From contig OZ255726.1 in the NCBI GenBank assembly GCA_965277405.1, positions 1,280,001 to 1,344,000 on the forward strand: a DNA stretch of 64,000 nucleotides, written 5' to 3'. The position numbers and the translations under genes are program-made. Of this stretch, positions 1 through 64,000 are shown piece after piece (within the stretch, counting starts at the first letter, position 1; each line of letters begins with the position of its first letter). The DNA is from Gammaproteobacteria bacterium. GTDB taxonomy: Bacteria > Pseudomonadota > Gammaproteobacteria > G965277405. A model generated the notes under the pieces. The model had not been told where the DNA came from. It made no database searches and was given only the letters and a program-made list of their open reading frames with translations.

Positions 1-1152
1 ATCAGCAATTCGTATAATTAATTGACCAAGCACAGCTGGGCGGATCGGAATACTAGCAATGTCTATGCTGGCGAGCGAATGCTTATTCATCAATCCTAGA
101 ATCTCTGCTATTACCCAGCTAGCGCTCAGTTGTGGTTGAGTGCTATGGGCAACCACTGCTTCAAAATATGCGGCTATTTCAGGTGCTGCGGTTATCGTCA
201 CCGCATCAGCTAAGCGGATGTTAAGTTCTCGACAATATCGCTGCGCTTTAGCACGCGGCAATTCAATTATTTGCTCCCTAATTGCTGATAAATACGCATC
301 AGTCAGTGGTATTGGCAATAAATCAGGATCAGGGAAATACCGATAATCATTGGCTTCTTCTTTGCTGCGCATTGACTGGGTAATGTCGCGGTTTGGATCA
401 AACAGACGGGTTTCTTGGGTAATGCTTTTCCCTTGCTCAAGCAGCCGAATTTGTCTGTTGGCTTCCACAACTATCGCCCGTTCCACAAACCTATATGAGT
501 TGATATTTTTCAATTCTGTCCGCGTTGCTAAAATAGTTGCCCCTAGTGGACGCACTGAGACATTAGCATCACAACGCATTGACCCTTGTGATAAATCGCC
601 ATCACTGATATCTAAATAACGTACCAATGTATTGATTGCACGTAACGTAATCCCCGCTTCTGCTGCGCTGCGTAAGTCTGGGTCGGTAACAATTTCTAAT
701 AACGGTGTTCCGGCTCTGTTAAAGTCAACAGCAGATGCGCCGGCAATGGTATCGTGCACAAGTTTGCCGGCATCTTCTTCTAAATGCGCACGGGTAATCC
801 CTATGGTTTTTGTTGTGCCATCAGCTAAGTCGATGGTGATTGCTCCTTTACCAACTACTGGATGGGCAAACTGGCTGATTTGATACCCTTTCGACAAGTC
901 AGGATAAAAGTAGTTTTTGCGCGCAAACACATGGGTTTTTGGCAGTTCCGCGCCAATTGCCAAGCCAAAACGAATTGCCTTAGCAAGGACGGTCTGATTC
1001 AACACCGGCAACGTCCCAGGCATCCCCAAGTCAATCGCGCTCGCTTGACTATTCTGTGCTGCTCCCCAGCGGTGAGCGCTTGCAGAAAAGAGTTTGCTCT
1101 GTGTTGATAACTGTACGTGGATTTCAAGACCTATAACAATTTCCCAATTCAT
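1..1152 (-). CDS. gatB: Asp-tRNA(Asn)/Glu-tRNA(Gln) amidotransferase subunit B, 3' end outside window
   Basis: Not in the ORF track because it has no stop in the window. The minus strand from 1152 reads MNWEIVIGLEIHVQLSTQSKLFS, then RKNYFYPDLSKGYQISQ, RAHLEEDAGK, DFNRAGTPLLEIVTDPD and YRYFPDPDL. Its ATG overlaps the gatA stop (TGATG). Confidence 0.95.
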   Translation of the reverse strand, partial: MNWEIVIGLEIHVQLSTQSKLFSASAHRWGAAQNSQASAIDLGMPGTLPVLNQTVLAKAIRFGLAIGAELPKTHVFARKNYFYPDLSKGYQISQFAHPVVGKGAITIDLADGTTKTIGITRAHLEEDAGKLVHDTIAGASAVDFNRAGTPLLEIVTDPDLRSAAEAGITLRAINTLVRYLDISDGDLSQGSMRCDANVSVRPLGATILATRTELKNINSYRFVERAIVVEANRQIRLLEQGKSITQETRLFDPNRDITQSMRSKEEANDYRYFPDPDLLPIPLTDAYLSAIREQIIELPRAKAQRYCRELNIRLADAVTITAAPEIAAYFEAVVAHSTQPQLSASWVIAEILGLMNKHSLASIDIASIPIRPAVLGQLIIRIAD

Positions 1153-2570
1153 CAACGTATCCCCATCGTCTCATCGCTTGGCACTTGGTCATGCCACACA
1201 GTTGCTCGCTGAAAGGCATCGACGACACGCAACAGCAGCGATTCATCAAAATAATTAGCCATTAATTGCATGCCAATTGGCATTTCATCGAGGGGTTGTA
1301 ATGGAAAAGCTAGCGCAGGTATCCCTGCCAAGTTTGCAGCAACTGTGTATAAATCTTGCTGGTACATGGTTACAGGATCACTTAATTGCCCAAGTTTTGG
1401 CGCAATACTCGGCGCGACAGGCGCCGCAATCACGTCTATTTGAGTAAACGCTGCAACGAAATCATTCTTGATTTTACGTCGCAGTTTTTGCGCATGCACA
1501 TAATATGCATCGTGATACCCGTGCGACAATACAAATGTCCCAAGCAAAATACGGCGTTGCAACTCTGCTCCAAATCCCTCTGACCGCGAGCGCATATACA
1601 TGTCTTCTAAACTTTGTGGGTCTGCGCAGCGATATCCATAGCGAATGCCATCGTACCGCGACATATTCGATGAGCATTCCGCCAGCGCTAACACATAGTA
1701 CGCAGGCAACGACGCTGCCATGCTCGCCAATTCGATTGGTAGCACCGTCGCCCCGAGTGTTTGCATCACGGTGATAGCTGCATCAATCCGTTGGCGAATT
1801 GCAGGGTCGAGCTGTTCATTAAAGAACTGCGACGGTATGCCAATTCTTACCCCAGCAATATCTCCTGTCAGCTGTTTGCTGTACGCATCAACAGCAACAG
1901 CGGCGCTGGTTGAATCGCGTGGATCATGCCCGGCGATACTCGCTAGCACTGGTGCAATATCTGCTGCGCTATGAGCAAAAATACCCGCTTGATCGAAACT
2001 CGAAGCAAAGGCAATCAGCCCCCAGCGTGATACTCGACCATACGTTGGCTTTAATGCAGATACGCCACAATACGCAGCAGGTAACCGCACCGAACCGCCT
2101 GTATCTGAGCCAATTGCTACTGGAACACAACCACTGCTAACTGATGCGGCGCAACCTCCAGACGAACCTCCAGCAACACGCGTTGGATCCCAAGGATTTT
2201 TACAAGCGCCAAAATAGCTATTCTCATTCGTTGAACCCATGGCAAATTCATCCATATTTGCCTTACCAACTATCACAGTATTTGCTGCTGCTAACCGCTC
2301 AACCACATGTGCATCATACGCTGGAACAAAATGTTCAAGCATTTTAGAACCGCATGTTGTAGCTATCCCAGCGGTACAAAAAATATCTTTTAAGGCAATC
2401 GGCACGCCTGCAATACCATTACCATAGGCAATTGGTTGTGCGTCAGCATTTAAAGAAATGAATGCATTTAATAATTGATTTACCTGATGGCAACGTTGCT
2501 GAACGCCACGCCAAGCATCAGCCTCACCATGGCGTTGCGCCAGTGCTCTAAATTTTGCAATCGTTGCCAT
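1152..2570 (-). CDS. gatA: Asp-tRNA(Asn)/Glu-tRNA(Gln) amidotransferase subunit A
   Basis: Amidase signature (GKANMDEFAMGS, GGSSGG, GSDTGGSVRLPAAYCG, RYDGIRYG). Start moved to ATG 2570 (SD AAGGAG upstream) because the ORF-track extension runs into a MITE. Confidence 0.95.
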   Translation of the reverse strand: MATIAKFRALAQRHGEADAWRGVQQRCHQVNQLLNAFISLNADAQPIAYGNGIAGVPIALKDIFCTAGIATTCGSKMLEHFVPAYDAHVVERLAAANTVIVGKANMDEFAMGSTNENSYFGACKNPWDPTRVAGGSSGGCAASVSSGCVPVAIGSDTGGSVRLPAAYCGVSALKPTYGRVSRWGLIAFASSFDQAGIFAHSAADIAPVLASIAGHDPRDSTSAAVAVDAYSKQLTGDIAGVRIGIPSQFFNEQLDPAIRQRIDAAITVMQTLGATVLPIELASMAASLPAYYVLALAECSSNMSRYDGIRYGYRCADPQSLEDMYMRSRSEGFGAELQRRILLGTFVLSHGYHDAYYVHAQKLRRKIKNDFVAAFTQIDVIAAPVAPSIAPKLGQLSDPVTMYQQDLYTVAANLAGIPALAFPLQPLDEMPIGMQLMANYFDESLLLRVVDAFQRATVWHDQVPSDETMGIR

Positions 2571-2596
2571 ATATGTTTTTATCTCCTTTGAATTAG

Positions 2597-2883
2597 GGAA
2601 CCTCTGATTAAGTCGCTGATGGAGCGAGTTTGCCTGCAATTGCTGATGATTGCAAGGCGCAAACCGCTGAGCGCATGCCGAGCTATACGCCAAGGGATGC
2701 AACACAGAAAGAGTAAGCAATTGCAGCAAACTCAAAGTATAATCAACAGATGGACGGGAAAAAAAGCTGCGCTAACGTCGTTGCAGCACTAGATAATACC
2801 ACCAGTATTATCTGCGCACTGCGTCTAGTTATCATCAGCGTTTTTTCTCCGTCTCGCCCATCATGGACTTAATCAGAGCTTCC
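2597..2883 (+). mobile_element. IS5-end MITE, full-length copy (287 bp)
   Basis: Terminal inverted repeats GGAACCTCTGATTAAGTC / GACTTAATCAGAGCTTCC. TTAG direct repeat on both sides (2593-2596, 2884-2887). No transposase. Homologous copies occur elsewhere in the window. Confidence 0.9.
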
Positions 2884-2927
2884 TTAGTAGAAAATACTGC
2901 AATATTCGATGCTACAACATACATAGG

Positions 2928-3518
2928 TTACTGCGGATTTTTATCAGGTCCTTTATACCGTTCAACAATGCTATCTACATCCTTGCGCACCAGCAAATCT
3001 CTTGCTCTGTTCATAGCTGATCGTGCGGAGAACGGCCCTAACCGAGTGCGATACCATACGGCTTTATTGCTATCCGTATACGTTGCTAATCCAACTCGCT
3101 GAATGCCGTGTAGAATTAACCAAAGCCGCAGTTTCTCTGCCTCTTGCTTGGTTCCCATTAATTCTGTTCGCAACCAATACTGGTAATTTGAGGCAATTCC
3201 TGATTCAATATCAACTGTTGTATCAAGTAATGGTTGTTGCAGTTCCTCATAAAACTCAAATCGCTCTTGTCGTTTTTCTGGGATATCAATTGGTTGTTGC
3301 CGCACTATTTTTTCTGGCTTTTTTTCTAGTATTATTGGTGGCGGCTTGGGTTGCTGTTGCGGCTTAGCAAGCTGTTGCATCACCACATATACAACTAAGG
3401 TAATTGCTAATATCCAACCGCTGATCGTCAAAATATATTTTGACCATGGCTCTTTTGGTTGTTGCCCAGGAGGTGGCGTTGCTTCTTCCTCAAGATGAAT
3501 ATTGGCATAATCTTTCAT
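2928..3518 (-). CDS. SPOR-domain cell division protein (FtsN-like)
   Basis: Single TM helix, Pro/Gln linker, RFEFYEEL motif, C-terminal SPOR-like segment (WYRTRLGPF). Lies downstream of argS, as in many Gammaproteobacteria. Confidence 0.75.
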   Translation of the reverse strand: MKDYANIHLEEEATPPPGQQPKEPWSKYILTISGWILAITLVVYVVMQQLAKPQQQPKPPPIILEKKPEKIVRQQPIDIPEKRQERFEFYEELQQPLLDTTVDIESGIASNYQYWLRTELMGTKQEAEKLRLWLILHGIQRVGLATYTDSNKAVWYRTRLGPFSARSAMNRARDLLVRKDVDSIVERYKGPDKNPQ

Positions 3519-3541
3519 ATATACGACAGCAACCTCTGATA

Positions 3542-5266
3542 CTACATTTTGTCTGACGCGGTGATATTCAGCAACTCTAAGCCGTTCGCAATCACTTGCT
3601 TGCATGCCACGCACAACAACAGCCTGCTTACGCGTAATTGCTCATCTGCTTCATGCAGTACAGGAATATTGGCATACCAGCCATGAAACGATGCCGCTAA
3701 ATCACGCAAATATAATGGAATACGGTGTGGCTCGCGGGCGCTCGCACTTTTTTCGATAACCTGTGAAAAACGCTGAATATTGCGCAATACTGCGGTGCTG
3801 TATGTATCGGTAAGCGGTTGAGATGATGTGGCAATATTTGCCATATCAGCAGCAGAGGCTTTTGCCAGCAATTGCGCAGCACGGGCGTGCGCATACTGCA
3901 CATAATACAGAGGGTTATCATTGCTTTGGCTCACAGCTAAATCTAAATCAAAATCCAGATGTTGATCACTGCGTCTAAGTAAATAAAAAAACCGAGCAGC
4001 TGCGCATGATGTTTGCGTGATCAACTCTTGCAAACTGACAAATTCGCCACGTCGCGTCGACATCGATACTTTTTTGCCATCTTTAATCAAATTAGCAAAC
4101 TGGACAACCACCACCTCAAAGGCAGCTACGTTCAAACCGAGCGCTTGAATAGCAGCGCGTAGCCGTGCGATATAGCCATGATGGTCTGCGCCAAAAACAT
4201 TTATTATTTCATCGTAGTTACGGTCAAATTTATTGACATGGTAGGCAATATCAACCGCAAAATAGGTATAACTGCCATTGCTGCGTTTGAGAACTCTATC
4301 TTTGTCATCACCAAATTGGCTGGAACGTAGCCACTGCGCTCCGTAGTGCTCGTATACCAAATCAAGTCCATCAAGCCGCGCGATAACCGCAGCCACCTGA
4401 TCGGCATCTGTCTGCACCAGGCTTGATTCATGAAACCAATGCTGGAAGTCAACGCCAAACGCAGCCAAATCAGCGCGGATGAGTTGTAGGTTTGCAGCAG
4501 CAACCATAGCACTCACTGGTTGATACTCTGCACCAATATCGCGTTTCAACGCGACGATGGCCGCATCGATGGCGCTATCGTCAATTTTTTCTGCAGTTAG
4601 CGGTGTCGGGCGCACCAAGCCATCACCATATTGTTGCCGCAACTGTAGCGCCACGTCTGCAACGTATGCTCCTTGATACAGTCCTGCGGCAATTTGTTGC
4701 TTGGAGTCATACAGTTGTAGATAGCGCAACCAGGCAGAAAGTGTGAGAATATCCATCTGACGTCCAGCATCATTGACATAGTATTCGCGTGCTACGCAAT
4801 ACCCTGCTGCTGTCATTACATTGGCAAGCGTTGCCCCATATGCCGCACCACGCCCGTGGCCAACATGCAGCGGTCCTGTGGGGTTTGCTGAAACAAATTC
4901 TATCAATGCCCGCTTCCCAGCATGTTGGCTATTCCTGCCATAGGCAGTAGCTAGTTGTCTGACTTGGTGCAACACCGCAAATTGCTGTGCTGTGCATAGA
5001 TAGAAATTGAGGAATCCAGCGCCTGCAACCTCAATCTTTTGTATATCAGGACTGCTGATTGCCTGCGCAAGTAACTTGGCAATCTGCCGTGGTGCCATCT
5101 GCCATGACTTTGCAAGTTGCAAGGCGATATTGCACGAAAAATCCCCATGAAATTGGTTTTTTGGAGTTTCTATATGTATCTCAAGCGCAACAACTGGTTT
5201 TGCATGCGCGATAGCAATGGTATTCAGCGCTACGCTAACATCTGCGGTCAATTGACATTTATCCAT
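3542..5266 (-). CDS. argS: Arginine--tRNA ligase
   Basis: IEFVSANPTGPLHVGHGRGAAYG (HIGH motif), EYYVNDAGRQ, GADHHGY, MSTRRG, YYVQYAHAR. Confidence 0.97.
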   Translation of the reverse strand: MDKCQLTADVSVALNTIAIAHAKPVVALEIHIETPKNQFHGDFSCNIALQLAKSWQMAPRQIAKLLAQAISSPDIQKIEVAGAGFLNFYLCTAQQFAVLHQVRQLATAYGRNSQHAGKRALIEFVSANPTGPLHVGHGRGAAYGATLANVMTAAGYCVAREYYVNDAGRQMDILTLSAWLRYLQLYDSKQQIAAGLYQGAYVADVALQLRQQYGDGLVRPTPLTAEKIDDSAIDAAIVALKRDIGAEYQPVSAMVAAANLQLIRADLAAFGVDFQHWFHESSLVQTDADQVAAVIARLDGLDLVYEHYGAQWLRSSQFGDDKDRVLKRSNGSYTYFAVDIAYHVNKFDRNYDEIINVFGADHHGYIARLRAAIQALGLNVAAFEVVVVQFANLIKDGKKVSMSTRRGEFVSLQELITQTSCAAARFFYLLRRSDQHLDFDLDLAVSQSNDNPLYYVQYAHARAAQLLAKASAADMANIATSSQPLTDTYSTAVLRNIQRFSQVIEKSASAREPHRIPLYLRDLAASFHGWYANIPVLHEADEQLRVSRLLLCVACKQVIANGLELLNITASDKM

Positions 5267-5269
5267 TTC

Positions 5270-6649
5270 CTAAATGTCAAACCATGCGTTCACACGTTGT
5301 ACAAATTGCTCTTGATCCAGCTGACCTGCCAGCAACAACAGATAGAAATACTTATTCACAAAATTGTATCGTGCCAACAGCCGTTTATTACTCACATCAA
5401 AATATTGTTCTTGTGCTGTCAACAAATCAAGTTGGTCGCGGGTGCCGCTCAACACTGACAGCCGCATCAGCTCAACTCGATCACGCTTTGCTTGAATACC
5501 CATTTCGAGTGATCGTATTTGGATCAACGCCAGCTGCATATCATCATATGTCTGATACACTCCGCGTTTTTTTTGCAGTTTTTGCTCAGCAATGCCTACC
5601 GAAGTTGATTGATACGAATACTCTGCTTGCTGTATTGCAGCTGTCGTCGCCCCGCCTGTGTACAAAGGGTAGGTAACAGTAATTCCTACAGTACTCTGAA
5701 ATTGTTGCGCAACAGCAGTGTTTGGATTATACAGCTGTGACACGCCAGCTGTTAGTTGTACCCGCATGCTATTTTTGCTCTCAGCAATGGCTATTTTTTT
5801 GTTGGCAACAGCGAAATCCAATTGTAGTAATTGCATTATATAGCCATGATTGATGGCTTGATCAACCCAATACTCTTTGCTGTTGACTGGCATCACATAC
5901 ACAGCACCTTGACGCAAAGCTATTACCTCGACGGTACTCATACCAACCATATCTTCGAGGAAAATAAGTGCTTGATCATACAAGAACTCCTGCTCGTGTT
6001 TTTTTGCACTAACTGCCGCTAACTCTGCTTGCGTTGCTAACACATCTAGCTTGGTGCGTGTTCCAGCTTGAAACTGCTCGCGTGTTTGTCTGTCAATTGT
6101 TGCTAGCTGATTGATTTGTGTCTCTAATAAACTAATGACATCTTGCAATTGCAGCACTGCCAGATACGCACTTGCCAAGTAATAGTGGAAGAGTTGATAT
6201 TGATACGCAACATTCTTCTGTGCCTGCAAATACGTGGTATGAGCAACGCTAACTTCTTGACTCGTGCCAGCATTATATAAATCATATTGCCCATCAACAG
6301 CAATTCTTGTTGATTGCGTATGCAATGGATTGCGCTGCTGGTCTTGCTTTGCCTTCCATGTATAACTATGGCTCACAGATGCAGCTAGTGTTGGTTTAGT
6401 TTTACTCAAAACAGCATCAATAGCGCTTTTTGCTGTTTTTTGCGCTAATACAGACTGTTGAATTGACTCACTTGACTGGTAGCCACTCTGCAAGGCTGCC
6501 GCAAGATCCAAGGCAAAAATGCTTGTCGATAATGGCAGTGCTACGAGGAATGCGAAGGCGCTTTTTGTCGCGCAATGTTTACTGAGCAAGTGCCAGCAAC
6601 AGAAAAATTTATTGTATAACATAAGGGCTTCACAGTGGTAGAACTTCAT
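5270..6649 (-). CDS. TolC-family outer membrane efflux protein
   Basis: Two OEP-like repeats (GTRTKLDVL / GTRDQLDLL, YPLYTGG, LLLAGQL). Start codon uncertain. Confidence 0.8.
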   Translation of the reverse strand: MKFYHCEALMLYNKFFCCWHLLSKHCATKSAFAFLVALPLSTSIFALDLAAALQSGYQSSESIQQSVLAQKTAKSAIDAVLSKTKPTLAASVSHSYTWKAKQDQQRNPLHTQSTRIAVDGQYDLYNAGTSQEVSVAHTTYLQAQKNVAYQYQLFHYYLASAYLAVLQLQDVISLLETQINQLATIDRQTREQFQAGTRTKLDVLATQAELAAVSAKKHEQEFLYDQALIFLEDMVGMSTVEVIALRQGAVYVMPVNSKEYWVDQAINHGYIMQLLQLDFAVANKKIAIAESKNSMRVQLTAGVSQLYNPNTAVAQQFQSTVGITVTYPLYTGGATTAAIQQAEYSYQSTSVGIAEQKLQKKRGVYQTYDDMQLALIQIRSLEMGIQAKRDRVELMRLSVLSGTRDQLDLLTAQEQYFDVSNKRLLARYNFVNKYFYLLLLAGQLDQEQFVQRVNAWFDI

Positions 6650-6729
6650 TCAGCACATACTATTGTACTTGTACGCTACAGTCGCAAGTATTTGCAATAA
6701 GAAAGTGTTTATATCACCACCATTTATTC

Positions 6730-8643
6730 ATGCTCAAAACCTTTAATACCATTCCATCACAACGCCCGATAACGGCACTCCTTGACAGCGTGAGCACACC
6801 AAAAGATATCAAGAATTTTTCGCACGAACAACTTATTGAATTAGCCAATCAACTCCGTGAGTTTTTATTGTTTTCTGTTGGTCAATCTGGTGGTCATTTT
6901 GGTGCTGGTTTAGGTGTTATAGAGCTCACCGTCTGCTTGCATTATCTGCTTGATACGCCGCATGACAAATTGATTTGGGACGTAGGTCATCAGGCTTATC
7001 CGCATAAGATATTGACGGGCCGTCGTCAGCTTTTGCCAACGATTCGTCAACAGGGCGGGCTTTCCCCTTTTCCAAAACGCAGCGAAAGTCAATACGATGC
7101 GTTTGGTGTCGGGCATTCTAGTACGTCTATTAGCGCTGCATTAGGGATGGCGACTGGCTTGCAGCAGCAGCAAAAAAACAACAAAATTGTTGCGGTGATT
7201 GGTGATGGTGCACTTACCGCAGGAATGGCGTTTGAAGCGCTTAATCATGCTGGTGCAATCCATGCCAATATATTAATAATTTATAACGACAATGACATGT
7301 CAATTTCATTGAACGTTGGGGCGTTATCCAAAATATCTGCAAATTTCTTTTCTGGGAACATTTACACACGAACGCGTTTAGGGTTGAAAAAAATACTCAG
7401 CTATACCCCTATATTGCTCGATATTGCCAAACGTTTTGAAGCTCATACCAAAGGGTTTGTTGTCCCTCCTTCGTCGTTGTTCGAAGCTTTTGGCATTAAT
7501 TATATTGGGCCAATAGACGGTCATAATATTGCTATGCTGACAAATACCATTCGCAACTTACTTGCGCTGGAAGGCCCGCAGGTTTTGCATATTCGCACTG
7601 TCAAAGGCAAAGGCTTTATCCCAGCTGAAAATAATCCGATTGGCTACCATGCTCTCAATAAAATATTAAAAAAACCACTACAGCAGCCAATTGCAATTCG
7701 TAAGAAATATTCGCAAATATTTGGTGAATGGGCCGTTGATATGGCAGCTGTGGATCAAAAACTGCATGTGATCACTCCTGCAATGGTTGAAGGCTCTGGT
7801 CTTGTTGAATTTGCCAAAAAATTTCCAAATCGCTGCCATGATGTTGGGATAGCAGAACAACATGCAGTCACCTTTGCCGCAGGGCTTGCAGGTGTCCAAC
7901 ATAAGCCGATTGTGGCTATTTATTCAACTTTTTTGCAACGAGCGTATGATCAGGTAATCCATGATGTATGTTTACAGAACCTCGATGTCACTTTTGCAAT
8001 TGATCGTGCTGGCTTTGTTGGTGAAGATGGTCCATCGCACGCTGGCAGTTTTGATATAGCATTCTTACGCTGCATCCCCAATATGGTAATTATGTGCCCT
8101 AAAGATGAGCGGCAATGCAGGCAAATGCTGTCTACTGCGTATGCATTCACAGGCCCTGCTGCTGTGCGTTATCCGCGCGGAGAAGGTTCTGGTATACACA
8201 CATGCAACAATCTTGACCCTTGGCCAATGACCACAAGTGAAGTAATCTATCAGCTAGATAGTATTGATATTGCCCTGCACTCTGGTGTTATTTATGCTTT
8301 TGGTACTCTCTGTGCAGCAGCGCAAATTATTGGTAAAAAGCTTGGATACCTTGTCATTAATATGTGCTTTGTCAAACCACTTGATACCGATATTCTTGAT
8401 GCAACTATAGATGTCGCCAACAAAGTAACAATCGAAGAAGGCTGCAAATTTGGCGGCGCAGGCTCGGCAATAAATGAATATTTTCTTACGCAAGGTCAAC
8501 GCCTGCACATATGCAACCTTGGCATTGAAGATGAATATATCGAACATGGCAGCCGCAGTTTTCAACTGCAACATGCCGGTTTAACGGCTGAAAAAATGGC
8601 AGCGCGCATTGCAATGTTTTTTGGCAGTAATGAAGCAACGTAG
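6730..8643 (+). CDS. dxs: 1-deoxy-D-xylulose-5-phosphate synthase
   Basis: GGHFGAGLG, WDVGHQAYPHKILTGR, GDGALTAGMAFEALNHAG, VGIAEQHAV, DRAGFVGEDG. Confidence 0.97.
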   Translation: MLKTFNTIPSQRPITALLDSVSTPKDIKNFSHEQLIELANQLREFLLFSVGQSGGHFGAGLGVIELTVCLHYLLDTPHDKLIWDVGHQAYPHKILTGRRQLLPTIRQQGGLSPFPKRSESQYDAFGVGHSSTSISAALGMATGLQQQQKNNKIVAVIGDGALTAGMAFEALNHAGAIHANILIIYNDNDMSISLNVGALSKISANFFSGNIYTRTRLGLKKILSYTPILLDIAKRFEAHTKGFVVPPSSLFEAFGINYIGPIDGHNIAMLTNTIRNLLALEGPQVLHIRTVKGKGFIPAENNPIGYHALNKILKKPLQQPIAIRKKYSQIFGEWAVDMAAVDQKLHVITPAMVEGSGLVEFAKKFPNRCHDVGIAEQHAVTFAAGLAGVQHKPIVAIYSTFLQRAYDQVIHDVCLQNLDVTFAIDRAGFVGEDGPSHAGSFDIAFLRCIPNMVIMCPKDERQCRQMLSTAYAFTGPAAVRYPRGEGSGIHTCNNLDPWPMTTSEVIYQLDSIDIALHSGVIYAFGTLCAAAQIIGKKLGYLVINMCFVKPLDTDILDATIDVANKVTIEEGCKFGGAGSAINEYFLTQGQRLHICNLGIEDEYIEHGSRSFQLQHAGLTAEKMAARIAMFFGSNEAT

Positions 8644-10030
8644 CCTATTAACCACAACGGTTTTTGCATCAATCTGTGCGGTAATTTTGATTGTAAGCGT
8701 AATTGCAATTTATCAAAGCTGGCATAACAGCCTCGTCAATACTCCACAATATTCCACGCGTTTTGGCTTTACCAATCAAAGCCAAATAGTCAATAATAAT
8801 ACTATTCGCCATATTGGATTATCCCAAGCATTTACATTCAGCAATCAAGTTTCTCACGATTGGAGTAGCGTTGCATTTGTCCGTAACTCCAATCTTTTAC
8901 AAGCATTGGTTGACATGCAAATAGACATTGCGATTACACCATGTTCGACTGTTTTTGCTAACAATGATGCACTCATTCCAATACCTGCAAAGCAGGCTAA
9001 TACGTACCATTTCATTCACTCTGGGGCAACCCAACCAATTTCATTTGCCAATCTAAGCGCTGATCAGTTAACTATATTCCCAGAATTATTACCAAAAGCT
9101 GTGATAAATGAAATACAGGAGAACATCGCGTTATATAACCTTGAGGAACAGTCGTTGCCAATCGCCGAGCTGTCCAATTACATATCTCAGCTCGCAGGTA
9201 GCGGCAAAGTAACAATACTCAGCAGTATTGATTTTTATATGTTACAGCATCAGTTTTCTAGTCTCAGACGCGGAACAGCACTGCATGCTGTTTCTTATCC
9301 AACGTGGTGGGTTACCAAAAACAACATCCTACTCGCTGAGCAAATTAATACCTTCGCAAAACAAATGCCTTTATTCATTTCTAAGCAAAATGTGTCGCCG
9401 TCGTTCTTGAGTAATGCTCGAACAAGATTGCCGACTTATATTGATTTATTTCATACCGCAGCACAGCAATACAGTTTCCCTTGGCAGTTAATTGCGGCAA
9501 TAAGCTATCAGGAATCTCATTGGAATAAAGACGCAGTTTCACCCACAGGAGTTCGCGGTCTGATGATGCTAACTCAGGCAACAGCAGCAGATATTGGGAT
9601 AACAGACCGAACTAACCCAACCCAAAGCGTTTTCGGTGGCACTTATTATCTCAATGACCTTTTTTTACGCCTACCTGCATCAATTCATGATGACGATAGG
9701 ACGCGGTTTGCGCTAGCTGCATATAATATTGGAATGGGTCATTTAGAGGATGCCAGAGTGATTGCCCAAGCACGAGGACAAGACCCAAACTCCTGGCAGG
9801 CCGTACGGCAAACACTGCCGTTGCTTGAAAACCCAAATTGGTACAGCTACAGTAAATTTGGCTATGCCCGTGGCAATGAGCCCGTGCAATATATAGCAAG
9901 AATTGAACAGTATTTTTTATTTCTTATGCAACTCCACGCTACGATTGATGATACCGTCGGTATACTTGCCCCCCAACCTCAATTTAACATCACCAATGCG
10001 CTTACTTCATTATCAAATATACGTTGGTGA
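8630..10030 (+). CDS. mltF: Membrane-bound lytic murein transglycosylase F-like protein
   Basis: C-terminal SLT domain with MltF motifs (AISYQESHW, SPTGVRGLMMLT, ALAAYNIGMGHLEDAR, GYARGNEPVQY). The N-terminal half is divergent. Confidence 0.8.
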   Translation: MKQRSLLTTTVFASICAVILIVSVIAIYQSWHNSLVNTPQYSTRFGFTNQSQIVNNNTIRHIGLSQAFTFSNQVSHDWSSVAFVRNSNLLQALVDMQIDIAITPCSTVFANNDALIPIPAKQANTYHFIHSGATQPISFANLSADQLTIFPELLPKAVINEIQENIALYNLEEQSLPIAELSNYISQLAGSGKVTILSSIDFYMLQHQFSSLRRGTALHAVSYPTWWVTKNNILLAEQINTFAKQMPLFISKQNVSPSFLSNARTRLPTYIDLFHTAAQQYSFPWQLIAAISYQESHWNKDAVSPTGVRGLMMLTQATAADIGITDRTNPTQSVFGGTYYLNDLFLRLPASIHDDDRTRFALAAYNIGMGHLEDARVIAQARGQDPNSWQAVRQTLPLLENPNWYSYSKFGYARGNEPVQYIARIEQYFLFLMQLHATIDDTVGILAPQPQFNITNALTSLSNIRW

Positions 10031-10032
10031 GC

Positions 10033-10227
10033 ATGGATATTCCTGAAAACTGTCAATCATTTTTTATTGCTGGGGCGCAGTGCACCCAATGCAAAGCAAT
10101 TGATACCACAAAATTAGTCTGTGATGCCGATAAAAATGTGTTGGCTACATTTTGCATTGAATGTGGCTTTGTCCATGACAACTCTATCGTATCATCAGTA
10201 ATCGCAACATCGCATACCATTCAATAG
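10033..10227 (+). CDS. YheV-family (DUF2387) zinc-ribbon protein
   Basis: FIAGAQCTQC...CIECG matches the YheV FIAGAxCPxC...CVxCG pattern. Confidence 0.75.
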   Translation: MDIPENCQSFFIAGAQCTQCKAIDTTKLVCDADKNVLATFCIECGFVHDNSIVSSVIATSHTIQ

Positions 10228-10237
10228 CGCCGCATAC

Positions 10238-11026
10238 ATGGATGTTTTACAAACTATTGTTCAAGCAAAACATGCTGAAATTAAGCAAATACAACTAAAA
10301 AAGATTTTTTCAAACCCAATGCCGCGCGGTTTTTTTCAGCACATCACCGCAGCTATAGCTGCGCGAAAACCCGCAATCATAGCGGAAATAAAAAAAGCAT
10401 CTCCATCGGCTGGCATAATCAAAGAAAATATGAATGTTGCTGAAATTGCTATTGAATATGAGCTGAATGGAGCGACATGTCTATCAGTCCTTACTGATTC
10501 ACAGTTTTTTCAAGGGTCCCTTGAAAACATGAAAATAGCCCGTGCGACCACCCAACTGCCGGTGCTACGCAAGGATTTCATTATAGACCAAATACAAATT
10601 GAGCAATCTTGGCAGCTCGGCGCCGACTGCATATTGCTCATCGCTGCTATTCTCACAGATGCGCAAATTAAGCTATTTACCACAACCGCACTCGATTTTG
10701 GGCTTGATGTTTTGTTGGAAGTTCATACATCGGCTGAGCTAAACAGAGTGGAGCCAATCCTTGGTAGCCGTGTCCTGCTGGGAATCAATAACCGCAATCT
10801 AACGACATTTACAACCAATATTACAACGACAACAACGCTAATGGCGACCATAAATGCCAATCACCCTGCAAAGAGATTCATTGTTACTGAAAGTGGAATT
10901 CGCAGTGCCACAGATGTTGAGTTTTTTATCAACAACAACGTGTATGGGTTTCTTATTGGTGAATCACTGATGCGCAGCCCTTCCCCTGGAGGTGAATTGC
11001 GCAAGCTTTTCTTAGGGAAGCTCTGA
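10238..11026 (+). CDS. trpC: Indole-3-glycerol phosphate synthase
   Basis: IIAEIKKASPSAG, CLSVLTD, LPVLRKDF, GINNRNL, TESGI, LIGESLM. The stop codon lies inside the adjacent IS end. Confidence 0.96.
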   Translation: MDVLQTIVQAKHAEIKQIQLKKIFSNPMPRGFFQHITAAIAARKPAIIAEIKKASPSAGIIKENMNVAEIAIEYELNGATCLSVLTDSQFFQGSLENMKIARATTQLPVLRKDFIIDQIQIEQSWQLGADCILLIAAILTDAQIKLFTTTALDFGLDVLLEVHTSAELNRVEPILGSRVLLGINNRNLTTFTTNITTTTTLMATINANHPAKRFIVTESGIRSATDVEFFINNNVYGFLIGESLMRSPSPGGELRKLFLGKL

Positions 11027-11853
11027 TTAAGACTCGCATATACTCCAATAACTCTCATATACTCCAAGAACTCGCATACACTCCAAGAAAGCAATAACAA
11101 TAATTTTCAATGGTCAATATTTGACCATTTCGCTGATCTTTTGTTGCTGTTTTACTGTTTTTTATTGTTTTTCTTGAATTTTGGGCGGTTCTATCCTGTT
11201 AGTCGTCCGCGCAGCATGTATAAGTTCGTCAATGCAAGCAAAGAAAATACTTGTACTCGATTCTTTGCTAGTCCTTTGTAGCGAGCTTTCTGATAACCAA
11301 ACTGACATTTGATTACGCGAAAACAGTGCTCAATCCGTGCGCACCTTAGAGTTCTGTGTATTGCGTTGGCGCGGCGCTCATTGGCTGCTGTGGTTTACGT
11401 TTATCATTCACGCGCCAATCTATGCCAAGGTGACGCGAGCCGCGTTTATAACTGTCGCTCGTATATCCTGCATCGGCAAAGATAACCTTATCTGTTTCAC
11501 GCAGCAATTTGGGGAGTTCATTGATGTCAGCTGCATTCGCGGCTGTCACTGTCGCGCTATGAACCATATAAGACCATTGTATTAACATGTACACGGAGCA
11601 GCGTTTGCAGCGGATATTGTGGTCGACCGCCTGTTGTGCGCAGTTTTAGTATAGTGTTTAGCGATAACTTCACCTAACTGCTGCCATGGAATAACAACTG
11701 CTAATTTCTCAAGAAGTATTTCTGTACGGGTTTTAGTTGCTGATGTGCGTATTCCAACTCAGCAAACGTCATTTGCTGTATATCAATTCTCAAAAACAAT
11801 AGTTAGAGCATTATGGTAAATTAGTTGGGTTTTTTTGGTTTTTCAGAGATGCC
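11016..11853 (-). mobile_element. Decayed, internally deleted IS5-subgroup element with transposase pseudogene
   Basis: Ends GGAAGCTCTGATTAA (11016) and TTTTTCAGAGATGCC (11853), flanked by TTAG and CTAG. Frameshifted fragments MTFAELEY, VIPW, GRPQYPLQTLLRVH, then VIFADAGY and [22 protein letters not shown]. Confidence 0.9.
11032..11088. repeat. Three 19-bp tandem repeats (ACTCgCATATACTCCAAgA) inside the IS end
   Basis: Directly visible. Only two units are present in the sister IS at about 13616-13653. Confidence 0.85.
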
Positions 11854-12096
11854 CTAGTAGAGTTTAGCTGTACTTGTATATTATTGCTTGAATCTTTTTC
11901 GTATTTTAAAATATTGTCGGCATCCTTTTTCAGCCTGAATCGCAACATTTAATTTATAAAAAATTCATTTTTAATTCATTTATTTTGTGTTTGCGCATAT
12001 TTTTATAATAGTAAATATTTGACAATATTTTGTATTTTACCTGAATTTATACACAATATAGTGTAATATATTATTTTATCACTTATGGAGTTTATA

Positions 12097-13332
12097 ATGT
12101 TTATCATACAAAATAAATTTAGTCTGGCGACAATAATCGCTGTTGCATTGTTGCTTACTGGGACCGCTTCTTTAGCCGCCAACGACGCAATTACACTGGG
12201 CCCCCGCCCTGCTTTTCTTATTGACCAAATGAGAACAAGCCCGCTCAAGGAAAAACTCCTCGCCTGCGCCAGTAGCCCAGTCAAGCGTACATTATTCTCG
12301 ATTGGGCACCGCGGCGCATCACTGATGTTTCCAGAACATACAGAACAGTCCTACCGGGCAGCAGCTTCCATGGGCGCGGGGATAATTGAGTGCGATGTTG
12401 CATTCACTGCCGATAAAGAGCTTGTATGTCGCCATTCACATAGCGACCTGCAGACAACGACAAACATTCTGCTAACTCCACTCGCAGATACTTGCGTAAA
12501 GCCGTTCGTTGCTGCATCAGCCACGACAAAAGCCTCTGCAGAATGCCGTACCAACGATATTACTTTAGCTGAGTTCAGTTCGCTTAAGGGTAAGATGGAC
12601 TCTGCGAATGTCGCTGCAACAACTGCAGCAGACTACATGAATGGCACAGCGGGTTGGCGGACAAACCTCTACGCCACCAGTGCTGGCAAGTTGATGACCC
12701 ATGCAGAGTCAATCGAACTTTTCAAATCACTCGGCGTAAAGTTCACTCCAGAACTTAAAACACCAACTGTCAATATGCCAATGGATGGTTTCAGTCAGCA
12801 AGATTTTGCACAAAAAATGATCGATGAGTACAAAGCTGCTGGAGTTCCACCCGCCGATGTCTGGGCACAGTCTTTCCGTCTTGAAGATGTTCTCTACTGG
12901 ATCAACAACGAACCGGAGTTTGGTAAGCAAGCTGTTTATCTTGACGGCCGCTATGACATTGAGGGTTTTGACCCAATGAAGCCTGAAACTTTTGAGCCTT
13001 CGATGGGCGAACTTAAAAACATGGGCGTCAACTACATTGCACCACCAATCTGGGTATTGATCACTACTGCTGATGGCAAAATTATACCATCAACCTATGC
13101 CAAAGAAGCGCATGCAGCTGGTCTCAAAATCATTAGCTGGTCGCTTGAGCGCTCGGGTCCAATGGGCAGCGGTGGCGGCTGGTACTACCAGTCAGTCAAC
13201 GATGAGATCAATTCAGACGGAATGATTTTTGAGGTACTTGATGTTCTAGCACAAGGCGCCAAAATCGACGGTATGTTCTCTGATTGGCCGGCAACAGTTA
13301 GCTATTACGCAAGCTGCATGGGGCTAAAATAA
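12097..13332 (+). CDS. Periplasmic glycerophosphodiester phosphodiesterase (GDPD family)
   Basis: Signal peptide, [43 protein letters not shown] 12097 has SD GGAG. Confidence 0.9.
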
Positions 13333-13363
13333 CGACAAAAAGTCGCCACAATAGGAGTGACTA

Positions 13364-13595
13364 GAGTCTGGACTCATTGTTTGATACTAATACAATGAGC
13401 GTATCAGTCATAGCGTATTGCGAATGTATGCTTAATAAGAGTTTCACGATAGTTGGTTGTCATAAGCAGACGAACTAGTCGCTCCTAATCGTCACGGATC
13501 ACGTGCACATTGCGTTTAACCCTCTGCCCTTTTGCCAGCAGTTCACCTTGCCTAGCATCGGCATTTTGATCGACTGTGTGGGTTCAACTCGATAA
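13364..13595 (-). mobile_element. Highly degraded IS5-family (IS427-like) remnant
   Basis: End sequence TA|GAGTCTGGACTCATTG. Minus-strand fragments VHVIRDD*ERLVRLLMT and AIRYD*YAH resemble the LHAVCD..GRP.RL and ATRYDR.A motifs. Truncated by the next IS. Confidence 0.5.
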
Positions 13596-13599
13596 TTAG

Positions 13600-14846
13600 G
13601 GAAGCTCTGATTAAGACTCGCATATACTCCAAGAACTCTCATATACTCCAAAAAAGTAATAGCAATAATTTTCAATGGTCAATATTTGACCATTTCGCTG
13701 ATCTTCTGTTGCTGTTTTACTGTTTTTTACTGTTTTTTACTGTTTTTTACTGTTTTTCTTGAATTTTGGGCGGTTGTATCCTGTTAGCTGTCCGCGCAGC
13801 ATGTATAAGTTCGTCAATGCAAGCAAAGAAAATACTTGTACTCGGTTCTTTTCTAGTCCTTTGTAGCGAGCTTGCTGATAACCAAACTGACATTTGATTA
13901 CCCGAAAACAGTGCTCAATCCGGGCGCGCATTAGAGTTCTGTGTATTGCGTTGGCGCTGCGAGCCGCTCATTTGCTGCTTTGGTTTACGTTTATCATTCA
14001 CGCGCCAATCTATCCCAAGGTGACGCGAGCCGCGTTTATAACTGTCGCTCGTATATCCTGCATCGGCAAAGATAACCTTATCTGTTTCACGCAGCAATTT
14101 GGGGAGTTCATTGATGTCAGCTTCATTCGCGGCTGTGGTGGTAGGCCGCGGCTGTGGTGGTAGGCATTGCCGCGCTATGAATCATATTGCTATTAGCGTC
14201 AGTTCCTATATGAATCTTCATGCCAAAATACCACTGATTGCCTTTGCGGGTTTGATGCATTTCAGGATCCCGTTTTTTCTCTTTAATTCTGCGTAGACGA
14301 CGGTGCATTGATGACCGTGGCAGCAACCATCGACCCTTGTGAGATTATTATATTATTTTCCATACAATACTCATTCACCACAGCAAGTATCTTGATGCTG
14401 AGTTGATGTTTTTCTATGATCCTGCGGGCAAGTTCAAGATGGTGGTTTCATCAGGGATGGCATCGTCTATCAGCTCTATCTGGGCAAAACGCCGCATGCT
14501 TTCCATGTCTACAGTGCTTCTGCTACCCCTGGGTCTGATAAGTTGTACCATTGCTGTAAAAAATAAACGCGTAACATGGTCTGCATATTAATTGGTGGGC
14601 GACCATTCCCTTTCTTGGGATAATGCGGTTCTATTAACGCTAACAACCGTTGCCATGGAGCTAATTTGTCCATTAACTGCAAGAATTTTTTTTGGTTTCA
14701 TTGTTACTTTCTTGTGGTCGTATGCAGCACTGGCAAAAGTTGTTTGTTTCATAAGATTATCCGCTTATTCAAATATTCAAATAGATTCACCATTGTATAT
14801 CTTTGTAGCTGATATTGCTGTTGTTTGGGACTTAATCAGAGATTCC
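13600..14846 (-). mobile_element. Near full-length IS5-subgroup element with frameshifted transposase pseudogene
   Basis: IRs GGAAGCTCTGATTAAG / CTTAATCAGAGATTCC, TTAG on both sides. Fragments [73 protein letters not shown]. Confidence 0.93.
13713..13757. repeat. 10-bp tandem repeat (TGTTTTTTAC), about 4 copies
   Basis: Directly visible. The sister IS has fewer units at about 11147-11172. Confidence 0.8.
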
Positions 14847-14850
14847 TTAG

Positions 14851-15146
14851 GGAAGCTCTGATTAAGTCCATGACGGGGGAGACGGAGAAAAAACGCTGAT
14901 GAAACTTAAGCGCAGTGCGCAGTTTACACTGGTGGGTTGGGGGTATTGCCAAGTGCTGCAACGACGCAGCGCAGCGTTTTTTCCGTCCCTCTATATGAAT
15001 TTACTTTGGGTTTGCGGCAATTGCTTACGCTGGCTGTGTTGCCTCCCTTGGCGTATATGCTAGGTCATGCGCGCAGCGGTTTGCGCCTTGCAATTATCAG
15101 CAATTGCAGGCAAACTCGCTCCATCAGCGAGTTAATCAGAGCTTCC
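14851..15146 (-). mobile_element. IS5-end MITE, full-length copy in reverse orientation
   Basis: Starts immediately after the TTAG that closes the IS. It is the reverse-complement homolog of 2597-2883. Confidence 0.9.
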
Positions 15147-15197
15147 CTAAACTAAGGTATTTTGTTGTTAAAAAATGACTGATCAACGCTATTTGAG

Positions 15198-15977
15198 ATG
15201 ACAGAACGGATGTTGCGAGGAAAGACCGCCTTGGTGACTGGCTCGACCAGCGGTATTGGGCAAGGTATTGCTGCAGCACTAGCAGCACAAGGGGCGAACA
15301 TCGTGCTCAACGGTTTTGGCGACGCACGCGTCATTAACAAGCTACAAACGCGGCTTGCTGCTACGCACAGGGTGACTGTGGACTATGATGAAAGCAACAT
15401 GTCTAGCCCAGCAGAGATTACCACCATGGTCCAATGCCGTGACATTGATATTCTGGTCAACAATGCTGGCATCCAGTTCATAGCGCCGCTTGAGGAATTC
15501 CCTAACGAGCGCTGGGATGCTATCATCGCCATCAATCTCTCTGCGGCTTTTCATGCTACCAAGGCAGCGCTGCCGACCATGCGCAACAAGGGCTGGGGAC
15601 GCATCATCAACATCGCTTCGGCACACGGTCTCTCAGCCTCGGTTAATAAATCGGCGTATGTAGCTGCTAAACACGGCATAATTGGTCTGACCAAGGTGAC
15701 GGCGCTGGAAACCGGCGGCAGCGGTATTACCTGCAACGCAATCTGCCCAGGATGGGTGCTGACGCCTATAGTAAAAAAGCAAATCAAAGCTCGCGCCGCG
15801 GAGTCAGGCGCGAGCTACGAGGATGAAAAGCTGGCATTGGTTGCAGAAAAAACGCCGTCAAAGGACTTCTCGACGCCCGAGCAGATCGGTGGTCTGGCGG
15901 TTTTCCTCTGTTCACCTTTTGCCAAGCAGATCACAGGCGCGCCGCTTTCCATCGACGGCGGCTGGATGGCCCAGTAG
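15198..15977 (+). CDS. bdhA: D-3-hydroxybutyrate dehydrogenase (SDR)
   Basis: TGSTSGIG, LVNNAGIQ, IINIASAHGL.AS.NKSAYVAAKHG, NAICPGWVLTP, DGGW.AQ. Confidence 0.92.
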   Translation: MTERMLRGKTALVTGSTSGIGQGIAAALAAQGANIVLNGFGDARVINKLQTRLAATHRVTVDYDESNMSSPAEITTMVQCRDIDILVNNAGIQFIAPLEEFPNERWDAIIAINLSAAFHATKAALPTMRNKGWGRIINIASAHGLSASVNKSAYVAAKHGIIGLTKVTALETGGSGITCNAICPGWVLTPIVKKQIKARAAESGASYEDEKLALVAEKTPSKDFSTPEQIGGLAVFLCSPFAKQITGAPLSIDGGWMAQ

Positions 15978-16047
15978 GGTTTTTCGTTTTGCAACCATCA
16001 GCAATTGCCAGAAAACTCGCTCCATCAGCGAGTTAATCAGAGCTTCC
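15978..16047 (-). mobile_element. Partial MITE (one end, about 70 bp)
   Basis: Matches 15078-15146, including the variant CAGCGAGTTAATCAGAGCTTCC. Followed by TTAG. Confidence 0.85.
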
Positions 16048-16060
16048 TTAGGTTTGCTGA

Positions 16061-17665
16061 TTATTTTTTTGCAGATTCCTTAATCATTACGGCGGCTTTT
16101 TCCGCAATCATGATGGTTGGGGAGTTGGTGTTACCAGAAATGATGGTTGGCATGATTGAGGCATCGGCAATACGCAGTCCTGTCAGGCCGCGCAGGCGCA
16201 GTTGCGGGTCGACGACGGCATGCGCGTCTATTCCCATGCGACACGTCCCCACGGGATGATAAATCGTGGTGCCAATTTTGCCACTTGCTCGAATCAAATC
16301 GTCTTCGCTCTGATATAATAGCCCGGGTTGGAATTCTTCTGGTTGGTAAGCCGCAAGGGCTGGTTGGCTGATGATCTTGCGGGTCAGCAAAATGGCAGCA
16401 ACCGCCACACGTTTATCTGCATCTGCCGCAAGATAATTAGGCGCGATGGCGGGTTGTTGTTGAAAATCTGGGGAGGTAATGTGGATTGAACCACGGCTTT
16501 GCGGGCGCAAATTGCACACGCTGGCAGTAAATGCAGGGAAGGGATGGACAGGGTCACCAAATTTTTCCAGTGATAGCGGTTGCACGTGATACTGCAGGTT
16601 TGGGGTTGCAAAAGACGCATCTGATTTTGTAAAAACACCAAGCTGGCTGGGGGCCATCGCCATCGGTCCAGACTGGTTGAATAGATATTCTAGGGCCATT
16701 CTTCCCTTGCCGATCAAGCTACTGGCCTGTTCATTCAGCGTCTTGATGCCACTGACCCGAAACGCGCAGCGCAATTGCAGATGGTCCTGTAGGTTTTCGC
16801 CGACATCTCGGCTTTCAAGAACAATATCGATACCTGCTTGTTGCAGGACATCACCGCGACCGATTCCTGACAGTTCCAAAATATGTGGTGAGCCAACAGC
16901 ACCTGCTGACAAAATGATTTCGCGGCGTGCTGTGACGGTTGCGATACTCCCGTTGCGTTCATATTCAACGCCAGTAACATGACCGTTTTCAATGACTAGG
17001 CGCCTAACCTGTGCATGGGTCTGCAATTCAAGGTTTTTTCGAGTTAACGCCTGTTTGAGGAATGCCTTTGACGTGTTCCAGCGAATACCGCGTTTCTGGT
17101 TGACATCAAAATAAGCTGAACCCTCGTTATTACCGCGATTGAAATCTTCCACCTTGGGGATGCCAGCCTGTTGGGCGGCACGCTGAAATGCGTCAAGGAT
17201 ATTCCAGCGCACCCGCGCCCGTTCCACCCGCCATGGACCGCCCGCGCCATGCCAATCATTGTTACCGTCAAAGTAATGTTCGGATTTGATGAACATTGGC
17301 AAAACATCGTCCCAGCCCCAACCCTCACACCCTAACTGTTGCCATTGGTCATAATTCGCAGCCTGACCACGCATGTAGATCATCCCGTTGATCGAGGAGC
17401 TGCCGCCCAGCACCCGACCGCGAGGATAGGAAATAGTCCGCCCGTTCAGCCCCGGCTCTGCCTCGGTGTGGAAACACCAATCGACATTTGGATTACCGAT
17501 GCAATACAAATAACCTATGGGAATGTGGATCCAGGGGTTAGTATCTTTGCCGCCAGCCTCCAACAGCAGGATGGTGGCGCCTGCAATTTCTGACAGGCGA
17601 TTGGCAAGGGTACACCCCGCCGAACCTGCTCCGATAATAACATAGTCGAACTGCTGCACGATCAA
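16061..17665 (-). CDS. GMC-family FAD oxidoreductase (choline dehydrogenase-like)
   Basis: DYVIIGAGSAGC, RGRVLGGSSSINGMIYMRG, GENLQDHLQ, YHPVGTCRMG, SGNTNSPTIMIAEK. Start is TTG 17665 or GTG 17659. Confidence 0.92.
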   Translation of the reverse strand: MIVQQFDYVIIGAGSAGCTLANRLSEIAGATILLLEAGGKDTNPWIHIPIGYLYCIGNPNVDWCFHTEAEPGLNGRTISYPRGRVLGGSSSINGMIYMRGQAANYDQWQQLGCEGWGWDDVLPMFIKSEHYFDGNNDWHGAGGPWRVERARVRWNILDAFQRAAQQAGIPKVEDFNRGNNEGSAYFDVNQKRGIRWNTSKAFLKQALTRKNLELQTHAQVRRLVIENGHVTGVEYERNGSIATVTARREIILSAGAVGSPHILELSGIGRGDVLQQAGIDIVLESRDVGENLQDHLQLRCAFRVSGIKTLNEQASSLIGKGRMALEYLFNQSGPMAMAPSQLGVFTKSDASFATPNLQYHVQPLSLEKFGDPVHPFPAFTASVCNLRPQSRGSIHITSPDFQQQPAIAPNYLAADADKRVAVAAILLTRKIISQPALAAYQPEEFQPGLLYQSEDDLIRASGKIGTTIYHPVGTCRMGIDAHAVVDPQLRLRGLTGLRIADASIMPTIISGNTNSPTIMIAEKAAVMIKESAKK

Positions 17666-17674
17666 GCTGGCTTG

Positions 17675-18679
17675 CTAGTCTCGCGACCGCAGCCGCAGCC
17701 GCAGCCGCAGCCGCAGCTTCGACGCAAGTTTGGATGCATTGAATTCCCCGACAACCCCACGACGGAATAATAAGACGCATACTATGAAAATAACCCCCGT
17801 CAAAACCGTGACTGGGAACCCGGTCGTAGACAAATAATTCTGTATGGTTACAACAAAAGCCGCCCCAAAAATCGGACCAAAAATAGTGCCAATCCCGCCC
17901 AACAGCGTCATCAGGATCACTTCGCCAGACATTTGCCAAGCAACATCTGTCAGGGTAGCAAACTGGAATACCATGGCCTTAAGCCCGCCAGCAAGCCCTG
18001 TTATTGCAGCTGACATAACAAATGCTGCCAGTTTGTAAAGATGTACCGAATACCCAAGCGAAATCGCGCGGCTTTCGTTGTCGCGGATAGCCCGTAAGAT
18101 CATCCCGAACGGCGAATGTACGACCCTCCATACCGCAAACACCCCAACAACAAATACCGCCAGAACAAAGAAATACATGTTTAGCGGGTCGTTCAGGTCG
18201 ATAAATCCGAGTAGATGACCGCGGGGAATCCCTTGCAACCCGTCTTCGCCCTTAGTAAAATCTACCTGCAGGCAGAAGAAAAAGAACATTTGCGCCAGCG
18301 CCAGCGTAATCATTGCAAAATAGATGCCCTGGCGACGAATGGCGAAAAATCCAATAACCAGCCCCATGCAAGCTGCCCCTACCACACCAAGCATAATACC
18401 TGCTGCTGGCGGCAAGCCCCATACCTTGACCGCGTGGGCGGTAAAATAGGCGGCTCCACCAAAAAAGGCGGCATGCCCAAACGACAGCAGACCAGTAAAA
18501 CCTAACAGCAGGTTGAACGCACTGGCAAACAAGGCAAAGCAGAGTACTTTCATCAGAAAGAACGGATACAGAACAAAGGGAGCCACGAGCAGCCCAATCA
18601 GCAAAACCGCGAGCAGGGCCAGCTGCAGCAATCCTGCTATGCGCTGGTTTGCTGCGGTTGCCATTGTTATTTTTTTCAT
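17675..18679 (-). CDS. Branched-chain amino acid-type ABC permease (LivM-like)
   Basis: NLLLGFTGLLSFGHAAFFG, GIYFAMITLA, LRAIRDNE.RA.SLGY, LLGGIGT..GPIFGA. Confidence 0.9.
   Translation of the reverse strand: MKKITMATAANQRIAGLLQLALLAVLLIGLLVAPFVLYPFFLMKVLCFALFASAFNLLLGFTGLLSFGHAAFFGGAAYFTAHAVKVWGLPPAAGIMLGVVGAACMGLVIGFFAIRRQGIYFAMITLALAQMFFFFCLQVDFTKGEDGLQGIPRGHLLGFIDLNDPLNMYFFVLAVFVVGVFAVWRVVHSPFGMILRAIRDNESRAISLGYSVHLYKLAAFVMSAAITGLAGGLKAMVFQFATLTDVAWQMSGEVILMTLLGGIGTIFGPIFGAAFVVTIQNYLSTTGFPVTVLTGVIFIVCVLLFRRGVVGEFNASKLASKLRLRLRLRLRSRD
17687..17716. repeat. (CCGCAG)x5 hexamer repeat encoding the LRLRLRLRLR tail of the LivM-like permease
   Basis: Directly visible. Confidence 0.9.
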
Positions 18680-18680
18680 A

Positions 18681-19568
18681 TCACCCATCCCGACCAAACA
18701 GACCGGCAGGGCGGATCAACAGCACAATCGCCATAATTACAAAAATCACGATGTTTGATGCTTCGGGGTAGAATACCTTGGTCAACCCTTCGAGGATGCC
18801 AAGCATATACCCCGTCACAATCGCCCCCATGATCGACCCCATCCCCCCGACCACGACAATCGCAAACACCACAATAATCAAGTTCGACCCCATCAGCGGG
18901 CTGACCTGATAAATCGGGGCTGCCATAACCCCAGCCAATGCGGCCAGCCCGACACCAAGCCCGTAGGTCAGCGTCAGCAGCAACGGAACATTGACGCCAA
19001 ATGCTTGCACCAGCGTCGCATTTTCGGTAGCAGCTCGCAGATACGAGCCAAGCTTGGTTTTTTCGATCAACAGCCAGGTGCTGATGCAAATTATCAGCGA
19101 TGCAATAATCACCCAGCCGCGATAGATCGGTAGATACATGAAGCCGAGATTAACACCACCCTGGAGCAAGGCTGGCGGGGCATATGGCTGCCCTGAAGAC
19201 CCGTAAAAATAACGAAAGCCCCCTTCCATCACCAGCGCCAGACCAAAAGTGAACAGCAGTCCGTATAAATGATCAAGGTTGTAAAGGCGGCGCAGCGCGA
19301 AGCGTTCGATCACAATACCGCTGATGGCAACAATCACTGGGGCAACCAGTAGTGCTAGCCAGTAATTGATGCCAAGCCATGCCAGCAGGAGATAGCCGAC
19401 AAAAGCCCCCATCATGTATTGCGCGCCATGGGCGAAGTTGATCATGCGGAGTAGACCAAAAATTATCGCCAGACCAAGACTCAGCATGGCGTAAAATGAC
19501 CCGTTGATCAGCCCGATGAGCAGTTGACCAAGCAAGGTCTGGATTGGAATTCCAAACATCATTGTCAT
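18681..19568 (-). CDS. Branched-chain amino acid-type ABC permease (LivH-like)
   Basis: GSFYAMLSLGLAIIFG...INFAHG, TKLGSYLRAATEN, VVVGGMGSI.GA, RPAGLFG. Confidence 0.92.
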   Translation of the reverse strand: MTMMFGIPIQTLLGQLLIGLINGSFYAMLSLGLAIIFGLLRMINFAHGAQYMMGAFVGYLLLAWLGINYWLALLVAPVIVAISGIVIERFALRRLYNLDHLYGLLFTFGLALVMEGGFRYFYGSSGQPYAPPALLQGGVNLGFMYLPIYRGWVIIASLIICISTWLLIEKTKLGSYLRAATENATLVQAFGVNVPLLLTLTYGLGVGLAALAGVMAAPIYQVSPLMGSNLIIVVFAIVVVGGMGSIMGAIVTGYMLGILEGLTKVFYPEASNIVIFVIMAIVLLIRPAGLFGRDG

Positions 19569-19581
19569 AGGTTCATTAGAG

Positions 19582-20292
19582 TTACACTCCTAAAACTTCA
19601 TGCAGCACGTCTATCTTGTCGGGTAATTCGTTCACGTGAAAGCCGTTGGTCACCATTCCATGGTCCATCACATAGAACCAGTCGGCGATTTTACTGGCAA
19701 AGCGGAAATTCTGCTCGACTAGCAGAATGGTCATGCCGCGTTGTTTCAAGGTTTGCAACACCTTACTAATACGCTGGATAATAACCGGTGCCAGACCCTC
19801 GGTCGGCTCGTCTAACAGCAACATCTTGACGCCGGTGCGCAGCATGCGCGCAATGGCAAGCATCTGCTGCTCTCCGCCAGAAAGTTTTGATGCAGAACTG
19901 GTGCGCCGTTCCAGCAGGTTAGGAAAAAGCTCATATATTTCATCAACCGACATGCCGTTGTTGGAAACGACAGGCGGCAACATCAGGTTCTCCTCGACAC
20001 TTAGCGTTGCGAAAATACCGCGCTCTTCTGGCACGAAACCAATTCCAGTGCGTGCCGTATAATGGAGCGGTCTGTGCATAATGTTCGCTCCATCAAATTC
20101 GATTGTACCGGTGCGCTGGCGCACAATACCCATGATCGACCGCAGCGTGGTTGTTTTACCCATGCCATTACGCCCAAGGATGGTAACAGTTTCGCCTGCG
20201 CGAACGTCAAGGTCGACACCGTGGAGGACATGGCTTTCGTCGTACCACGCATTGAGTCCCCGTACCGCAAGGCGGATTTTTTTATCAGTCAT
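19582..20292 (-). CDS. ABC ATP-binding protein (LivF-like)
   Basis: Walker A GRNGMGKTT, signature LSGGEQQML, Walker B LLLDEPTEGLAP. Confidence 0.92.
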   Translation of the reverse strand: MTDKKIRLAVRGLNAWYDESHVLHGVDLDVRAGETVTILGRNGMGKTTTLRSIMGIVRQRTGTIEFDGANIMHRPLHYTARTGIGFVPEERGIFATLSVEENLMLPPVVSNNGMSVDEIYELFPNLLERRTSSASKLSGGEQQMLAIARMLRTGVKMLLLDEPTEGLAPVIIQRISKVLQTLKQRGMTILLVEQNFRFASKIADWFYVMDHGMVTNGFHVNELPDKIDVLHEVLGV

Positions 20293-21109
20293 AATCAGTC
20301 CCCATATAGGCAACCTTGACACGCTCGTCGTTGCTGACCGTGGCATAGTTGCCAGCGGCTAGGATTTTGCCGCGTTGTAAAACGGTAATATGATCGCAAA
20401 GATCCGCCACAACTTTGAGATTATGCTCAACCATCAGCACTGCACGTGTTTTGGCGACATCGCGGATCAGTGCGGCAACCATGCTGACATCCTCGCTGCC
20501 CATCCCCGACATCGGTTCGTCAAGCAACAAAACTTTGGGGTCAAGCGACAAGGTGGTGGCAATTTCAAGGGCGCGCTTGCGCCCATAGGAAAGGTCGGCA
20601 GCGTTGCTATTGCATTCGTTTTCCAGCCCAACAGACGTCAGAAGTTCCATCGCACGCTCATTCAAAACATCGAGTTTACCAAGCGGTTGCCAGAATTGTA
20701 CGGCAAGATTGCCTAAGCGTTGTAGCGCAACACGAACATTTTCCAAAACGCTCAGATGCGGAAAGACTGCCGAAATCTGGAACGACCGTACCATCCCCAT
20801 CCGTGCCACGCGCGCAGGCGCCATCTTGGTGATGTCTTGGTCCAACAAGGTAATGGTACCACTGGTCGGTTGTAGGAATTTTGTCAGCAGATTGAAAACG
20901 GTCGTTTTCCCAGCGCCATTTGGACCGATCAACGCGTGTATTTTGGCATCTTCAACGTCAAGATCAACATTGTCAACCGCGGTAAAACTGCCAAAATCAC
21001 GCCGCAGACCGCGGGCGGCAAGAACCACCCGAGATTTTTTGCTGTGTTGTGAACTGTGTTGTGAGCTGTGTTGTGAATTACCGAGAATTTCAGTATGTGC
21101 GGCAGCCAT
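20285..21109 (-). CDS. ABC ATP-binding protein (LivG-like)
   Basis: GPNGAGKTT, VRSFQIS, LSYGRKRALE, LLDEP..G, AYMG. The N-terminus carries an (SQHS)x3 repeat. Confidence 0.92.
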   Translation of the reverse strand: MAAAHTEILGNSQHSSQHSSQHSKKSRVVLAARGLRRDFGSFTAVDNVDLDVEDAKIHALIGPNGAGKTTVFNLLTKFLQPTSGTITLLDQDITKMAPARVARMGMVRSFQISAVFPHLSVLENVRVALQRLGNLAVQFWQPLGKLDVLNERAMELLTSVGLENECNSNAADLSYGRKRALEIATTLSLDPKVLLLDEPMSGMGSEDVSMVAALIRDVAKTRAVLMVEHNLKVVADLCDHITVLQRGKILAAGNYATVSNDERVKVAYMGTDYD

Positions 21110-21116
21110 CAAGACT

Positions 21117-22331
21117 TTATTTTGCAACCAAAGGGCAACCGCTGTCGGCAGGATTGATAAATGCTTGGTCTCCAGGAATAGTATCGAGAACGTTGTAATA
21201 GTCCCAATCGCCCTGCATCTCGCTTGGCTTTTTGACTTCCATCAGATACATGTCATGGATCATGATACCATTGGCACCGACTTTGCCGTTCTTAGCAAAC
21301 AGATCGTTGACCGGCATTGCATGCAGCACCTTGGCAACCGCTTTGGTGTCGTCAGTACCAGCTTTCTTGATTGCCTTGAGGTATTGCAGCACGGCGGAAT
21401 ACGTACCTGCGTGAATCATGTTTGGCATACGCCCGGTACGCGCAAAAAAACGCTTGCCAAAGGCACGGCTCTCGTCGTTGCGATCCCAATAAAACGCTTC
21501 GGTCAACGATAGACCCTGTGCTGCTTCTGCACCAAGACCATGTACTTCGGCAATGGTGATAAGTAGTGCAGCAAGGCGCTGGCCGCTTTGAACAATGCCA
21601 AATTCTGCGGCCTGTTTGATGGCGTTGGCGGTGTCGAGTCCAGCATTCGCCAGACCGATGACCTTGGCACCCGATGCCTGTGCCTGCAACAGGAACGACG
21701 AATAGTCACTTGTTGACAGCGGATGGCGCACCGAACCAAGGACCTTGCCGCCGTTATCCTTGACAAAATTGCTTGTCTGCTCCTCAAGCGAATAGCCAAA
21801 GGCGTAGTCGGCAGTCAGGAAAAACCACGTGTCACCACCATCTTTTACCAACGCACCGCCAGTACCAACCGCAAGGGAGTGGGTGTCAAAGGCCCAATGG
21901 AAGCCATACGGTGAGCACTGTTTACCTGTTAGCACCGTGGTAGCTGGACCAGTAGCGATGTTGATCTTTTCCTTGTCCATAGAAATGCCCTGAACGGCCA
22001 ACGCCACCGAGGATGACGTTAATTCCATGATCGAATCAACATGGTCGCGATCATACCATTGCCGCGCGATATTGGCGGCAACGTCTGCTTTACTCTGATG
22101 GTCGGCGGTGATAACTTCGACTGGCTTGCCCAAAACGCTGCCACCAAAATCCTCGACCGCCATTTTGGCGGCTTCATAGGACCATGTGCCGCCGAAGTCG
22201 GCATACACGCCAGACTGGTCGTTCAAGATGCCAATTTTGACAACATTGTCGGAAATTTGTGCTTGTGCTTGCTGGGATGCAGCCGCAACTGCTGCCATCA
22301 TTATCATACACGTAATTGCAATTTTTTTCAT
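21117..22331 (-). CDS. ABC substrate-binding protein, LivJ/K-type fold (copy A)
   Basis: Signal peptide, VKIGILNDQSGVYAD, ADHQSKADVA, TWFFLTADY.FG, DYSSFLLQAQASGA. SD GGGGGA. Confidence 0.92.
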   Translation of the reverse strand: MKKIAITCMIMMAAVAAASQQAQAQISDNVVKIGILNDQSGVYADFGGTWSYEAAKMAVEDFGGSVLGKPVEVITADHQSKADVAANIARQWYDRDHVDSIMELTSSSVALAVQGISMDKEKINIATGPATTVLTGKQCSPYGFHWAFDTHSLAVGTGGALVKDGGDTWFFLTADYAFGYSLEEQTSNFVKDNGGKVLGSVRHPLSTSDYSSFLLQAQASGAKVIGLANAGLDTANAIKQAAEFGIVQSGQRLAALLITIAEVHGLGAEAAQGLSLTEAFYWDRNDESRAFGKRFFARTGRMPNMIHAGTYSAVLQYLKAIKKAGTDDTKAVAKVLHAMPVNDLFAKNGKVGANGIMIHDMYLMEVKKPSEMQGDWDYYNVLDTIPGDQAFINPADSGCPLVAK

Positions 22332-22432
22332 TGAGGTTCCCCCTTGATAGACATGTGTAGTTTGGTGCTGATATGCCACACCGATGAATTTTGTTACTCT
22401 TTATCCTCCATTTTAAGCGTCGGATTGCATCC

Positions 22433-22810
22433 TTAGCTTTGCAGTATAACTTGAGAACTGCCACCAGCAAATACATTAGTGGCTTTTGTCTTGTAAAAAT
22501 CTTTGCACCTAATCCGTGCCACGCGCGCAGGCGCCATCTTGGTAATGTCTTGGTCCAACAAGGTAATGGTACCACTGGTCGGTGGCAGGAATTTTGTCAG
22601 CAGATTGAAAACTGTCGTTTTCCCAGCGCCATTTGGACCGATCAACGCGTGTATTTTGGCATCTTCAACGTCAAGTTCAACATTGTCAACCGCGGTAAAA
22701 CTGCCAAAATCACGCCGCAGGCCGCGGGCGGCAAGAACCACCCGAGATTTTTTGCTGTGTTGTGAACTGTGTTGTGTATTACCGAGAATTTCAGTATGTG
22801 CGGCAGCCAT
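22433..22810 (-). pseudogene. Truncated duplicate of the LivG-like ATPase
   Basis: Matches the intact gene up to ..APARVAR, then reads across the duplication junction at 22512 and stops. No signature motif or Walker B. Confidence 0.9.
22443..22470 (-). promoter_or_regulatory. Putative sigma70 promoter for binding protein A
   Basis: TTGCTG-N16-TATACT on the minus strand, identical in the duplicate at 24156-24183. Confidence 0.45.
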
Positions 22811-22817
22811 CAAGACT

Positions 22818-24026
22818 TTATTTTGCAACCAAAGAGCAACCGCTGTCGGCAGGATTGATAAATGCTTTGTCTCCTGGAATAGTATCGAGAACGTTGTAAT
22901 AGTCCCAATCGCCCTTCATCTCGCTCGGCTTTTTGACTTCCATCAGATACATGTCATAGATCATGCGTCCATTGGCACCGACCTTGCCGTTCTTAGCAAA
23001 CAGATCATTGACCGGCATTGCATGCAGCGCCTTGGCAACGGCTTTGGTGTCGTCAGTACCAACTTTCTTGATTGCTTTAAGGTATTGCAGCACGGCGGAA
23101 TACGTACCTGCATGGTTAGTGTTGGGCATACGCCCGGTACGCGCAAAAAAGCGCTTGCCAAAGGCACGACTCTCGTCGTTGCGATCCCAATAAAACCCTT
23201 CGGTCAACGATAGACCTTGTGCCGCTTTCGCTCCCAGACCATGTACTTCGGCAATGCTGAAAAGTAGTGCAGCAAGGCGCTGGCCGCTTTGAACAATGCC
23301 AAATTCTGCGGCCTGTTTGATGGCGTTGGTGGTGTCGAGTCCAGCATTCGCCAGACCGATGACCTTGGCACCCGATGCCTGTGCCTGCAGCAGGAACGAT
23401 GAAAAGTCGGTTGTGGACAGCGGATGGCGCACTGCACCCAGGACCTTGCCGCCGTTATTCTTGACAAAATTGCTTGTCTGCTCCTCAAGCGAATAACCAA
23501 AGGTGTAGTCGGCGGTGAGGAAAAACCACGTGTCGCCACCATCTGTTACCAGCGCGCCGCCAGTACCAACCGCAAGGGCGTGGGTGTCATAGGCCCAATG
23601 GAAGCCATACGGTGAGCACTGTTCACCTGTTATAACCGTGCTACCCGCACCGGTAACGATGTTGATCTTTTCCTTGTCCTTAGAAATACCCTGGACGGCC
23701 AACGCCACCGAGGATGTCGTTAATTCCATGATCGAATCAACATGGTCGCGATCATACCATTGCCGCGCGATATTGGCGGCAACGTCTGCTTTACTCTGAT
23801 GGTCGGCGGTGATAACTTCGACTGGCTTGCCCAAAACGCTGCCACCAAAATCCTCGACCGCCATTTTGGCAGCTTCATAGGACCATGTGCCGCCGAAGTC
23901 GGCATACACGCCAGACTGGTCGTTCAAGATGCCGATTTTGACAACATTGTCGGAAATTTGTGCTTGTAGGGATGCAGCCGTAGCTGCTGCCATCATTACC
24001 ATACACGTAATTGCAATTTTTTTCAT
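22818..24026 (-). CDS. ABC substrate-binding protein, LivJ/K-type fold (copy B)
   Basis: Intact paralog of 21117-22331 with about 30 substitutions in the mature protein (counted by eye). Confidence 0.92.
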   Translation of the reverse strand: MKKIAITCMVMMAAATAASLQAQISDNVVKIGILNDQSGVYADFGGTWSYEAAKMAVEDFGGSVLGKPVEVITADHQSKADVAANIARQWYDRDHVDSIMELTTSSVALAVQGISKDKEKINIVTGAGSTVITGEQCSPYGFHWAYDTHALAVGTGGALVTDGGDTWFFLTADYTFGYSLEEQTSNFVKNNGGKVLGAVRHPLSTTDFSSFLLQAQASGAKVIGLANAGLDTTNAIKQAAEFGIVQSGQRLAALLFSIAEVHGLGAKAAQGLSLTEGFYWDRNDESRAFGKRFFARTGRMPNTNHAGTYSAVLQYLKAIKKVGTDDTKAVAKALHAMPVNDLFAKNGKVGANGRMIYDMYLMEVKKPSEMKGDWDYYNVLDTIPGDKAFINPADSGCSLVAK

Positions 24027-24155
24027 TGAGGTTCCCCCTTGATAGATATGTGTTGTTTGGTGCTGATATACCGCACCGATGAATTTTAGTTACTCTTTAT
24101 CCTCCATTTTAAGCGGCGGATTGCATCCAGCGTCGGATTGAATCCTTGGATTTGC

Positions 24156-24183
24156 AGTATAACTTGAGAACTGCCACCAGCAA
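24156..24183 (-). promoter_or_regulatory. Putative sigma70 promoter for binding protein B
   Basis: TTGCTG-N16-TATACT on the minus strand. Confidence 0.45.
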
Positions 24184-24314
24184 ATACATTCGTGGCTTTT
24201 GTATTGTAAAAATCTTTGCACCTAGCTTTGCACCTATAGCTTTGCAGCTAAATGTATACAGTTATAGCTACAGATTATATGGTGTTAGCATGGCAACAGA
24301 TATTAACGCATACA

Positions 24315-24923
24315 ATGGATGTATTGAATAGTTTAGCAAACAAGCCCATAGCCATTATCCAGCAAGATGGCATTGTTGAATATTACGGTGTTTTCTTAGA
24401 CGCATTGGTGGGAGAAAAATACCTATCCTGCTTCTTAGACGCCATTTGCTGGCAGTCTGATCATGTTGTTATTTTTGGAAAAAACATCTATACCAAACGT
24501 CAAGTTGCTTGGTATGGAGATGAGCCATTTTCATACACATATTCAAATACGACAAAATCTGCATTATATTGGACAAAGGAGCTGCTAGTACTCAAAGCAA
24601 TGGTTGAACGCGCAACAAATGAAACGTTCAATTCCTGTCTACTCAATTTATATCATGCTGGAAGCGAAGGAATGGGGTGGCATAGTGACAATGAGAAAGC
24701 ATTACAACGAAATGCTGCCATTGCTTCGTTGAGTCTTGGCGCAGAGCGAAAATTTTGTTTCAAGCACAAACGAAGCAAGCAAACTGTTGCTCTTGTCTTA
24801 CAGCACGGTAGTTTGTTGATAATGAAGGGTGAAACACAAAGCAACTGGCTGCACCGCCTACCAACAACAACACGGGTTCAGACTGCTCGGGTGAACCTTA
24901 CTTTTAGAACAATGGCGACTTAA
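24315..24923 (+). CDS. AlkB-family 2OG-Fe(II) dioxygenase (ALKBH2/3-like)
   Basis: RQVAWYG, FNSCLLNLY, MGWHSDNE (HxD), IASLSLGA.R.F, WLH, RVNLTFR. Confidence 0.9.
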   Translation: MDVLNSLANKPIAIIQQDGIVEYYGVFLDALVGEKYLSCFLDAICWQSDHVVIFGKNIYTKRQVAWYGDEPFSYTYSNTTKSALYWTKELLVLKAMVERATNETFNSCLLNLYHAGSEGMGWHSDNEKALQRNAAIASLSLGAERKFCFKHKRSKQTVALVLQHGSLLIMKGETQSNWLHRLPTTTRVQTARVNLTFRTMAT

Positions 24924-25223
24924 TCAGCGGTTTCCTTGTTGGTTTTGCTGCGCAGCTGCGCGCTCATGAAGCTTTAATGACGCTTGCAGCGGTCGATATA
25001 TTTCAACCCGATCGAGGTGATGTAATTCTGTTGCAAGTGTACAAATCTTCCCCCAGATACCAATTGCGTTTTGCTGTATTTCAGGAAAATACAAATACAC
25101 TTCACTCGCGCTAAGCGCTTGCGCTACGGTGGACCCTCTGTCAATTTCTAGCGTTTTTTCAAAATGATAATCAACAAGTGCATACAGCACTGTGATTGTT
25201 ATCTGCGCGTTATTGGTGTGCAT
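24924..25223 (-). CDS. ratB: RnfH/RatB-family protein
   Basis: GIWGK...DRVEIYRPL. Directly follows the RatA-like gene. Confidence 0.8.
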   Translation of the reverse strand: MHTNNAQITITVLYALVDYHFEKTLEIDRGSTVAQALSASEVYLYFPEIQQNAIGIWGKICTLATELHHLDRVEIYRPLQASLKLHERAAAQQNQQGNR

Positions 25224-25225
25224 TG

Positions 25226-25642
25226 CTATTGCTGGCGTTGCAAACTATCAAAAATATTATCAAAAACAGCATCGAACATTATATCAAACGCTTTGCCGAG
25301 CAATTTGTTCGTGAATTGATATTGCGCTGCAAAAGCAACATCCGTGGTCATAGCATCGACTGCCTTAAACTCCCAGACTGCCGAAAAAGCAGAAAAAGGA
25401 CCTTTGACTAGATTCATAGTTATTGATGTAGGTTGTATTCTGGTGTTCTGCGTTCGAATAGTGTAACTGACTAGCCCTTTGCCCAGCTTAAGTTGCGCGT
25501 CGACCATTGCATCTGTGCGCCGAATAACTTCAACGTGCTGGCAATAGGTGATTATTGAGGGATAGTCCTCAACGTTATCAACCAAGTCGAATACCTTTGC
25601 TTGCGCTAGCCGCATGATTTTGCGTTTATGCAGGGTTGTCAT
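25226..25642 (-). CDS. ratA: RatA/PasT (COQ10, START-domain) protein
   Basis: FDLVDNVEDYP, MNLVKGPFS....WEF. Paired with ratB. Confidence 0.8.
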   Translation of the reverse strand: MTTLHKRKIMRLAQAKVFDLVDNVEDYPSIITYCQHVEVIRRTDAMVDAQLKLGKGLVSYTIRTQNTRIQPTSITMNLVKGPFSAFSAVWEFKAVDAMTTDVAFAAQYQFTNKLLGKAFDIMFDAVFDNIFDSLQRQQ

Positions 25643-25650
25643 CGCTGTAC

Positions 25651-27495
25651 CTACAGCAAGCTATCAATCGCTGCGACATCACGAACACCGCCTTTATCTG
25701 CACTGCTGGCAAAAGCGGCATATGCTTTCAATGCGGTCGATATTTTGCGTTGTCGTAATGCAGCCGGCTTCCAGCCTTTCACATCTTGTGCTTGACGCCG
25801 CTGTGCAAGTTGTTGTTCGTCAATGTCGAGTCGCAGTAAGCGTTGCGCAATGTCAATTGTAATGCTATCACCATCTTCAATTAACCCAATAGCACCACCA
25901 CTTGCAGCTTCTGGCGAAATATGCCCAATCGAAAGCCCGCTAGTGCCGCCTGAAAATCGACCATCAGTAATCAAGGCACACGCTGCACCTAGCCCTTTAG
26001 ATTTTAGATAACTCGTTGGATACAGCATTTCCTGCATCCCTGGGCCGCCTTTTGGGCCTTCATAGCGAATGACAACAACGTCACCAACCGTAATTTTATC
26101 GTCAAGAATGGCTGTCACCGCAGCATCTTGGCTTTCAAAAACTTGTGCTTTTCCTTGGAAAAAGTGAAGCGATGAATCAACTCCAGCTGTTTTTAGCACA
26201 CAGCCATCTTCTGCAATATTTCCGTACAATACGGCAAGACCGCCCTCTGTACTATAAGCATTTTGCAGGTTGCGAATGCAGCCGTTTTTGCGGTCGATAT
26301 CGAGCGTTGGCCAGCGAGTATCTTGGCTAAACGCCTGCTGTGTTGGAATTCCTGCTGGCCCTGCACGAAAAAACTTTGCGAGTTTCTCGTCGCAATTTAC
26401 GGTTATGTCCCATTGTGCTAGCGCTGTTGCCATATTTTTTGCGTGGACGAGCGAAACATCCGTGTGGAGCAACCCCGCACGATCCAATTCACCAAGTAAT
26501 GCAAAAATACCACCAGCACGGTGTACATCTTCCACATGGTATTGCGGGACATTTGGTGCAACTTTACACAGTTGCGGGACAACGTGTGACAATCTATTAA
26601 TATCTTCCATAGTGAAGTCTACTGCGGCTTCTTGCGCAATCGCCAACAAATGCAGAATTGTGTTGGTTGACCCTCCCATGGCGATATCGAGCGTCATCGC
26701 ATTTTCAAAGGCCTTTTTACTTGCTATTGATCGCGGTAATACCGACGTATCATCTTGTTCATAATAGCGTCTAGTGATTGTCACAATAGTGTTCGCCGCC
26801 CGCAAAAATAATTGTTCTCTATCAGCATGGGTGGCTAAAGTCGTCCCATTGCCTGGTAATGCTAAGCCAATGGCCTCGGCCAGGCAGTTCATCGAATTTG
26901 CGGTAAACATCCCCGAACAACTCCCGCATGTTGGACATGCAGAGCGTTCATATTCTGCTACTTTTTCATGACTGGCGTTGCTATTTGCTGCGATAACCAT
27001 CGCATCAACAAGGTCAAGCCGATGCTCTGCTAGTTTTGTTTTACCAGCTTCCATCGGGCCGCCAGACACAAAAATGGCTGGAATGTTCAGTCGTGCCGCA
27101 GCCATCAGCATCCCTGGGGTTATTTTATCGCAATTAGAAATACACACTAGCGCATCGGCACAGTGGGCGTTGACCATATATTCCACGGCATCTGCAATCA
27201 GTTCACGACTCGGTAAGCTGTATAACATGCCGTCATGTCCCATGGCGATGCCATCGTCAACAGCAATTGTGTTGAATTCTTTTGCGACACCACCAGCACG
27301 CTCAATTTCTCTGGCAACTAGTTGTCCCATATTGTGCAGATGGACGTGACCTGGGACAAATTGGGTGAATGAGTTGGCTATGGCAATAATAGGTTTATCG
27401 AAGTCGCCATCTTGCATTCCTGTGGCACGCCAGAGTGCGCGCGCACCTGCCATGTTGCGACCTTGAGTTGTGGTATGCGATCGATACTGTGGCAT
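25651..27495 (-). CDS. ilvD: Dihydroxy-acid dehydratase
   Basis: [61 protein letters not shown]. Start trimmed to ATG 27495. Confidence 0.97.
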
Positions 27496-27503
27496 AAAAG
27501 TAG

Positions 27504-28400
27504 TTAATTTGAAAAGGAAACTGGTCTGCGTTGGCACCAAGCAATATAGCTGACAACCAGTATAATAATGGTTGCACCAATTGCTTGATACAAGGTAAAT
27601 GGCACTGAAAATAATATCAACGCCATGATAACCGCAAACAGCGGCTCCAATGCAAACAATCCAATTGTTCGTGTTACCCCAAGTCTGGCAATAGCTTGAC
27701 TGTTCGCCCAAAGAGCAAATACCGTATTAAATAGTGCAATAGACACATACCACTTCCAATACGCCAAGATAACCACTTGGTCAAGTTGAAAAAATATAAT
27801 ATACAGCAATGTCACTGCTGCAACTGGGCGTAACATCCACGCGACTAAAACCAATTTTGGCAGTTCTTTTGGCACAAAGCGGTATAGAGCATAAAACCAG
27901 CCAATACTGAATCCTGCTAACAAACCGCAAATAACCCCAAACGTATCTAGCGCAATCTCGCCGCCCCAAAATAGCATTGCTACCCCTACCAACATCGTCA
28001 ACATTGCCAGTAATACCCGCTTTTGAAAGGCTTCTTTAAAGACGATGACATTCAAGACATAACCGATAGCAGGAAATGTATAAAACAAGCAAATGGCAAT
28101 AATTGGGGTGACGTTTGCAAGCGATAAATACAGAAAAGTATTCCCGCAAAAAAAGCATACCCCTAGCATTGAAATCCAAAAGCGTGCGCGTATTGGTATT
28201 TTTGGTCGCGGGGTTCTGCAAGATAAAATCTCTGCAAAAATGTAGGCCAACAGCGTACGCATGCCAATCAACGTGGTTGCAAATATGCCATGCTGGATTG
28301 CTACCGTTGCCACAATGCCGCTTGAGGCAAAACTAAATATTGCCGCTATCGCCCAAACAACACCGACTGAAACAATTGTTTGTTGGCTATTGCTGCCCAT
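27504..28400 (-). CDS. EamA/DMT-family transporter
   Basis: About 10 TM helices in two repeats (FYTFP; [14 protein letters not shown]). ATG overlaps the folE2 stop (TAATG). Confidence 0.8.
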
Positions 28401-29344
28401 TATAGTTCGGCTCGGTAGCCATTCACGACACCCTTTGAGGCAATTGCAACTGCATCGTGTTCGTGGAGGCTTTCTAAATGATCGACGCGCAACCAATAAT
28501 CTTCGATATAGTGTTGCTCATTCAGTGCCAGTTTAATCCGCCGCGCTGCGTCTTCACAAAACATGGTGTTCAGTGCATTGATCCGCGCAAATTCTTGTTC
28601 ATCTTCACGTTTTACAGCTGTTTGCACGCGGGTTTGTAATGATTGTTCAATACAATCAATCACGGCAACAATCGGCCAATCCGCATCCATACTGGTGCGA
28701 ATTTTAATATGTGCGTAGCTGCGTTGGCTATGCGGTGTAGCTGCTAATTGATCTTCTGTGCGCATCCATGCAATCACTTGCTGTGGGTCAACCATGGTAG
28801 CTGTGCCAAATGTAGCTGCAAATGAATCGGCAATTAATTGTTGTGATAATGCCGTTGAACATGGACAGGTTGATGAATAAGCTACTTTGACAGATATGTC
28901 GCATTGGCCGCCTGCAGGGCCGTCAGTCAAGTTGATAGTAACAGGATACGAGCGCCAGCCTGCGTTACCAGACAGCAATGATGGCTGCTTAATAGGTAAT
29001 AGAAATGCGATAGAAATGCGAGCTGTATCAGATATTTCTGCATGCGATATAATACATTTTTTAAGCAGCTGCTTTCCTTTTGCCGCGCTTAAAGTCGCCA
29101 GCTCTTCAGTGTGTAAGTACAAGCGTGACATATGAATGCCACGCGTATTCGCCACGGTTAAATTAACGAACACTTGCAATGTTGCCTGTACCGCAAATGT
29201 TGTTGATTGTTCTATAATATTCATAGGTTGGCGAATATTTGCCATGCCAACCCAATCAAGCATGCTCGAGTGTTGTATGGTTGACACAGCTATATCTGGA
29301 AGCTGGTCAGTTGGATGGTGTAATGTCTGTGCTGGTGGTTTCAT
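28400..29344 (-). CDS. folE2: GTP cyclohydrolase I type 2
   Basis: LDWVGM, RGIHMSRLY, YSSTCPCS, ATPHSQRS, VKREDEQ, MFCEDAAR, HLESLH.HDA. Confidence 0.93.
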   Translation of the reverse strand: MKPPAQTLHHPTDQLPDIAVSTIQHSSMLDWVGMANIRQPMNIIEQSTTFAVQATLQVFVNLTVANTRGIHMSRLYLHTEELATLSAAKGKQLLKKCIISHAEISDTARISIAFLLPIKQPSLLSGNAGWRSYPVTINLTDGPAGGQCDISVKVAYSSTCPCSTALSQQLIADSFAATFGTATMVDPQQVIAWMRTEDQLAATPHSQRSYAHIKIRTSMDADWPIVAVIDCIEQSLQTRVQTAVKREDEQEFARINALNTMFCEDAARRIKLALNEQHYIEDYWLRVDHLESLHEHDAVAIASKGVVNGYRAEL

Positions 29345-29417
29345 ATCGAGAAAAAACAATGCTAAATAGTAATGAATGAATAAGACGGTTGCTAATATCA
29401 AGCGCAAGAGTGAATGA

Positions 29418-29444
29418 CAAATGCTGCAAATGCTGCAAATGCTA
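29418..29444. repeat. (CAAATGCTG)x3 tandem repeat in a divergent promoter region
   Basis: Directly visible. The third unit ends in CTA. Confidence 0.8.
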
Positions 29445-29503
29445 GTAGTAGTTCAACAATCGTAATTCTGAATTGTACGTACAAGGATAGATACTAATTT
29501 TTT

Positions 29504-30571
29504 ATGTTTTTACATTTTCTAAAAAACTGGGCAAATCGCTACTTAGGTAGCGAAGAAACCATTGTCGTTTTCTTGTTATTAGCGGGGGTTTTCGCGCTGA
29601 TTTATTTTTTCTCTGCAACGTTAATGCCAGTGTTAATTGCCTTAATACTCAGCTTTGTGTTAGTGCCATTAACACAAAAAATAGAAAGCTTTGGTGTTTC
29701 GTCAACGCTGGCAGTTAGCATCGTTATGGCACTATTTGTTGGTCTGCTTGCTACAGCATTGGTATTTATAATCCCACTGCTGACCCAACAACTACAAACG
29801 CTATTATTAAATATACCTAGCATTATTGCAGCAGCAAAAGCTTGGACGCTGGCTATACAACAATTATACCCTGTTGTGCCATGGGAGTTGCTGCAGCAAG
29901 GTTTCGAATCATTCCGAGACTCGATCATAAATTTTGGCAAAAGTATCATCAACACTTCATTAAGTTCAATCACATCGATTGCCTCAATATCGATGTACGT
30001 GATTATAGTTCCAATTTTAATGTTTTTTATGCTGCAAGACCGCCATACATTGATTCGGCAAATCAAACATGTGTTACCACCAGAAAACTCTTTGATGATC
30101 GATTTATGGCAGCAGATGCGCAGAATGATTCGCTTATACCTGCAAAACAAACTCGTTGAATTTGTCATCGTTACCGCAGGGACTTGGCTGGTACTGGGGG
30201 CATTTACGTTACAGTATGCATTACTCTTAAGTGTGGTAACCGGCATCGCCGTAATTATTCCATACGTTGGCACACTTATTGCTTTTGTTCCAGTTGTGCT
30301 GGTTGGCTTTGCTCAGTGGGGCGCTAGCGCTACGCTGTTGTATTGCTGTTTTGCATATCTGGCTATTCAAGCCCTTGATGCATATATTGTGGTGCCGCTG
30401 TTATTTTCAGACTCAATGAACTTACGCCCACTCTGGGTATTACTGGCGTTACTATTGTTTAGTAGTATTTGGGGTGTCTGGGGGATTGTGCTGGCGATAC
30501 CTTTGGCAACGCTTATCAAAGTGCTTATTAGCTCATGGCCAGTAGTAAATATCAATTTAGAAAATCAATAG
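29504..30571 (+). CDS. AI-2E family (PerM-like) transporter
   Basis: Multi-TM protein with IVPILMFFMLQD, IIPYVG, IQALDAYIVVPLLFS, WGVWGIVLAIPLA. Confidence 0.88.
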   Translation: MFLHFLKNWANRYLGSEETIVVFLLLAGVFALIYFFSATLMPVLIALILSFVLVPLTQKIESFGVSSTLAVSIVMALFVGLLATALVFIIPLLTQQLQTLLLNIPSIIAAAKAWTLAIQQLYPVVPWELLQQGFESFRDSIINFGKSIINTSLSSITSIASISMYVIIVPILMFFMLQDRHTLIRQIKHVLPPENSLMIDLWQQMRRMIRLYLQNKLVEFVIVTAGTWLVLGAFTLQYALLLSVVTGIAVIIPYVGTLIAFVPVVLVGFAQWGASATLLYCCFAYLAIQALDAYIVVPLLFSDSMNLRPLWVLLALLLFSSIWGVWGIVLAIPLATLIKVLISSWPVVNINLENQ

Positions 30572-30580
30572 GGGAATATT

Positions 30581-31318
30581 ATTAACCACTTTGGCTTTGA
30601 AAAAGTTACCGACAAAGTAAAACAGCAGCGCGTCAATGGGGTGTTTACTGCGGTTGCAGCGAACTATGATATAATGAACGATGCCATGTCTTTTGGCATG
30701 CACCGTAACTGGAAAGCAGCAACGCTGCGTTTAGCAATGTTACGCCAAGGGATGGCTGTTTTAGATGTGGCGACTGGCAGCGGTGATCTTGCGTTGGCAA
30801 TTGCCAAGCAGGTATTGCCAGATGGGCAGGTGACTGTCAGTGATATAAACGCAGCAATGCTGGCGATCGCTACCACCAAGCTCATTGATAATGGGTTTTG
30901 GAAAAATGTTGCATTTGTTGCAGCAAATGCAGAAAAACTTCCGTTTGAAACCAGCACATATGATGTTATCACTATCGCGTTTGGGCTGCGCAATGTCGCA
31001 CGCATCCCCACAGCATTACAAGAGTTTCTGCGCGTGCTCAAGCCTGGTGGACGCTTATTAGTGACTGAATTCTCTAAGCCAGTCAGTCCTGTCATGCAAA
31101 CACTCTACGACAAGTATTCGTTTAATATCATCCCGCGCATGGGCGCAATGATTGCAAAAGACCGAGCAAGTTATCAGTATCTAGTCGAGTCAATTCGGAT
31201 GCATCCTGACCAACAAACACTGCAAAAAATGATTGAGCAACAAGGTTTTGTGGAATGTGGTTATACCAATCTCACTGGAGGCATTGCAGCCATCCACACA
31301 GGCTATAAACCGTATTAA
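30581..31318 (+). CDS. ubiE: Ubiquinone/menaquinone C-methyltransferase
   Basis: HFGF, YDIMNDAMSFGMHR.WK, VLDVATGSGD, IAFGLRNV, RVLKPGG, YLVESIRMHPDQ. Start inferred at a non-canonical ATT (see findings). Confidence 0.9.
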   Translation: MNHFGFEKVTDKVKQQRVNGVFTAVAANYDIMNDAMSFGMHRNWKAATLRLAMLRQGMAVLDVATGSGDLALAIAKQVLPDGQVTVSDINAAMLAIATTKLIDNGFWKNVAFVAANAEKLPFETSTYDVITIAFGLRNVARIPTALQEFLRVLKPGGRLLVTEFSKPVSPVMQTLYDKYSFNIIPRMGAMIAKDRASYQYLVESIRMHPDQQTLQKMIEQQGFVECGYTNLTGGIAAIHTGYKPY

Positions 31319-32214
31319 TTTGTTTCATCAGCGCTACCTTTTCTCTCAAGCAAGATAATAATGTCCTGCAGCGCATCAGCTGAGGAATATTTTAATTGCA
31401 ACATCCCTTTGCCAGACGAATGATGATGGATACGAATTGGCATCCCAACTGACTGGGTTAGCCTTTCTTGCAGTTCTTGAATATCGCGGTCAACTATTGT
31501 TTCTGGTTTTTGTTGCGGCGCTGCAATCATTTGTTCAGTCGCCCGCACGCTCATTTTTTTATCTATAACCCGCTGTGCAAACTTCGTCTGCTGTGGTCCA
31601 GCAACAGCCAAAACCGCACGCGCATGACCCATTTCTATCTTTCCTTGGCGTACCATTTGTTTGACCGCTTCATTCAACTGGTTTAAGCGCATCAAATTTG
31701 CAACAGTAGATCTTGATTTTCCAACACGCTGCGCGAGTTTTTCTTGTGTTAAACCATACACTTGCATCAACTCAGACAACGCTAATGCTTGTTCAATAGC
31801 ATTCAAGTCTTCGCGTTGAATGTTTTCAATCAACGCCTGCTCACGCGATTCATCATCTGCTGAATTCCGTATCACTGCAGGTATTGTCGCCAATTCGGCG
31901 ATTTGACACGATCTCCAGCGCCGTTCACCAACAATAATTTCATACTTTACATGCGGGTCATTATCTACACATGAGCGCACGATAATTGGCTGAATAACGC
32001 CATGCCTTTGAATAGATTCTGCCAGCTCTTGTAACGCGTTTTCATCAAAATTACTGCGTGGTTGGAATTGATTGGGACGAATTTTTTCAAGAGGAATATT
32101 ACGAACTTGATCAGTATCCGCGTCATTCGGAATATCTGTATTCAGACTTGCGTCGCTTAATAACGCATCAAGACCTCGACCAAGTTTTGATGATGATGTT
32201 TTCTTGTTTACCAT
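31315..32214 (-). CDS. parB: Chromosome partitioning protein ParB/Spo0J
   Basis: LGRGLDALL, QPR, GVIQPIIVR, GERRWR, ALIENIQREDLN, HTH GKSRSTVAN..RL, GHARA. Confidence 0.95.
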   Translation of the reverse strand: MVNKKTSSSKLGRGLDALLSDASLNTDIPNDADTDQVRNIPLEKIRPNQFQPRSNFDENALQELAESIQRHGVIQPIIVRSCVDNDPHVKYEIIVGERRWRSCQIAELATIPAVIRNSADDESREQALIENIQREDLNAIEQALALSELMQVYGLTQEKLAQRVGKSRSTVANLMRLNQLNEAVKQMVRQGKIEMGHARAVLAVAGPQQTKFAQRVIDKKMSVRATEQMIAAPQQKPETIVDRDIQELQERLTQSVGMPIRIHHHSSGKGMLQLKYSSADALQDIIILLERKGSADETN

Positions 32215-32622
32215 TGTTATCCTTTTGTATTCCCATCCAGCCTACGGGAATATCTGACATTTAAATTGAAGGTACAAGACAATACCAATTTTTTGAGTGA
32301 ATAAAAGCAGCTGCATACAAAATGACTGTTTCGTTATTTTACAACTGGAGCAACACTATCTGGTGCCACAGTTACGCACCACACGCTCTGATAAAGTGTG
32401 GCTATGGCAATACCATCAAAGTAATAGCGTATCCAACAATGCTTGACCGCATATCTACACTATTACAATCATTAGCAACTACAATCATTAGCAACCGCAT
32501 GATGAGATAGGCTTACAGAGCTTCCACAAATCTCTCACGCCGCACCCAGTATAATGATACTTGTAGCTATTGAGTATTACGCTACACTAACTGCGCAACA
32601 CCAGCCGTAAACTATCGTAACC

Positions 32623-33891
32623 ATGTGCGCCATGTCCACTATCAACACCAATGCCCTGCGTCAGTTGTTTAGCCAGTCCATATGCGAAATGTATCAACAT
32701 GAAGTGCCGCAGTTTGCAACGCTGCGGACGCTGGTCAACACCACAAACGGTTCATTAAGCTGTATTGAACATGGGGCAATTCGTTTAGCCAATGCCGCTG
32801 AGCTTAACAATATCCGTCGCTTGTTGGCAATGTTCGGTATGCTCCCTGTTGGCTATTATGACTTATCAATTGCTGATATTCCTGTCCACTCAACAGCATT
32901 TCGCCCGATTGCAGCACACGATATTAGCCAAAACTCGCTGCGGATGTTTTGCTCGGTCATCCGTATGGATGTAATTGACGACCCTGCTCTGCGCGCAACA
33001 ATCAAAGCAACAGCTGCATTGCGCCATATTATCTCAACCGAACTTGAGCATTGGCTTGCATATTTTGAAGAACATGGAGCTATTCCACAAGCCCAAGCAA
33101 ACAACGTCGTTACCCTGGCAGTAGATACGTTTCGTTGGAATTCCCATGCGCTTATTGATGCCGCAACGTATCAAGCGTTGTATGACCAGCACCCACTACT
33201 AGCTGATATTGTGAGTTTCTCCCAGCCCCATATTAATCACTTAACCCCAGCAACCACAGATATTGACGCTTGTCAACAAGCGATGGAGCGGGCATTTAAC
33301 GGTAAAGTGAAGTCAAATATCGAAGGACCACCAGCAAGAAATATACCGATTTTATTGCGGCAAACCGCTTTTTTAGCATGTGCTGAAACAGCAACATTCA
33401 CCGACGGCACCACCTCACAGCATCGTGCTAGATTTGGTGAAATTGAGCAACGCGGCAGCGCTCTTACTCCAAAAGGCAGAGCGCTATATGATGAATGCCT
33501 GCATACCAGCCAGCAGTTGCAAGGAGCGGGGGCATCATACGTCGATGCATTGCACCAGGCGTTTATTAGATTTCCAGATGATATATTGGCTATGTTTCAG
33601 CAGCAACTTGGGTATTTTCATTATAGCCGTTGTCAAGATGGCGACATCAGCGATGTCCCTCAAGCAGTTGCCGACAATACTCTCGCAATTCAACCAATCG
33701 AGTATCAAGACTTTCTACCAGTGAGTGCAGCTGGAATTTTTTCATCAAACATCGGTAATCAACCGCAGCGTATCCACGCTGCCGACGCCGCACAACAAGA
33801 TTTTGAACAAGCTCTTGGCTGTGCCGTTATCGACCCATTCGTTGTATATGCCGCACAGCAACAAGCAAGTATCGATTGTCTTGTGCAATGA
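32623..33891 (+). CDS. hglS: DUF1338 / YdcJ-family 2-oxoadipate dioxygenase-decarboxylase (hydroxyglutarate synthase)
   Basis: EHGAIR, VHSTAFRP, PHINHLTP, IEGPP...PILLRQT.F, ARFGEIEQRG.ALTPKGR.LYD, DFLPVSAAGIF.SN. Confidence 0.85.
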   Translation: MCAMSTINTNALRQLFSQSICEMYQHEVPQFATLRTLVNTTNGSLSCIEHGAIRLANAAELNNIRRLLAMFGMLPVGYYDLSIADIPVHSTAFRPIAAHDISQNSLRMFCSVIRMDVIDDPALRATIKATAALRHIISTELEHWLAYFEEHGAIPQAQANNVVTLAVDTFRWNSHALIDAATYQALYDQHPLLADIVSFSQPHINHLTPATTDIDACQQAMERAFNGKVKSNIEGPPARNIPILLRQTAFLACAETATFTDGTTSQHRARFGEIEQRGSALTPKGRALYDECLHTSQQLQGAGASYVDALHQAFIRFPDDILAMFQQQLGYFHYSRCQDGDISDVPQAVADNTLAIQPIEYQDFLPVSAAGIFSSNIGNQPQRIHAADAAQQDFEQALGCAVIDPFVVYAAQQQASIDCLVQ

Positions 33892-34012
33892 ACTTGTGAT
33901 TAACTCGCATTGCGTCTTAATTTTTGGATGAGATTAACCGACGACAATATGGCTGCAATGGCGCATGCGTTTTTTCTCCGTCTCGCCCGTCATGGACTTA
34001 ATCAGAGCTTCC
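33889..34012 (+). mobile_element. Degenerate, internally deleted MITE
   Basis: Clear right end (GCGTTTTTTCTCCGTCTCGCCCGTCATGGACTTAATCAGAGCTTCC|CTAA). A decayed left end TGAACTTGTGATTAACTCGC overlaps the hglS stop. Confidence 0.75.
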
Positions 34013-34022
34013 CTAACAGCAT

Positions 34023-35282
34023 TTACAGCAATGCCGTTGACAGCAATGGAAAATAACTGAGAAAAATCAGTACAATGGCGACAGCCAACAGGAAAGGCCA
34101 TAAGGATTTTAAGATTGTGCCAATAGGCGTATCGCTCATAACAGAGGTTATATACAGTCCAATTCCTACTGGCGGGGTAAGCAGCCCCAACACCAAATTT
34201 AGACAGATCACGACGCCAAATTGATACGGGTTGATGTGATAGGAATTCATCGCAATCGGCAGTAATATGGGTGTGAAGAGAATTACTGCCGCAATCCCAT
34301 CTATGAGCATGCCAACAAATAGCAGGATGAGGTTGACAATTAACAAGAATATAAATGGATCATGTGTCAATGTGGTTATTAAAGCAGCAAGTTGCTGCGG
34401 AATTGCTTCATAAATAATGACCCAGCCAAATACATTGGCAGCTGCGATCATAAAGATTATCATTGAGGCATGGGTGGCGGTGCGTTTAAAAATTTGCAAT
34501 AAATGATGTGGTTTTAATTCCTTATAGACTAGCCAGCCAATCAGAAAGGCAAGTAATGATGCAATCGCAGCAGATTCTGTCGGTGTCGAAATGCCACATA
34601 ATATGCCGCCAATAATTACAGCAGGTATCAAAGCAGCAGGCAAGGCATTGGTGATCGCCAACAAGGCCTTTCGCGGTGATAACCATTTACCTTGGGGAAA
34701 TTGCTGATGTAGTCCAATCAGGGTTATCACCACAAAAAAAATTGCTGCTAACATCAGTCCAGGAATTACACCTGCTAAAAACATGTCGCCAATTGGTATC
34801 TGAGCTAGAACACCATAAATAACCAACAGCATTGACGGTGGTATGACGGGGGCAAGCAGTCCGCCTGCCGCTGTAGTTGCAGCGGCAAATCCTCGACCAT
34901 AATTTTCTTTTACCATTTCCGGAACCATTGCTTGCGACATAACCGCTATTTGCGCGGTAGCAGAGCCGATTATGGCTGCCATAAACATATTTGTGAGCAG
35001 GTTGATATATGCTAAACCGCCACGAAAACCGCCGACAAATACCCTAGAAACATTAATTAACCGCGTGGTCATACCGCCTGCATTCATCAATTCGCCAGTA
35101 AGCATGAAAAGGGGAATAGCCATAAGTCCATAATTTTCTATGCCAGCAAACATTTGTTGAGCAAAGCTATCGAAAAGAACTAAGTTATTGCTTTCCAAAA
35201 TATACCAAATGGCGGTTAGAACTAATACCAGCGCCACGGGGACTGCGATGAATAAATTAAATGAAAAAATAAATAGCGTCAT
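34023..35282 (-). CDS. TRAP transporter large permease (DctM family)
   Basis: LMAIPLFMLTGELMNAGGMT.RL, GSATA, PVIPPS, TPTESAA, LLTPPVG. Confidence 0.93.
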   Translation of the reverse strand: MTLFIFSFNLFIAVPVALVLVLTAIWYILESNNLVLFDSFAQQMFAGIENYGLMAIPLFMLTGELMNAGGMTTRLINVSRVFVGGFRGGLAYINLLTNMFMAAIIGSATAQIAVMSQAMVPEMVKENYGRGFAAATTAAGGLLAPVIPPSMLLVIYGVLAQIPIGDMFLAGVIPGLMLAAIFFVVITLIGLHQQFPQGKWLSPRKALLAITNALPAALIPAVIIGGILCGISTPTESAAIASLLAFLIGWLVYKELKPHHLLQIFKRTATHASMIIFMIAAANVFGWVIIYEAIPQQLAALITTLTHDPFIFLLIVNLILLFVGMLIDGIAAVILFTPILLPIAMNSYHINPYQFGVVICLNLVLGLLTPPVGIGLYITSVMSDTPIGTILKSLWPFLLAVAIVLIFLSYFPLLSTALL

Positions 35283-35824
35283 TTGCTATCACTTTTGTTG
35301 GGAAAATCATGTGAAAATTCAAGGAGATGCGCCAGGCTATGCAGTGTGGCGCCTAGCGCAAATTGCCACATTACTAGCCATATCGGGTATTTGCTGATGC
35401 CTAATGTCGAGGTTGGTTCAGCATAAACAAAATTAAAAGTTGTTCTTTGAAAAGTATCAAAGTCAAATTCGCTTTGAAATAAGGCAAGCGGAGAGAACCA
35501 GCGCCAGCAGCACCAAACCATGAATAGCGCAAAAACAAAGATTATTAAATCTACCAGTTTTGCAGTTATCCTGGCCATTTTTTGCGATAATAGGTCGGTT
35601 ACAACCGTGACGGAGATAGCTTGTCTATAATGTAAGGCTGCAGATGCTCCAAGAAATGTCATCCAGACCATGGTATAGATTGCCAACTCATCAACCCAAA
35701 ACAAGGCGGAACCGATGGTGCGGGTAATTACGTTTAGCAACATAAGTAGTGTTACTGCGCAGCAACAACTGGCGGAGCAGAATAATTCACATTTAGCCCA
35801 ATTTGCAGACGCTATGTTTAGCAT
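35279..35824 (-). CDS. TRAP transporter small permease (DctQ family)
   Basis: LNVITR....LFWVDELAIY.MVWMTFLGA. Lies between the dctP-like and dctM-like genes. Confidence 0.88.
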   Translation of the reverse strand: MLNIASANWAKCELFCSASCCCAVTLLMLLNVITRTIGSALFWVDELAIYTMVWMTFLGASAALHYRQAISVTVVTDLLSQKMARITAKLVDLIIFVFALFMVWCCWRWFSPLALFQSEFDFDTFQRTTFNFVYAEPTSTLGISKYPIWLVMWQFALGATLHSLAHLLEFSHDFPNKSDSK

Positions 35825-35893
35825 TGCAATGCTTCTCCAGACCAACTGGAGCACAAAATAGCATTGCACTCCAGCGGAAAATTAAGTTTACGC

Positions 35894-36898
<1,005 letters not shown>

Positions 36899-36923
36899 CT
36901 ATTTATAAGTTAATTGATGTGAT

Positions 36924-37466
36924 TTAAATTTTTACCCATCCTTTTGGAGGGTCTTTCCCTGGGTGAACTGTGCTGCAACTAGGGCAGGTTCGGTCTGACT
37001 TTGAAGCGTAGAAATTTTGATATATAGGCGGTAAATCGGCAACGATTGATTTGAGTTGCATCTCAGCACGATACACAAGCGAACTACAGTCAAAACAATA
37101 CCATTCAATTGCGTCTAGTTCTCCAGTTTGCCGCTTTGGCTCAACGACCATGCCAATCGAGCCTACTTGTGGACGCTGCGGTGAATGGCGAATATGCGCG
37201 GGGAGTAGAAAAATTTGTCCTTCTAGGATTGGCACATCATAAAATTCTTGGCCATCGTAGACTTTTAACACCATATCGCCTGCGAGTTGATAGAAAAATT
37301 CCTCAACTGGGTCATCGTGATAGTCGGTACGCTGATTTGGGCCGCCAACTATTGTAACCATAAGGTCAGCATCTTCCCAGATTTGCAGGTTACCAACAGG
37401 TGGTTGCAATAGATGCTTATGTTCGTCGATCCACCCCTGGAAGTTAAACGCGCTCAGTTTTTGCAT
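36924..37466 (-). CDS. nbaC: 3-hydroxyanthranilate 3,4-dioxygenase
   Basis: LLQPPVGN, VGGPNQRTDYHDDP.EEFFYQ, HSPQR, rubredoxin-like C..C pairs (WYCFDC, RTCPSC). Confidence 0.95.
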   Translation of the reverse strand: MQKLSAFNFQGWIDEHKHLLQPPVGNLQIWEDADLMVTIVGGPNQRTDYHDDPVEEFFYQLAGDMVLKVYDGQEFYDVPILEGQIFLLPAHIRHSPQRPQVGSIGMVVEPKRQTGELDAIEWYCFDCSSLVYRAEMQLKSIVADLPPIYQNFYASKSDRTCPSCSTVHPGKDPPKGWVKI

Positions 37467-37494
37467 TTTTACTCTCCGAATTAATCTAAAATTG

Positions 37495-37526
37495 CTCCGT
37501 CTCGCCCATCATGGACTTACGCAGAG
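37495..37526 (+). mobile_element. MITE right-end fragment
   Basis: CTCCGTCTCGCCCATCATGGACTTACGCAGAG matches the MITE right subterminal sequence. Confidence 0.7.
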
Positions 37527-37571
37527 ATAATGTTACTACAGTATTAGCAAAATAGCCAAAACCAGCTAGGT

Positions 37572-39008
37572 TTAACTTATAATCATTTTATGAGAAACAT
37601 TTTTAATGACGGTGTAGTGATGCAGCCCTTCTGCACCGCCTTCACGCCCATATCCACTGGATTTGACTCCGCCAAATGGCGTTTCTGGCAGTGAAGCCTC
37701 AAGCGTGTTGATGGAAAGGTTGCCAGTTTCAATACCTTGCACCATTTGGTCAACATTTGCTGATGAATGGGTAAAGCCGTATGCTGCAAGCCCAAAAGCT
37801 ACATTGTTGGCTGTATCAATAGCATCTTGAAGCGATGTGACTGGATTGATGATTGCGATTGGACCAAAAGGCTCTGCCTGCATGATTTTGGCATGATCTG
37901 GAACATTTGCTAGCACCGTCGGCGCAAAGAAATAACCTTTGTTGCCAATCCTGTTACCGCCTGTGAGGAGTTTTGCTCCTGCTGCGACGGCATCCTCAAC
38001 TAGGTTTTCCATCGCTTGTAAGCGGCGGGCATTGGCAACAGGTCCCATCTGCGTTGTATCTTTGAGACCATTGCCAACCACTATCGACTCAGCTTTAACA
38101 ACAAAGCTGTTACTAAATGCATTAAAATGATCGTGATTGACCAAAAAGCGAGTAGGGGAGGTGCAGACTTGCCCAACACTACGATATTTACGACTTGCAC
38201 AAATCTGCGCAACTTTAATCGGGTCAACATCATCACATATAATCACTGGGGCATGTCCACCGAGTTCCATTAACACTGGCGTCATATGTTTTGATGCTAG
38301 CTTGGTTAGGTGCATCCCAACAGCGGTTGAGCCTGTGAAGGCAACGAGTCTAATTTTGACTTGCGGAATGAGATACTCTGAAATTTGGGATGGCACACCA
38401 AATATTAAATTTAATACACCATCTGGCAGCCCTGCTTGTTGAAAGGCTTGGGCAATATACACGGCACCTGCTGGCGTCTCTTCTGCAGCTTTTAGAATAA
38501 CAGAGCAGCCAGTGGCAAGGGAGCCTGCAATTTTGCGAGCGGGCTGACTCATGGGAAAATTCCACGGTGAAAATGCTGCAACTATACCAATTGGCTGTCT
38601 TAAAACTGTGTGGTTAATACCTGGTGCACTGGGGATGGTGCGACCATACAGCCGTTGACATTCACCAGCATCCCACTCCAAAAACTCACAGCCACGCACA
38701 ACCTCAAGCTGCGCCTCCTTAAAAGTTTTACCATGCTCTAAGGTGATGGAGCATGCTATTTCATCTTGGTTTTTGCGGATGATATCAGCGGCACGGATGA
38801 TGACCTCACTTCTTTTTCTAGGTGAAGTTTTACTCCAAACATTAAATCCATGTGTTGCAGCTGCAAGTGCATCGTCAAGATCAGTTGGTTTTGCAATTGG
38901 CACGCTGCCAATTATGGTTTCATCTGCTGGGTTTATTACAGGTAAAGTCTCAGTAGTTGAGCGCCATTTCCCGCCAATATAGAGTTTTATTTGTGGATAA
39001 TTTGCCAT
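37572..39008 (-). CDS. NAD(P)-dependent aldehyde dehydrogenase (succinate/alpha-ketoglutarate semialdehyde dehydrogenase-like)
   Basis: FSPWNFP, KAAEETP, FTGSTAVG, MELGGHAP, GQVCTSP, EPFGP, PFGGVKSSGYGREGG. Confidence 0.9.
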   Translation of the reverse strand: MANYPQIKLYIGGKWRSTTETLPVINPADETIIGSVPIAKPTDLDDALAAATHGFNVWSKTSPRKRSEVIIRAADIIRKNQDEIACSITLEHGKTFKEAQLEVVRGCEFLEWDAGECQRLYGRTIPSAPGINHTVLRQPIGIVAAFSPWNFPMSQPARKIAGSLATGCSVILKAAEETPAGAVYIAQAFQQAGLPDGVLNLIFGVPSQISEYLIPQVKIRLVAFTGSTAVGMHLTKLASKHMTPVLMELGGHAPVIICDDVDPIKVAQICASRKYRSVGQVCTSPTRFLVNHDHFNAFSNSFVVKAESIVVGNGLKDTTQMGPVANARRLQAMENLVEDAVAAGAKLLTGGNRIGNKGYFFAPTVLANVPDHAKIMQAEPFGPIAIINPVTSLQDAIDTANNVAFGLAAYGFTHSSANVDQMVQGIETGNLSINTLEASLPETPFGGVKSSGYGREGGAEGLHHYTVIKNVSHKMIIS

Positions 39009-39100
39009 GATTTAATTTCGTATCGCTAGTATTACAAAATGCAGTGAGACGATAGCACTTAATTTGGTGAAAAAGCGTATTGACTATGAGGTTCCATAGG

Positions 39101-39409
39101 GGAACCTCTGATTAAGTCGCTGAAGGAGCGAGTTTGCCTACAATTGCTGATGATTGCAAGGCGCAAATGCTGATGATTGCAAGGCGCAAACCGCTAAGCG
39201 CATGCCGTAGCATATACGCCAAGGGATGCAACACAGCAAGTACCGCTTGTAGGCAAACCATCATATATTCAATAGAAGGACGGGAAAAAACGCTGCGCTA
39301 ACGTCGTTGCAGCACTTGATAATACCACCAGTATTATCTGCGCACTGCGTCTAGTTATCATCAGCGTTTTTTCTCCGTCTCGCCCATCATGGAATTAATC
39401 AGAGCTTCC
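39101..39409 (+). mobile_element. IS5-end MITE, full-length copy with a 23-bp internal tandem duplication
   Basis: IRs GGAACCTCTGATTAA / TTAATCAGAGCTTCC, ATAGG on both sides. TGCTGATGATTGCAAGGCGCAAA is duplicated. Confidence 0.9.
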
Positions 39410-39595
39410 ATAGGGCTAAAAACACAAAAAAGGGAGTGCTGTTACGTCGTTGCAAATAATTCATGCATAAAACTTGGTAAATATAGCGAAAATATGCGCA
39501 AAATATGGCAACGTTCGTTGCTATGTTGCTTTCTTAACAGCTAGTGTTTTATTGCATCGCAAAATACGTAGTATGGCATATTTTTGGAACAGCGC

Positions 39596-40228
39596 ATGAC
39601 TATACAACTTGGCGATAGCGTTCCTGATTTTACTCAGGAATCCACTGCAGGTCCTATTTCCTTTCATCAATGGCTTGGTGATAGCTGGGGTATTTTATTT
39701 TCTCATCCAAAAGATTTCACCCCAGTGTGCACCACTGAGCTTGGTGAAGTGGCGCGGTTAAAGCCTGAATTTGATAAACGCGATGTCAAAGCGATTGGCT
39801 TGTCAGTAGACACTCTGGCAGACCACCACAAATGGGCAGGAGACATTGAAGAAACACAAGGACACGCTTTGAATTTTCCACTTGTTGCAGATGCTGATCG
39901 CAGCGTTGCTGACCTATACGGAATGATTCACCAAAATGCCGACAACACCCTAACAGTACGCGCGGTATTTGTGATTGACCACAATAAAAAATTGCGGCTA
40001 ACATTGACATATCCAGCGAGTACTGGTCGCAACTTCCAAGAAATATTACGCGCAATTGACAGCTTACAACTCACCGACAACTATAAAGTTGCTACCCCTG
40101 TTAATTGGAAAGAAGGCGATGATGTGATTATCGTTCCTGCAGTCTCAGATGAAGATGCCAAAACACTATTCCCGCAAGGTTGGCAAACGATAAAGCCATA
40201 TTTACGTGTTACCTCATTACACAAATAG
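39596..40228 (+). CDS. 1-Cys peroxiredoxin (Prx6 family)
   Basis: FSHPKDFTPVCTTELG, TVRAVFVID, YPASTGRNF.EILR.IDSLQ. Confidence 0.93.
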   Translation: MTIQLGDSVPDFTQESTAGPISFHQWLGDSWGILFSHPKDFTPVCTTELGEVARLKPEFDKRDVKAIGLSVDTLADHHKWAGDIEETQGHALNFPLVADADRSVADLYGMIHQNADNTLTVRAVFVIDHNKKLRLTLTYPASTGRNFQEILRAIDSLQLTDNYKVATPVNWKEGDDVIIVPAVSDEDAKTLFPQGWQTIKPYLRVTSLHK

Positions 40229-40421
40229 CTGCTGATCTGATGAGTCTTGTATAGCTGCGATCAGCAACTACTGGATGTATGGACTGGATGTATGGATTGT
40301 CTGTATGCGTTAGTATTTGCTGATACAAATTTTGGTGAAACTGCAGCGTGCCAGCGCGTTATTGCTGGCTATAAAAAAAGTCGATACGTGTGGAAAACAG
40401 CAGCAGCGGCTGTATCTTTAT

Positions 40422-40486
40422 GGAAGCTCTGATTAAGTCCATGATCGGCGAGGCGGAGGAAAGTCAGCGATTTAAGTAGAGCTTCC
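40422..40486 (-). mobile_element. Minimal MITE (65 bp, both ends, core deleted)
   Basis: GGAAGCTCTGATTAAGTCCATGATCGGCGAG...CAGCGATTTAAGTAGAGCTTCC, between convergent genes. Confidence 0.8.
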
Positions 40487-40505
40487 CTATAGTTTGTCTA
40501 GCTGT

Positions 40506-41945
40506 TTACATTGTTTCAAGTATTTTTATCGCTTCTTGTATTTGCTCACGCCGATATTGCAGCTGTGCCTTAAGTATGCTTGACTTGGATTCAACCTTAG
40601 CTTGTTTGAGCATTGTCAATGCTCTTTTGTATTCGCCATAACTAATCAATAGCTCTGCTTCGCTCCAATAGGCTTTGTCAATTTGTTGGGTTTTCTGCCA
40701 GCCTTGTTGGAGTAATTCCCATACTAGTACGTCGTTGGGGCGGGTGCGTAATACTGGCATTAGTGTTTTTTCAATCCGCTGATACTGTTTTGTTGTGCGC
40801 AATAACTGCGCCAAGCGGATACGCAATGGGTAGCTTTGTGGGTTGAAGCGTAACTGCTGCTGGAGTAATTGTTCTGCTGATGTAAATTCCTGTTGCTCTA
40901 TAAATAGTTGCGCGCGCAACAATTGCACCGTTTGTGCAAATGGCCAGCGTTTAGACAATGGCGCCAATGCTTTTTCTGCTTGTTGGTGCGCGCCAGTTGC
41001 CATCAATACCCGTGCGTATATATATTGCCACGCTACGGATTCTGGTTGTTGCATGTCATCTGCATCTTGCAGTGCTGGTTTTTTGCCAAGAACCCATGCT
41101 AATTGGCTGCGCGGCTGTATGACTGCCATTTCGACGCGTGCTTTAGTAAAATAGAAGGCTTGCATTGGCTGTGACTTGGTTACTGCATACTGCAGCAGCA
41201 AATTTCTCACATTACCAATACGTTCAACTGTTAGCGGGTGGGTAAGCAAAAATGCAGGGGCTAAGACATCACCACTATTGAGCAACATGCGCTCAAGAAA
41301 TGTCATAAATGCAGCAGGATTGCGCCCACTTTGCGACAAGATACGCACAGCGATGGCATCTGCCTCTATCTCGTTTTGCCGCGTTATGGTAAGTGCTGTT
41401 TGAGCTTGTGCTGCACTCGTAGCAGCAACCCCACCAATACCTGCGCTCATATTTCCTGTGAGCAAGAAACCTATACTTGCCAGCAGTGCTGCGTTATACA
41501 TTGTTTGCTTTTGTTGTTGGCTATATATAAGTTCGTTGGTGTGCTGTTGACTTAAATGGGCAATCTCATGCGCTAATACACTCGCAAGTTCGTCTTCTGA
41601 TTGACTATGCAACAACAAACCGCTGTTGACTCCAATACCGCCACCAAACAACGCAAACGCGTTAATTTGATTATCATTGATTAAATGGACGTATAGCCTA
41701 GGGTTTTCTAAGTCGCTATACACCGCTAGCTGCGCCACTAAATTATCTAAATACACTCTTGTTTCGATGCTTTTCTCGTCGACATCCAAGCTGTTGCGGA
41801 TGCGTTGAAACAGGTAGCTGCCTATTATTTTTTGCTTTTGTGCGGGAAACAGCGTGAATTGATGTTGCTGAAGCGTAGGTAGTTTGGTTTTACCCAATGC
41901 TGTGAAGGTAATACTACACAGTAACAGCGCACAAAATATACGCAT
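40506..41945 (-). CDS. bepA: M48 metalloprotease with TPR domain (BepA/YfgC-like)
   Basis: INAFALFGG, ELASVLAHEIAHLSQ.H (HExxH), EIEAD, FLLTHP...RI, C-terminal TPR-like helices. Confidence 0.85.
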   Translation of the reverse strand: MRIFCALLLCSITFTALGKTKLPTLQQHQFTLFPAQKQKIIGSYLFQRIRNSLDVDEKSIETRVYLDNLVAQLAVYSDLENPRLYVHLINDNQINAFALFGGGIGVNSGLLLHSQSEDELASVLAHEIAHLSQQHTNELIYSQQQKQTMYNAALLASIGFLLTGNMSAGIGGVAATSAAQAQTALTITRQNEIEADAIAVRILSQSGRNPAAFMTFLERMLLNSGDVLAPAFLLTHPLTVERIGNVRNLLLQYAVTKSQPMQAFYFTKARVEMAVIQPRSQLAWVLGKKPALQDADDMQQPESVAWQYIYARVLMATGAHQQAEKALAPLSKRWPFAQTVQLLRAQLFIEQQEFTSAEQLLQQQLRFNPQSYPLRIRLAQLLRTTKQYQRIEKTLMPVLRTRPNDVLVWELLQQGWQKTQQIDKAYWSEAELLISYGEYKRALTMLKQAKVESKSSILKAQLQYRREQIQEAIKILETM

Positions 41946-41947
41946 CG

Positions 41948-43957
41948 TCAACTGACCGCAACAAATCGTTGTTTCAAGATATGAATTTGATCACGGTACC
42001 ATGATGCTTGTTCAAACTCGAGCTGTTGCGCGGCATGGTGCATTTTTTCTTCAAGTTTGGTAATTTCTTGATGAATTTGCACATCAGTCATTTTGTTATA
42101 ATTCGTAGCTGCAGTTGCAGTATTGGTTGCTGCACCGTTGTAGCTTTGTCCAATATCTAACATGTCATCAATCGGTTTTTCAATTTGACGCGGTGTGATA
42201 TTATGCTGCTTATTGAATGCTGTTTGACAGGCTCTTCTGCGGTCGGTTTCATCAATTGCTCGCTGCATCGAATTTGTTATTTTATCTGCATACAAAATAA
42301 CACGACCGTGTAAGTTGCGCGATGCTCTGCCCATTGTTTGCACTAGCGAGCGTTCCGAACGGAGAAATCCTTCTTTATCTGCATCCAGAATTGCCACTAA
42401 TGCGACTTCGGGAATATCTAAACCTTCGCGCAATAAATTGATGCCAATCAACACATCAAACACAGCCATGCGCAGGTCTCTGATAATTGCTACGCGCTCG
42501 ACGGTTTCGATGTCTGAGTGCAAATACCGCGCTCTAATTTTTTGCTCAGCAAAATATTCTGACAAATCTTCTGCCATGCGTTTGGTTAATGTTGTAACCA
42601 ATACACGTTGTTTTTTTTCGCTGCAGACACGGACTTCAGATAACAAGTCATCTACCTGCTCGCTAGCAGGACGAATGACAATTTCAGGCTCTACTATTCC
42701 TGTAGGACGAACGAGCTGTTCTACAATTTGGTCGCTGTTTTGCGCTTCATAGTCGCCTGGTGTTGCAGAAATAAAAATACGTTGCAAAGAAAATTCTTCC
42801 CATTCTTCAAAGCGTAGCGGCCTATTGTCCAGCGCCGATGGCAGCCGAAACCCGTATTCTACTAATGTTTCTTTTCTAGATCGATCGCCTTTATACATTC
42901 CGCCAATTTGTGGGACTGTAACGTGGGATTCATCGATTAAAATCAATGTGTCTTTTGGCAAATAATCATACAGCGTTGGTGGCGCGTCGCCGCTTTTTCT
43001 ACCAGAAAGATAGCGTGAATAATTTTCTATTCCAGCACAATATCCAAGTTCACGAATCATTTCAATATCATATCTGCAGCGCTGCTCAAGCCTTTGTGCC
43101 TCCACAAGGTGATGCTCTGCACGCAGTATTGTGAGTTGCTGCGCCAGCTCAGCCTCTATCAATTCAATGGCGTTCAACAACGTTTGCCGTTCAGTCACAT
43201 AATGGGTTTTTGGGTAAATCGTGCAGCGAGGTAGGTCGTGAATAACTTGCCCAGTTAATGGGTCGATAAAGCGCAGGCTTTCGACTTCATCATCAAATAG
43301 TGATATGCGAATCGCTTCGCGGTCGGATTCAGCTGGAAACACGTCGATGTTTTCACCGCGTACGCGGTAAGTGCCGCGATCAAAACCCACGTCATTGCGT
43401 TTATACTGTAATTCACTCAACCTGCGTACTATTTTACGTTGGTCAATGATTTCGCCAACACTGAGATGTAACATCATCTTTAAATATTGCTCGGGTGAGC
43501 CCAAACCATAAATAGAAGATACGGTAGAAACAATAATCGTGTCTGGACGTTCTAATAACGCCTTGGTCGCCGAAAGCCGCATTTGTTCAATATGCTTGTT
43601 TACCGAAGCATCTTTATCTATAAAAGTATCAGATGCTGGGACGTATGCCTCTGGTTGATAGTAGTCATAATAACTGACGAAATACTCCACAGCGTTATTT
43701 GGAAAAAACGACTTGAATTCTCGGTATAGTTGTGCAGCTAAGGTCTTATTGTGCGCCATTATAATTGCTGGACGTTGCAGATCCATTAGCATATGGGCGA
43801 GGGTGAATGTTTTTCCTGAGCCAGTGACGCCAAGCAAGGTCTGGTGCGCAAGTCCGCTGTTAATACCATCCACTAACTGCGCGATTGCAGCGGGCTGATC
43901 TCCAGAAGGTTTAAACGGTGCGTGAACGCGTAATTGGTATCGTAAGGGGTCTACCAT
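41948..43957 (-). CDS. uvrB: Excinuclease ABC subunit B
   Basis: [62 protein letters not shown]-terminal UVR domain. Start trimmed to ATG 43957. Confidence 0.97.
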
Positions 43958-44022
43958 AAAGTAGTAAATTGCGCTGTATATAAGGAAGTTTTGAAAAATA
44001 TCAAAATAACACGCTTTTAATG

Positions 44023-44050
44023 TTGCGTTGCACAAAAAACATATTATTAT
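44023..44050 (+). promoter_or_regulatory. Putative sigma70 promoter for the candidate sRNA
   Basis: TTGCGT-N16-TATTAT with AT-rich sequence upstream, ending 7 nt before the first hairpin. Confidence 0.45.
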
Positions 44051-44057
44051 CCTTTGC

Positions 44058-44182
44058 GTCGCCCCGAAATCCCCCCCTGGTCTCGGGGACGGCAACAAGA
44101 TGTGTGCGTTTCTTTCCTCCTCCTTGAGAAACGCACAATCTTCCTCCTTAAGAAAAGCGATCCTAGATCGCTTTTCTTTTTT
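44058..44182 (+). ncRNA. Candidate small RNA with C-rich / anti-Shine-Dalgarno loops
   Basis: Three consecutive hairpins: GTCGCCCCGA/TCGGGGACGGC with a C7 loop region; AAGAT-G-TGTGCGTTTCT/AGAAACGCACA-ATCTT with loop TTCCTCCTCCTTG; linker CCTCCTT; then a terminator. Confidence 0.65.
44150..44182 (+). terminator. Rho-independent terminator
   Basis: AAGAAAAGCGATC-CTA-GATCGCTTTTCTT followed by TTTT. Confidence 0.8.
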
Positions 44183-44333
44183 AAAGCCGAAATTACCTCT
44201 CTTACCTTTACTATCTCTCGCCTTTACAACAAGCGAATAGGTCATTGTAGCCTAAAATAACTTTTTGTTGCAACTTATTGACTATACAATGCGTATTTAT
44301 TTCCTATATTTATGTATATAGGGAGCGTCGCAT

Positions 44334-44837
44334 ATGAATAATCACCAAATAGCCGTAGTCATGGGTTCCCATTCTGATTGGAAAACAATGCAGCATTGCT
44401 GTGCAATCCTTGACGATTTCAATCAGCAATATCTCAAACAAGTCGTATCTGCGCACCGCAGCCCTGACTTAATGTTTTCTTTTGTGGAACAGGCTCGCGA
44501 TAATGGCATAAAAATCATCATTGCAGCAGCAGGCGGAGCAGCACACCTGCCTGGAATGCTTGCCGCTAAAACTACTGTCCCTGTTATCGGCGTACCGATT
44601 GCCTCACAAATCCTTAATGGCATTGATTCATTATTATCAATCGTACAGATGCCTGCGGGAGTACCTGTAGCAACAATGGCAATTGGCAAAGCAGGAGCGA
44701 TTAACGCTGCGTTATTTGCATTGGCTATGTTATCTACTCACGACAGCAAGATTGCCACAGCTATTGCAGCATTTCGCAACAACAACCAACAACGGATATT
44801 AGACAACCCAAATCCAAGCCAGCCTCCATGCGTGTAG
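44334..44837 (+). CDS. purE: N5-CAIR mutase
   Basis: VMGSHSDW, VVSAHRSP, AGGAAHLPGM, GIDSLLSIVQMPAGVPVAT. Confidence 0.96.
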   Translation: MNNHQIAVVMGSHSDWKTMQHCCAILDDFNQQYLKQVVSAHRSPDLMFSFVEQARDNGIKIIIAAAGGAAHLPGMLAAKTTVPVIGVPIASQILNGIDSLLSIVQMPAGVPVATMAIGKAGAINAALFALAMLSTHDSKIATAIAAFRNNNQQRILDNPNPSQPPCV

Positions 44838-45919
44838 GCATTCTTGGAGCCGGCCAGCTTGGGAAAATGCTGTCGTGGGCGCTGAAAAAACGTGGAGATA
44901 GCGTTGTTTTTTTCGATAGCGACGCCAATGCCTGCGCTCGCAATGAGGGCGACTTCATCCATGCTGCATTTGATGATTTTGCAGAGCTCGATACACTGAT
45001 TGCAGCGACCGATATCCTGACGTGCGAGTTTGAGAACATCCCATACGCGACGCTTGCCTATGTTGCCCAACGCCAACAGCTGTTGCCAAACCCGCGTTCA
45101 TTCCAAACGACTCAAGACCGCTTATTAGAAAAGAAGCTATTCAATGAATTAGCCATCCCAACACCACAGTTTTATCCTATTAATACGCTCGAATCGTTCG
45201 ACACGATTGGTAATGCGTTGCAACAGCCAATCGTAAAAACCCGCCATGGAGGCTATGACGGCAAGGGTCAATTTAGCATCAATCAGGCCAAGAGCATCTT
45301 TGAGACCACCCCACTCATGGCTGAAGAACGGATAGACTTTGATTTTGAAGTATCGCTGATTGGCTGCCGTACTAACCGCAACGCTACATTTCTACCGCTA
45401 CAAATAAATCATCATACACATGGTATATTACATAGCACTGTGGCGGGCGTGGTTATGGACGCTGCGCTCACGCAACAAGCGCAGCAATATTGGTTGCGTG
45501 TTGCTGAAAACCTTAATTATCAAGGAGTATTGTCGTTGGAATTTTTCGTGCGCAATAATGTATTACTAGCAAATGAATATGCGCCCCGCGTGCATAACTC
45601 GGGTCACTGGTCGCTTGACGGTGCTCAACACAGTCAATTTGATCTCCATGCTGCAGCAATACACAACGATGTCATCCCTCATAACGACTTTCAACCGACT
45701 TTAATGATCAACTGTATCGGTGCTATACCAACGACACCGTTGCCAGAATTTGCAAGGCTATACGATTATAGCAAGTCAGCGCGCCCAGATCGTAAAATGG
45801 GGCATATCAACTGTGTGGCAAATTCAATACCGCAGTTGCACGAATACGCTAAACAATTATCATCCTTGCTTGATGAAGAAATCTCTAACCAGCTGTTCTG
45901 CAGCCTCGCTACGCGTTGA
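44828..45919 (+). CDS. purK: N5-CAIR synthetase (ATP-grasp)
   Basis: GILGAGQLGKM, EFEN, QDRLLEK, GGYDGKGQ, NEYAPRVHNSGHW, RKMGH. Confidence 0.94.
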   Translation: MRVGILGAGQLGKMLSWALKKRGDSVVFFDSDANACARNEGDFIHAAFDDFAELDTLIAATDILTCEFENIPYATLAYVAQRQQLLPNPRSFQTTQDRLLEKKLFNELAIPTPQFYPINTLESFDTIGNALQQPIVKTRHGGYDGKGQFSINQAKSIFETTPLMAEERIDFDFEVSLIGCRTNRNATFLPLQINHHTHGILHSTVAGVVMDAALTQQAQQYWLRVAENLNYQGVLSLEFFVRNNVLLANEYAPRVHNSGHWSLDGAQHSQFDLHAAAIHNDVIPHNDFQPTLMINCIGAIPTTPLPEFARLYDYSKSARPDRKMGHINCVANSIPQLHEYAKQLSSLLDEEISNQLFCSLATR

Positions 45920-45960
45920 GTATTCATTTTGCTTAACCTCGTGTCATCAGCGGTTTGTTG

Positions 45961-46929
45961 TTATCCTTCTTTAATATACGGGCGACCAAGTGCCTTTGGC
46001 GCAATAGCTTTGCCAATAAATCCAGCAAGCAGAATAACAGTAAGGACATACGGGAGCGCTTGAAATGCTTGTGGGGGTAAAATTCCAACCCACGGTAACG
46101 AAATACTATACATCCGTGTTTCCATCGCGCTAAGAAAACCAAACAATAAGCATGTTGCCATGACCTGCAGCGGCCGCCATTTTCCAAAAACAACTGCGGC
46201 AAGGGCAATATAGCCGCTTCCAGCTGTCATTTCTTTCGAAAAGCCAGCGTTGAGTGATATTGAAAATAGTGCACCAGCTATGCCACACAGCACGCCGGTA
46301 ACCATCACCGCATATAACCGCTGGCGGATAACATTAACACCTGCTGAGTCTACAGCGTTTGGTTCTTCGCCTACTGCGCGTAACCGTAGCCCAAACCTGG
46401 TATGTTGCAGCACAAACCAAACAATTGGTACGCTGAGAAAGGCAAGGTAGATAAGTATAGAATGCCCTGAAATCACTGAGCTATAAAACATTTGCAAGGT
46501 TGAATCAGAATTCTCATTTGTAAAGGGTAGTGTGATGGGATGAAAACGTTGCTCGTCGTTTAGATTAGGTGTTTTTGGACCGATGCCAAACCATGCATTC
46601 ACCAAGACCACGGTGATACCACTGGCAATAAAGTTGAGTGAAAGAGCCGAAACCACATGATCGCCACGATAAATAACGGTTGCAATACCATGAAATATTG
46701 CAACAAATACTCCTGCAAAAATGGCGAATAGTAAGCCAATCCAAGGCGAGTTGAATACCAGTGCAGCACTGGCAGCGGCAAAGGCACTGACGAGCATCTT
46801 TCCTTCTAAACCAATATCTACTATGCCGGCACGTTCAGAAAATAACCCCCCCATTGACGCAAGCAATAATGGGGCAGAGAGGCGAATGACTGCCCCAAAA
46901 ATACTCATAATATCTGGCAATAAACCCAT
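45961..46929 (-). CDS. Nucleoside/sugar ABC permease
   Basis: GGLFSERAG.VDIGLEG.M, TRFGLRLRAVGE.P.A....G, G.GYIALAA..FGKWRP. Confidence 0.9.
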   Translation of the reverse strand: MGLLPDIMSIFGAVIRLSAPLLLASMGGLFSERAGIVDIGLEGKMLVSAFAAASAALVFNSPWIGLLFAIFAGVFVAIFHGIATVIYRGDHVVSALSLNFIASGITVVLVNAWFGIGPKTPNLNDEQRFHPITLPFTNENSDSTLQMFYSSVISGHSILIYLAFLSVPIVWFVLQHTRFGLRLRAVGEEPNAVDSAGVNVIRQRLYAVMVTGVLCGIAGALFSISLNAGFSKEMTAGSGYIALAAVVFGKWRPLQVMATCLLFGFLSAMETRMYSISLPWVGILPPQAFQALPYVLTVILLAGFIGKAIAPKALGRPYIKEG

Positions 46930-48032
46930 TATGCAGCGTGCGGTATTCTGCGGAGGGCATAATTTCTATACCTGATCTCCATTGGTTTTCTGACCATTTG
47001 GTCAAGCGCAGCTACGAAGAATATGACCAGTCCTTGAATGACCAATATCAGATCTGGACTAATCTGTTTAAATTCAAACTGCAAGTCAATTGTCCCTTGA
47101 AATAGCCCACCAAATAATAATGCAGCCACGCATATCCCAAGTGGGTTGCACCGCCCCATTAAGGCCACAGCAATACCAAGAAAACCTAAGCCATTGGTGT
47201 AGTTCAACATCAGCATATTTTTAGATCCATATACTTCATTGATGGCCATTAGACCAGCAAGCCCGCCTGACAATGCCATGGTGATAATGATTATTTTGCG
47301 GGTCTTCAGCCCAGCATATTGCGCTGCTTTAGGGTTTTCGCCAAGTGCTCGCAATGTATAGCCAAAGCGCGAGCGCCACAGTAGCCACCATACAAAAATT
47401 GCACAAAGTATTGCAATGATAAACGAAAAGTTGAGCGGCATTGGAAACGCAGCAATGCCAAATGGAGCGAGCCAATGGTCAACCGTAGGTATGAGTATAT
47501 TTGGTGAAAACAATCTGGTTTCTATTGATAATCCTTTATTGTTAAGCATATAATTTATGAGCAAGTAATTCATTAACGCTGCAGCAATATAATTAAACAT
47601 GATAGTCGTCACTACGATGTGTGCGCCACGGTAGGCCTGCAAAATCCCAGGTATCATTGCCCAAATTGCCCCAAAACCCACCGCAGCAACAATCGCTAAC
47701 GGCACTATGAGCCAGATACTGAGGATGTGGTCAAACGCAAGACAAATAACCGCAACACCCAGACCCGCAAGATATGCTTGACCTTCACCGCCAATATTTA
47801 ACAACCCAGCATGGAAGGCGACGGCTACTGCCAGCCCTGTGAACGTTAAACTCGTTGCGTAATATAATGTGGCTGGCAGCCCGAAATCAGGGTCAAACAC
47901 CCCGGTTATCATGACTGCCATGGTATCAAGAGGATTTTCCCCCACTAATAGTACAACGCACGAAGCAGCAGAAAACGCCAGCAACAACTGGACAGCTGGA
48001 ATGCATACAGCGGTATACCAACGAGGTATCAT
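46929..48032 (-). CDS. Nucleoside/sugar ABC permease
   Basis: AGLLNIGGEGQ, TTIMFNYIA, GYTLRALGENPKAAQYAG, GFLGIAVALMGR.NP.G. Confidence 0.9.
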   Translation of the reverse strand: MIPRWYTAVCIPAVQLLLAFSAASCVVLLVGENPLDTMAVMITGVFDPDFGLPATLYYATSLTFTGLAVAVAFHAGLLNIGGEGQAYLAGLGVAVICLAFDHILSIWLIVPLAIVAAVGFGAIWAMIPGILQAYRGAHIVVTTIMFNYIAAALMNYLLINYMLNNKGLSIETRLFSPNILIPTVDHWLAPFGIAAFPMPLNFSFIIAILCAIFVWWLLWRSRFGYTLRALGENPKAAQYAGLKTRKIIIITMALSGGLAGLMAINEVYGSKNMLMLNYTNGLGFLGIAVALMGRCNPLGICVAALLFGGLFQGTIDLQFEFKQISPDLILVIQGLVIFFVAALDQMVRKPMEIRYRNYALRRIPHAA

Positions 48033-49612
48033 CCGTGTGTTGCCGATTGAGTCATTAACAATCCTACTGCAGGAATATCTGTTGCGCATGTTGGTGAGGT
48101 GCCCGTTATCCGCCCTTCGTTCATGACAACGATAGTATCTGCGAGGTCAAAAATTTCTTCCAGTTCTACAGATATAACGAGGATGGCGGCGCCTTCATCT
48201 CGCGCAGCACGCAACGCTTGGTAGATTTGCTCGATTGCCCCGACATCCACACCGCGGGTGGGCTGGCCAATCAATAATATTTGCGGATTACGAAACATTT
48301 CGCGTGCGAGAATGAGTTTTTGTTGGTTACCGCCAGACATATTTGCAGTCTTTAAGGAGTTGTTTTTTGGTCGAATGTCAAATGAATGGATAAGTTCATT
48401 GGCATGCTTGTTGACAGCCATTGGGCTAAGCTGCATTCCTTTACCAAATAATTGGTCTTCGTGGTAGCCAAGAATAGCAGACTCTGCCATTGAGAAATTC
48501 TTGATAATGCCTTGTGCCAGCCTATCTTCTGGAACGTGTGCGCAGCTGTTATCACGAAGTTTATCGGCAGCAATCCAATGTTCTGTTGTATAGGTGTTGT
48601 GGACACCGTCTATAATTGTTTCCATGGTGCCGCTGCTGGGTGTGCAGAGCCCGACCATTGCTGCAAGTAGCTCGCTTTGCCCATTGCCTACTACACCAGC
48701 GATACCAACAATTTCACCAGCACGAACGGCAAGATTGATGTTGTGAAAGCGAGCTATACCACGGGCATCTGTGTAACATAGGTTGGTCAGCTTGAGTAGC
48801 GGTTTGCCGCTAATATTGCGCTTTTGCTGGATGTGCTGGATGTGCTGGATACTCAAAAGGCGGTCAACCATCAATTGGGCAAGTTCTTTGCGGTTTGTTT
48901 GCGCAGTGACTTTGTGGGCAACCACTTTACCTGCACGCATGACAGTAACGTTATCAGTGATCTCAATGATTTCTTGCAGTTTGTGGGTGATGAGTATTAC
49001 CGTCATTCCCTGCAGTTTGAGTTGGCGTAATATGTTGAATAATGCGCTGGCCTCCTGCGGGGTGAGTACCCCTGTTGGCTCATCTAATATAAGTATTTGA
49101 GCTTGGCGATATAGTGCTTTGAGTATTTCCAAGCGTTGTTGTTCGCCAATGTTCATTTCAGCAACGATGCAGTCTAAGTCGACCCACAACTGATACCGAC
49201 TCATGATTTCCTCGATCACGGGACGAACACGGTTTCTGGCGCGGACCAACAACCACGTTCGTTCATAGCCTAGAATGATGTTATCAAGTGCTGTTAATGT
49301 TGCTACCAACATGAAATGTTGGTGCACCATCCCAATACCCGCGCGAATAGCTTGAAACGAGTTTTCTATGGAAACTGGCACTCCGTGCAGCTTAATTGTA
49401 CCGCTATCTGCTGGATAAAAACCATACAGAATCGACATTAGTGTCGACTTACCCGCACCGTTCTCGCCAACTATACCATGAATACTTGCTGGCACGATTT
49501 GCAAACTGACGGCATTATTGGCGATGACGACACCAAATGTTTTGGTAATGGCTGCCAGTTCAACAGCGAATGGTGCTAGCTGTGTATCTGTAGGACTTGC
49601 AACCAGTGGCAT
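48029..49612 (-). CDS. Nucleoside/sugar ABC ATP-binding protein (two ABC domains)
   Basis: GENGAGKSTLM, GMVHQHFML, LILDEPT.VLTPQE, SGGNQQK, QPTRGVDVGA. Confidence 0.93.
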   Translation of the reverse strand: MPLVASPTDTQLAPFAVELAAITKTFGVVIANNAVSLQIVPASIHGIVGENGAGKSTLMSILYGFYPADSGTIKLHGVPVSIENSFQAIRAGIGMVHQHFMLVATLTALDNIILGYERTWLLVRARNRVRPVIEEIMSRYQLWVDLDCIVAEMNIGEQQRLEILKALYRQAQILILDEPTGVLTPQEASALFNILRQLKLQGMTVILITHKLQEIIEITDNVTVMRAGKVVAHKVTAQTNRKELAQLMVDRLLSIQHIQHIQQKRNISGKPLLKLTNLCYTDARGIARFHNINLAVRAGEIVGIAGVVGNGQSELLAAMVGLCTPSSGTMETIIDGVHNTYTTEHWIAADKLRDNSCAHVPEDRLAQGIIKNFSMAESAILGYHEDQLFGKGMQLSPMAVNKHANELIHSFDIRPKNNSLKTANMSGGNQQKLILAREMFRNPQILLIGQPTRGVDVGAIEQIYQALRAARDEGAAILVISVELEEIFDLADTIVVMNEGRITGTSPTCATDIPAVGLLMTQSATHG

Positions 49613-49630
49613 ATTGTATGGGTGTTGGTG

Positions 49631-50614
49631 TTATGAGCAGGTATTATGGTCCATGTAGTTGGTGACTTTTATTTTTCCTGCCATGATTTGTTTTTTTATG
49701 GATTTAATTTTATCCTGCATCGCTGGCGTTATTAAGTCTTGGTTATATGAGTCAAGCGCCCAATCGACTCCACCCTCAAGTAGACCAAGGTCAGAAACGT
49801 AGCTGCTGACTTCGTTGTCAGTTGTATCGTATTCAAATGATTGGCGAACTGCAACATCTACACGTTTTACCATTGAGGTTAGCATGGTACCAGGGTGTAA
49901 GCTGTTTTGATTGCTGTCCACGCCGATCGCATATATGCCTGTATCTTTCGCAGCTTGATAGACACCGTAACTTGTTGCGCCTGCGGCAGCAAAGATAACG
50001 TCCACACCACGGTCAACTTGAGCTCGAGTCAGCTCCGCTCCTTTGGTTGGGTTATTCCATGCAGTTGGAGTTGTGCCTGTCATGTTTTCTATAATTTCTA
50101 CATTAGGATCTGCATATTTTGCACCTTGATTATACCCGCATGCAAAACGGCGGATGAGTGGAACATCCATCCCGCCAACAAAGCCAATTTTGTGCGAGCG
50201 AGATTTGAGCGCGGCTAATGCTCCAACAAGAAATGAACCTTCGTGATCGCGGAAGACAACCGACTGGACATTTGGTTGACCATTTACCACCATATCAATA
50301 ATGTAAAATTGTATTTTTGGGAATAGAGGAGCAACTTTAATTATTGCTGACGCACCAATAAACCCAATGCTAACAATTGGATTATTACCACGTTTGGCTA
50401 AACGGATGAGAATTTGCTCACGGGCACCTTCTGAGGTTACACTGATTTCCGTGTAATCTTGATTATGAGCTTGTTTCCACGCCTCAGCTCCTTGGTATGC
50501 TAAAAAGTTAAACCCGCCATCGTTCTTCCCTTCTTTGGGAAATACGAGTGCAGGCTGAGACCACGCGAGTGTTGGAAAAAGCAGAACAAAAAGAAATGAA
50601 ATAAGTATGCGCAT
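49631..50614 (-). CDS. BMP-family ABC substrate-binding protein (purine nucleoside-type)
   Basis: D.GFN..AY.G, F..HEGSFLVG, GFVGGMD.P.I, IFAAAG, AIGVDSNQ, TSMVKRVD. Confidence 0.9.
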   Translation of the reverse strand: MRILISFLFVLLFPTLAWSQPALVFPKEGKNDGGFNFLAYQGAEAWKQAHNQDYTEISVTSEGAREQILIRLAKRGNNPIVSIGFIGASAIIKVAPLFPKIQFYIIDMVVNGQPNVQSVVFRDHEGSFLVGALAALKSRSHKIGFVGGMDVPLIRRFACGYNQGAKYADPNVEIIENMTGTTPTAWNNPTKGAELTRAQVDRGVDVIFAAAGATSYGVYQAAKDTGIYAIGVDSNQNSLHPGTMLTSMVKRVDVAVRQSFEYDTTDNEVSSYVSDLGLLEGGVDWALDSYNQDLITPAMQDKIKSIKKQIMAGKIKVTNYMDHNTCS

Positions 50615-50649
50615 GTTGTACCCCTAGAATAAAAAAAGGCTGATGATAG

Positions 50650-50665
50650 CTGATTTGCAAATCAG
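50650..50665. promoter_or_regulatory. Perfect 16-bp palindrome, candidate operator
   Basis: CTGATTTGCAAATCAG, 35 bp upstream of the BMP start codon. Confidence 0.4.
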
Positions 50666-50811
50666 ATGCTTTACTTTATTTCGAGTATTACTCCATCCAG
50701 CCTATGTCAGATAAATTTTTATAAATGAATGAATGAATTTTTGCCTAAGAAAGAGACAGCCTAAGTAGAATAGAGTAGGATTTATTTTTTTATTTCATTA
50801 TATTTTTAGCT

Positions 50812-51009
50812 ATGGCCGTCCAGAAAAACAGAAAAAGTAGATCAAAGCGAGGAATGAGGCGCTCACACCTACATATTAAAACACCAACACTCACTGAAAA
50901 TAAAGTCACTGGTGAAGTGCATGTGCGTCACCAAATGGATAGCCAAGGTGAATATCGTGGTAGGACAGTTGTTGTACCAAAAACTGTAGCAGCAGACAAC
51001 GAAGAATAA
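50812..51009 (+). CDS. rpmF: 50S ribosomal protein L32
   Basis: MAVQKNRKSRSKRGMRRSH...GEVHVRHQ...G.YRGR (zinc-free type). Confidence 0.95.
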   Translation: MAVQKNRKSRSKRGMRRSHLHIKTPTLTENKVTGEVHVRHQMDSQGEYRGRTVVVPKTVAADNEE

Positions 51010-51024
51010 CAGCTAGAGGTATAC

Positions 51025-51984
51025 ATGCCACATTCAAATGTTGCGTTCGTGTTCCCAGGTCAAGGTTCCCAGTATGTTGGCATGTGCGCTGATTTTTATG
51101 CGCAATTTCCAATCTTTCAAGCTACTTTTGCTGAGGCAAACGATACACTAGGTTTTGATCTTTGGGATATTATTCACAGTGGTCCAGAAGATAGACTTGC
51201 ATTAACCGAGTTCACTCAACCAGCAATTTTTACTTGCTCAATAGGACTGTGGCGGCTGTGGTTAGCAGATACTAAACAGCAGCCGAGTTTAATCGCAGGG
51301 CATAGTCTTGGTGAGTATTCAGCACTGGTTGCAGCAGGTGCGATGACTTTTGCCAGTGCGGTAGCACTTGTCCACGAGCGTGGTCGGTTGATGCAGCAAG
51401 CAATGGTGAATACACAAGGTGCAATGAGTGCAATTGTTGGCTTGGAAAGTGAACAAGTGATCGATATTTGCGCCCAGCTGAGCAATGAAAACACACCGCA
51501 ACATGTTGCTGTAGCCAATTTTAACTCATCTAGTCAAGTTGTTATTGCTGGGCATGCGTTATTGGTTGAGGTGGCAGAACAACATTGTAAGAAAGCTGGA
51601 GCAAAGTTAGTACGACGCTTGAATGTAAGTGTTCCTTCACATTGTGAATTAATGCGACCTGTAAGCGCAGTATTGAGTGAGAAAATAGAAAAAATTGTAA
51701 TCCAAAAACCAGCAGTTGCAATCGTGCAGAATGTCGATGCAAAGCCACATGTTGACCCAGAGATGATTCAACAAAATATTTTAACACAACTGTATCAACC
51801 GGTGTTATGGATGCAAACTATTGAGGAAATGCGTCAACTAGGCATCATGCAATTTGTTGAATGTGGGCCAAGCAAAGTGCTGCAAGGGTTGATAAAGCGT
51901 GTTTTTAAAGGAAGCGTCTTACATTCTTTTGATTGTGTTGAAGCATATATAGCTACCAAAGATTCATTCCTCATAGGTGAATAA
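51025..51984 (+). CDS. fabD: Malonyl CoA-ACP transacylase
   Basis: AFVFPGQGSQ, TQPA, AGHSLGEYSAL, RGRLMQ, LNVSVPSHC.LM. Confidence 0.95.
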   Translation: MPHSNVAFVFPGQGSQYVGMCADFYAQFPIFQATFAEANDTLGFDLWDIIHSGPEDRLALTEFTQPAIFTCSIGLWRLWLADTKQQPSLIAGHSLGEYSALVAAGAMTFASAVALVHERGRLMQQAMVNTQGAMSAIVGLESEQVIDICAQLSNENTPQHVAVANFNSSSQVVIAGHALLVEVAEQHCKKAGAKLVRRLNVSVPSHCELMRPVSAVLSEKIEKIVIQKPAVAIVQNVDAKPHVDPEMIQQNILTQLYQPVLWMQTIEEMRQLGIMQFVECGPSKVLQGLIKRVFKGSVLHSFDCVEAYIATKDSFLIGE

Positions 51985-51986
51985 AT

Positions 51987-52715
51987 ATGGCGGTAAAGGT
52001 AGCAATTGTCACAGGTGCAAGCAGGGGAATCGGTCAAGCTATTGCAAAAAAACTTAGTCAATCTGGATGGTTCGTGGTTGGTACTGCAACTTCTCAGCAT
52101 GGGGTTGATGCGATTGTTGCTGCGCTGTCAGATAACGGCATAGCGTTTGTCTTAGATGTTGGCAGTAGTGCGAGTGTTGATGCTTTTTTTGACCAACTCA
52201 AATACCATGACTTGCAAGCAACAGCGTTGATCAATAATGCAGGAATTACTGATGATGCGCTGTTGCTACGCATGAGCGAAGATCAGTTTTCTAATGTTAT
52301 CAATACCAACCTCACTTCGGTATACCGCATGACATCACGAGTGATTCGCAACATGGTTAAGGCACGAGCTGGAAAAATAGTCACAATTAGCTCGGTTGTG
52401 GCTGCTCTGGGTAATGCAGGTCAAGTCAATTACTGTGCCGCAAAAGGTGCGATTGAAAGCCTAACAAAAGCACTTGCTCGCGAAGTTGCTAGCCGTGGCA
52501 TAACCGTCAATGCAATTGCTCCTGGCTTCATAGCAACCGATATGACTAACACGCTCGGTGATGATGCTCGCGCGTCCTTGCGACAACAGATTCCGCTTGG
52601 AAAACTTGGTTCGCCACAGGATATTGCTGAGGCAGTCGCGTTTATAGTATCTGATGCTGCAGGCTATATAACCGGGCAGACGATTCATGTTAACGGCGGC
52701 ATGTATATGCAGTAA
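51987..52715 (+). CDS. fabG: 3-oxoacyl-ACP reductase
   Basis: VTGASRGIG, NNAGITDD, GNAGQVNYCAAK, AREVASRGITVN.IAPGFI.TDMT, HVNGGMYM. Confidence 0.95.
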   Translation: MAVKVAIVTGASRGIGQAIAKKLSQSGWFVVGTATSQHGVDAIVAALSDNGIAFVLDVGSSASVDAFFDQLKYHDLQATALINNAGITDDALLLRMSEDQFSNVINTNLTSVYRMTSRVIRNMVKARAGKIVTISSVVAALGNAGQVNYCAAKGAIESLTKALAREVASRGITVNAIAPGFIATDMTNTLGDDARASLRQQIPLGKLGSPQDIAEAVAFIVSDAAGYITGQTIHVNGGMYMQ

Positions 52716-52792
52716 CTCCTACGCAATAGATATGGTTTTTACTTACAGGGATATGCATAAGAATACAATGGATTTCGAGGTTTTATTTAGCT

Positions 52793-53149
52793 ATGAGTGA
52801 GCGTATTTTTGCTGATTTAGAACAAAAAGTTGAACGATTGTTTATCCGTTATAACCAGCTGCGCGATACCAACGAGCAATTGCAGCAAACGATTCAGCAA
52901 CTTGAACGCGAAAATGCTGAACTATTGCAACAACAAGTTAATATTGAGGATCGTGCAAATCGGCTGATAGATCGTGTCGACTTGAATACGAAATCTATTG
53001 ATTCATCAAGAAAACCACAATGGGATGACCAGAAACAAGAAGACAACTTTGCTGAGTATCAACAAGACAATGAGGGGAGATTTCCATCAAATAATGGGTT
53101 TCAGCGCGGCGAAACACCTCATAGTGAAACACCTCATAGACGTCCGTGA
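52793..53149 (+). CDS. Coiled-coil protein (TIGR02449 / ZapB-like) with a low-complexity C-terminal extension
   Basis: LEQKVERL...YNQLR..NEQL coiled coil, located directly upstream of the zapA-like gene. Confidence 0.65.
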   Translation: MSERIFADLEQKVERLFIRYNQLRDTNEQLQQTIQQLERENAELLQQQVNIEDRANRLIDRVDLNTKSIDSSRKPQWDDQKQEDNFAEYQQDNEGRFPSNNGFQRGETPHSETPHRRP

Positions 53150-53167
53150 GATAACGAGGCGGGTTGC

Positions 53168-53461
53168 TTGTTTAACAACATGAAAGTGCAAATAGAATTA
53201 CTCAAGCAAACGTATGCGATTGACTGTAATGAACAATCGGTTGATATGCTGTATAAATCAGCGGAAGAGCTCAACCGGTTTTTGGCAAATGTTGTAAAAA
53301 ATACACCACCGCAGATAAGCGATATCAACGTTGCGATGTTGGCAGCATTGAATATAGCCTCTATCAACATTGAAAAGCAAAGCAGAATTGAAATACTAGA
53401 GCGTCAACTAACTAAGTTTAGTCGTACGGTAGGCTTAATATTGAATGAGAACGACGATTAA
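53168..53461 (+). CDS. zapA: Cell division protein ZapA-like
   Basis: VQIELLKQTYAIDC...LYKSAEEL...VAMLAALNIA. Size and context fit. Confidence 0.75.
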   Translation: MFNNMKVQIELLKQTYAIDCNEQSVDMLYKSAEELNRFLANVVKNTPPQISDINVAMLAALNIASINIEKQSRIEILERQLTKFSRTVGLILNENDD

Positions 53462-53484
53462 TTTGAATCAAACACTAGATAATT

Positions 53485-54234
53485 ATGCATTCTATCACTC
53501 GCAAAAGCGTCTTTCTATTACCAAATTTGATAACTACAGCAGCATTGTTTTGTGGCTGCTTAGGTTTAATAAATGCCTTTAGCGGCACAATGCAAACTGC
53601 TGTGTTGTGGATTACCGCGGCAGCAATTCTCGATGGACTAGACGGTCGCGTTGCCCGCATTACCAAATCACAATCAAACTTTGGCGCCGAATATGACTCG
53701 CTTTCAGATGTTGTAGCCTTTGGTGTGGCGCCGGGAATGTGCGCGTTTAGTTGGGGTCTTAACTATCTGGATAGACTCGGCTGGGCGTTAGCATTTATAT
53801 ATATTGCGAGCACTGCGATGCGGTTGGCGCGCTTTACCTCTAACATTAAGGCGAATAACCCAAATTACTTTCAGGGACTTCCTTCTCCTGGTGCAGCGCT
53901 TGCGCTTATTTCTATGATTTGGATTTTTGCAGAATATGACATAGCACCAGATGCAACGACGAGTTTAATTATTCTTGGTGCAGTTACAGCAGGTCTCGGC
54001 GTGTTGATGATGAGCTTTATTCCATTTTATAGTTTTAAGGGCATTAAGTTAAACACGTCGATTTCTGTGATACAAAAGATTGGATTGGTCGTCGTGTTTG
54101 GGTTAATTATTTGGAAGCCGTTCGAATCGATAGCAGGGTTTTTTGTAGTGTATATCAGCCATGCAGTGGCAATGTTTGTATGGCGTTGGCGTTGGCAAGA
54201 CTCAATGTTTAATGCCGACAAGCGCAGCCGCTAA
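53485..54234 (+). CDS. pssA: CDP-diacylglycerol--serine O-phosphatidyltransferase (CDP-alcohol phosphotransferase type)
   Basis: LLPNLITT, DGLDGRVAR....S.FGAEYDSLSD.V.FGVAP, RLARF, FQGLPSP. Confidence 0.92.
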   Translation: MHSITRKSVFLLPNLITTAALFCGCLGLINAFSGTMQTAVLWITAAAILDGLDGRVARITKSQSNFGAEYDSLSDVVAFGVAPGMCAFSWGLNYLDRLGWALAFIYIASTAMRLARFTSNIKANNPNYFQGLPSPGAALALISMIWIFAEYDIAPDATTSLIILGAVTAGLGVLMMSFIPFYSFKGIKLNTSISVIQKIGLVVVFGLIIWKPFESIAGFFVVYISHAVAMFVWRWRWQDSMFNADKRSR

Positions 54235-54397
54235 CAAACCTCTGATTAAATCCATGATGGGGGTAACGGAGCAAAAACGCTGCGCGCACGTTGTTGCAGC
54301 ACCGATAATGCCCACCAGTATTATCTGCGCACTGCTCCTAGCTAGCATTGAAAATTACCGACAAACTCGCTCCATCAGCGCCTTAATTAGAAATTCC
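54235..54397 (-). mobile_element. Rearranged, shortened MITE (163 bp)
   Basis: Decayed IRs (CAAACCTCTGATTAA / TTAATTAGAAATTCC) and CTAA on both sides. The internal module is in the opposite orientation to the ends. Confidence 0.8.
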
Positions 54398-54426
54398 CTA
54401 ACACAGTTTATATCCAGAACACTGTT

Positions 54427-55635
54427 ATGAAAACACAACCACAACCAGACGCACAAGGCCATTTTGGTGATTTTGGAGGGAGATATGTTCCAGAAACTTT
54501 AATTCCGCTCATATTAGAACTTGAGCAAGCATATGCTCAGTTTCAACAGGACGCAGCATCACAACAACAATTTGCGCGATTACGCAAACACTATATCGGC
54601 AGACCCTCACCATTATACCATGCGCAGCGGCTCAGCGATGTATTGGGTGGTGCACAGATTTATTGCAAACGTGAGGAGCTAAACCATACCGGTTCTCATA
54701 AAATTAATAATTGTGTTGGACAGATTCTGTTAGCACGTTTTATGGGGAAAACGCGGATTATTGCCGAAACTGGCGCAGGTCAACACGGCGTTGCTGCGGC
54801 AACTGTGTGTGCGCTATTTGATTTACCATGCATTGTGTATATGGGTAAAAAAGATATTGTTCGTCAAAGTTCAAATGTGTTTCGCATGAAATTATTGGGT
54901 GCAGAAGTGCGTGCAGTTGATGCGGGAATGGCAACATTAAAGAATGCAATGAACGCAGCATTACGTGATTGGGCAAGCAACACTGACGACACCTACTACT
55001 GTATTGGCACAGCCGCAGGACCGCATCCGTACCCGCAAATAGTCAGGGATTTTCAGCGGATTATTGGTGATGAAGCGCGTGAGGAATTCATCGAAATTAC
55101 TGGAAAACTACCAGATACTGTTGTGGCCTGCATCGGTGGTGGCTCGAATGCAATAGGCATGTTCTATAGCTTTCTTGCGGATGACGTGCGCTTAATTGGT
55201 GTTGAAGCAGGTGGACTTGGTGTTGACACCGGGCATCATGCCGCATCGATTAACGCTGGCAAACCTGGTGTATTACACGGCAATAAAACATATTTATTGC
55301 AAAGCGACGATGGGCAAATCAACGATGCTTTTTCAATTTCTGCTGGCTTAGATTATCCAGGGATTGGTCCTGAGCATGCCCTGCTCCACCAGCAAGGTCG
55401 CGTTCACTATGTCTCGGTGACCGATTCAGAAGCGCTTGATGGATTTACCTTGATGTGTCAAACAGAAGGGATTATTCCAGCGTTAGAGCCTGCGCATGCG
55501 ATAGCATATATTAAAAAAATTGCGCACGCAGCAGGTAAAAATCACACTATACTCATGAACTTATGTGGCAGAGGCGATAAGGATATTAATACGGTAGCCG
55601 AGCGCTTGGGTGTTTCTTTGGAGGGTAATGAATGA
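54427..55635 (+). CDS. trpB: Tryptophan synthase beta chain
   Basis: [70 protein letters not shown]. Confidence 0.97.
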
Positions 55636-56423
55636 GTAATATTGCAGATACTTTTACCCAGCTGGCAGCACAACAAGCAACAGGGTTTATCCCGTTTATC
55701 ATGGCAGGAGACCCCGACTTTGCAATCTTTGCAAAAAATCTTGCAGCAATCGCCAACAATGGCGCTGATATCATTGAAATCGGCATGCCGTTTTCTGATC
55801 CAGTTGCTGATGGCGTGACCATTCAAGCAGCTGGAACGCGTGCCTTAGCTGCTGGGTTTACCATGCCAAAGCTATTTGCCTCAATCCAACAGTTTCGTAC
55901 GGCATATGATATTCCAATTGTATTGATGGGATATTTCAATCCTATCTTACAAATGGGGGTGGATGCGTTTTTTCAAAGATGTGCTCGCACGGGAGTCGAC
56001 GGGGCTATCATTGTTGATTTGCCAATGGAAGAAGAAGCAGATTCACGTTGTGCTGCTAAGCAACACCACGTTGACTTGATCAGATTGATTCCCCCAACCT
56101 GCGATGAAAATCGCATCAAAAAACTTGTCCAAGGTATAAGTGGGTATATATATCTTGTCAGTGTGGCTGGCATAACCGGCGATAAAACAGCGCAGCTTGA
56201 CACGGTAGCCACTATTGCGAAAACTATTCGTGGCTGTTCTCCATTGCCAATAGCTGTCGGCTTTGGTATTCGCACGGCTGCACAGGCCAGCGCGTTTAGA
56301 CAAGTGGTGGATGGAGTTGTTGTTGGTTCAGCGATTGTCAGCAAGATTGCCGAAGATGCAAGCAATGCGCCAACGAGTATTGGTCGTTATTGCCAGACCA
56401 TGGCGCAGGCTTTACATGGATAG
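55632..56423 (+). CDS. trpA: Tryptophan synthase alpha chain
   Basis: [52 protein letters not shown]. Confidence 0.95.
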
Positions 56424-56452
56424 CATGATGAAATACGCACAATACTGAGTCG

Positions 56453-57418
56453 ATGATAAGCCAGACACTTATTACAATTTCTACAGTCGAGCGTTCGTAT
56501 ACGTTGTCGCTGACTAAACTGATGCGTCGATTTGTTTTTAGCATCATTGCTGTAATCTTTTTACTTATTGCGGTTGGCTTTTCATTAAGTTATTGGTTGC
56601 AGAATTCATTGATTGCACAAGAAAAACACAAGGAAGCACTCGAGCAAGTTGTCGATAAACTCCGTTCAAATATTGTTGATAAAAATAGTTCATTGGAAGA
56701 ACTGGAGGAGCTGATTGGTCAGTATCAAGACGGTCTGCAAAAAATTGATGAGCTGGAACAACTCGTTGGCATAAACACACCAGTAGACACTGAGCAGGAT
56801 AATACTGCCCTGCCAGCAGATATTGACAAACGCATAATGCTGGCGAGACAGAAGCTGATAGAACGGCAGTTATACTTGTATAAAATACCGAATGGTCGCC
56901 CTTTCAGCTATGCCAAAATCAAAGTGACAAGCGGGTATGGTATGCGGATTCATCCAGTGACTGGTAAAAGACACATGCACTATGGCATTGATTATCGACT
57001 ACCAATTGGGACGGAAATTAAAGCGCCAGCAGACGGAGTTATAGAATTTGCAGGGTTGAATCGTGGCGGTTATGGAAAATTAGTTCGAGTCCAGCATAGT
57101 TTTGGTTTTCAAACAAAATATGGACACTTGAGTAAGATTCTGGTAAAACGTGGACAGTACGTGCGTAAAGGTTCGGTGATAGCAAAATCCGGCAACACAG
57201 GCATTAGCACAGGTCCGCATCTGCATTATGAAGTTGAGTTTTTGCGGCGCCGCGTTAATCCGAAAAATTTTGTGCTTTGGAATATGGATAATTATGAGAG
57301 TCTTTTTATTAACGAGGAAAAAATACCATGGGCAATGTTACTAACTCCGCCGATCATTTTTCAGAAACTGATGGAACAACAGTCATTACTGACGGATGCC
57401 ACCTTACTGGAGAAATAA
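56453..57418 (+). CDS. M23-family peptidoglycan endopeptidase with TM anchor and coiled coil (Csd1-like)
   Basis: TSGYGMRIHPV, HYGID (HxxxD), APADG, GYGK, YGHL, GNTGISTGPHLHYEV (HxH). Confidence 0.9.
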   Translation: MISQTLITISTVERSYTLSLTKLMRRFVFSIIAVIFLLIAVGFSLSYWLQNSLIAQEKHKEALEQVVDKLRSNIVDKNSSLEELEELIGQYQDGLQKIDELEQLVGINTPVDTEQDNTALPADIDKRIMLARQKLIERQLYLYKIPNGRPFSYAKIKVTSGYGMRIHPVTGKRHMHYGIDYRLPIGTEIKAPADGVIEFAGLNRGGYGKLVRVQHSFGFQTKYGHLSKILVKRGQYVRKGSVIAKSGNTGISTGPHLHYEVEFLRRRVNPKNFVLWNMDNYESLFINEEKIPWAMLLTPPIIFQKLMEQQSLLTDATLLEK

Positions 57419-57681
57419 GCGTATCTGGTAATATGTACATTAGCGGCACTATAGATGGTAATGTTTCATCTAAAGCAACTGTTGTCATCACCTCAATTGG
57501 GAAAATGATTGGTAATATTACTGCAAAATCTGCGATTGTAAAAGGAACTGTCGAAGGTGGTGTAGAAGTAAATCATTTGGAAATCATGGCAGGCGGCAAA
57601 GTTAATGGTACCATCAAAGCATCCACATGTGCCATTGAGCTAGGTGGGATTCATATTGGCGCTGCACTTATCAAATTGTGA
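57328..57681 (+). CDS. Bactofilin (polymer-forming cytoskeletal protein, CcmA-like)
   Basis: TTVITDGCHLTGEI...MYISGTIDG...IVKGTVEG...GKVNGTI...IELGG...G beta-helix pattern. Overlaps the M23 gene by 91 nt. Confidence 0.85.
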   Translation: MGNVTNSADHFSETDGTTVITDGCHLTGEISVSGNMYISGTIDGNVSSKATVVITSIGKMIGNITAKSAIVKGTVEGGVEVNHLEIMAGGKVNGTIKASTCAIELGGIHIGAALIKL

Positions 57682-57688
57682 ATAACAG

Positions 57689-58237
57689 ATGTTTAAAAAA
57701 GTAAAAACAACAGAATCTTCAATACCAGCAAATCTTAAAAATGGAAAAAAGTCTTTCATTTTTAAAAATATTATTATTGATGGGAATGTTAAATTTCGCG
57801 ATACGTTCATCATCAATGGAACTATTAACGGTGATGTAATAGCCTATGCAGGTCAAAACAATGTGCTTGAAGTTGGCGGTTCTGGAAAAATAAATGGCAA
57901 CATTGTCTGCGATCAGCTTATTGCTAATGGTTATATTAAAGGGTCAATTGAAGGCAAATTAGTCGTAGTCCAACCGCAAGCGCAAGTGAGCGGCCAGATT
58001 AGCTACGAACAGATTGAAGTGAAAATTGGCGCGCAAATCAATGGGCAACTGATGCCGATTGCATCACAGAAAGCCGATGCCAAGAAAAAAACCATAATTA
58101 CAGGGTTGGTGAATCAAGATGCTAAGAAAGACGCAAATACCGCGAATCCCAAAAAAAATAGCTTAGAAAATAAAGCAAATACAACAGCGGTAAAGCCGCC
58201 AATTATGTCTCCTATCAAGCCCACAATTGGCAAATAG
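57689..58237 (+). CDS. Second bactofilin with a basic low-complexity tail
   Basis: IIDGNVKF....IINGTINGDV...GKINGNI...ANGYIKG...AQVSGQISY..IEV..GAQINGQL. Confidence 0.85.
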   Translation: MFKKVKTTESSIPANLKNGKKSFIFKNIIIDGNVKFRDTFIINGTINGDVIAYAGQNNVLEVGGSGKINGNIVCDQLIANGYIKGSIEGKLVVVQPQAQVSGQISYEQIEVKIGAQINGQLMPIASQKADAKKKTIITGLVNQDAKKDANTANPKKNSLENKANTTAVKPPIMSPIKPTIGK

Positions 58238-58268
58238 CATGCAAGCCAAATGATTGCCGACTAGCTAA

Positions 58269-58553
58269 GGAGCCTCTGATTAAGTCGCTGATGGAGCGAG
58301 TTCGCCTGCAATTGCTGGTGATTGCAAGGCGCATTCCGCAGGCGCATGCCGTAGCATATACGCCAAGGGATACAACACAGCAATTGCAGCAATTGTAGGC
58401 AAACCGTTATATATTCAACAGAAGGACGGGAAAAAACGCTGCGCTAACGTCGTTGCAGCACCCACAAGACCACCAGTATTATCAAGTGCTGCGCTTAAGT
58501 TTCATCAGCGTTTTTTCTTCGTCTCGCCCATCATGGACTTAATCAGAGGTTTC
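58269..58553 (+). mobile_element. IS5-end MITE, full-length copy
   Basis: GGAGCCTCTGATTAAGTCGCTG...GGACTTAATCAGAGGTTTC, preceded by CTAA. Collinear with 2597-2883. Confidence 0.9.
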
Positions 58554-58730
58554 CAAAACACAACAACCACATTTTCATCCAGTAGTTTATTATTAGTTGA
58601 TTTGTTTGAGTTGCTGACGGCAAATATGTCTACTCTCCGCGTGCTGCCATAAGTGTGAATTGGGTGATGGGTAACGCTTGCATGTATTGAGAGGCGGTGG
58701 TAATAGCATTTGCAAAAAGATCAGCTAGCA

Positions 58731-61700
58731 TCACAGTAATAATAACGCGACAATATCTTCAACTGAACGAATGCGGTTCTCACCGTGTTGAAAGTCTCCC
58801 TTGATCTGTAAATTATTGCTATCAGTGAGTTTGAACGTCCGCGGGTTACGCTGCACCTGTTGAATAACCAGTGCAGGATCAACAGAAGTTGTATCAGTAA
58901 ATGTAATACGGACAGTAGATGTATTGGCTTTTATCAAACTGATACCAATATCTTGGCATTGAATTCTTAGTTTAGTGGTGCGTATCAGCCATTGAGACGT
59001 AAGCGGTAAGCTGCCGAAACGGTCGATAATTTCGACACGGATTGCCTGTAATTCATCAATAGTTTGGCAATTGGCAATCCTCTTATACAACACCAGGCGC
59101 ACGTTGACATCTGGAAGAAAGTCCTCAGGAAAAATTGCTCCTATGCCCAAATCAACGTTGCTGCGACTGTTGTGTTGTTGGTCGATGGTAATATCTTCAC
59201 CGCGCTGAATGGCTTGGGTTGCTTGTTCAAGCATGGACATATACATACTAAAACCAATCCGCTCAATCTGCCCGCTTTGCTCATCACCAAGCAGCTCACC
59301 TGCACCCCTAATTTCTAAATCATGGCTGGCAAGAATAAAACCAGCGCCAAGCGTATTGGCGGCGCTTAAGGCTTCTAGCCGTTTTTGTGCGTCTTTGGTA
59401 TACACGGATGAAGTGAATAAATAGCAATACGCTTGGTGGGTCGAGCGCCCAACGCGACCGCGTAATTGGTGCATTTGTGCAAGACCAAACCTATCTGCCC
59501 GTTCAATAATAATAGTGTTGGCATTGGCAATATCGATACCAGTTTCAATAATGGTTGTGCACAGTAATACATTGCATTGTCGCTGATAAAACCGCGACAT
59601 TGTTTGTTCTAGTTGACGTTCTGGCATTTGTCCATGTGCCACCAGAATTTGCGCTTCTGGTAGTAGCTTACAGAGTTGCTCAAGCCGCAGCTGAATTGAC
59701 TGCACCCGGTTATGGACAATGTAGACTTGACCACCACGAACAATTTCTCGTAATACTGCCTCGCGCAAAATATAGCTGTCTTCGGTATGAATAAATGTCT
59801 TCACCGGCAGTCTATTATGCGGTGGTGTGGCGATGATAGATAAGTCGCGCAGCCCAGAGATTGCCATATTTAAGGTACGCGGAATTGGGGTGGCAGTCAG
59901 CGTTAAAATATCAACTTCGCTGCGCAATGATTTTAATTGCTCTTTTTGATTGACCCCAAATCGGTGCTCTTCATCGATGATAACCAGCCCAAGCGCAACA
60001 AAATTTTCTCGCTTGTGCAGCAGTCCGTGCGTACCAATCACTATATCAATTTTTTTGTTTTTTAACTTTGCAAAAATCGTAGCGTGTTCAGCAGTGTTAA
60101 ATCTAGACGCCATCGCTATTTCAATGGGATAATCAGCAAAACGATCGCGGAATGAGTTGAAATGTTGCTGGGCGAGTAATGTTGTTGGCACCAACATCGC
60201 AATTTGATTGTTACTTTTTGCAGCTAAAAAAGCAGCCCGCATCGCAACTTCTGTTTTACCAAAACCGACATCACCGCATATCAAGCGGTCCATTTTTCGA
60301 TCCGAGGTCATATCATTGATGACAGCGTGAATGCTTTGCTGTTGATCAACCGTTACTGTAAACGGGAACGCGCTTGCAAATGCCAGATAGTCAGAGTCAG
60401 GTGCGGCAAATTGAATGCCTTTTGCCGCCTTGCGCCGCGCGTGAATAGACAACAACTGCGCGGCAACATCTTTAGCTTTCTCAAAGGCCTTGTCGCGCGC
60501 TTTTTTCCAGTTTTGCGCGCCGAGCTTATCCAGCCTTACTGCGTCGTTGTTCTTACCAGCGTAACGTGATATAAGGTGTAAATCTGTTACAGTAATATAC
60601 AGTTTTTGACCTTCAGCGTATTCAATTAACAGAAATTCATCAACAATGCCATCATGGTCAATCGTTGTTAGTCCTGCATATTTGCCGATGCCGTGTTGCA
60701 GATGGACAACCAGCGCACCTTCGCGCAGTTCGACAATGTCTTTGACTACATGCTCTATATTGGTTGCTGGTTGCTGGTGACGGGCGCTAGTAATATGTTG
60801 TCCGTATAAATTACGTTCGGTAATGACCGCCATTGTATCGGTTTGCCAACCATCAGTAAGACCACCATGAGTAATACCAATTGCAGCATGCGACTGCTGC
60901 CAAGCATCCCACGAAGCAATGCTTGCTGGTTGCACGCCATGCTCACGCAGCAGCTCATCGATAATTTCTGTACGGCCTCTACTTGTGCATACAAACAAAC
61001 ACCGCTGCGTAGGTGATTGCGCTAACAACTGTTGTATTGGTGCCAACGGCTGTTCTTTTTTTGCATTGATTTGAATGTTGGGTAATTCGGTTATATCGAG
61101 TTTGATTGTTTGCGCCGTCGCCCGCGAATAGTGGCGAATTTGCGGGTATTGCCTAGCGTCATTGATGAAATCATCAAAGCGCAGATATAACTCATCTGGT
61201 GGGATAAAGGCAGTATGCGCATCAATGTTGACTGCAGCATAACGCCGCTGCGCATCGCTATAAAAAGTATCGGCGCTTGACTGCGCATCGGCGTCGATAC
61301 ATAGCAGCGTTTGCTCTGGCATATAGTCAAGCAAAGACTCTAACGGCCCATACAACAGCGGCAAGAAGTATTCGATGCCTTGACACGTTGTTCCAGATTG
61401 CATTTGCTGATAGACATAACTGTCACGAGAGGCGCCAGCAAAACGCGTCTGCCATTGTTGTTTAAAATGCAGCATTGTCGCTGCGTTCAGCACGGCTTCT
61501 GAAGTCGGTAATATTTGCAACTCTGCAACGCGAGCCACAGTGCGCTGTGTTTGGACATCAAAGGTGCGGATTGACTCGATGGTATCATCAAAAAAATCAA
61601 GGCGGATACCGTGTTGATAGCTCATCGGGTAAATATCAACCAACGAGCCGCGCACACTGAATTCACCTGGCTCATACACATTATCAACGCGACGATAGCC

Positions 61701-62144
61701 ATTAATAATGAAGTGTTTTTGGATAAGTTGCGGGCTTGATTGCTGACCAACGGCATACAGTATCGTGTTGCCGAGCAATTGCCTGCGCGGTGCAAGACGG
61801 GTGATAGCAGTATCGATAGCGGTTACAATGACATGTTGGCCAGCCATGCTTTGCATGCCATGGAGAATGCGCAGCCGTTGCGACACTATGTGTTGTGGCG
61901 GTGAAAATGCATCGTATGGCAGGGTTTCCCAAGAAGGGAAAACATGGACAGTTAGCCCACCATAAAACAGCAATGCCTCAGCAATTTCTTCTGCTTCATT
62001 GGCATGGTTAGCTACCATCACAATCAAGCGGTCTGATTGTTGTGCTATTGCATGCAGCGCGTAGGCAAAACCACTAGCAGACTCAGTGTAGAATCTGCGG
62101 ATGTCATGGGCTTTATTTGGAATGTGTTGTTGGGTTATCGGCAC
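58731..62144 (-). CDS. mfd: Transcription-repair coupling factor
   Basis: WETLPYD.FSP, GEFSVRGS.VDI, VVH..HGIGKY.GL, DRLICGDVGFGKTEVAMRAAF, DEEHRFGV, TATPIPRTL, QLRGRVGR, DLEIRGAG. Confidence 0.97.
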   Translation of the reverse strand: MPITQQHIPNKAHDIRRFYTESASGFAYALHAIAQQSDRLIVMVANHANEAEEIAEALLFYGGLTVHVFPSWETLPYDAFSPPQHIVSQRLRILHGMQSMAGQHVIVTAIDTAITRLAPRRQLLGNTILYAVGQQSSPQLIQKHFIINGYRRVDNVYEPGEFSVRGSLVDIYPMSYQHGIRLDFFDDTIESIRTFDVQTQRTVARVAELQILPTSEAVLNAATMLHFKQQWQTRFAGASRDSYVYQQMQSGTTCQGIEYFLPLLYGPLESLLDYMPEQTLLCIDADAQSSADTFYSDAQRRYAAVNIDAHTAFIPPDELYLRFDDFINDARQYPQIRHYSRATAQTIKLDITELPNIQINAKKEQPLAPIQQLLAQSPTQRCLFVCTSRGRTEIIDELLREHGVQPASIASWDAWQQSHAAIGITHGGLTDGWQTDTMAVITERNLYGQHITSARHQQPATNIEHVVKDIVELREGALVVHLQHGIGKYAGLTTIDHDGIVDEFLLIEYAEGQKLYITVTDLHLISRYAGKNNDAVRLDKLGAQNWKKARDKAFEKAKDVAAQLLSIHARRKAAKGIQFAAPDSDYLAFASAFPFTVTVDQQQSIHAVINDMTSDRKMDRLICGDVGFGKTEVAMRAAFLAAKSNNQIAMLVPTTLLAQQHFNSFRDRFADYPIEIAMASRFNTAEHATIFAKLKNKKIDIVIGTHGLLHKRENFVALGLVIIDEEHRFGVNQKEQLKSLRSEVDILTLTATPIPRTLNMAISGLRDLSIIATPPHNRLPVKTFIHTEDSYILREAVLREIVRGGQVYIVHNRVQSIQLRLEQLCKLLPEAQILVAHGQMPERQLEQTMSRFYQRQCNVLLCTTIIETGIDIANANTIIIERADRFGLAQMHQLRGRVGRSTHQAYCYLFTSSVYTKDAQKRLEALSAANTLGAGFILASHDLEIRGAGELLGDEQSGQIERIGFSMYMSMLEQATQAIQRGEDITIDQQHNSRSNVDLGIGAIFPEDFLPDVNVRLVLYKRIANCQTIDELQAIRVEIIDRFGSLPLTSQWLIRTTKLRIQCQDIGISLIKANTSTVRITFTDTTSVDPALVIQQVQRNPRTFKLTDSNNLQIKGDFQHGENRIRSVEDIVALLLL

Positions 62145-62180
62145 GTATATAGTTTGTGTAAATATTTTAAACGCGGGATA

Positions 62181-63251
62181 TTACTGATATTGCGTGGGAA
62201 AACAAACAAGATGAACCATCGCAAAGCGAATACCGACCTGGCTGCCAATTTCATACACTTGGTGGCTTGGCGTATTGCAATATATCCGCACATTTTGTTG
62301 TGCCAAGGTATATAAAAAATTAGCACCATGAAACTGCCTTTCAATAATATCCAACTGCGCTACGGCGACAGGGTCAATACATACATCATCGGGGCGTATC
62401 AAGATGTCCACGGTATCACCGACATGCCAACTAGTTGTGGTATGACCGCTAATAGGGCCTAAGGAGGTGCTCACGGTCATCTGTGTGCCTTTTATATATT
62501 CAATGATTGCAGGAAGAAACACCCCTTGACCAACAAAGCTTGCCACGAAACGATCCACAGGTTTATGGTAGACGTTGTAGACAGCATCCCATTGTAATAT
62601 ATTGCCATTGTTGATCACTCCAACGTAGTCACAAAGGTGAAGTGTCTCAATTTGGTCATGAGAAATAACAATACCAGTGATTTGTTCTGCACGCATCAGC
62701 GTGCGTAGCACTCGTGATAAATAATTGCGCAGGGCGCTGTCTTGGCTGCTAAATGGTTCATCCAACAATACCAAGCGCGGGCTGGGGGCCAATGATCGCG
62801 CCAGTGCTGCCCGTTGTTGCTGTCCGCCACTGAGCTGATGTTGGTATTTGTCTAAATGCGCAGAGATACGTAACTTTTGAGCAAGATCAGCGACACGTTG
62901 TAGTTGTGTGTCTGCTGATTTGTGGCGAATGCCAAAGGCGATGTTTTGGCGGATAGTCATATGGGGGAACAATGCCAAGTCTTGAAATAACACGCCCGTA
63001 TCACGATATTCAGGGGCAATATTTATCTGCTGGTCAGCATCCCACATTGGGGCGCCATTCATTATGATTGTGCCGCCTTCTGGATTTACAAAGCCACTGA
63101 TTGCCATAACCAAACTCGATTTACCAGCACCGCTTGGACCAAGAATTCCTGAGATTGCCCCCTGTGGAATTGCCAATGAAATATTGTTCAGTACAGCAGT
63201 GTTATCGTATAATACACTGAGTTTCTCAACAGTAATATATGCTGGGTGCAT
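62181..63251 (-). CDS. ABC ATP-binding protein, Fe3+/polyamine-type (FbpC-like)
   Basis: GPSGAGKS, FQDLALFPHM, LSGGQQQR.ALAR, LLDEPFS, C-terminal TOBE-like region. Confidence 0.85.
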   Translation of the reverse strand: MHPAYITVEKLSVLYDNTAVLNNISLAIPQGAISGILGPSGAGKSSLVMAISGFVNPEGGTIIMNGAPMWDADQQINIAPEYRDTGVLFQDLALFPHMTIRQNIAFGIRHKSADTQLQRVADLAQKLRISAHLDKYQHQLSGGQQQRAALARSLAPSPRLVLLDEPFSSQDSALRNYLSRVLRTLMRAEQITGIVISHDQIETLHLCDYVGVINNGNILQWDAVYNVYHKPVDRFVASFVGQGVFLPAIIEYIKGTQMTVSTSLGPISGHTTTSWHVGDTVDILIRPDDVCIDPVAVAQLDIIERQFHGANFLYTLAQQNVRIYCNTPSHQVYEIGSQVGIRFAMVHLVCFPTQYQ

Positions 63252-63256
63252 GGAGC

Positions 63257-64000
63257 CTATGTGGTTTTAAATATCGATTTTCTTGATTGCGATAATAGCA
63301 CCACGCCTGCAATAATGCTCAGACAAATAATAGCTAAACTAGGTGGCGCAGCCAATGAATATGATTCTTCTTTCGCGTGTTCAAATGCGAAAATTGCTAA
63401 TGTATTAAATTGTATTGGACGCAGTACTAATGTTGCAGGAAGTTCTTTGACAACATCAATCCAAACCAACAACAATGCTGCGAACAGACTAGATTTGAAA
63501 ATAGGCAGATGAATTAGGCCAAATAATGTAACTGTGTTGGTATGTAACAACCGGGCGCTGTAGTCAATTGACAGGCTGATGCGTTGCAAGCCATTGTCTT
63601 GGGTATTGACAGCAACACGTAAAAATCGAATGGTATAGGCAAACAATAAAATTAAAATTGTGCCGCTGAAAACCAGTCCAATATCTATGCCAAATAGATA
63701 ATCAACAACGGTGTTGATTTGATTATCTATATAGCCGACTGGGTAGAGAATAGCAACGGCAATCACCACGCCTGGCATCGCATAGCCATATGCTGACAAA
63801 TGTATCAACCAATGGAGACTTCTCACTTTTGGGTTACGCAAGGCATATGCCAGCGGTAATGCTATTGCAACAATCAACAGACTGGCAGCGATGCAGATAC
63901 CGATTGTTGTGAAACTCAGCTGCCATAATTGCTGAAAATATAATTGCGATACCGAGCTCCAGATAAGCAACTGCGCTACTGGCAATATGAAACCCGCCAA
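63257..64000 (-). CDS. Fe3+ ABC permease (FbpB-like), 5' end outside window
   Basis: GYAMPG.VIAV, FAYTIRF, EAA-like loop, IHLP, DVVKELPATLVLRP..FNTLA. Confidence 0.85.
   Translation of the reverse strand: MAGFILPVAQLLIWSSVSQLYFQQLWQLSFTTIGICIAASLLIVAIALPLAYALRNPKVRSLHWLIHLSAYGYAMPGVVIAVAILYPVGYIDNQINTVVDYLFGIDIGLVFSGTILILLFAYTIRFLRVAVNTQDNGLQRISLSIDYSARLLHTNTVTLFGLIHLPIFKSSLFAALLLVWIDVVKELPATLVLRPIQFNTLAIFAFEHAKEESYSLAAPPSLAIICLSIIAGVVLLSQSRKSIFKTT

Follow-up and report, generated by a model that had tools for sequence, protein, structure and literature searches.

Introduction

The cuckoo RNAs of the alpha-r14/CcsR group (NfeR1, CcsR1-4; RF02344, RF02791) are described as two to four adjacent hairpins that carry CCUCCUCCC in each loop (PMC4615179). 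The same account reports 321 of these RNAs in 2,680 genomes, all of them alphaproteobacterial (78 of 78 host genomes), and presents a modular build as a known trait of anti-Shine-Dalgarno (anti-SD) sRNAs (PMC4615179). The typical targets of the cuckoo RNAs and NfeR1, as given in PMC10746234, are the mRNAs of transporter binding proteins, on which the RNA is presumed to act by occlusion of the ribosome site. The sX13 RNA is described as a Hfq-independent molecule of 115 nt with three stem-loops and 4C, 4C, and 5C loops, which pair with G-rich ribosome-site motifs in about 5% of genes; according to this description it is always found downstream of polA and in the Xanthomonadaceae only (PMC3771888). 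From the Betaproteobacteria, the S17/tsRNA/NcS27 RNAs are reported to contain single-stranded C/U-rich sites ahead of a terminator hairpin and, with Hfq, to repress many transporter genes at their ribosome sites. That family is defined in the report by a 27-nt stretch with 100% conservation, and its Bordetella locus lies between a glycosyltransferase gene and coq7 (PMC11722255).

Here we describe a structured element in a 64,000-nt stretch of a gammaproteobacterial genome (contig OZ255726.1, positions 1,280,001 to 1,344,000, referred to below as the window), and we compare it with these systems. A first-pass annotation made from the sequence had read the element as a stand-alone anti-SD sRNA. 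Modelling of the fold and of the seeds leads us to a similar reading, namely that the element is a lineage-specific, trans-acting sRNA of the plus strand that would block strong Shine-Dalgarno sites, to which we assign a probability of about 0.5.

Host Genome and Locus

The genome consists of one contig of 2.17 Mb with a GC content of 44.8%; it is 98% complete and about 84% coding. Its lineage stands alone at the order level among the species genomes searched, the closest of which belong to the same class only. The presence of ZipA_C, the absence of GcrA, and a 16S rRNA that is 82-83% identical to the E. coli 16S agree with the gammaproteobacterial label. The genome encodes Hfq (genome positions 408538-408723, minus strand), and no gene for CsrA or ProQ was found in this 98%-complete, single-contig sequence. 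It is unusual for a gammaproteobacterium to lack CsrA. The stretch is present in three DNA contig runs from a single study, which show no difference from it, one of the three covering part of it only; in two runs the contig depths are 33.5 and 284.8. These runs may be the source of the assembly.

The element is located in the intergenic gap 43958-44333, with uvrB on one side and purE-purK on the other. The uvrB gene (41948-43957, minus strand; Pfam UvrB_inter, UvrB, Helicase_C, and UVR) starts with the ATG at 43957. The purE gene (44334-44837, plus strand; Pfam AIRC) starts with the ATG at 44334, 151 nt downstream of the element's terminator, and is followed on the plus strand by purK, whose product matches Pfam ATP-grasp/PurK_C. 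A ribosome site, AGGGAG (44320-25), can be recognised in the sequence ahead of the purE ATG. Since uvrB and purE are divergent and both transcribed away from the element, its terminator ends no gene. The GC-rich island that had been noted in this AT-rich gap was confirmed: the GC content rises to 0.58-0.66 at 44050-44124, from 0.22-0.28 in the flanking parts of the gap.

Two further repeats were observed in the gap. The 12-mer TGTATATAGGGA before purE reappears as TGTATATAAGGA at 43975-86, close to the start of uvrB. A 19-nt inverted repeat, GTTGCACAAAAAACATATT and AATAACTTTTTGTTGCAAC, brackets the element at 44027-44045 and 44256-44274, with 15 of 19 positions complementary; its left arm overlaps the putative -35 box of the element and its right arm a minus-strand promoter-like site, both described below. 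No further copies of the arms were detected in the host genome. As the bracketing arms do not form a repeated family, the identification of the unit as a MITE was rejected; the arms could represent a shared operator or chance.

Upstream of 43957, the uvrB frame has no stop over 96 codons; the other five frames contain 1-8 stops. The stretch might on this count be coding, either for a 96-residue N-terminal extension of UvrB (ATG at 44245, minus strand) or for a small plus-strand ORF (ATG at 44100-44240). We consider such a coding function hardly credible: the codon log-odds is 0.018 per codon compared to 0.219 +/- 0.065 in real genes (5th percentile 0.110), a Pfam search of the four translations matched nothing at E up to 1, and the plus-strand ORF runs across the terminator. 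In addition, the alignment of UvrB homologues from metagenomes begins at residue 1, that is, at the Met at 43957. A coding origin of 43958-44245 was rejected because its codon usage is not gene-like and a Pfam match is absent. Automatic annotation could over-extend uvrB through 43958-44245 on the minus strand, across the entire hairpin element.

Structure of the Element

On the plus strand, positions 44058-44182 fold into three hairpins in succession, the last of which is a terminator hairpin with its U run. The minimum free energy (MFE) of the element is -54.5 kcal/mol (z -7.7), and none of 200 dinucleotide shuffles of this strand folded as well. Hairpin 1 (44058-44093; -16.5 kcal/mol) has 10 outer pairs, one bulged A, and the loop region AAAUCCCCCCCUGGU, in which the C7 run (44071-44077) has a mean unpaired probability of 0.78, three weak inner pairs being possible. 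Hairpin 2 (44097-44142; -19.4 kcal/mol) is built of 5 + 12 pairs, a single G being bulged out, and is capped by an 11-nt loop, UCCUCCUCCUU (44115-44125), which carries the seed UCCUCCUCC and is unpaired with a probability of 1.00 in the partition function. The 7-nt linker CCUCCUU, which holds the second CCUCC seed, has a mean unpaired probability of 0.90 by the same calculation and, together with the first A of the terminator stem, reads CCUCCUUA (44143-44150). The C-rich and CCUCC seeds thus lie in unpaired regions (0.78, 1.00, and 0.90), as in the anti-SD sRNA class.

The intrinsic terminator (44150-44182; -16.0 kcal/mol) is a perfect 13-bp stem (44150-62 / 44166-78) with the loop CUA and T6 at 44177-82. 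The 3' arm of the stem overlaps the T6, and the full 13-bp stem leaves just 4 U after it; counted from the GC core, the terminator reads GAUCGC followed by UUUUCUUUUUU. A scan of the stretch did not list this terminator, which may be because just 4 U follow the full stem. Hairpin 1 with its C7, hairpin 2, the single-stranded linker, and the terminator were all present in the fold and the partition function as the first-pass annotation had described them; the two-part stem of hairpin 2 was also found, but with 12+5 pairs and one bulge instead of the 11+5 bp given there.

The element contains a 20-nt direct repeat in which 44139-44158, including the linker seed, copies 44115-44134 at 85% identity. 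This sequence similarity suggests that the second seed arose via duplication of a seed module. The linker had also been called identical to the canonical 16S rRNA 3' tip. The CCUCCUUA that it forms with the first A of the stem does equal the E. coli-type 16S tip, but the tail of the organism's own 16S is CCUCCUAC, which reads ...CACCUCCUAC, and CCUCCU alone is common to the linker and this tail. The host 16S 3' end, ...GGAUCACCUCCUAC, lies at genome positions 691254-691304, in the one rRNA locus that the search matched.

A putative sigma-70-type promoter can be read from the sequence at 44023-44050 on the plus strand, with TTGCGT (44023-28), 16 bases, and TATTAT (44045-50). Its -10-like box ends 7 nt ahead of hairpin 1, and the start is predicted near 44056-44058. 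This TTGCGT-N16-TATTAT sequence had been proposed as a plausible promoter; it is indeed there, but it is weak, matching the consensus at 8 of 12 positions (3 of 6 in the -35 box), and it is not among the sites listed by a promoter scan of the stretch. The scan lists two sites, compared to 1.5 expected from shuffled sequence: TTGCAA-18-TACAAT on the minus strand (44273 to 44244) and TATACA-16-TATATT on the plus strand (44283-44310), which precedes purE and is downstream of the element's terminator.

Strand and Relation to the Flanking Genes

All the hairpins can form on the minus strand too, where the MFE of the whole element is slightly lower, at -56.2 kcal/mol (z -5.9). For the terminator stem this follows from its palindromic sequence; on the minus strand it is succeeded by AAGGAGG, and its energy is equal on both strands. 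Hairpin 1 reaches -17.8 kcal/mol on the minus strand against -16.5 on the plus strand, and since it is at least as stable on the minus strand, the earlier argument that its G-U pairs favour the plus strand fails. The U run, the other half of that argument, is longer on the plus strand and does favour it. Hairpin 2 is 2.2 kcal/mol better on the plus strand (-19.4 vs -17.2 kcal/mol). The plus strand is thus favoured by the U run, hairpin 2, the z-scores, and the position of the -10-like box, and not by G-U pairs.

The function could instead lie with the minus strand. Transcription from TTGCAA-18-TACAAT (44273 to 44244) would in that case give uvrB a long and structured 5' leader; as a second possibility, the minus-strand RNA, rich in GGA/GGAGG, would act by titrating ribosomes or an RNA-binding protein. 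The TTGCAA-18-TACAAT site is the only minus-strand one in the scan and, read towards uvrB, immediately precedes the element, the minus-strand loops display AAGGAGGAGGAAA and AAGGAGGAAG, and the fold is strong on this strand, with the MFE and z-score given above and hairpin 1 better by 1.3 kcal/mol. However, the terminator hairpin would come first and cut the leader off, and the last hairpin has no U run. The promoter-like site itself is one of two found where 1.5 are expected by chance. Neither CsrA nor ProQ was found in the genome, and with no CsrA a Csr/Rsm-type sponge would be left without its partner; Csr, Rsm, and other minus-strand sRNA families were also absent from the Rfam matches at E up to 10. 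On balance, a function of the minus strand seems to us quite improbable.

Purine genes are often under leader control, and the element is on the purE strand, 151 nt upstream of the gene. It could thus act in cis as a purEK leader or attenuator, with a signal-dependent choice between a stop at 44182 and read-through into purE. Against this, no riboswitch or leader family was matched even at E up to 10, and the purine-rich arms 44127-37 and 44150-62 are unable to pair as an antiterminator. When the fold was extended into purE, all three hairpins were kept and the seeds were still unpaired, including with the purE ribosome site. Between the seeds and the purE TIR, weak pairing of -7.2 to -8.7 kcal/mol is predicted; pairing with the ribosome sites of uvrB and hfq is weak as well, and purE has a promoter-like site of its own past the terminator. 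We regard a role as a purEK leader as very improbable.

Search for Relatives

No Rfam family was matched at its gathering threshold anywhere in the window. With the threshold relaxed to E up to 10, 11 weak matches were obtained over 43900-44400, none of them near its own cut-off, and the sub-threshold likenesses to sRNAs with CCUCC or UCCC motifs were all on the plus strand. Among the weak matches, LhrC (RF00616) had the highest raw bit score, with 30.5 bits over 44087-44183 on the plus strand against a cut-off of 110; ar14 (27.9 bits, cut-off 58.8, plus strand) had a lower E-value than LhrC, and CcsR1 reached 19.9 bits (cut-off 65.3, plus strand). These results agree with the earlier remark that the locus was not recognised as a described family, the best score at the locus being 30.5 bits where 110 are needed.

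The element resembles the cuckoo/alpha-r14/CcsR RNAs in its size (about 100-150 nt), its adjacent hairpins, and its final terminator, and the two are also alike in their repeated unpaired CCUCC-type anti-SD seeds and in their modular, duplicated build. The hairpin 2 loop contains CCUCCUCC, which has 8 of the 9 letters of the cuckoo motif. Unlike in the cuckoo RNAs, no other loop of the element bears the motif: hairpin 1 displays C7 and the terminator a CUA loop, and the third seed belongs to the linker. The host is of the gammaproteobacterial type and not alphaproteobacterial, and the ar14 and CcsR1 scores fall below the respective Rfam cut-offs. With 8 of 9 cuckoo letters in one loop alone, the element would be cuckoo-like in its working and not a member of the family.

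The closest gammaproteobacterial analogue is sX13, with three hairpins and C-rich loops as in the element. Both are intergenic and both adjoin a DNA-repair or replication gene. The sX13 seeds are plain C runs, whereas the element also uses CCUCC; none of the sX13 models was among the 11 Rfam matches at E up to 10, and the neighbours of the element are uvrB and purE, not polA, so the element falls outside this family as well. Rfam includes an S17-type family, and no betaproteobacterial sRNA family was among the matches at E up to 10. The neighbours of S17 also differ from uvrB and purE, which may set the element apart from S17. Like the element, LhrC of Listeria and the RsaE/RoxS-type RNAs of Firmicutes have C-rich motifs at three places, namely a loop, a linker, and the vicinity of the terminator. 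They come from a different phylum and have UCCC seeds where the element has CCUCC, and the LhrC score lies below the gathering score of that family.

BLAST of the element against its own genome returned the element itself, its palindromic terminator on the opposite strand, and one 22-nt match (E 1.85). A covariance model, R1, was built from the single sequence of the element and found only the element in the host genome, where it is therefore single copy. The collection of homologs from related genomes that had been recommended yielded none: BLAST matched none of 60 relatives, and R1 gave four weak matches in 150 other genomes of the class, with E of 0.05-0.9 per genome, which is the level of chance and corresponds to alignments of a generic hairpin and terminator. 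A two-motif pattern run over all species genomes matched 58 loci scattered over many phyla, of which R1 scored one (18 bits, GC-rich, and unrelated). A looser three-part pattern gave one match, without visible structure, in 400 genomes of the class, as compared to five for the reversed control pattern. R1 matched none of 80 uvrB loci from metagenomes (80 kept of 593 relatives, the best UvrB being 72% identical), and none of 14 pattern matches in viral contigs fitted R1. As the nearest genomes are of the same class only and yielded no homologue, covariation and loop conservation lend the element no support.

A C-rich-loop unit was seen in another family of the same class (genome G094, contig C57, positions 6721-6832, minus strand), where a hairpin with a nine-C loop is followed by a strong terminator. 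It scored 20.5 bits to R1, and we regard it as analogous, homology being without support.

The element was then placed among the hairpins of its own genome with a crude gene map of 1764 ORFs and a scan of our own for terminator-like hairpins, which had to reach -11 kcal/mol or lower and to be followed by a T-rich tail. Of the 1031 hairpins in this set, the element alone is preceded within 130 nt by three CCUCC; two CCUCC were counted for one other hairpin, one for 27, and none for 1002. The terminator-like hairpins of -15 kcal/mol or lower include 52 that are intergenic: 35 follow a co-oriented gene, 11 lie between opposite-strand genes, and 6 are in divergent gaps. The element is not counted among these 6 because the crude map over-extended uvrB across it. 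In a fold scan of the first 1.62 Mb, 33 of 12,266 intergenic 128-nt window-strands folded as well as the element (top 0.3%), or 72 after GC correction, with tRNAs, the rRNA operon, and MITE copies left unmasked. The sequence TCCTCCTCC has two occurrences in the entire 2.17-Mb genome. The element is a clear outlier, though other strongly folded non-coding DNA exists in the genome.

The failure to find a homologue in any collection searched would also be expected of structured DNA that is functionless or architectural, such as what is left of a mobile element or of the end of a lost gene, or a terminator active in both directions that insulates the promoters of the divergent uvrB and purE, with the CCUCC motifs being incidental. 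The perfect palindromic stem of the terminator, which in principle works on both strands, and the 19-nt inverted repeat that brackets the unit (44027-45 / 44256-74) point in the same direction. A mobile origin is at odds with the single copy seen by BLAST and by the covariance model and with bracketing arms that are not repeated in the genome, and an insulator is at odds with the gene order, as the convergent transcription that would need insulation is absent here. In addition, a set of three hairpins, each perfect or nearly so, that expose repeated motifs is unique among 1031, and in 2.17 Mb of sequence of which about 84% is coding it would be difficult to maintain in the absence of selection. 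For these reasons we hold a functionless or architectural origin to be unlikely.

Predicted Targets

GGAGG precedes 66 and GGGGG precedes 39 of the 1764 crude gene starts. With GGAGG before just 66 starts, a selective regulon is possible; for sX13, the comparable share of genes with G-rich motifs is about 5%. The dctP gene and the LIV binding-protein genes of the window had been proposed as plausible targets, and the ribosome sites quoted for them do exist. Two LIV-type paralogues share the site CAAGGGGGAAC and are both in the top 2.6% of predicted seed pairing, but the dctP of the window ranks at 18.5%, and the support for these targets is generic. Overall, 6 of the 15 genes for TRAP or LIV binding proteins fall in the top 10% of predicted pairing.

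The target prediction that had been suggested as a check does rank strong-SD genes high, but the TIRs barely exceed windows inside genes, with a 1st-percentile energy for seed 2 of -15.1 compared to -14.0. Reversed seeds scored alike, a control that is uninformative because the near-symmetric motif reads alike backwards. The top target lists from the three seeds are made up of generic strong-SD genes, and the ten best targets are functionally mixed (a WD40 protein, an ABC-3 permease, a histidine phosphatase, DctP, HSDR_N, BCCT, an M20 peptidase, an acetyl-CoA synthetase, SBP_bac_6, and one protein without a family). The ranking of the TRAP and LIV genes mostly reflects strong ribosome sites in general, and a specific regulon cannot be claimed.

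Some of these genes share their initiation regions. The LIV-type paralogues at 22345 and 24040 of the window (Peripla_BP_6; 347.8 and 343 bits) are adjacent on the minus strand and have a near-identical initiation region, CUAUCAAGGGGGAACCUCAAUG. Two genes of about 955 aa on the plus strand, at genome positions 535315 and 1682826, share the ribosome site CACAGGAGGGGGACGUUCAUG, which pairs with all three seeds in the predictions. The gene at 535315, the one of the pair that was scanned, encodes the WD40 protein listed above; the paralogy of the two was judged by their identical ribosome sites.

Discussion

The sequence of the element, its fold, the exposure of its motifs, its orphan position, and its single-copy status are established here, and from these we infer the transcription, strand, mechanism, and targets of the candidate sRNA. 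Transcription would start just past the weak sigma-70-type promoter and end at the intrinsic terminator, giving an RNA of ~126 nt (about 44057-44182). This RNA would present three pyrimidine seeds, the C7 of the hairpin 1 loop, UCCUCCUCC in the hairpin 2 loop, and the CCUCCUU of the linker, which are predicted to pair, in a minority of mRNAs, with Shine-Dalgarno regions of the GGAGG or GGGGG type. Such pairing would shut out the 30S subunit and repress translation, possibly with the help of Hfq. The anatomy fits the stand-alone anti-SD sRNA of the first-pass annotation (an orphan terminator, a -10-like box, and seeds that are unpaired with probabilities of 0.78-1.0), but no homologue was found to accompany it.

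By analogy, the candidate would work like NfeR1 and the cuckoo RNAs or like sX13 while being a member of no described family, and its functional kind is well known. As the anti-SD mechanism itself is already well known, what is gained from the candidate is incremental, and it remains an unproven prediction. A broader proposal would be that a deep-branching gammaproteobacterial lineage without CsrA or ProQ has, through a duplicated seed module, independently evolved an RNA with several seeds that mimics the anti-Shine-Dalgarno tail of the 16S. In this proposal the RNA would be a global brake on the few strong-SD mRNAs, including those of the TRAP and LIV uptake proteins, and a convergent counterpart of cuckoo/NfeR1 that fills the niche held by Csr/Rsm elsewhere in the Gammaproteobacteria. 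We offer it as a speculation, and as a rather doubtful one.

If the reading of the element as a trans-acting anti-SD sRNA is true, this would be the first regulatory RNA for an uncultured lineage. It would also represent a further independent origin of the multi-seed anti-Shine-Dalgarno design, beyond those in the Alphaproteobacteria, the Xanthomonadaceae, and the Firmicutes, and would support the view that this design arises easily by convergence.
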